Notes under the pieces: generated by a model
What the model was told of the DNA's origin: nothing
Seen by the model: the letters and a program-made list of their open reading frames with translations, nothing else
Database searches by the model: none
Program-made: the position numbers and the translations under genes
NCBI GenBank assembly: GCA_040905465.1
Contig: JBBDRK010000033.1
Coordinates: 20,249-41,574 of the forward strand
Reading direction: 5' to 3'
Length of the DNA: 21,326 bases
DNA from: Trueperaceae bacterium
GTDB lineage: Bacteria > Deinococcota > Deinococci > Deinococcales > Trueperaceae
In this document: positions 1 to 21,326 of the stretch, piece after piece
Layout: each line of letters opens with the position of its first letter
How positions within the stretch are numbered: position 1 is the first letter of the stretch

Positions 1-55
1 CGATCAGGCCTCGGCCGCGCTGAACTGGGCCGATCAGGTCTCGGCCGCGCTGAAC
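1..55. repeat. Direct repeat, 25 bp x2 (30-bp period), duplicating the 3' end and stop codon of the adjacent minus-strand gene
   Basis: 1-25 CGATCAGGCCTCGGCCGCGCTGAAC vs 31-55 CGATCAGGTCTCGGCCGCGCTGAAC (24/25 identical); may continue past the window edge. Confidence 0.85.
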
Positions 56-636
56 ACGTCGCAGAACCAGGCTCCGGCGTAGCGCAGGACGTCGTAGGTT
101 GCGCCGGAGCGCGCGTTCACATGGCTGGCCGCCCAGGCTTCGGCCTGTGCCTCGTCGGCAAACGGTCCGACCATCGTGTCCCGGCCCGACCAGGACTCGG
201 GTTCGGTGGGCAGCGCCAGCTCCCTGCGCGTGCCCGAGCGGTCCTGTACCACACGAAAGTAACCGAATCGCCGGCGCGCCTCCTCTTCGACGACCGCCGC
301 CAGCAGGTCGTCCAGTCGCTGCAACTGGCTCCGGTCCGGTCCCGGAAACGCCATTATCAGGATCCCGTCCTGCACCTCGGCCTCGAAGAGGTGCTGATCG
401 CCGAGGGCGACCTGCAGCGGTCCCTCGGCCAGCCCTCTCAGTTCGGCGTCCGTCCGCAACACCGGTACCGAACAGATCATGCGGTAGGTCTGGGGGTCGT
501 CGCTGCGCAGCGCCGCCAGATCGAAGCCGGCCTCGCGTGCCCTGCGGATTGCCGCCCGGGAGGGCGTGTGGTGTGAGAGGCGGCGATCGTCGTTCGGTTC
601 GACGTCGCGCCGGCTGCCTTCGCTTTCGTCGCTCAT
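34..636 (-). CDS. Hypothetical protein (200 aa)
   Basis: ATG at 636 preceded by a strong SD (GAGGAGGAGA on the minus strand); host-like codon usage. The 40-aa extension to 756 in the ORF track runs through a tandem repeat and is unlikely to be real. Confidence 0.75.
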   Translation of the reverse strand: MSDESEGSRRDVEPNDDRRLSHHTPSRAAIRRAREAGFDLAALRSDDPQTYRMICSVPVLRTDAELRGLAEGPLQVALGDQHLFEAEVQDGILIMAFPGPDRSQLQRLDDLLAAVVEEEARRRFGYFRVVQDRSGTRRELALPTEPESWSGRDTMVGPFADEAQAEAWAASHVNARSGATYDVLRYAGAWFCDVFSAAET

Positions 637-684
637 TCTCCTCCTCGAGACGGCCCGGAACACCCGGCGCGGCAAGGATCGCGT

Positions 685-745
685 CGAACCGGACCAGACG
701 AACCGGGCCAGCCGAACCGGACCAAGCGAACCGGACCAGCCGAAC
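685..745. repeat. Intergenic tandem repeat, 14-bp unit CGAACCGGACCAGC, 4 copies plus a partial fifth
   Basis: 685 CGAACCGGACCAGA, 699 CGAACCGGGCCAGC, 713 CGAACCGGACCAAG, 727 CGAACCGGACCAGC, 741 CGAAC. Confidence 0.9.
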
Positions 746-771
746 GGCCCACCCACCCGGAACGTCCAGGC

Positions 772-1968
772 TCAGGCCACCGGCGCCAGCGCCTCCTCGA
801 AAAGTGCCGGCAGATGCGGCTCGGACAGGACCCTCGCCAGGGCGTCCATCAGGCGCAGGTAGTGCTCCGGCCGGGCGTTCTCACCCATCAGCCCGAGGCG
901 CCAGATCCGGCCGGACAGCTCGCCTAGCCCGCCGGCCACGCTTATCCCATGATCGTAGCGCAGGCGCCGGCGTACCTCTTCGTCGGCCAGACCTGTCGGC
1001 ACAGTCAGGGCGAGCACCGTGGCCAGCCGGTGCTCGACGGCAACCAGCGGCCGGAAGCCGATGCTGGCGAGAGCCCGCTCGGTGGCGGCGGCCAGGAGAG
1101 CCGCGCGCCGCGCCCGCGCCTCGGCGCCTTCGTCGAGAGCGGCCCGTACCGCCTCTCCCGTAGCCCAGTGCAACTGCACCGGAACCGTATGGTGGTAGCT
1201 ACGCCCACCCTCGCCGTTCTCCCAGTAGCTCCGCATTCCCAGTGCGTCGCTGTACCAGCTCGCCACCGGAGTTCGCCGCGCCTCGATCGCTGCCATGGCC
1301 CGGGCACTGAACGCCACAGGCGCCAGTCCGGGAGGTGCGGACAGGCACTTCTGCGAGCCTGTGTAGGCGTAGTCGATGCCCCAGTCGGTCATCGCGAATG
1401 GGAGCATTCCGACGGTAGTCACTGCGTCTACCGCGAAAAGGGCCCCGGTTTCGCGCGCCACGGCCCCGAGTGCCGGTACCGGATTCATGACCCCGCTGCT
1501 GGTCTCGCCGTGCACCACGGCGAGCAGTTTAGGCCGAAACCTCTCGGCCTCGGCGCGCACGCGCTCGATGTCCACCGGCTCGCCCAGAGAAAAGCTAACG
1601 AGTCCCACGGCCGCGCCTTGACGCCTGGCCATCTCTGCCATGCGGTCTCCAAAGACGCCGTTGGACACTACCAGAACCCGCTCACCAGGCTCGAGCAGGT
1701 TCATGAATCCGGCCTCCATCGCCAACGAGCCGGTGCCCGACAGGAGCGCAGCGAAGGCGCCAGGGCCACTTCCGTACAGCTCGTGCAGGCTCGCTACGAT
1801 GCCGTCGTTGTAGGCGAATACGTCCGGATCCATATGGCCGCGCACGGGCCAGTGCAGCGCCGCCAGGGCTCGCGGGTGAAGCGGTGTCGGACCCGGCGTC
1901 AGAAGCAGTACGTCGTCGCTTTGCTCCGGCCTCGGATGCCCGGGCCCTGGGCTGTGGTTGGCGCTCAT
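772..1968 (-). CDS. PLP-dependent class V aminotransferase (alanine-glyoxylate / serine-pyruvate aminotransferase family), 398 aa
   Basis: Motifs [37 protein letters not shown] (PLP lysine), YHHT, WRLGLMG; start placed at the ATG at 1968 (MSANH), downstream of the leader terminator. Confidence 0.9.
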
Positions 1969-2014
1969 CTGGGTCTCTTTTCCCGGCCACCGTTTCCCGG
2001 CAGCGCGGCTCAAC

Positions 2015-2043
2015 AAAAAACGACCACGCCGAAGGCGGGTCAT
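2015..2043 (-). terminator. Intrinsic terminator in the 5' leader of the aminotransferase (attenuator)
   Basis: Minus strand AUGACC-CGCC-UUC-GGCG-U-GGUCGU followed by a U-tract, about 46 nt before the ATG at 1968. Confidence 0.75.
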
Positions 2044-2077
2044 CGAACGGTGGCGGGTGCCGGTGAGGCTCCGCCGG

Positions 2078-2107
2078 TCAGGAAGCTCGAGCGACTGATG
2101 GAAGCAT
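2078..2107 (-). CDS. Putative leaderless leader peptide MLPSVARAS
   Basis: ATG 7 nt after the TAAACT -10 box; ATG CTT CCA TCA GTC GCT CGA GCT TCC TGA; immediately upstream of alternative hairpins and a terminator. Confidence 0.4.
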
Positions 2108-2114
2108 GCCAGGG

Positions 2115-2143
2115 AGTTTACCGGAGCCCCGACGAGCTGTAAA
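2115..2143 (-). promoter_or_regulatory. Sigma70-type promoter for the aminotransferase leader
   Basis: Minus strand TTTACA (2143-2138) - 17 bp - TAAACT (2120-2115), with an AT-rich tract just upstream. Confidence 0.65.
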
Positions 2144-2200
2144 GTTGAAAAGTTGGCATGCCTGGTGGCCAAAGCCGCTGGCACGTGTGTCCACACCCGC

Positions 2201-2230
2201 TTGTGAGCACGGCGAGGGTCTTGCTATAAT
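2201..2230 (+). promoter_or_regulatory. Sigma70-type promoter of the rimP-nusA-infB operon
   Basis: TTGTGA (2201-2206) - 18 bp - perfect TATAAT (2225-2230) with an extended -10 TG. Confidence 0.7.
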
Positions 2231-2284
2231 CCGTTCGGTAAATCCCGACGCCCTGTTGCTGCGCATCAGGACACGACCGTATTC

Positions 2285-2314
2285 GGGTGGGTGCCTGGGG
2301 ACCCACCTTATTTT
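2285..2314 (+). terminator. rimP-leader attenuator hairpin
   Basis: GGTGGGT (2286-2292) / ACCCACC (2301-2307) stem followed by TTATTTT, between the promoter and the rimP start; fits the widely conserved rimP leader terminator. Confidence 0.7.
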
Positions 2315-2350
2315 GTTGTCACGGTTAGGAGATTGGGAGCAGGAGGTGCA

Positions 2351-2794
2351 ATGGATTTGGAGCAAGCAGCCAACGATGTCTTGGCGCCGCTCGGTTTCGA
2401 GGTCCTGGAGTTGACCATCAGCTCGAAGGGCAGCGGAAAGCGGCTGCTTTTGCGCATCGACAGGCTCGACGAGGGGATCGTTTCGGTAGACGATGTCGCG
2501 GTGGCGTCCGAGGCCTTTGGCCTCGAGCTGGACCGCCTCGACCCGTTCGATCGCCCATATGCTCTGGAGGTCGAGTCACCCGGTCCGCAGCGGCCGCTGA
2601 CCCGGCCCCGCCATTTCCAGCGCTTTCACGACCTGCTGGCCAAGGTCAGGGTCGGTAGCGAGGCGTTTACCGGCCGTATACGCAAGGTGGAGGATGACAC
2701 CATCACCTTCGAGGTCGACAAGAACGAACGGACGGTCCGCGTCGGCGAGCTCACCAGTGCCCGCCTCGCGGAATGGCCCGACCAACCCCGGTAG
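2351..2794 (+). CDS. rimP: Ribosome maturation factor RimP (147 aa)
   Basis: SD AGGAGG at 2341-2346 before the ATG at 2351; motifs LRIDR, YALEVESPGPQRPL; directly upstream of nusA. Confidence 0.93.
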   Translation: MDLEQAANDVLAPLGFEVLELTISSKGSGKRLLLRIDRLDEGIVSVDDVAVASEAFGLELDRLDPFDRPYALEVESPGPQRPLTRPRHFQRFHDLLAKVRVGSEAFTGRIRKVEDDTITFEVDKNERTVRVGELTSARLAEWPDQPR

Positions 2795-2892
2795 CTCGAG
2801 ACGGAGGGGCGATCGCGCCGACCCCACCCGCAGCCGTCCGCATCCTGGACGGCAACGCAAATACGGCGCGCACAACCGAATAGGGAGAAGGT

Positions 2893-4302
2893 ATGAACAA
2901 AGATTTCATGGATGCGTTGAACCAGCTCGCGGCCGAGCGGAACCTCGACCGGGACCAGCTGCTCACCTCGTTCGAGGAGTCGCTCGAACAGGCTTTCGAG
3001 CGCAACATCGAGCCGGGAAAACAGATCGAAGTTACGCTCGACCCGGAAACCGGCGAAATGGAAGTGCTGGTAGTCCGGCGGGTGGTCGAGGAGATCGAGG
3101 ACCCCGACAAGGAGATCAAGCTCGAGGAAGCACTGGAGCTCGATGACACCGTCGAGGTGGGGATGGAGATGGAGTTCCCCGTCGATCCCGACAAGTTCAC
3201 TCGGATCGCGGTACAGACGACCAAACAGGTGATCACCCAGAAGATCCGCGAGGCGGAGCGAGCGATCGTTTTCGAGGAGTACAAGGACCGCGCCGGCGAC
3301 GTGCTCACTGCCGTTGTCTCCCGGACCGACAACAAGCGCAACGTATTTGTCGATCTGGGCCGGGGCGAAGCTATCATGCCGCCCAAGGAGCAGATCCAGG
3401 GCGAGCGCTACATGGTCGGCATGCGGGTGAAGGTGTATGTCGCCAAGGTCGAGCTCTCGAGTCGTGGCCCGTCGATCCTGGTATCGCGGGCGGCTCCGCA
3501 ACTGCTGGAGTTCCTCATGCGTCAGGAGATCCCCGAGGTCGCGGACGGCACCGTCGAGATCAAGGCCGTCGCGCGCGAAGCGGGTCAGCGTTCGAAGGTG
3601 GCTGTCACCAGCACCAACCCCAACGTAGACCCGATCGGCGCATGTATCGGCCACCGCGGTTCACGAATCCAGTCGGTAACCGGTGAGTTGCAGCGCGAAC
3701 GCGTTGACATAATCATGTGGGACTCCGTCCCGCGCGAGTTCATCCGCAATGCGCTGTCCCCCGCCAAGGTGGGGACTATCGAGCTCGACGCCGACGCCGA
3801 GGAGGCGAAGGTGCTCGTAGCCAGCGACCAGCTTTCGCTGGCAATCGGCAAGGGTGGCCAGAACGTCCGCCTGGCGGCAAAACTTACCGGCTTCAAGATC
3901 GACCTCGTCCCCTCGGAGACGGTCAGCGATCTCGACGCGGCACTCCAGGCGGTGGCGTCACGCGGCACCGACATCGGCACCACCAGCGACACCAAGCGTG
4001 CGGCGTTCGACGCGCTGTTCAGCGCCAGCCCGGACGATGACGAAAACGCCGGAGCCGACGCTGCCGCGGCCGCGGCCGCAACCACTTCCGACGTCACGGC
4101 GGAAGAGGACGCCACGGGAAGTGCCAAGGAAGGTGCCGCGGCGAGCGCCACCGACGGCACCACCGACGATGCCACCGCGGGCTCGACGGCGGAAACGGCA
4201 GACGAGACGACCTCGGAAAATGGCGACGCAGAAACGACCACGGCGTCGACCGCCGCAGAATCCGATGAAAACCGCGAGAGCTCCCGGGAGGGCGGCTCCT
4301 GA
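2893..4302 (+). CDS. nusA: Transcription termination/antitermination factor NusA with a long acidic low-complexity C-terminal tail
   Basis: Motifs RIAVQTTKQVI, EIPEVADG, REAGQRSKVAV, DPIGACIG, QLSLAIGKGGQNVRLAAKLTG (S1/KH domains). Confidence 0.97.
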   Translation: MNKDFMDALNQLAAERNLDRDQLLTSFEESLEQAFERNIEPGKQIEVTLDPETGEMEVLVVRRVVEEIEDPDKEIKLEEALELDDTVEVGMEMEFPVDPDKFTRIAVQTTKQVITQKIREAERAIVFEEYKDRAGDVLTAVVSRTDNKRNVFVDLGRGEAIMPPKEQIQGERYMVGMRVKVYVAKVELSSRGPSILVSRAAPQLLEFLMRQEIPEVADGTVEIKAVAREAGQRSKVAVTSTNPNVDPIGACIGHRGSRIQSVTGELQRERVDIIMWDSVPREFIRNALSPAKVGTIELDADAEEAKVLVASDQLSLAIGKGGQNVRLAAKLTGFKIDLVPSETVSDLDAALQAVASRGTDIGTTSDTKRAAFDALFSASPDDDENAGADAAAAAAATTSDVTAEEDATGSAKEGAAASATDGTTDDATAGSTAETADETTSENGDAETTTASTAAESDENRESSREGGS

Positions 4303-4304
4303 TC

Positions 4305-4673
4305 GTGAGCGCCGGCCGTTCCCGTCACGTGCCCCTGCGCCGCTGCGCAGTCTGCCGCAGTTCGCTGCCGCAGTCGCAGCTGATCAGGTTCGCGCGCGGC
4401 GAGAACGGGGACTGGCGGATAGACCGTGATCGACGAGCGGGCGGTCGCGGTATGTGGGTCTGCACCGAAGCGCGCTGTCATGAGCGAAAGGCGCTCGGCC
4501 GGCCGTTTCGGGCCCAGGCGGCGGAGATGGCCGAGCAGTTGGCTTCGCTGGCCCCGGCGCAAGGCGAGAGCGCTGACGGCGGCGGTTCTGCTCGAGAACG
4601 TGCGGACCAGGAACATGCGGATCAGGAACATGTAGATAAGAAAGCGTCCCAGGACGGAGGGCTCGATGTCTGA
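4305..4673 (+). CDS. ylxR: YlxR/DUF448 family RNA-binding protein
   Basis: HVPLRRCAVCR, LIRF, GGRGMWVC; canonical position between nusA and infB; GTG start. Confidence 0.88.
   Translation: MSAGRSRHVPLRRCAVCRSSLPQSQLIRFARGENGDWRIDRDRRAGGRGMWVCTEARCHERKALGRPFRAQAAEMAEQLASLAPAQGESADGGGSARERADQEHADQEHVDKKASQDGGLDV
4596..4640 (+). repeat. In-frame 15-bp tandem repeat x3 (ERADQ-EHADQ-EHVDK) in the YlxR tail
   Basis: GAACGTGCGGACCAG / GAACATGCGGATCAG / GAACATGTAGATAAG. Confidence 0.8.
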
Positions 4674-6498
4674 AAAAGTACGTATCTATCAACTGGCCAA
4701 GGATCTAGGCCTGGAATCGAAGCAGCTGCTCGCCATCCTCGACGAGATGGGCGTGGAGTACAAGTCCCACTCGAGCACATTGGAAACCGAGACAGCCGAC
4801 ACGATACGGCAGCTAATCGCCGACCAGGGCGGCGCCCCCGAAGCGGAAGCGTCCGTCGAGGCCGCCAAAGCCGCCGAGAGCAAGGCGGCCGAGTCGGCGC
4901 GATCGACGACCAAAGGCGCCAGCGCACAAGCGGTAGCCGAGCGCCCCGCTGCGGGCACGGCCAAGAAGACCGCTCCCAGCGAGCCGGCAGCGCCCGTGCG
5001 CGCGCCGGTGGTGACCATAATGGGTCACGTCGACCACGGCAAGACAACACTGCTCGACCACATCCGCAAGACGCAGGTGGCGGAGCGGGAGGCCGGCGGC
5101 ATCACCCAGCACATCGGCGCCTACCAGGCTGAAACGCCGCAGGGACTCATTACCTTCCTCGACACACCCGGTCACGAGGCGTTCACCTCGATCCGCCAGC
5201 GCGGCGCCAGTGCTACCGACATCGCCATCATCGTCGTAGCCGCCGACGACAGCATCATGCCGCAGACCCGCGAGGCCATCGCCCACGCCAAGGCTGCGGG
5301 CGTACCGATCATCGTGGCTATCAACAAGATCGACCTTCCCCAGGCCAACCCGGACAAGGTAAAGCAGGACCTGATGCGCCTCGAGCTCGTCCCCGAAGAG
5401 TTCGGGGGCGACACGATCGTGGTGCCGATCAGTGCCATCACCGGCGCCGGCGTCGAAGATCTGCTGGAAATGATCAGCCTGGTCGCCGAGGTCGAAGACC
5501 TGCGTGCATCGGCGGATGGTCCGGCTCGCGGCGTCGTGATCGAATCGATCCTCGACAAGCGCGCCGGAGTTCTCGCCACCGTGCTCATCCAGCAGGGCAC
5601 CTTGCGGATAGCCGATTACGTGGTGTGCGGCGAAGCGTGGGCAAAGATCAGGCGGCTGACGGACTATTCCGGTAAGGCGGTCGAACACGCCGGACCGTCG
5701 GTGCCGGTCCAGATCCTGGGTTTCTCGCAGCAGCCGCAGGCAGGGCAGGCCGTCGAGTCGGTTCCCGACGAGCAGACCGCCAAGCAGCTTACCAGCGAGA
5801 TCAAGGGACGGCGCCAGGAGGAGGAGCGCGACCTCATCGGCAAGAAGAACCTGACGCTCGCCGACCTGTTCGCCAAGAGCCGCGCCACCACCATCAATCT
5901 GATCCTCCGCGCCGACACGCAAGGCTCGCTCGAGGCCATCAAGGGCGTGCTGGCAAAGGAGTCCGAGGTCACCGAGGAGGTCGACCTCAACCTGATGCTG
6001 GCGGAAGTGGGGGCTCCCACCGATTCCGACCTGCTGCTCGCCTCTACCGCGAACGCCACCGTGTTCACCTTCGGGGTAAACCCGGCTGGCTCTATTATCA
6101 AGGCGGCCGAGCGCCAGGGAATCACGCTCAAGAGCTACAAGATTATCTACGAATTGATCGAAGACGTTCAGCGGATGATCCGCGGTCAGATCGAACCGGA
6201 GTACGCGGAGCGAGTGATCGGCCACGCCGAGGTGCGCCAGGTCATCAAGGTTCCTCGCAGCGGCAACATCGCCGGTTCGTATGTCACCGACGGAGTCATC
6301 AGGCGAAACGCCAAGGCGCGGGTGTCGCGCGGCGGTCGTGAGGTGTACAAGGGCTCGATTTCCCAGATACGCCGCTTCAAGGACGACGTGCGTGAGGTCG
6401 CCCAAGGTTTCGAGTGCGGCATCAACCTGCAGAACTACGAGAACGTTCAGGAAGGCGACATCATCGAGGCGTACGAGATGGTGGAGGTGCCGGTCTGA
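4666..6498 (+). CDS. infB: Translation initiation factor IF-2 (610 aa)
   Basis: IF2_N domain (VRIYQLAKDLG), GHVDHGKTTLLD, GGITQHIGAY, DTPGHEAF, NKID, C-terminal RFKDDVREV..GFECGI. Confidence 0.98.
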   Translation: MSEKVRIYQLAKDLGLESKQLLAILDEMGVEYKSHSSTLETETADTIRQLIADQGGAPEAEASVEAAKAAESKAAESARSTTKGASAQAVAERPAAGTAKKTAPSEPAAPVRAPVVTIMGHVDHGKTTLLDHIRKTQVAEREAGGITQHIGAYQAETPQGLITFLDTPGHEAFTSIRQRGASATDIAIIVVAADDSIMPQTREAIAHAKAAGVPIIVAINKIDLPQANPDKVKQDLMRLELVPEEFGGDTIVVPISAITGAGVEDLLEMISLVAEVEDLRASADGPARGVVIESILDKRAGVLATVLIQQGTLRIADYVVCGEAWAKIRRLTDYSGKAVEHAGPSVPVQILGFSQQPQAGQAVESVPDEQTAKQLTSEIKGRRQEEERDLIGKKNLTLADLFAKSRATTINLILRADTQGSLEAIKGVLAKESEVTEEVDLNLMLAEVGAPTDSDLLLASTANATVFTFGVNPAGSIIKAAERQGITLKSYKIIYELIEDVQRMIRGQIEPEYAERVIGHAEVRQVIKVPRSGNIAGSYVTDGVIRRNAKARVSRGGREVYKGSISQIRRFKDDVREVAQGFECGINLQNYENVQEGDIIEAYEMVEVPV

Positions 6499-6833
6499 CC
6501 TCGCCTGCCCCGCGACTAAAACGGCGCCCCTTCCTGCTGGCCGCCACGCTGGTGGCCGCAACGCTGTTCCAATGGCTCTCCGGCGGCCTGTCGTCGGATT
6601 CGGGAGCACTCGGCATGGGCGTGCCGGTACCCCTGAGCTGGGAAGCGGCGGCGCCGGGTCTCGGCTCGGGTAACGCGGGCGGCTGGCGGTCGGACCCCGG
6701 CATCGAGCGGGTAGATTCGCTGCTCTCGGGTGGCGGCTTCCCCCTGAAGTCGCCCTCCCTGCCGCTGGCGCCCTCGATAGATCTGCGCACCCTGTTCCTG
6801 CTGTGGGGCCGGCTCCAGTTGGAAGGCGGCTGA
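6495..6833 (+). CDS. Small exported or membrane-targeted protein upstream of secDF (about 112 aa); candidate secretion-monitor arrest peptide
   Basis: Open frame fills the infB-secDF gap; SD GGAGGT (6483-6488) 6 nt before a CTG (6495) that overlaps the infB TGA; basic n-region (RLKRR), hydrophobic segment (PFLLAATLVAATLFQWL), Gly/Ser/Pro-rich linker, C-terminus LFLLWGRLQLEGG. Confidence 0.65.
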   Translation: MTSPAPRLKRRPFLLAATLVAATLFQWLSGGLSSDSGALGMGVPVPLSWEAAAPGLGSGNAGGWRSDPGIERVDSLLSGGGFPLKSPSLPLAPSIDLRTLFLLWGRLQLEGG

Positions 6834-6888
6834 GGACACCTCTATCCGCTGACCTTCTAACCTCGAGTGTGAACTATCAGGAGAACAG

Positions 6889-9072
6889 ATGAACCGACGC
6901 AATTTCACGGCAGTGGCAGTTCTCGTCGCCATCTTGCTATCAGTGCTCTACCTCTGGCAGCCCTGGAACCAGGGCGAGTCCAGCCTGAAGCTGGGTCTCG
7001 ACCTTCAGGGCGGCCTGCGCGTTGTTCTGCAGGCGGACCAATCGAACCCCGAGCGCGAGGACATGGACGCGGCCCGCAGCGTAATCGAGAACCGCGTGAA
7101 CGAGTTCGGCGTGGCGGAGCCGATCATCCAGACGAGCGGCGACAACCGAATAGTTGTGGAACTGCCCGGCCTCTCCGCCGATCAGCAGGATCGTGCCCTC
7201 GATCTGATCGGACAACAGGCGATCCTCGAGTTCCGGCTGGTCCGGCAGCAAGCAGGCGACAGGTCTACCTCGCTGCTGACGAGCGCCGACCTGGAAGAGA
7301 CGCGTTTCACCGGTGAGATAATCCGCTCGGCTCGCGCCGACTTCAGCCCCCCTGGCGCCGGAGTCATAGGTCCTATCGTGCTGTTCGAGGTCAAGCGCGA
7401 GAACGCTTCCGAGTTCGGTGACTTCACCGCCTCCAACGTTGGCCGCCGGATGGCGGTCGTACTCGACGGAAACATCATCACGGCTCCGACGCTGCAGAGC
7501 CGAATCTCCGATTCCGGGCAGATCACGGGCATAGAGGACCTCGAGGAGGCTACCGACATCTCCCTGGTGCTGCGCAGCGGCGCCCTGCCGATCAACCTCC
7601 ACGTCGAGGAGATTCGGCAGATAGGGCCGACGCTCGGACAAGACTCCATCGAAGCGGGCGTTACCGCGGGCGGAATCGGAGCCGCCGTTATCGTCGCGGC
7701 AATCCTCCTTTTCTATGGCCCTATGTTCGGCGGCGTGCTGACGGTCGGCCTGTCCCTGGTACTACTGTTCGTCTTCGGCATACTCGCGGGACTGGGGGCC
7801 GCCCTCACGCTGCCGGGCCTGGCCGGCCTGGTCCTGACCATCGGGGCGGCGGTCGACGGTAACGTGATCTCCTTCGAGCGGATCAAGGAGGAGCTGCGTA
7901 GTGGCAAGAGCCTGCGGCTGGCGATGAAGAGCGGGTTCGGGAATTCGCTGTCGGCGATCATCGACGCCAACGTCACGACCCTGCTGGCCGCCGCGGCGCT
8001 CTACCAGTACACGACCGGTCCGGTACGCGGTTTCGCCACGATCCTCGCGATCGGCATCGTTTGCGCCGTGTTCGTGAACATCGTTGTGGTCCCGTTCCTG
8101 CTCGACGTGCTCACCCTGCGCTACAAGCGCTCCCGCATGCCGCGCGGCTTCTACCTGCAGGGACTCAGGTTCGTACGGCGCGCGCCGTTCGTCCTGACCA
8201 TCTCTGCTCTGCTGGCGGTGGCCGCGATCGTAGGTGTATCCGTCAGGGGACTGAGCCTGTCGACCGACTTCACCGGCGGCACGACCATCCTCTACCGGGC
8301 GCCTGACGGAACCTCTGTCGCCAACTTCCGCTCCGCGCTGGAGGATCTCGAGATAGAAGGCTTGTCCGCCTCGGGCGCCAACATCGTAGAGGTTTTCGAC
8401 AACACCATCGAAGGCAACCTCATCTCGGTCCGAGTCGGCGTGACAGATGACGGTGGCGCCAGCGAGTCACTTGCCTCGGATCTGGGCGCGGCGATCGGCG
8501 CCGACGTCCTGTCTGCCGACTACGTGGGCCCTGCGGTGGGTGCCGACCTCAGGCAAGGCGCGATCTACGCGGTTCTGGTTGCACTCGCGCTGATCCTGGT
8601 CTACGTCACCTGGCGCTTCTGGCCCAACTGGGTAGTGGCGGTGGGCGCGGTTCTCGCCGTGATCCACGACGTCGCGCTGGTCCTTGGGGTGCTTCAGCTC
8701 GCTGGGGCGGAGTTCAGCATCCCGGTCCTGGCGGCCCTGCTGTTCGTAGTGGGTTACTCGCTGAACGACTCGATCATCATCGCCGACAGGATTCGCGAGA
8801 ACCTGCGGCGGGTGCGGGACAGTTCCTACGAAGACATCGTCGACCTTTCGGTGAACCAGACCATGTCGCGTACGGTAATGACCTCAGGCACGACGTTGCT
8901 GCCGGTACTGGCGCTGTTGTTCTTCGGCGGCTCGGTGCTGCGTGACTTCAGCCTTACGCTGCTGATCGGCATAGGCGTGGGCACCTACTCGAGCATCTTC
9001 ATCCTGGCGGCCATGGTCGTGTGGTTCCGGCAGCGGCGCCGGCAGGTCAGGGAGGTCCGCCGCTCGGCCTGA
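6889..9072 (+). CDS. secDF: Fused protein translocase subunit SecDF
   Basis: LKLGLDLQGG, IENRVNEFGVAEP, LRSGALP, IGPTLGQDSI, AVDGNV, DFTGG, GYSLNDSIII.DRIREN; SD AGGAG at 6879-6883. Confidence 0.97.
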   Translation: MNRRNFTAVAVLVAILLSVLYLWQPWNQGESSLKLGLDLQGGLRVVLQADQSNPEREDMDAARSVIENRVNEFGVAEPIIQTSGDNRIVVELPGLSADQQDRALDLIGQQAILEFRLVRQQAGDRSTSLLTSADLEETRFTGEIIRSARADFSPPGAGVIGPIVLFEVKRENASEFGDFTASNVGRRMAVVLDGNIITAPTLQSRISDSGQITGIEDLEEATDISLVLRSGALPINLHVEEIRQIGPTLGQDSIEAGVTAGGIGAAVIVAAILLFYGPMFGGVLTVGLSLVLLFVFGILAGLGAALTLPGLAGLVLTIGAAVDGNVISFERIKEELRSGKSLRLAMKSGFGNSLSAIIDANVTTLLAAAALYQYTTGPVRGFATILAIGIVCAVFVNIVVVPFLLDVLTLRYKRSRMPRGFYLQGLRFVRRAPFVLTISALLAVAAIVGVSVRGLSLSTDFTGGTTILYRAPDGTSVANFRSALEDLEIEGLSASGANIVEVFDNTIEGNLISVRVGVTDDGGASESLASDLGAAIGADVLSADYVGPAVGADLRQGAIYAVLVALALILVYVTWRFWPNWVVAVGAVLAVIHDVALVLGVLQLAGAEFSIPVLAALLFVVGYSLNDSIIIADRIRENLRRVRDSSYEDIVDLSVNQTMSRTVMTSGTTLLPVLALLFFGGSVLRDFSLTLLIGIGVGTYSSIFILAAMVVWFRQRRRQVREVRRSA

Positions 9073-9081
9073 GCGGGCCCA

Positions 9082-9480
9082 TCAGTCGGATGTTCCGGCA
9101 CTACCCGGATCCGGAACATCCACGCTCAGCTGCCGAACCACTTCGTCGCCGCGTGACAAGACGGCGCGCCAGCGCCCAGGCAGCAGCTCCACGTCTTCGG
9201 GCAGAGTGACCCTGAACCTCTGCCCTGCATCGGCCGGCTCGATCCAGCGGCTCTCCGACGCCACTTCGCGGTTTGCAGGAGAGAACCACTGGATTGCCAG
9301 CCAACCTTCGGAGGGCACCGTCCGAATCGCCAGGTCCAGGCTGGGACGGCCACCCTTGACCTCTGCGAAGCCCTCCAGCTCGAAGCGCTCGCGCGCCTCG
9401 AGCGGGGTGGGGACCGGCGGCAGATAGAGCGGTTGGCAGCCCAGCGGCAGGAGCAGCAGAACGAGCGTCAATCGCCGCAT
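9082..9480 (-). CDS. Putative lipoprotein (about 132 aa), function unknown
   Basis: MRRLTLVLLLLPLG|C lipobox-like signal; ATG overlaps the rsmE stop (TGATG). Confidence 0.75.
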   Translation of the reverse strand: MRRLTLVLLLLPLGCQPLYLPPVPTPLEARERFELEGFAEVKGGRPSLDLAIRTVPSEGWLAIQWFSPANREVASESRWIEPADAGQRFRVTLPEDVELLPGRWRAVLSRGDEVVRQLSVDVPDPGSAGTSD

Positions 9481-10277
9481 CACAAGGCCTCGGGAACCAG
9501 CAGCGCCGCCAACATTGCCACCGGCGCTGTCTCGGCGCGCAACACGCGGGCTCCGAGCCGAACGGCTCGTGCACCACGCGATTCGAGGTCGGACACCTCT
9601 TCGGCCGTGAAGCCGCCTTCCGGGCCGGTTACGACGGTAATCTTCTCGGCAGCGGACGAGCCGGAGTCGTGACCGGGCGGCCGGGTCGCGCCCACTTCGT
9701 TCGTTCGCTGCAGCCGAGTTTCCGGCGCGTCTCGCCGCTGTAGACCGCCCCCGAGCACCGTGAGCAGCGTCGAACCGGCTCCGGGCTGCGCGACCAGCGC
9801 CAGTCCGTCGACCTCCAGGTCCGGCAGCGCAACGGCCTCGGCAACCAGTGGAACCACCGACCGGCCGCTCTGCTTTGCCGCCTCGCGCGCGACGCGTCGC
9901 AACCGCTCAAGCTTGTTCGCCGACAGCTCGGGAACGTCGCGGCGCCTGCTGAGCAGCGGCCGGAACGAGACTGCACCCAGCTCGGTGCATTGACGCACCA
10001 CATCGGCGAGCTTGTCCCCCTTCAACAACGAAATAGCAACGGTTACGGCGATGCCGGCCTCGAGCCGGCCGCTGTTCGGTTCCCGCAGTTCGATCACTAC
10101 CCTGCCGGTTTCGACTGTCAGCACCGCACCGTCCGCCTCCTTGCCGCACCCGTCGAAGGCGCGCACCGGTACCCCCGGGACCACCCGCAGCACCTGAGCG
10201 AGGTGTTGAGCCTCGCTGCCGATGACGACGTTGGCGCCTCGGTTCAACTCCGGGAGGTAGATCCTGTGAATACGCAC
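9480..10277 (-). CDS. rsmE: 16S rRNA m3U1498 methyltransferase RsmE
   Basis: HLAQVLRV, KGDK..VVRQCTELG, EAAKQSGR, GPEGGFT.EE, LGARVLRAETA; likely GTG start at 10277 (VRIHRIY). Confidence 0.95.
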   Translation of the reverse strand: MRIHRIYLPELNRGANVVIGSEAQHLAQVLRVVPGVPVRAFDGCGKEADGAVLTVETGRVVIELREPNSGRLEAGIAVTVAISLLKGDKLADVVRQCTELGAVSFRPLLSRRRDVPELSANKLERLRRVAREAAKQSGRSVVPLVAEAVALPDLEVDGLALVAQPGAGSTLLTVLGGGLQRRDAPETRLQRTNEVGATRPPGHDSGSSAAEKITVVTGPEGGFTAEEVSDLESRGARAVRLGARVLRAETAPVAMLAALLVPEAL

Positions 10278-10287
10278 TGCCGCCCCG

Positions 10288-11091
10288 TCAACCCGAGTCG
10301 CGCTTGCGCACCGCCGCAAGCAGCCGCCACTCGCCGTCGGCCTGCCAGCCGGCCGACTCGAACGAGTCTGCCAGCGCCTCTTCCACGAGACTGGCGCGTT
10401 CGGCCAGGATGCCGGTCACGAGCAGACTGCCGCCCGGCCGCAATGCGGCGGCATAAGCGGAAGCCAGCTCGACGTGCAGCTCGGCGTGGAGATTGGCGAC
10501 GATAAGGTCGGCTCGATCGTCGGCGTTCAGGCCGCGGCGCTCGAACACGGCCCGTGACCGGTTGAGCTCGGCGTTCTCGCGGGCGATGGGGATCGTTTGA
10601 TCATCGATGTCGACGCCGAGACTCCGGCCGGCGCCCAGCAGGTCGGCGGCGATCGCGAGTATTCCGGAACCCGCTCCTACGTCGAGCACTCTCTTCCCCA
10701 TCAGTTGCTCCGCGGTCAACGCCTCCAGCGCCAGCCGAGTAGTTTCGTGGTGACCGGTACCGAAGGCCATGCCCGGGTCGATCCACAGTGGCTTCTGGCC
10801 GGCGCTCAGCACGGCCGTGCGGTGAGTGGGGGCGATCACCAAGGAACCGACAGTCAGGCAGTCGAGCTCCCGGTAGTAACGTTCCAGGTAGTCATGCTCC
10901 AACGTCTCGTGCCAGACGCCCTCCAGCGGCAGAGCGACGACGGAGTCGAAGTAGCCGACGATCTCCTCTCCCTCCTCTGCCACGCCGATGCAGCCGTGTT
11001 CCCAGAGCTCCTGCGCCTCGGGACCCTCCAGGCCCAACTCGGTCCGCAAGCGGAAGGCGAAGCCGGATCCCTTGCTGCCTGACTTGCTCAC
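10288..11091 (-). CDS. prmA: Ribosomal protein L11 methyltransferase PrmA
   Basis: IDPGMAFGTGHHETT, VLDVGAGSGILAIAA, DLIVAN; usual neighbour of rsmE; GTG start overlaps the upstream stop. Confidence 0.93.
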   Translation of the reverse strand: MSKSGSKGSGFAFRLRTELGLEGPEAQELWEHGCIGVAEEGEEIVGYFDSVVALPLEGVWHETLEHDYLERYYRELDCLTVGSLVIAPTHRTAVLSAGQKPLWIDPGMAFGTGHHETTRLALEALTAEQLMGKRVLDVGAGSGILAIAADLLGAGRSLGVDIDDQTIPIARENAELNRSRAVFERRGLNADDRADLIVANLHAELHVELASAYAAALRPGGSLLVTGILAERASLVEEALADSFESAGWQADGEWRLLAAVRKRDSG

Positions 11092-12791
11092 GCCTCGACG
11101 CGCGGTTCACGCACCCGCTCGTCACGGGTGATGACCTCGAACCCGAGCCTCTGTCCTTCCCGTAAGTAGAACTCGATATCGGCACTGTGCGTGCTCGGCC
11201 CCAGCGATGCCCGCTCGAACGCCCTGGTTGCGGTCATTATCATGGTTTCCGCCATGCAGGCCGGAACCCGGCCGTCGCCGAACTGCATGTCGATACGAGA
11301 CCTCATCTCACCCGGCGGACGCACTACGCCTCCGGGGATCACATGCACGCCCGGCACCTCGTGAACGCTCTCGTCGACATCCGCCGGTCGCCCGAGGTCG
11401 TATATCCAGGCACCAGGTTTCACATGCTCCGGGAAGATCACGGGATCCGGATCCGAGGTTGCGCTGAAGATAAGGTCCGCCGCTCCCACTGCGTTGATGT
11501 CGACCGATGAGACTATCTTCGTTTCCGGAAACTTTCGCTGCAGGCTCGCCGCGCTGCGCTCGAGCCGTTCGGCGTCGCGGCCAATGAGGATCAGTTCGCC
11601 CACCTCCCCTGCGATCATCCGAGCAACTCCGAAAGCGACCACCCCGTTGGCGCCCACGACGGCGGCTGTCGAGGCGCGTAACGAGCCGCCCTCTCGCTCG
11701 AATCGCTCGAGCAGCCCCGGCACGGCGGCCCGGACGGTGGCGGCGGTATAAGCGCCGCCGTTGGTGATCGCCAACTCCGGCACCGCCTCCTTTACCTCCA
11801 GGCCCTTGTTGCCGACGGTCGACCAGAAGGCTCCCAGCCCGAACGCCTCGGCACCGAGGTCGCGTGCGAAGCGTGCACCCTGGATGGCCAGCTTGGTTGC
11901 CAGCTCGGGATAGGCCCGGATCTGCTCGGGAAGCATGCCGCCCACGACCAGCATCACGCGCAGTTCACGCCCGTCGGAGAGCCGAATACCGGTTACCTCG
12001 CCGAGGAGTTGAGGACGCATGTAGGGCATGATCCGCAGGAGCAGTCTTTCGTCGATGAAGCGGTGCTTTACCAGACGCCCGACCCAGCCGTGCGAACGCG
12101 TCTGCCACAAGTCGCCCAGCTTCATCGGGTGGACCATGAACGCTGCCCGCACCACGTTCGGGTCGCTGCCTCTCACTGGCGGCGGCTCACCGAGCCGCAC
12201 TTCGGTTCCGTCGAGGATCCGGGCAAGGCTCGACTTGTGGCGCCACAGGGCCACCAGCAGCAGCCCGGTAGCCGCAAGTACGTAGGGCGGTCCGAGTCCC
12301 AAGACGGCGACCACCAGGGCCAGCGCCACCAGCGCGACCAGGGTGGCGAGCGCAACGTAGGCGGTGCTCGCCAGGAAGGCGGCGAACACGGCGACCGGCA
12401 GAAGCCCACCGAGAAACGGCATCGGCCCGAACACCACAAGGCCCGCCAGGGCGCCCAGCAGCACGCCGTTGCCACGCCCGCGCGGAATCTGCTCGCGCCA
12501 GCCGGGAAACGGCGGGTGCAAGTGACCCGCGAACGCGCCCAGGGCGCCCCAGGGGCTGCCGAGGGTGAGGCCGACGGCAGCAAACCCCTTGATCACATCG
12601 AGCACGAGCGAGGCCAGGGCAGCAGTCGGACCCAGCAGCCGCAACATGTTCTCCACACCCAGGTTGTGCGCCGTGAATGCGTTGGGGTCCTTGCCCGTAA
12701 GCAGCCGAACCGCCAGGCTTCCCAAGGGAAGCGCGCCGATCAGCCAACCGGCCGCCAGCGCCAGAACGGCGAACGTGAACGAGGTCGACAT
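11088..12791 (-). CDS. Fusion: N-terminal PlsY-like glycerol-3-phosphate acyltransferase plus C-terminal NAD(P)-binding acyl-ACP-reductase-like domain (567 aa)
   Basis: About 200 hydrophobic N-terminal residues with PlsY-like motifs (GWLIGALPLG, LDVIKG, GHLHP, RGRGNG, RHKSSLARI.GTE); C-terminal part with AFMVHP, GLGAFWSTVG, TNGGAYTA, Rossmann-like VVGANG, DLGRP, ACMAETM. Confidence 0.75.
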   Translation of the reverse strand: MSTSFTFAVLALAAGWLIGALPLGSLAVRLLTGKDPNAFTAHNLGVENMLRLLGPTAALASLVLDVIKGFAAVGLTLGSPWGALGAFAGHLHPPFPGWREQIPRGRGNGVLLGALAGLVVFGPMPFLGGLLPVAVFAAFLASTAYVALATLVALVALALVVAVLGLGPPYVLAATGLLLVALWRHKSSLARILDGTEVRLGEPPPVRGSDPNVVRAAFMVHPMKLGDLWQTRSHGWVGRLVKHRFIDERLLLRIMPYMRPQLLGEVTGIRLSDGRELRVMLVVGGMLPEQIRAYPELATKLAIQGARFARDLGAEAFGLGAFWSTVGNKGLEVKEAVPELAITNGGAYTAATVRAAVPGLLERFEREGGSLRASTAAVVGANGVVAFGVARMIAGEVGELILIGRDAERLERSAASLQRKFPETKIVSSVDINAVGAADLIFSATSDPDPVIFPEHVKPGAWIYDLGRPADVDESVHEVPGVHVIPGGVVRPPGEMRSRIDMQFGDGRVPACMAETMIMTATRAFERASLGPSTHSADIEFYLREGQRLGFEVITRDERVREPRVEA

Positions 12792-12797
12792 CGGAGC

Positions 12798-12893
12798 CCA
12801 TTGTACGCCCGCTTGATTGCCGTGAAGCTCTCGGCTATCTCACACGAGCGGAACTCCGCCTCACCCCGGGCCCGGCTAGGTTCCGTACAATGG
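12798..12893. promoter_or_regulatory. Divergent promoters with TACAAT -10 boxes directly before both start codons (leaderless transcripts)
   Basis: TACAAT on the minus strand (12805-12800) 8 nt before the ATG at 12791; TACAAT on the plus strand (12886-12891) 7 nt before the GTG at 12899; no SD for either gene. Confidence 0.65.
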
Positions 12894-12898
12894 TGTGA

Positions 12899-15481
12899 GT
12901 GGAAAGTCGAATGCCCCCCCAGAACCTCGAGGCCGAGCAGAGTGTGCTCGGCAGCGTGCTGCTAGACAACGACGTATACGCCCGGATCGAAGGAACGCTG
13001 CGCGCGGAACAGTTCTACAAGGAGGGTCACAGGAAGATCTTCCGCTGCATGGAGCGGCTCTTTCGGCGCGGCGATCCGACCGATCTCGTTACGCTGACCG
13101 AGGAGTTGCGCCAGAGCGGCGACCTCGAGAGCGTAGGGAGCGTTCCCTATCTCATCGGGCTGGCCGACAGCGTTCCGACCGCCGCCTACGCCGAGAACTA
13201 CGCCCGAATAGTCGCCGAGAAGGCAGTGTTGCGCGACCTGATCGCCACCAGCGGCACCATCATGCAGACTGCCTTCGACCAGTCGATGCCGATCGAGCAG
13301 ATCCTCGACAAGGCCGAGGCTTCGATCTTCGACCTCGCCGGCAGTCGCCGCAGCCAGGACTTCCAGGGCATGGGCGAGCTCGTCAACGATACCTTCGCCT
13401 ACATAAACGAGCTCTTCGCCAATCCCGATCCCGTTTCGGGGTTGCGTACCGGGTTCAAGGAGCTCGATCAGCTCACCGCCGGGCTGCAGCCGTCGAGCCT
13501 CAATGTGCTGGCGGCTCGGCCTTCCATGGGAAAGACGGCGCTGGGCCTGTCGATCGCCCAGAACGTGGCCCTGCGAGAAGGCAAGCCGGTGGGTCTGTTC
13601 TCGCTGGAGATGTCCAGCCTGCAGTTAGTGACCCGGATGCTTTGCTCCGAGGCGCGAGTCGACATGAGCCGGGTGCGCAATGGGCAGCTGTCCGACCGAG
13701 ATTTCCAGCGGCTCGCCGATACCGCCGGGCGAATGTCGGAGGCACAGATCTTCATCGACGACAACGCCGACATGACGGTCATGGAGCTGCGTAGCCGGGC
13801 ACGCCGGCTGGTTTCGGAGCACGGCGCGGGTTTGATCATGATCGACTACCTGCAACTCATGTCGGGCGGCAACAGCGAGAACCGCCAGCAGGAGATCTCC
13901 AACATCTCCCGAGGTCTCAAGGCGCTTGCGCGCGAGTTGGATGTCCCGGTGTTGGTGCTCTCGCAGCTCTCTCGTGCGGTGGAGGCCCGGCCGAACAAGC
14001 GGCCGATGCTGTCCGACCTCCGTGAGTGCGTGACGGGCGACACGTTGGTGGTACTGAGCGACGGCCGTCGAGTGCCGATAAGCGAGCTGGAAGGCACGAC
14101 GCCGGAAGTCGTGGCTCTCGGTGTTGACGGCAAGCTGACCGTCGCGCGCAGCGACAAGGTCTGGAAGGTCGGTACCCGCGAGGTGTTCGAGCTGAAGCTG
14201 GCCAGCGGGCGGCGGATTCGGGCGACCGGGAAGCACCGCCTATTAACGGCCGACGGCTGGCGCACGCTTAACGAGCTTGCGGTGGGCGACAGGTTGGCTA
14301 TAGCTCGTCTACTGCCGCAACCGCGGAGTGCCGAGGCTTGGCCCGATTCCAGCGTGGCACTGCTGGGACAACTTATAGGTGACGGCAGCTATCTGAAGGG
14401 TCAGCCGTTGCGTTATTCAACCGCATCCGAAGAAAACAGCCGGGTCGTTGAGGAAGGTGCTCTTGCGCTCGGATCGACCGTTAGGCGCTACAAAGGACGC
14501 AAGCACTGGCATCAACTCTTGATCGGAAACAACGGAAATCGTTGGCACGCCTGTGGCGTAGGTGGCTGGCTGAAGGAGTTGGGTATCTTCGGTCAACGTT
14601 CCCATCAAAAGCGCGTTCCAGAGGCTGCGTTCGAGCTGGCGAGCGCTCAGGTAGCCCTCCTGCTCAGGCACATGTGGGCCGCAGACGGTTGTATCCATAC
14701 TAGAAAGGACGGGCAGCGAGGCAGTCAGACGGTCTACTACGGTACCAACAGCGAAGGCCTCGCCTACGATGTGGCCGCACTGCTTCTCCGGTTGGGGATA
14801 GTCGCCCGAATAAAGTCGGTCCAAAAAGAAGGTTACCGGCCAGGATTCCAGGTATTCGTTTCCGGTAGCAGTGATCAGCGACGTTTTCTGGATAATGTCG
14901 GTACCTTTGGTCCACGGGAAAAGCCGGGACTCGCCCTGAGTACAAGACTGATTGCCATCTCTGCCAACCCCAATGTCGACACGGTGCCTCGAGAGATATT
15001 CAGTCATGTGTCGCTGCTGATGGCGCGGCAAGGACTGAGCCGACAGGACGTTGCCGCGTTGCGGGGCCTGAGGCGCTCTAACCTCTATATGGAGTATGCC
15101 CCTACTAGAAGTGTGATTCAAAGCTACGCGACCGCGTTGCAGGACGACCGGTTGCTGCAACTCGCAGCGAATGACCTGTTCTGGGACAGTGTTGTCGGGA
15201 TTAGTCCGGCTGGTCCGGCGGTAGTGTATGATATCACCGTACCGGGACCATCTAGTTGGCTCGCCGACAGCATTGTAAGTCATAATAGTGGAGCTATTGA
15301 GCAGGACGCAGATTTGGTTATGTTCATATACCGCGATGAGTATTACGACTCGAACTCCGAGAAACAGGGCATCGCCGAGGTGATCATCGGCAAGCAGCGC
15401 AACGGCCCCGTCGGCACGGTCGACCTGCAGTTCCACAACGCCCACGTGCGCTTCAACGATCTGGCCCGCACGAGCGGCTGA
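12899..15481 (+). CDS. dnaB: Replicative DNA helicase DnaB (860-aa precursor; 440 aa after intein excision)
   Basis: PPQNLEAEQSVLG, Walker A AARPSMGKT, FSLEM, IDYLQLM, LSQLSR, SDLRE/SGAIEQDAD, KQRNGPVG. Confidence 0.98.
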   Translation: MESRMPPQNLEAEQSVLGSVLLDNDVYARIEGTLRAEQFYKEGHRKIFRCMERLFRRGDPTDLVTLTEELRQSGDLESVGSVPYLIGLADSVPTAAYAENYARIVAEKAVLRDLIATSGTIMQTAFDQSMPIEQILDKAEASIFDLAGSRRSQDFQGMGELVNDTFAYINELFANPDPVSGLRTGFKELDQLTAGLQPSSLNVLAARPSMGKTALGLSIAQNVALREGKPVGLFSLEMSSLQLVTRMLCSEARVDMSRVRNGQLSDRDFQRLADTAGRMSEAQIFIDDNADMTVMELRSRARRLVSEHGAGLIMIDYLQLMSGGNSENRQQEISNISRGLKALARELDVPVLVLSQLSRAVEARPNKRPMLSDLRECVTGDTLVVLSDGRRVPISELEGTTPEVVALGVDGKLTVARSDKVWKVGTREVFELKLASGRRIRATGKHRLLTADGWRTLNELAVGDRLAIARLLPQPRSAEAWPDSSVALLGQLIGDGSYLKGQPLRYSTASEENSRVVEEGALALGSTVRRYKGRKHWHQLLIGNNGNRWHACGVGGWLKELGIFGQRSHQKRVPEAAFELASAQVALLLRHMWAADGCIHTRKDGQRGSQTVYYGTNSEGLAYDVAALLLRLGIVARIKSVQKEGYRPGFQVFVSGSSDQRRFLDNVGTFGPREKPGLALSTRLIAISANPNVDTVPREIFSHVSLLMARQGLSRQDVAALRGLRRSNLYMEYAPTRSVIQSYATALQDDRLLQLAANDLFWDSVVGISPAGPAVVYDITVPGPSSWLADSIVSHNSGAIEQDADLVMFIYRDEYYDSNSEKQGIAEVIIGKQRNGPVGTVDLQFHNAHVRFNDLARTSG
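14027..15286 (+). mobile_element. Intein with LAGLIDADG homing endonuclease domain (420 aa) in DnaB
   Basis: Starts CVTGDT after SDLRE; block B ATGKHRLLT; endonuclease motifs LLGQLIGDG and LLRHMWAADG; ends VYDITV..IVSHN followed by Ser(+1). Confidence 0.96.
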
Positions 15482-15553
15482 AGACGGTCGCACCGGCCGA
15501 GTCCGCGGGCCAGAAAGCACCGAAGGCATCAAACTCTTCTCACCGACCATTAG

Positions 15554-15559
15554 TAGACT
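15554..15559 (+). promoter_or_regulatory. TAGACT -10 box directly upstream of ftsH (probable leaderless start)
   Basis: TAGACT 5 nt before the ATG at 15565; no SD. Confidence 0.5.
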
Positions 15560-15564
15560 CGGGC

Positions 15565-17469
15565 ATGGGGAAGGTGCCGGTTCGCGGGCTGGTCGTGGCA
15601 GTGATAGTCGTGGCCCTGGTGGCGTTCATCGCCAGCCAGAGCGGTCAGCGTGCCCGCGGCGAAGTGCAGCCGTACTCCTACCTCGAACAGCAGATCGAAG
15701 CCGGGCACATCAAGAAAATAACCGTAGAGCAGAACGAGCTCAACGTGACCCCTCACCAGGGGGAGCCGTTCGTCACCTACCTGGCCTCGCCGCCGGCGGA
15801 CCTGTCCAGCTTCTCGCAGCACGGAATCGAGGTCGAGGCGATGCCGCAGGGCCAGAACTGGGGTGGGATACTCATCTATCTGGTGCCGGTGCTGCTCATG
15901 GTCGGCTTCCTCTTCTACCTGATGAGAGGCGCGCGTAACGGCGGCGACGGCGCCGTGTCATTCGGCAAGAGCAAGGCGCGCCTGGTGAGCGAGGAAGGCA
16001 GCACTACGCTCTTCAAGGATGTCGCCGGGGTCGACGAGGCCAAGGACGACCTCACCGAGGTGGTCCAGTTCCTGAAGAATCCCGGCAAGTTCCACGCGCT
16101 GGGAGCACGGATTCCCCACGGCGTGCTGATGGTCGGACCTCCCGGCTCAGGCAAGACTCACCTGGCGAAGGCGGTCGCCGGCGAGGCGAAAGTGCCGTTC
16201 TACAGCATCTCCGGCTCCGACTTCGTCGAGATGTTCGTGGGGGTAGGCGCCGCCAGGGTGCGCGACCTGTTCGAGACGGCCAAGAAGAACGCGCCCTGCA
16301 TCGTTTTCATAGACGAGATCGATGCGGTCGGCCGGCGTCGCGGACTGTCGCTGAACGGCGGCAACGACGAACGCGAGCAGACCCTGAACGCGCTCCTGGT
16401 GGAGATGGACGGTTTTGAGTCGCAGCACGACATCATCCTCATCGCGGCAACCAACCGGCCCGACGTTCTCGACCCCGCGCTTCTGCGCCCGGGCCGCTTC
16501 GACCGTCAGGTCGTGGTCGACGCACCCGATGTTCGGGGTCGTGAAGCGATCCTCCGTATTCACGGGCGCGGGAAGCCGCTGGCGCGCGCGGTCGACCTGC
16601 AACGAGTAGCTCGCCGCACTCCCGGCTTCGTGGGCGCGGACCTCGAAAACCTCCTCAATGAGGCGGCCCTGGTGGCCGCTCGCAACAACCGTCGCGAGAT
16701 CATGCCCGACGACATCGACGAGGCGGCGGACCGCGTGGTCATGGGGCCGGAAAGGCGCTCACGGGTGATCAGCGACCGCGAGAAGCGGATCACCGCCTAC
16801 CACGAGGCCGGTCATGCTCTCACCGCTCACCTGCTCGAGCACACCGATCCGGTCCACAAAATAACCATCGTTCCCCGCGGCCGCGCCATGGGTTATGTGA
16901 TGCAGTTTCCTGAGGAGGACAGGCTATCGATCACCCGAATGGCGCTCCTCGATCGCATCGCCGTTGCACTGGCGGGACGGGCAACCGAGGAGATAGTCTT
17001 CGGAGACGTGACCACCGGGGCGCAGAACGACTTCCAGCAGGCGACCGACATCGCCCGCCGTATGGTGACGCGCTGGGGCATGAGCGAGTCGTTAGGCAAG
17101 ATCGCCCTGTCGACCACGTCCGAGTCTTACCTGGGGGAGTACGAAGGCGCTCGCAACTACAGCGAGGAGACCGCACGAATGGTCGACCTGGAGGTGCGGT
17201 CGATCATGGACGTCCAATATCGCCGGGTTTGCGACCTACTGCAGGAGCGACTGAGCGACCTGGAACGCATCGTGGCGGTTTTGCTGGAACGAGAGACACT
17301 TCACTCCGAGGAGTTCGAAATGCTCCTGCGGGGAGATCCACTGCCCGAACCGGCCGATTCAGAGTCTCCCGAATCGGCGCCGGATCGGCGAACGCAAGGC
17401 GCGAGCAAGAGTGAGGACAAGCCGCAGGAGCCCCGGCTACCGCCGGAAATGATGCCTCGCCCCGGTTGA
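15565..17469 (+). CDS. ftsH: ATP-dependent zinc metalloprotease FtsH
   Basis: Two N-terminal TM segments, Walker A GPPGSGKT, Walker [31 protein letters not shown], zinc motif HEAGH. Confidence 0.98.
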
Positions 17470-17599
17470 GGGCGGTCCGCCGGCTGCACGGCCGGCCGCG
17501 GTATGCCGGCTGAAGCCGAAGCGTCGAGAACTCGGACAAGGGCGCGCCGCAAGCGCGTCCCTGTCGTGGGAAACTTTACCTCCGGGCGCCGGGGTGCGC

Positions 17600-17628
17600 T
17601 GCTAGACTCTCCTCGGCTGTCAAGGAGG
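17600..17628 (+). promoter_or_regulatory. Extended -10 promoter and SD of the pil operon
   Basis: TG-C-TAGACT (17600-17608), then AAGGAGG (17622-17628) before the ATG at 17636. Confidence 0.55.
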
Positions 17629-17635
17629 AAACGTT

Positions 17636-18823
17636 ATGGCCTCATTGCGCGATACATTTTCGCGCCTGCTCAATCCCCGAATCGAAGCGGCCGGACTGGA
17701 AGTGGGCACGAGCGCGCTCAAGGTCGTCGAGCTTCGACCGGGCGGTATTCCCGGACTCTCCGCGGTAGGGATGCGGCAGATGCCGCCAGGGCTCATTCAG
17801 GACGACCAGGTCGTCGATCCCCAGGGCCTGGCGGAGGAGATCAAGGCGCTCTTCGAAGAGGCCGGGGTCAACCGCAACTTCGTGGTTACCGCCGTCAGCA
17901 ACAGGCAGGCGATCACCCGCAACATTCACGTTCCTCGCATGAGCCTGCAGGAGCTCGACGAGGCGATCAAGTGGGAAGCGGAACGCTACATTCCCTTTCC
18001 GATAGACGAAGTGGTCCTCGACTACTACGTTCTCGACAATCCCGACGACGTTGAGGAGGGCGGACAACTCGAGGTGGTCATCGCCGCTGCGCGCATCGAC
18101 CTGATCAGCCAGCAGGTAGACTCCCTCAAATTGGCCGGGCTGGAGCCGCTGGTCATCGACATCAAACCGTTCACGCTGCTGCGCTCGCTGCGTGGTTCAC
18201 TGCTGGGCGATCACCTGACCAAGACCACCCTCTCCGGCACCCAGTACACCGAAGGGGACGAAATCGGCATGGTGCTCGAGATCGCCGCCTCGAACACGAC
18301 GATCACGCTGGTTCGGGGCCAGCGGGTGCTGATGAATCGCAACATCGGTGTTTCCGGTGACGATTTCACAGCCGCCGTGCAGCGCGCCTTTGGACTGGAC
18401 TTCGATACCGCCGAAGAGGTGAAGCTCGATTACGGAACCGCCTCGCTTCCTACGGAGGACGACGAAGAGCTTCTCAATTTCGACGCCAAACGCGAAGAGT
18501 ACAGCCCCTCCCGGGTCTATGAGTCGCTGCGGCCGGTCCTGGTGGATCTCACCACCGAGATTCGGCGTTCGCTCGAGTTCTTCCGCGTCCAGGCGGGCGA
18601 CGCCGACATAAACCGAATGGTCCTCGCCGGCGGAGGCGCCAAGCTGCGCGGCCTGCCCGAAGCGATCGGCGATGCATTGGGATTCCGAGTCGACCTCGCC
18701 AATCCCTGGCTCACCGTGGCCGTGGACGAGAACCGCTTCGACATCGATCATCTCCGCAAGATCGGACCGGAGTTCGCGGTCCCGCTCGGGCTCGCTCTCA
18801 GGGGGGTGAAGGGCATTGATTAA
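17636..18823 (+). CDS. pilM: Type IV pilus assembly protein PilM
   Basis: Actin/FtsA-like motifs GLEVGTSALKVVEL, EAERYIPFPIDEVVLDY, EIRRSLEFF, LAGGGAKLRGL, LGLALRG. Confidence 0.95.
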   Translation: MASLRDTFSRLLNPRIEAAGLEVGTSALKVVELRPGGIPGLSAVGMRQMPPGLIQDDQVVDPQGLAEEIKALFEEAGVNRNFVVTAVSNRQAITRNIHVPRMSLQELDEAIKWEAERYIPFPIDEVVLDYYVLDNPDDVEEGGQLEVVIAAARIDLISQQVDSLKLAGLEPLVIDIKPFTLLRSLRGSLLGDHLTKTTLSGTQYTEGDEIGMVLEIAASNTTITLVRGQRVLMNRNIGVSGDDFTAAVQRAFGLDFDTAEEVKLDYGTASLPTEDDEELLNFDAKREEYSPSRVYESLRPVLVDLTTEIRRSLEFFRVQAGDADINRMVLAGGGAKLRGLPEAIGDALGFRVDLANPWLTVAVDENRFDIDHLRKIGPEFAVPLGLALRGVKGID

Positions 18824-19436
18824 CGTCAACCTCCTTCCGAAGAACCTGCGGCGAGTACAGGAACCCGGGTACTGGAAGCTGCTGGCGGTGCTGTTTCCGC
18901 TGTTGGCGTTCGCCATAGTCTTCACGCTGCAGTTCACCGCCAATCAGACGGTACGAAACCTCGAACACGACGTCCAGCAACTCGAGGACCGCCTCGCCCT
19001 GCTGCAGCCGGCACTGCGCGAGCAGCAGCAGCTCCAGCAGCGCCAGGCGCAGCTTCGGCAGTTGATCAGGGTCTACGAGCAGGTGCGGGCGAACCGAATC
19101 GAATGGTCGAGCGCCATAACGGGCATGCTCGAAAACCTTCCGGCACTGAACGCAGCCGGTAGCAGACAGATCGACTTCCGCTCGCTCAATCTCACTGCGT
19201 CCGTACCTCCGATCAACGATCCCGCCCGCTACGAGGGCCGAACGGTAGTGGCCGAGATGTCAGTCTCCGGGAATACGGTCGACACCGACGTTCTTGCAGA
19301 CTTCATCCGGGCTGTCGAGGACTCCAGCAGTTACGGCGTCGCTTTCCAGCGCACCGACCGCCAGGAGGACCGCGGCATCTACGGGTACAGCCTGGTCGTA
19401 GGCATGTACCAGGGAGATCAGAATGAAGCTCGGTAA
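18816..19436 (+). CDS. pilN: Type IV pilus assembly protein PilN
   Basis: N-terminal INVNLLP motif, TM helix, coiled coil; overlaps the pilM stop; TTG start. Confidence 0.9.
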   Translation: MINVNLLPKNLRRVQEPGYWKLLAVLFPLLAFAIVFTLQFTANQTVRNLEHDVQQLEDRLALLQPALREQQQLQQRQAQLRQLIRVYEQVRANRIEWSSAITGMLENLPALNAAGSRQIDFRSLNLTASVPPINDPARYEGRTVVAEMSVSGNTVDTDVLADFIRAVEDSSSYGVAFQRTDRQEDRGIYGYSLVVGMYQGDQNEAR

Positions 19437-20019
19437 CTTCGACCTGCGCAGCCTCAAGCAACGGGACATCGCGCTCGTCTGCATCGCTCTAACGGTGCTC
19501 GCGGCCGTGCTCTGGTACTTCTACATGTACCGACCCACGCAGGAGCGCGCCCGAGTGCTCGAGACGGACATCACGACGCTGACGGCCCAGGTCAGGCGCG
19601 GCGAAGCCGCACAACAGAACCTGCCGGCCTTGCGCAACGAAGTCGCACAACTCGAACGGGAACGGGAGATCTTCCTGTCCCAGCTCCCGCGCGAGAGCGA
19701 GGTCGCCGCGCTCCTCGACGAGCTGCGGGTGAGCGCAACTGATGCAGGCGTGACGATCAGGAGCATCGGGCAAAGCGGCTCCAACGAGACGATTCAAGAC
19801 GTTCGCCCGCTCGGTTTCAACCTGGCAACCGAGGGCACCTACAGCGAGACGATGTCGTTCCTGCAGGCGCTCGAGGATCTGCAACGCTTCACCAAGATCC
19901 GGCAGGTCGGCCTTACCGTTCAGGACGAGACCGGAGGAGCGGACCCCGATCTCGGCTCGACCTTCGGAGTTACCGTCTACGTTTTCACCGGAAACGACCC
20001 CGGGGACCAACCGCAGTGA
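19423..20019 (+). CDS. pilO: Type IV pilus assembly protein PilO
   Basis: TM helix, coiled coil, LP..SEVAALL, G.Y....FL..LE.L.R pattern; position after pilN. Confidence 0.9.
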   Translation: MKLGNFDLRSLKQRDIALVCIALTVLAAVLWYFYMYRPTQERARVLETDITTLTAQVRRGEAAQQNLPALRNEVAQLEREREIFLSQLPRESEVAALLDELRVSATDAGVTIRSIGQSGSNETIQDVRPLGFNLATEGTYSETMSFLQALEDLQRFTKIRQVGLTVQDETGGADPDLGSTFGVTVYVFTGNDPGDQPQ

Positions 20020-21053
20020 CCCTCTCCCGGACATCGCGCATCATGCTCGGCCTCCTCCTGCTTGCGATTGCCGCATTCCTCTGGGTGAACTTCCTGGTCC
20101 GTGGTCCCGGACTCGATATCGGTCTCCTCCGCGCTGCCTCGGGCGACACGCCTGCCGACGCGCAGGCGTCCCCGGCGCAACCAACCGTCGCCCCCGTACC
20201 CGAGTCGCAGGTTGCTCGGGAACTCGAGATCCTCGAACTGCCGTTCCTCGTTACCGAGCCACCCGCTCAGGCGGACACCGCCGAAGAAGCGGATCAGGCG
20301 GCCGATGACGAAGCGGCACGCGCCGGCGGCGCCAGGCGCGCTACCGTCAATCCCTTCTCGCCGGTCATACCGGCCGGCGGTGCCACGGCAGCAGCTCAAG
20401 CCGAACGTCCGGCAGCTCGGAACGGCGCGACTCGTAACGGAGCGGTAACCGAGGTTCCAGTCCCGGACGGCCCACGAGCGAGCTCGGCCGCGGCCCCCGC
20501 GCCCAAGGCGCCCGCCCCGGCGCCTGTCACTCCCGGGTCCCAGGCAAGCGGCACCCTGCCGCGGGCGTTGCCCGGCGGTACGCTCGGAGGTACTCCCCAG
20601 CTCCTCAGATCCGCCATCGGTGCAACGGACGTCCCCGTGGGTAACGCCGGGCGCCAGGCTGCCGTGCGTGAACCGGAACAGGAAGACACGCAGCTTCAGC
20701 AGGCCGGCGAGGCCTCCCCCACCCGGTCCGAGCCCCAGCCACTCACACGGCCGGTATCGTCCACTGCTCAGGCAGGCCGGACCGGCCGCGAGGCGACGCA
20801 GCCTCCGCTGGCGGCCGGAACGTCGGCACTCAGCCGCTACCTGCGCGACAACAATGTACGCTTCACCGGCTCCGTCATCGGTCCGGTCAGCGTAGGAGTG
20901 TTCCGCTCATCGCTCACGTCCGCGCCGGTGGTGATCTCGCTCGGTCAGGCTCTGCCCGATACGTCGATCGTGCTGACCGACCTGCGCGGGCAGCAGGCTC
21001 AGCTCGGCCTCGGAGATTCGACGCAGACCCTCACCTTGGAACTCAGGCGGTGA
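20016..21053 (+). CDS. pilW: Thermus-type PilW-like pilus/competence protein (TM anchor, long Ala/Pro-rich linker, small C-terminal beta domain)
   Basis: Between pilO and pilQ; NPFSP motif; C-terminal FTGSVIGPVSVGVF..PVVISLGQALP. Confidence 0.65.
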   Translation: MTLSRTSRIMLGLLLLAIAAFLWVNFLVRGPGLDIGLLRAASGDTPADAQASPAQPTVAPVPESQVARELEILELPFLVTEPPAQADTAEEADQAADDEAARAGGARRATVNPFSPVIPAGGATAAAQAERPAARNGATRNGAVTEVPVPDGPRASSAAAPAPKAPAPAPVTPGSQASGTLPRALPGGTLGGTPQLLRSAIGATDVPVGNAGRQAAVREPEQEDTQLQQAGEASPTRSEPQPLTRPVSSTAQAGRTGREATQPPLAAGTSALSRYLRDNNVRFTGSVIGPVSVGVFRSSLTSAPVVISLGQALPDTSIVLTDLRGQQAQLGLGDSTQTLTLELRR

Positions 21054-21055
21054 CC

Positions 21056-21326
21056 ATGTACAAGCATCTCGTCCTCCTCACCATCCTCGCCACCGTCGTT
21101 CTCGGTACGGCGCTCGCCCAACCGGCACCTCTGCCGGCGGACGAGCGATTCGACCAGCGGGTGGAGTTCAAGACTGACAGCGACGGAGAATCGCTCAGCT
21201 CCATGGTCGCCGCCCTTGCGCGCGGGATCGGCCTCACTCCCGTCGTGGAACAGGTTCCTAACACGCCGGTGATCTACGACATCGGCGATCCCAAGCCGTT
21301 CCGACAGGTCTGGGACATCGTCCTCA
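21056..21326 (+). CDS. pilQ: Secretin PilQ, N-terminal fragment (truncated by the window end)
   Basis: Not in the ORF track; reads MYKHLVLLTILATVVLGTALA (signal peptide) ..ERFDQRV..AALARGIGLTP..KPFRQVWDIVL, as expected for a Thermus-type PilQ N-terminus; in-frame GTG at 21050 is an alternative start. Confidence 0.75.
   Translation, partial: MYKHLVLLTILATVVLGTALAQPAPLPADERFDQRVEFKTDSDGESLSSMVAALARGIGLTPVVEQVPNTPVIYDIGDPKPFRQVWDIVL

Follow-up and report, generated by a model that had tools for sequence, protein, structure and literature searches.

In the classical trp, his, and pheST attenuators of Enterobacteria, overlapping 1:2, 2:3, and 3:4 helices are combined with runs of regulatory codons. 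The pyrBI attenuator has no antiterminator; polymerase pausing there is sensitive to UTP, and the leader ORF runs through the terminator. The leader analyzed here, which contains a short upstream ORF (uORF), a hairpin (P1), and an intrinsic terminator (T; Table 1), shares with trp, his, and pheST a leader peptide with regulatory codons, a terminator before the gene, and a hairpin just ahead of the point where the ribosome would stall. Unlike them, it has one or two regulatory codons instead of a run, a uORF without a Shine-Dalgarno sequence, and P1 and T that do not overlap (the linker being 5-9 nt) and show no conserved alternative pairing. Like pyrBI it lacks an antiterminator, and a ribosome on the leader ORF that physically prevents terminator formation would be shared with pyrBI by the version from Deinococcales outside the Trueperaceae; unlike the pyrBI ORF, the Trueperaceae uORF ends ~35 nt before T.

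Nearer in phylogeny, 14 leaderless leader peptides of 10-33 amino acids, with the transcription start at the A of the ATG, precede aminoacyl-tRNA synthetase or amino-acid genes in Deinococcus deserti (TyrRS, ThrRS, TrpRS2, trpEGD, MetRS, AspRS, leuC, LeuRS, asd, CysRS, ilvBH, leuA, DAHP synthase, and PheRS), and they were predicted to act in transcription attenuation (de Groot et al. 2014, PMC4007540). The present leader is from the same phylum, Deinococcota, and resembles them in having a -10 element just before an ATG that is probably 5′-terminal and a cognate residue in the peptide. Unlike here, none of the 14 peptides named in the relevant passages of that paper serves alaS or an aminotransferase, and those passages describe neither RNA structures nor spacing rules for them (PMC4007540). 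The mycobacterial whiB7 "Ala leader" has an alanine-enriched uORF at which stalling leads to terminator read-through and more alanine aminotransferase (aspC), and its authors left open why alanine is sensed in this way (PMC10274678). That route is not direct, as it passes from the uORF by way of WhiB7 to the aspC promoter, and its uORF, as described there, is long and variable, senses many amino acids, and comes with an antiterminator, whereas here the leader lies directly on the aminotransferase gene and on alaS (PMC10274678). Mycobacterial polycysteine leaderless uORFs are amino-acid-responsive attenuators which carry runs of Cys codons, unlike the present leader (bioRxiv 10.1101/834739). 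When we looked for cis-acting alanine-specific attenuators in the literature searched, only the indirect whiB7 "Ala leader" turned up. Judged by its sequence patterns, the element would best be filed as an alanine-specific, leaderless, family-wide leader-peptide attenuator that is absent from Rfam and has no antiterminator.

We analyzed a window of 21,326 nucleotides (the whole stretch of DNA under consideration) in which a gene for a class-V aminotransferase stands divergent from rimP and nusA (Table 1). Its best solved relatives are 2yri, 1vjo, and entries of the alanine-glyoxylate/serine-pyruvate aminotransferase (AGT/SPT) family, and include a Thermus class-V aminotransferase; no NCBIfam equivalog scored above its cut-off for this protein. 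An ortholog is present in 80 of the 121 genomes of the family. The genes 3′ of it vary from genus to genus, so that no operon partner is informative on function. The enzyme may make alanine from pyruvate. In the window it is followed by a 240-aa ORF (34-756, minus strand) that has no Pfam or NCBIfam match and is perhaps not a gene.

Table 1. Positions of the leader elements and adjacent genes in the window
Feature	Position	Strand	Remarks
-35 hexamer TTTACA	2138..2143	-	From promoter scan; promoter as a whole 2143-2115
-10 hexamer TAAACT	2115..2120	-	17 nt spacer; 7 nt 5′ of uORF ATG
uORF ATG CTT CCA TCA GTC GCT CGA GCT TCC TGA (MLPSVARAS-stop)	2078..2107	-	9 codons, ATG 2107 to TGA 2078
Ala-Arg-Ala codons GCT CGA GCT	2084..2092	-	Second Ala (2086-2084) is the candidate for sensing, 11 nt 5′ of P1
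Hairpin P1, GGCGG..GCC-loop-GGC..CCGCC	2052..2075	-	Variable sequence, conserved G+C base
Linker	2044..2051	-	Between P1 and T
Intrinsic terminator T, AUGACCCGCC-UUC-GGCG(U)GGUCGU, then U-run	2012..2043	-	Stem 2043-2020, one bulged U; U-run to 2015
Class-V aminotransferase gene (AGT/SPT family, 398 aa)	772..1968	-	ATG 1968, stop 772; PF00266, E 5e-23
rimP	2351-2794	+	Divergent from aminotransferase gene
nusA	2893-4302	+	Divergent from aminotransferase gene

A promoter scan of positions 1500-3000 returned two promoter-like sites against 0.1 expected, and it recovered the promoter TTTACA-17-TAAACT that a preliminary description of this DNA had pointed out. The hexamer TTTACA occurs in all 56 leaders that fit the strict pattern (56 of the 110 loci examined). 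In relatives, the -10 box (TAnnnT) stands 5-10 nt 5′ of the uORF ATG or GTG with no Shine-Dalgarno sequence between, an arrangement that would suit a leaderless uORF start. The intrinsic terminator that had been placed at 2043-2015 is also borne out, as a stem with U-run that is conserved and covarying; its bulged U explains why a simple terminator scan missed it. T has a predicted free energy of -13.8 kcal/mol, and in the free leader its pair probability is 0.98. The complete leader gains no stability over its shuffled versions (z = -0.20). The impression that the glycine, T-box, ZTP, guanidine, SAM, and TPP consensus sequences are not represented agrees with Rfam 15, in which neither these nor any other family gave a match at the gathering score over the whole window or at E <= 10 over positions 1940-2200.

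A DNA-level search for the leader in 60 relatives gave only three weak matches, and leaders were therefore collected by protein anchoring, that is, from the regions upstream of aminotransferase orthologs. The same layout was found there, in matches with a G+C content of 0.33-0.74. We aligned 29 leaders (A1) and built a covariance model from them; A1 and A2 include one row (L032) from an unpublished genome (G034), on which no claim rests. Pairing in P1 and T together extends to 88.3% of the cells of A1, a value reached in none of 500 shuffles. P1, the inner hairpin of the preliminary description, is paired in 93.4% of cells and has changed on both sides at all nine pairs; T is paired in 83.6% of cells in A1. 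Mutual information (with APC, 64 leaders) puts the top covarying Watson-Crick column pairs in P1 and finds no such pairs outside P1 and T. T, a conserved and covarying hairpin with a U-run, is an intrinsic terminator that comes after the leader ORF and before the structural gene. The linker is 7 nt long in 33 of the 64 leaders and 5-9 nt in 61; by that count it is 9 nt in the window, T being begun there one base later than in the coordinates used in Table 1.

The covariance model recovered the element in 57 of the 72 aminotransferase loci given to it and, over whole genomes, in 22 of 36 other Trueperaceae; in other families of the order it gave no strong-score match. Among the 15 loci lacking a model match, diverged versions are seen by eye in several (L071, L074, L082, L084, L091, L083, L086, and L092), L059 and L088 have too little upstream DNA, L070 has Arg-Val, L089 and L094 have another form, and in L095 and L096 none was seen. 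The element stays 5′ of the aminotransferase gene though both flanking genes change.

The 5′ part of the leader has the marks of a reading frame. An in-frame ATG or GTG lies within the aligned stretch in 59 of 64 unique leaders, the other five having longer ORFs that start further upstream, and of the 77 ATG/GTG triplets 5′ of the CGA codon, 70 are in frame and three and four out of frame. The uORF peptides are mostly 8-11 residues long, with Ala making up 25% of residues, and the stop codons are freely interchanged (TGA in 27, TAG in 20, and TAA in 17 of the 64 leaders). The Arg codon CGA is present in 61 of the 64; the codon after the Arg position is Ala in 63 (GCT 46, GCG 9, GCA 7, GCC 1), and the codon before it is Ala in 35, using all four codons, or Pro in 12, the third base varying in both Ala codons that flank the Arg. 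In-frame starts, synonymous changes at Ala, and interchange of stops mark the conserved 5′ part as a reading frame and the uORF as probably translated; these patterns over 64 leaders are those of a short leader ORF with regulatory amino-acid codons. Its position relative to P1 is fixed through the Ala codon, whose first base lies 11-12 nt before the first P1 pair in 62 of the 64 leaders. The stop codon is not fixed in this way and can lie up to 4 nt ahead of P1 or as far as 18 nt into it, apart from the degenerate outlier L058 (11 nt before), in which the uORF reads MHSA-stop without Arg-Ala and the terminator has no U-run. The other variant, L070, replaces Arg-Ala by Arg-Val (CGA GTT).

CGA accounts for ~10% of the Arg codons of this genome and GCT for ~9% of its Ala codons. 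Alanine sensing offers no reason for CGA to be invariant; an RNA-level or tRNA-specific constraint might lie behind it, or an arginine co-signal. The I:A wobble at CGA may slow decoding of the Ala codon that follows. Selenocysteine-type recoding was rejected because all three stop codons occur.

Further copies of the element, beside the one before the aminotransferase gene, lie directly 5′ of alaS in four genomes of three genera (G033, G078, G017, and G003). Their uORFs end in P-R-A-A-stop (G033 and G078), L-P-A-A-stop (G017), and Q-A-A-L-T-A-V-H-stop (G003); all four have Ala at the same place in the alignment, and the last two lack Arg. At 27 of 30 alaS loci inspected, that of the present genome included, no element was found 5′ of alaS. 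Where alaS has the leader (L150, L151, L153), the box between T and alaS reads TAAACT without TG extension, as against TATAAT in relatives without the leader, and looks like a weakened proximal promoter.

A scan of the present genome for a leaderless uORF followed by a terminator gave three such matches, the present leader among them, and a fourth without a -35 box. A leader of this kind precedes pheS just outside the window (L207/L208; G000 contig C33, ~19598-19470, minus strand), with the promoter TTGACA-17-TAGACT and the uORF MASDTASPFIS-stop, whose Phe codon lies 11 nt before a GCG-based hairpin; this hairpin comes immediately behind the stop codon and is followed by a 6-nt linker and a terminator. 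As in the aminotransferase leader, no structure competing with the terminator was found there. A crude pattern detected a leader at 16 of 30 pheS loci in the family; 15 of these 16 carry Phe, which stands three codons before the stop in 14, and the distance from Phe to hairpin is 11-12 nt in 10 of 15; in the remaining cases the hairpin as predicted has additional outer pairs, which alter the value. With Ala before the aminotransferase gene and alaS and Phe before pheS, specificity follows the codon, as in classical attenuation. By eye, many pheS uORFs hold a covarying 5′ hairpin, GAAGCC..GGCUUC. The pheS gene often lies 1-4 kb 3′ of the aminotransferase gene on the same strand (e.g., G001, G002, G011, G028, G033, and G076), so that Ala and Phe leaders are neighbors in many genomes. 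Another leaderless uORF, rich in D/N (MASDPHVRSPACDSNPDNSDAGTLGS followed by a stop codon) and with a terminator, is found on G000 contig C42 (minus strand); the gene after it has an N-terminus that we take to be like that of an AspRS-type ligase.

With moderate confidence, we read the element as a ribosome-mediated leader-peptide transcription attenuator that would sense the supply of charged tRNA-Ala. Transcription would begin at or next to the ATG of the 9-codon uORF, and a 70S ribosome would translate the uORF as RNA polymerase proceeds through P1 and T. A ribosome covers ~11-12 nt of mRNA 3′ of the A-site codon, as known from ribosome profiling. With the Ala codon 11-12 nt before P1, this coverage implies that P1 would be whole only while the ribosome awaits Ala-tRNA: a ribosome waiting at the Ala codon after CGA would leave P1 fully formed, and one that advances to the stop would have to open the conserved G+C (GCG) base of P1. 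Alanine starvation would then raise read-through into the aminotransferase gene, whose product would make alanine from pyruvate. The parts of the leader, their conservation, the reading frame, the spacing, and the links to alaS and to a pheS look-alike are observed; translation, the leaderless start, the alanine signal, and a response in this direction are putative.

Arrest by the nascent peptide would account for some of the same features. Under that proposal, a C-terminal Arg-Ala-X stalls the ribosome on its own or with a small molecule, in the manner of TnaC or of SecM/RAPP-like peptides, and it is this arrested ribosome, instead of a hungry codon, that sets P1. Arg-Ala is indeed almost invariant, an R-A-x-stop register is kept in 39 of the 64 leaders, and the stop is followed by C in 49, which in E. 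coli is a weak termination context. The leader R-A would also sit at -2/-1 of the P-site residue, like that of the RAPP/RAGP peptides; the RAPP/SecM-type motif combines R-A at -2/-1 with a P-site P or G and an A-site Pro. That motif, as so defined, does not occur in the leaders: the residue after R-A is S, T, F, N, Y, I, L, A, or P, followed by a stop or any codon, and the Pro-Pro of RAPP is missing. Moreover, the stop falls 4 to 10 codons past the Arg position in 24 of the 64 leaders with the P1 spacing still fixed, Arg is missing from the alaS copies in G017 and G003, and the pheS leader keeps this geometry although it has S-P-F and lacks R-A. Arg also shows no synonymous change, which a constraint on the peptide would permit. 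We therefore regard peptide arrest as unlikely, and return to tRNA-Ala sensing as the preferred reading.

The leaders of other Deinococcales bear on the direction of the response. In metagenome-assembled genomes of the order from outside the Trueperaceae, the aminotransferase ortholog is 55-62% identical, and the free leader of these sister lineages (L085, L086, L090, L092, L093, L089, and L094) is predicted to form a single rod (-33 to -51 kcal/mol). The uORF supplies the 5′ side of this rod (e.g., CUGACCGCG directly ahead of CGA GCU), and the 3′ side reaches up to the U-run. With the uORF masked, the base helix was lost in all five leaders so tested, those of the seven that have CGA-GCN, and only weak local hairpins were left. 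As the uORF is itself the 5′ strand of the terminator, a ribosome held there would block the terminator directly, and the logic would run from starvation to read-through. In a Deinococcus-like family of the same order (25 loci, L182-L206), the ortholog is itself leaderless and has neither uORF nor terminator; it is preceded by two to four inverted repeats GCAAT-N4-5-ATTGC that look like candidate operators of a transcription factor. If so, the same gene would be tightly controlled by a different, DNA-level device.

The preliminary description had explained the leader as a switch, in which a helix between 2095-2085 and 2048-2039 acts as an antiterminator against T, with a metabolite, protein, or translating ribosome deciding between the two. 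The helix can indeed be drawn in the window, where it overlaps the first bases of T; at -12.2 kcal/mol its duplex is unsurpassed among the cognate pairs of the 29 leaders and equaled in L062 and L087. Conservation is lacking: across these leaders only 49.0% of its cells pair, 421 of 500 shuffles do as well, cognate duplexes are no better than non-cognate ones (-7.38 vs. -7.67 kcal/mol), and the cognate partner ranks anywhere from 2 to 28 of 29. The covariation check on ortholog upstream regions therefore came out in favor of P1 and T (0/500 shuffles) and against this helix, which exists only in the lineage of this genome. Mutual exclusion of helix and terminator is contradicted by the pair probability of T, which at 0.98 in the free leader leaves no sign of competition. 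A ribosome on the uORF would, furthermore, destroy the helix and favor termination on starvation, opposite to the logic of the sister lineages. As an account of the element, this switch is very improbable.

In Trueperaceae, T has a local 5′ arm of its own, and we found no other antiterminator in place of the helix. Over the 29 leaders, the mean probability of T is 0.90 in the free leader, 0.90 with a ribosome stalled at Ala masked, and 0.90 with one stalled at the stop masked, and when the 3′ arm of T was removed, averaged pair probabilities gave no consistent partner for its 5′ arm. Comparison of cognate with non-cognate duplexes for 19 segment pairs gave no cognate-specific complementarity in the 17 besides P1 and T, except a weak signal between the uORF and the 3′ strand of P1 (p = 0.0025) that vanishes once the uORF is split. 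The Trueperaceae leaders thus yielded no antiterminator that excludes T and is favored by a stalled ribosome. Of the regulatory switch first proposed there remain a premature terminator acting in cis and the translating ribosome, one of the signals that had been listed; the antiterminator falls away and a metabolite is disfavored. Two further candidates were rejected by eye: tRNA-like or T-box-like pairing of T with a tRNA 3′ end requires a UGGN word that is not conserved, and re-initiation at the AUG in GAUGACC would find AUG or GUG in only ~20 of 29 leaders and would act in the wrong regulatory direction.

The failure to find a switch made of RNA alone makes a trans-acting partner attractive, and P1 with its flanking UGACC-like words might be an RNA that binds a protein or metabolite, the bound factor blocking T and the reading frame being incidental. 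Conservation of individual nucleotides is seen in the P1 base (GCG/CGC), in CGAGC, and in GAUGACC, and UGACC-like words stand on both sides of P1. This proposal is improbable when set against the frame, stop-codon, and third-base patterns, which are those of a translated ORF, and the P1 loops and most stem positions, which vary freely and so offer no conserved pocket. Amino-acid specificity goes with the codon, which is Ala in the aminotransferase and alaS leaders and Phe in those of pheS, and Rfam is empty even at E <= 10. A metabolite riboswitch in particular is disfavored, since the 5′ part reads as an ORF and the alaS (Ala-Ala) and pheS (Phe) leaders share the scaffold.

Folding predictions that give T with or without a ribosome mask would also suit an independent small gene or sRNA, in which promoter, uORF, P1, and T yield a constitutively terminated transcript of ~95 nt that acts in trans or insulates, the aminotransferase being controlled otherwise. 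The promoter is unusually conserved, and a -10-like box persists between T and alaS at the loci that bear the element (by eye). Against this, in the window the U-run is only 46 nt away from the ATG at 1968 and the interval holds no promoter-like site, the element keeps its place before the aminotransferase gene while the flanking genes change, and a terminator built from the uORF, as in the sister lineages, makes sense only in cis. We accordingly think an independent transcript quite improbable and retain attenuation of the aminotransferase gene as the preferred reading.

For that reading, the link between ribosome position (P1 intact or opened) and T in Trueperaceae can only be inferred, as no structure that competes with T was found. 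Candidates for the link are a polymerase pause stabilized by the hairpin or some other action that P1, when intact, would have on the polymerase; coupling between ribosome and polymerase; a factor that binds P1 in trans; and stabilization of the read-through mRNA by a ribosome stalled at its 5′ end. A broader proposal, tentative and on balance rather unlikely, is that the Trueperaceae have a generic scaffold made up of a leaderless uORF, a codon 11-12 nt before a GCG hairpin, a linker of 5-9 nt, and an independent terminator with no antiterminator, in Ala and Phe versions, which, if it regulates, would represent a novel route from ribosome to terminator. One possibility is that the hairpin, when held intact, acts on RNA polymerase (by hairpin-stabilized pausing, put-like modification, or coupling) instead of sequestering the terminator.

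If attenuation as proposed holds, an aminotransferase of the AGT/SPT family, and AlaRS in some genera, would be under direct control by tRNA-Ala charging, which in turn suggests that the aminotransferase is an alanine-forming transaminase in Trueperaceae. It would pose a testable question of mechanism, in that the codon-to-hairpin spacing equals the leading edge of the ribosome, the Phe leader shares the scaffold, and there is no antiterminator. For annotation, the family-wide uORF and RNA motif are missing from Rfam.

Two features of the surrounding sequence may be added. The aminotransferase frame (772-2196, minus strand) is open for 76 codons 5′ of the ATG at 1968, through T and P1, and is +1 relative to the uORF. 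Frameshifting (+1) or read-through into this frame was considered and rejected, because the frame, open to 2196 here, is closed in L006 of the same genus, so that its openness in the window is probably due to chance in G+C-rich DNA. On the opposite strand, upstream of the rimP ATG, the stretch 2201-2317 resembles a leader of rimP-nusA. A promoter-like TTGTGA-18-TATAAT (2201-2230) is followed there by a hairpin, GGGTGGGT..ACCCACC and TATTTTGTTG (2285-2317), and a GGGYGGG/CCCACCC hairpin with U-run recurs 5′ of rimP in relatives (as reverse complement). This hairpin with U-run may serve to attenuate the nusA operon.

What the first reader, a model, noticed from the sequence alone, without database searches (positions are those of the whole stretch)
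6495..6833. Candidate new class of secretion-monitoring ribosome arrest peptide upstream of secDF
Seen: a ~112-aa ORF ending 55 nt before secDF, with a signal-like N-terminus (RLKRR plus a hydrophobic stretch), a low-complexity linker and a distinct C-terminus DLRTLFLLWGRLQLEGG-stop. Established: SecM (secA), MifM (yidC2), VemP, ApdA and ApdP (secDF) share this layout of targeting signal, spacer and C-terminal arrest motif upstream of a translocation gene. This ORF has no RAPP/RAGP/RGPP-type motif. I recall similar GRLQLEGG ends on small hypothetical Thermus-group proteins but cannot verify that here. Inference: a Deinococcota-specific force-sensing arrest peptide, possibly stalling at or near termination, that feeds back on SecDF synthesis.
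Basis: partly seen in the sequence, partly recalled or inferred. Interest (0 to 1): 0.88.

Follow-up and report, generated by a model that had tools for sequence, protein, structure and literature searches.

The report
Candidate stalling peptide upstream of secDF
A small unannotated gene just before the protein-export gene secDF belongs to a family found across the Thermus/Deinococcus phylum whose only strongly conserved parts are an export signal and the last 13 amino acids, the layout of peptides that stall the ribosome to report on secretion, though stalling itself has not been tested.

Summary
A 112-codon frame (6495-6833, +) lies between infB and a fused secDF and ends 55 nt before the secDF ATG. 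Its third-position GC (0.82) matches that of real genes.

Its interpretation is strongly supported by comparison but remains unproven. I examined 119 secDF loci, one per Deinococcota genome:
- 91 carry an upstream ORF ending [D/E]-G-G-stop, against 2 of 904 control ORFs.
- 14 more carry close variants.

The family has three features: an N-proximal hydrophobic segment (91 of 91), a hypervariable Pro/Ala-rich spacer of nearly fixed length (median 84 aa, IQR 80-87), and a conserved C-terminal block, [LYF]-L-x-[LYF]-G-[RK]-[LR]-Q-[LT]-[ED]-G-G. All synonymous codons are used in that block, so selection acts on the peptide.

The gene is single-copy, sits directly upstream of secDF, and is missing from the whole genome wherever it is missing from that locus. 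No folded domain is predicted, and no Pfam or NCBIfam family matches. Public records call it "hypothetical protein". The arrest-peptide papers I could read do not mention it.

Caveats:
- Stalling and feedback on secDF are untested.
- No conserved structure masking the secDF ribosome-binding site was found.
- The window's own copy lacks a canonical start codon.
- No YajC was found in the genomes searched, which keeps an accessory-subunit reading alive.

The parts
4666..6498 (+). infB (IF-2, 610 aa). Its stop TGA (6496-6498) overlaps the first codon of the uORF frame.
   Evidence: Pfam GTP_EFTU, IF-2, IF2_N; ORF list.
6483..6487 (+). GGAGG, Shine-Dalgarno-like, inside the infB 3' end and 7 nt before CTG 6495.
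   Evidence: Read from the sequence. Function inferred.
6495..6833 (+). uORF, 112 codons plus TGA. The start is unresolved: CTG 6495 is proposed, and no ATG/GTG/TTG lies between the infB stop and the hydrophobic segment.
   Evidence: Congeners keep the frame open from the infB stop at only 37-42% identity. One congener has ATG two codons later, and related genera have TGATG overlaps.
6531..6578 (+). Hydrophobic signal or anchor segment (residues 13-28, FLLAATLVAATLFQWL), preceded by RLKRR.
   Evidence: Hydropathy; AlphaFold2 helix 11-33 with pLDDT about 90.
6612..6644 (+). Post-signal block GMGVPVPLSWE, a moderately conserved G-x-x-A-P-x-P-x-L-x-E motif of the family.
   Evidence: Alignment A2 columns 209-234 (G in 76 of 91, P in 51, E in 53).
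6792..6830 (+). Conserved C-terminal block LFLLWGRLQLEGG (residues 100-112), the proposed arrest sequence.
   Evidence: Information content rises only over the last 13-15 residues. All synonymous codons are used. It is the only such ORF end in the whole genome.
6831..6833 (+). Stop codon TGA directly after Gly-Gly, the proposed A-site codon of the stalled ribosome.
   Evidence: The stop follows GG in 91 of 119 loci and 97 of 103 database relatives. All three stop codons occur.
6834..6888 (+). 55-nt uORF-secDF spacer holding the secDF Shine-Dalgarno AGGAG (6879-6883).
   Evidence: The MFE fold pairs the SD region with 6792-6803 (z = -2.1), but this pairing is not conserved.
6889..9072 (+). secDF (fused, 727 aa), the presumed regulated gene.
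   Evidence: Pfam.

Best explanation
The ORF encodes a Sec-monitoring ribosome arrest peptide of a new sequence class, provisionally 'uDF_[E/D]GG-stop'.

Proposed mechanism:
1. The uORF is translated just after infB. In many relatives its ATG overlaps or abuts the infB stop.
2. Its N-terminal signal or anchor takes the nascent chain to the Sec translocon.
3. When the ribosome reaches the end of the ORF, the last ~13 residues ([LYF]-L-x-[LYF]-G-[RK]-[LR]-Q-[LT]-[ED]-G-G) lie in the upper exit tunnel and slow or block the final step. The blocked step is most likely peptide release, with Gly-tRNA in the P site and the stop codon in the A site.
4. Pulling on the ~84-residue spacer by active translocation relieves the block.
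5. When export is poor, the ribosome stays at the end of the uORF and secDF expression rises.

Shown here: the gene is real, it is strictly cis-linked to secDF, selection acts on the amino-acid sequence of the C-terminal block, a signal-like segment is present, spacer length is fixed, and no folded domain is predicted.

Inferred: stalling, the stalled step, force release, and the direction and mechanism of the effect on secDF.
For: (1) Coding: GC3 is 0.82, like the neighbouring genes.

(2) Family: 91 of 119 secDF loci, one per Deinococcota genome, have an upstream same-strand ORF ending [DE]GG-stop. In the 80 loci fetched after the motif was defined the count is 65 of 80. Among other stop-to-stop ORFs of 40 aa or more in the same loci it is 2 of 904.

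(3) Conservation sits in the last 13-15 residues: R/K at -7 in 81 of 91, Q at -5 in 65, L/Y/F at -9 in 79 and at -12 in 84. It falls to background (~0.3 bits) further upstream. Mean column identity of the whole alignment is 13%.

(4) All four Gly codons, both Glu and both Asp codons, and many Leu and Arg codons are used in the block. Selection therefore acts on the peptide, not on an RNA motif.

(5) 91 of 91 have an N-proximal hydrophobic segment (median 16 aa). The n-region has net positive charge in 75 of 89. The spacer has median 84 aa, IQR 80-87, and lies within 75-99 aa in 89 of 91.

(6) Cis-linkage: in 41 relatives the family profile finds exactly one match in each of 26 genomes, and 25 of those 26 lie directly upstream of secDF. 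In Deinococcus the ORF stays with secDF although infB is not adjacent. In 9 of 9 genomes that lack it at the locus, no convincing copy exists elsewhere; the positive control gave one hit at E 8.8e-12.

(7) AlphaFold2 with 91 sequences predicts only an N-terminal helix (11-33) and a C-terminal helix (97-110). The rest has pLDDT 52-59, and pTM is 0.28.

(8) Precedent: Fujiwara et al. 2024 (sections 6, 8, 9, 12, 16, 23 read) describe secDF uORFs that stall at their stop codons (uDF_NAP-stop, uDF_DGMK-stop). This family meets all four of their screening criteria.

(9) Glycine before a stop gives the slowest peptide release in a eukaryotic assay, whose values correlate (r 0.98 and 0.94) with the bacterial values of Pierson et al. 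2016 (passages of PMC10802582).
Against: - No stalling data of any kind exist.
- Modelling a ribosome at the uORF stop raises the predicted accessibility of the secDF SD/start only from 0.455 to 0.466 on average. The rise exceeds 0.15 in 4 of 79 loci.
- RNAalifold on two groups found no conserved SD-masking helix. The link from stalling to secDF expression therefore has no structural support.
- The position of the stop is not invariant. Endings include ...GRLQL-stop...QQWRL-stop...WQLEG-stop (2 loci)...LEGC-stop...QLGGG-stop and ...QLEGA-stop. Four loci of one family end ...RW[N/L]E-stop. In two loci the motif is internal, followed by 23-27 codons.
- All three stop codons occur, so no single release factor is implicated.
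- The spacer length is much narrower than Fujiwara et al. report for Sec-type monitoring substrates. That also fits a tether of defined length.
- A moderately conserved post-signal block has no role in the arrest model.
- The window's own copy has no canonical start before the signal, and a public gene call starts it at Met41.
- No YajC above the Pfam cut-off was found in 0 of 41 genomes.
Confidence: 0.55

Rival explanations
1. The ORF encodes a small exported or membrane-anchored protein. Its disordered ~84-residue linker tethers a short C-terminal helix or peptide that acts in trans on SecDF or another envelope partner. It would be a non-homologous accessory subunit filling the gene position that yajC holds in yajC-secD-secF operons. 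No ribosome stalling is involved.
For: - No YajC (PF02699) over the cut-off in 0 of 41 Deinococcota genomes, whereas the control rings over the cut-off in 7 of 14 known genomes. The weak Thermus hit lies in an unrelated 255-aa ORF.
- Size (~90-150 aa), a single N-terminal hydrophobic segment and the position before secDF all resemble yajC.
- The very narrow linker length and the conserved post-signal block suit a tethered ligand.
- AlphaFold2 predicts a C-terminal helix.
- Variants with the motif internal or the stop shifted are easier to accept for a protein motif.
Against: - Positive charges precede the hydrophobic segment. This implies N-in/C-out or a cleaved signal, the opposite of the YajC topology as I recall it (not tested).
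- There is no Pfam or NCBIfam similarity to YajC or to anything else.
- Conservation confined to the final ~13 residues flush with the stop codon, with a body at 13% column identity, is unusual for a subunit.
- The gene is never found away from secDF and is lost outright in 9 of 9 genomes where infB abuts secDF. This fits a cis-regulatory element better than a trans-acting protein.
Confidence: 0.27
2. It is an arrest peptide that stalls in elongation rather than termination, in the manner of RAPP-type peptides. Gly(-2) would sit in the P site and Gly-tRNA(-1) in the A site, or the stall would occur earlier at the R-L-Q-L core. The stop codon would merely be close by. (This is a sub-case of the arrest reading; its share is included in the 0.55 given there.)
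For: - D-G-G fits positions 2-4 of the degenerate (R/Q/H)-(A/G/D)-(P/G/S)-(P/G) pattern that Fujiwara et al. give for the RQH family, where the stall has the third residue in the P site.
- Two loci keep the motif internally.
- Several loci shift the stop by 1-3 codons.
- All three stop codons are used.
Against: - Position 1 of that pattern (R/Q/H) is L or T here; Q appears at -4 in 1 of 91.
- The strict RAPP/RAPG/RGPP/RAGP motifs occur in 0 of 91 within the last 20 residues.
- The stop follows GG directly in 91 of 119 loci and 97 of 103 database relatives, and every profile match runs to the protein's own C-terminus. The stop therefore behaves as part of the motif.
Confidence: 0.15
3. The uORF only serves translational coupling or spacing between infB and secDF. 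Its peptide sequence is irrelevant.
For: The uORF start overlaps or lies within 5 nt of the infB stop in 21 of 73 infB-linked loci. In some genera infB abuts secDF directly with no uORF.
Against: The C-terminal block is conserved at the amino-acid level despite synonymous changes. The signal segment and spacer length are conserved. The ORF persists in Deinococcus without an adjacent infB.
Confidence: 0.03
4. It is a chance open frame in GC-rich DNA and not a gene.
For: High-GC genomes carry many long spurious ORFs; for example, a 598-aa antisense ORF overlaps infB. The window copy lacks a canonical start.
Against: GC3 is 0.82. The family spans the phylum and keeps its frame. The strict motif occurs once among 31,683 ORFs of this genome.
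Confidence: 0.01

Closest known systems
uDF_DGMK-stop and uDF_NAP-stop (secDF uORFs that stall at their stop codon; Fujiwara et al. 2024, Nat Commun 15:2711)
   Same: A small uORF of secDF with an N-terminal localization signal, a spacer over 30 aa, and a conserved motif at the very C-terminus directly followed by the stop. In those classes the stop codon is needed for arrest and the A site holds the stop (sections 8, 9, 23). DGMK and DGG share Asp-Gly.
   Different: The motif is different and has no C-terminal Pro. The conserved block is longer (13 residues). The taxa differ: Deinococcota here, against Clostridia and Bacteroidota. Stalling is untested here. The spacer length is fixed.
ApdA / ApdP and the RQH family (RAPP-like arrest peptides upstream of secDF/secA)
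   Same: The same position upstream of secDF and the same signal-spacer-C-terminal-motif layout. The body is hypervariable, so members cannot be clustered by overall sequence.
   Different: No R-A-P-P-like motif: strict forms occur in 0 of 91. Arg sits at -7, not -4. Those peptides stall in elongation with the third motif residue in the P site.
VemP (Vibrio, upstream of secD2F2), SecM (secA), MifM (yidC2)
   Same: The concept is the same: a monitoring substrate whose arrest is released by its own export and which controls a downstream translocation gene. The arrest motif lies within a few codons of the stop.
   Different: No sequence similarity (no Pfam hit). In those systems a stem-loop masks the downstream SD and the stalled ribosome opens it. 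No such conserved structure was found here.
YajC (PF02699), small subunit encoded before secDF in many bacteria
   Same: A small single-span protein encoded directly upstream of secD/secF. No YajC was found in the Deinococcota searched.
   Different: No homology. The charge distribution implies a different topology. There is no conserved domain, only a C-terminal tail.
Termination-stage arrest peptides such as TnaC and PepNL (PMC11890864, seen as a search listing and abstract only)
   Same: The proposed block is of peptide release with a stop codon in the A site.
   Different: Those are short cytosolic leader peptides without an export signal. The comparison of mechanism rests on recall and was not tested.

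Membership tests
Sec/YidC monitoring-substrate-like uORFs (in-silico criteria of Fujiwara et al. 2024) | [quoted passage not shown] | tested here: met
   112 codons, 55 nt before secDF. No Pfam or NCBIfam family. Relatives are named 'hypothetical protein'.
Sec/YidC monitoring-substrate-like uORFs (in-silico criteria of Fujiwara et al. 2024) | (ii) N-terminal secretion signal or TM segment | tested here: met
   Hydropathy: 91 of 91 members have an N-proximal hydrophobic segment, and the n-region is net positive in 75 of 89. AlphaFold2 helix 11-33. SignalP and TMHMM were not available. In the window copy this segment is translated only if a non-canonical start is used.
Sec/YidC monitoring-substrate-like uORFs (in-silico criteria of Fujiwara et al. 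2024) | (iii) C-terminal sequence conserved among homologs | tested here: met
   The last 13-15 residues are conserved and the rest is at background. 91 of 119 loci against 2 of 904 controls.
Sec/YidC monitoring-substrate-like uORFs (in-silico criteria of Fujiwara et al. 2024) | (iv) spacer between signal and conserved C-terminal end longer than 30 aa | tested here: met
   Median 84 aa; 90 of 91 exceed 30 aa. The exception is a contig-edge locus with a doubtful start.
Experimentally defined arrest peptides / monitoring substrates | Sequence-dependent ribosome stalling (peptidyl-tRNA accumulation, toeprint) | not testable with these tools
   No assay was possible. The RNA runs available were contigs only.
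Experimentally defined arrest peptides / monitoring substrates | Arrest released by export, and arrest induces the downstream gene (e.g. by unmasking its SD) | tested here: inconclusive
   Only the SD-masking part could be modelled. There was no consistent effect (0.455 to 0.466; 4 of 79 loci) and no conserved helix. In the window itself the MFE fold pairs the SD with 6792-6803 (z -2.1).
RAPP-like / RQH family (ApdA, ApdP, ApcA, SecM-type RAGP) | (R/Q/H)-(A/G/D)-(P/G/S)-(P/G) motif near the C-terminus | tested here: not met
   Strict RAPP/RAPG/RGPP/RGPG/RAGP occurs in 0 of 91 within the last 20 aa. The loose pattern occurs in 1 of 91. The window peptide has none.
uDF_DGMK-stop / uDF_NAP-stop | C-terminal D-G-M-K or N-A-P directly before the stop | tested here: not met
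   The C-terminus is [ED]-G-G. Pro occurs in the last 10 aa in 1 of 91.
YajC (PF02699) | Match to the YajC profile | tested here: not met
   0 families for the window peptide. None of 91 members matched YajC.

The most novel reading that the evidence does not exclude
This is a new, phylum-wide class of force-sensitive arrest peptide that blocks translation termination through a proline-free ...G-[RK]-L-Q-L-[ED]-G-G-stop sequence. It would work with all three stop codons, hence with both release factors. It would use a spacer of fixed ~84-residue length as a molecular ruler between the translocon and the peptidyl-transferase centre. It is native to Thermus thermophilus and Deinococcus, so the stalled complex could be studied on the ribosomes that are best characterised structurally.
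Probability: 0.35. Interest if true: 0.88.

Novelty: new variant of a known kind. Interest (0 to 1): 0.78.

Why it matters
Monitoring substrates are the known way in which bacteria sense the activity of their protein-export machines. Only a limited set of sequence classes is known, and none is reported from Deinococcota in the papers I could search.

If this family stalls, several things follow:
- It adds a proline-free motif adjacent to the stop codon.
- It gives Thermus thermophilus a native arrest peptide. This organism's ribosome and SecDF are both structural model systems, so the stalled state and the force-release step become directly testable.
- It explains a conserved "hypothetical protein" between infB and secDF in Thermus, Meiothermus, Oceanithermus, Truepera and Deinococcus.
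- Its unusually fixed spacer length would bear on how pulling force is transmitted.

If it does not stall, it is still an uncharacterised, SecDF-linked small envelope protein in a phylum that seems to lack YajC.

Tried and rejected
- Rfam scan of 6300-7000: only two sub-threshold chance matches.
- Promoter and terminator scan of 6300-7000: none.
- Single-protein genome search: finds only the two congeners. The family became visible only through synteny.
- The search for related loci on genome contigs: the machine gave no answer.
- The search for homologous proteins with the 91-row alignment: none of the 8000 word-sharing candidates scored. This is probably a low-complexity word problem, since the exhaustive profile search did find relatives.
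- Complex prediction of SecDF with the uORF product: no verdict (score 0.00, controls not folded). This is neither for nor against binding.
- ESM Atlas: no hit of 0.8 or more and no informative structure match.
- SD-unmasking model and RNAalifold: no consistent or conserved structure. The folds were computed at 37 C, although many members are thermophiles.
- SD-like GGAGG within E-G-G codons as a pause signal: rejected, because D-G-G (43 of 91) lacks it.
- Lipoprotein reading: rejected, because Cys after the hydrophobic segment is not conserved and the lipobox does not fit (read).
- Ubiquitin/ThiS/Pup-like C-terminal Gly-Gly reading: rejected, because of the export signal, the absence of a predicted fold and the secDF linkage.
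- IF-2 extension by frameshift: rejected, because the ORF exists without an adjacent infB in Deinococcus.
- Reuse of the motif upstream of other genes in this genome: not found (1 strict hit among 31,683 ORFs, the uORF itself).
- RNA-library contigs of 4 runs (X1, X2, X7, X13; 4 studies) on the Thermus infB-uORF-secDF stretch: in X1, X2 and X7 a single contig spans all 2101 nt; in X13 one contig covers the secDF 5' end, the uORF and part of infB. Contigs cannot show one transcript, RNA ends or ribosome position, so this is not used as evidence.
- Literature: 'Deinococ' and 'Thermus' have 0 occurrences in the main texts of PMC10987492, PMC7897499 and PMC12992588. Searches for arrest peptide + secDF + Thermus, arrest peptide + Deinococcus + secD, monitoring substrate + Deinococcota, a recalled Thermus locus tag, and QLEGG/EGG-stop/DGG-stop returned nothing relevant.
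Full report
**What is in the window**

The region reads rimP (2291-2794), nusA (2893-4302), ylxR (4305-4673), infB (4666-6498), the candidate ORF (6495-6833) and a fused secDF (6889-9072), all on the + strand (Pfam; ORFs).

It ends at TGA 6831-6833, 55 nt before the secDF ATG. GC at codon positions 1/2/3 is 0.708/0.602/0.823, against 0.663/0.429/0.827 for infB and 0.661/0.44/0.832 for secDF. That is the signature of a translated frame in this 65% GC genome. There is no Rfam family, promoter-like site or terminator-like site in 6300-7000.

One correction concerns the start. 6495 is CTG and overlaps the infB stop (GTCTGA). No ATG, GTG or TTG lies between the infB stop and the hydrophobic segment. 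The canonical starts in this frame are GTG 6414 (inside infB), GTG 6552 and ATG 6615. A GGAGG sits 7 nt before the CTG. A public gene call begins the protein at Met41, the ATG at 6615.

**Relatives by sequence and by position**

The peptide alone finds only two congeners, at 42% and 37% identity. Both lie between infB and secDF in the same frame relation to infB. The frame stays open from the infB stop in all three despite this divergence. One congener has an ATG two codons after the CTG. The other has ATC where related genera have ATG.

Searching by position was far more informative. Using the SecDF N-terminus I collected one secDF locus from each of 119 Deinococcota genomes:
- 30 loci and 9.
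- 80 picked by hand from the 150 matches listed, so as to cover all listed genera and without knowledge of what lay upstream. A further 53 matches were not listed.

In 91 of the 119 loci, an ORF on the same strand upstream of secDF ends in [D/E]-G-G-stop. Only 2 of 904 other stop-to-stop ORFs of 40 aa or more in the same loci do so. I defined the motif on the first 39 loci (26 of 39 positive). In the 80 loci fetched afterwards, 65 are positive.

Counts by family label are f1 34 of 48, f2 24 of 30, f3 8 of 9, f4 25 of 28 and f5 0 of 4. Public sources name proteins identical to those of the loci. By those names, f1 includes Truepera, f2 Deinococcus, f3 Oceanithermus, and f4 Thermus, Meiothermus and Allomeiothermus. 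All of these proteins are labelled "hypothetical protein".

The 28 loci without the canonical ending fall into these groups:
- 9 have infB abutting secDF with no room for the ORF (gap -1 to 175 nt).
- 8 have near-variant endings...GRLQL...QQWRL...WQLEG (two loci)...LEGC...QLGGG...QLEGA, and a doubtful ...RFGGG.
- 4 (all of f5) end ...RW[N/L]E, 87-191 nt before the secDF ATG.
- 2 keep RLQLEGC or RLQLGGC internally, followed by 27 or 23 more codons.
- 2 are at contig edges.
- 3 are second, secDF-like loci of one genus.

**Anatomy of the family**

- **C-terminal block.** Anchored at the C-terminus, information content is high only over the last 13-15 residues. Excluding the three positions that define the motif: L/T at -4 (84 of 91), Q at -5 (65), L/R at -6 (83), R/K at -7 (81), G at -8 (48), L/Y/F at -9 (79) and L/Y/F at -12 (84). 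From -16 upstream it falls to about 0.3 bits.
- **Level of selection.** All four Gly codons occur at -1 and -2, all four Asp/Glu codons at -3, and many Leu and Arg codons elsewhere. Selection is therefore on the peptide, not on an RNA sequence.
- **Stop codon.** All three stop codons occur. f3 and f4 use only TAG or TAA, while f1 and f2 mostly use TGA.
- **Signal and spacer.** Every member has an N-proximal hydrophobic segment (median 16 residues), usually preceded by net positive charge. The distance from that segment to the C-terminus is remarkably constant: median 84, IQR 80-87, and 89 of 91 between 75 and 99. The spacer itself is Pro/Ala/Leu/Gly/Arg-rich, and the whole alignment has a mean column identity of 13%.
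- **Post-signal block.** A second, weaker block, G-x-x-A-P-x-P-x-L-x-E followed by an Arg, lies shortly after the signal. I have no explanation for it.
- **Predicted structure.** AlphaFold2 with the 91-row alignment predicts only an N-terminal helix (11-33) and a C-terminal helix (97-110). Everything between is at pLDDT 52-59, and pTM is 0.28.
- **Start codon.** Only the window's copy and one congener lack a canonical start before the hydrophobic segment, 2 of 91.

**Distribution and linkage**

A profile of the 91 sequences, searched against 1.84 billion representative proteins, finds 103 proteins at E of 0.001 or better. They are 87-152 aa long. Every match runs to the end of the profile and of the protein, and 97 end in [DE]GG. 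Of ten divergent hits looked up, the only one with a taxon name is "Deinococcota bacterium".

Within 41 related genomes the profile finds exactly one copy in each of 26 genomes. Of these, 25 lie directly upstream of secDF (one search compared). In nine genomes where the locus lacks the ORF, no convincing copy exists anywhere else: the best hit has E 0.009 and is partial, inside a long ORF. The positive control gives a single hit at E 8.8e-12, at the expected place.

In Deinococcus the ORF stays with secDF although infB is not adjacent. In the window's own genome, 20 of 31,683 six-frame ORFs of 60 aa or more end in [DE]GG, and only this one carries the fuller motif.

The element is thus single-copy, tied in cis to secDF, and dispensable as a unit.

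**Interpretation**

This is the layout of a Sec-monitoring arrest peptide. It meets all four in-silico criteria of Fujiwara et al. 2024. [quoted passage not shown]

I think stalling at termination is the more likely step, for two reasons:
- The stop codon behaves as part of the motif in the great majority of members.
- Glycine before a stop is the slowest context for peptide release in the assay described in PMC10802582. Its values correlate with the bacterial data of Pierson et al. 2016 (passages; Pierson et al. seen only as a citation).

An elongation stall at D/E-G-G or at the R-L-Q-L core remains possible. The shifted-stop and internal variants point that way.

**What argues against, or is missing**

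- Nothing shows stalling.
- I could not find how a stalled ribosome would raise secDF translation. In the window the minimum-energy fold pairs the secDF Shine-Dalgarno with codons 100-103 of the uORF (z -2.1), and a congener shows a similar pairing. The third congener does not.
- Across 79 loci, a ribosome modelled at the stop leaves SD accessibility unchanged (0.455 to 0.466; 4 of 79 loci rise by more than 0.15). A ribosome placed 30 nt upstream does slightly more (0.494; 13 of 79).
- RNAalifold finds no conserved SD-masking helix.
- The narrow spacer length differs from the wide range reported for Sec-type monitoring substrates.
- No YajC above the Pfam cut-off was found in 0 of 41 genomes. 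The rival reading, a tethered peptide or accessory subunit that works with SecDF, therefore cannot be dismissed.
- The complex prediction gave no verdict.

**Novelty**

- No Pfam or NCBIfam model covers the family.
- The main texts of the two screening papers and a 2025 follow-up do not mention Deinococcota or Thermus.
- Five further literature searches found nothing relevant.
- Supplementary tables were closed, so I cannot exclude that such clusters were seen and set aside.

**Verdict**

Its central claim awaits a simple cell-free translation test. The window's own copy has an unresolved start codon.

Noticed in passing
window 12899-15481 (+): The DnaB helicase gene carries an intein with a LAGLIDADG homing-endonuclease domain (PF14890 and PF14528 inside PF03796/PF00772).
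   Followed up: no
window 11088-12791 (-): A single 567-aa ORF combines a PlsY-type glycerol-3-phosphate acyltransferase domain (residues 15-192) with a shikimate/quinate dehydrogenase domain (367-485). It is either a fusion or two genes read through.
   Followed up: no
L033, L036, L064, L066 (loci of four Trueperaceae-type genomes): infB and secDF overlap by 1-4 nt with no uORF between them. In two of these genomes the secDF frame is open for about 1340 aa back through infB. The uORF has been lost repeatedly within one family.
   Followed up: partly
window 6612-6644; alignment A2 columns 209-250: A moderately conserved post-signal block (G-x-x-A-P-x-P-x-L-x-E ... R) is shared from Truepera-like genomes to Deinococcus and Thermus. 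No reading explains it.
   Followed up: partly
L052-L055 (family f5): SecDF carries an N-terminal extension of roughly 100 residues. The upstream ORF has the same signal-spacer layout but ends ...RW[N/L]E-stop without Gly-Gly.
   Followed up: partly
L106, L107 versus L108 (one genus of family f4): Gly-Gly has become Gly-Cys. In two species the stop is lost, so the motif is followed by 23-27 extra codons. This is a natural experiment on whether the stop matters.
   Followed up: partly
window 9082-9483 (-): A 133-aa ORF with a lipoprotein-like N-terminus (...LLLLPLGC...) and no Pfam family overlaps the end of secDF convergently.
   Followed up: no
41 Deinococcota genomes (G000-G040): No YajC (PF02699) reaches the curated cut-off in any of them. 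The weak Thermus hit lies in the C-terminus of an unrelated 255-aa ORF.
   Followed up: partly
uORF stop codons across families: The Thermus/Meiothermus and Oceanithermus groups use only TAG or TAA (33 of 33). The Truepera-like and Deinococcus groups use mostly TGA (41 of 58). This was not compared with genome-wide stop usage.
   Followed up: no
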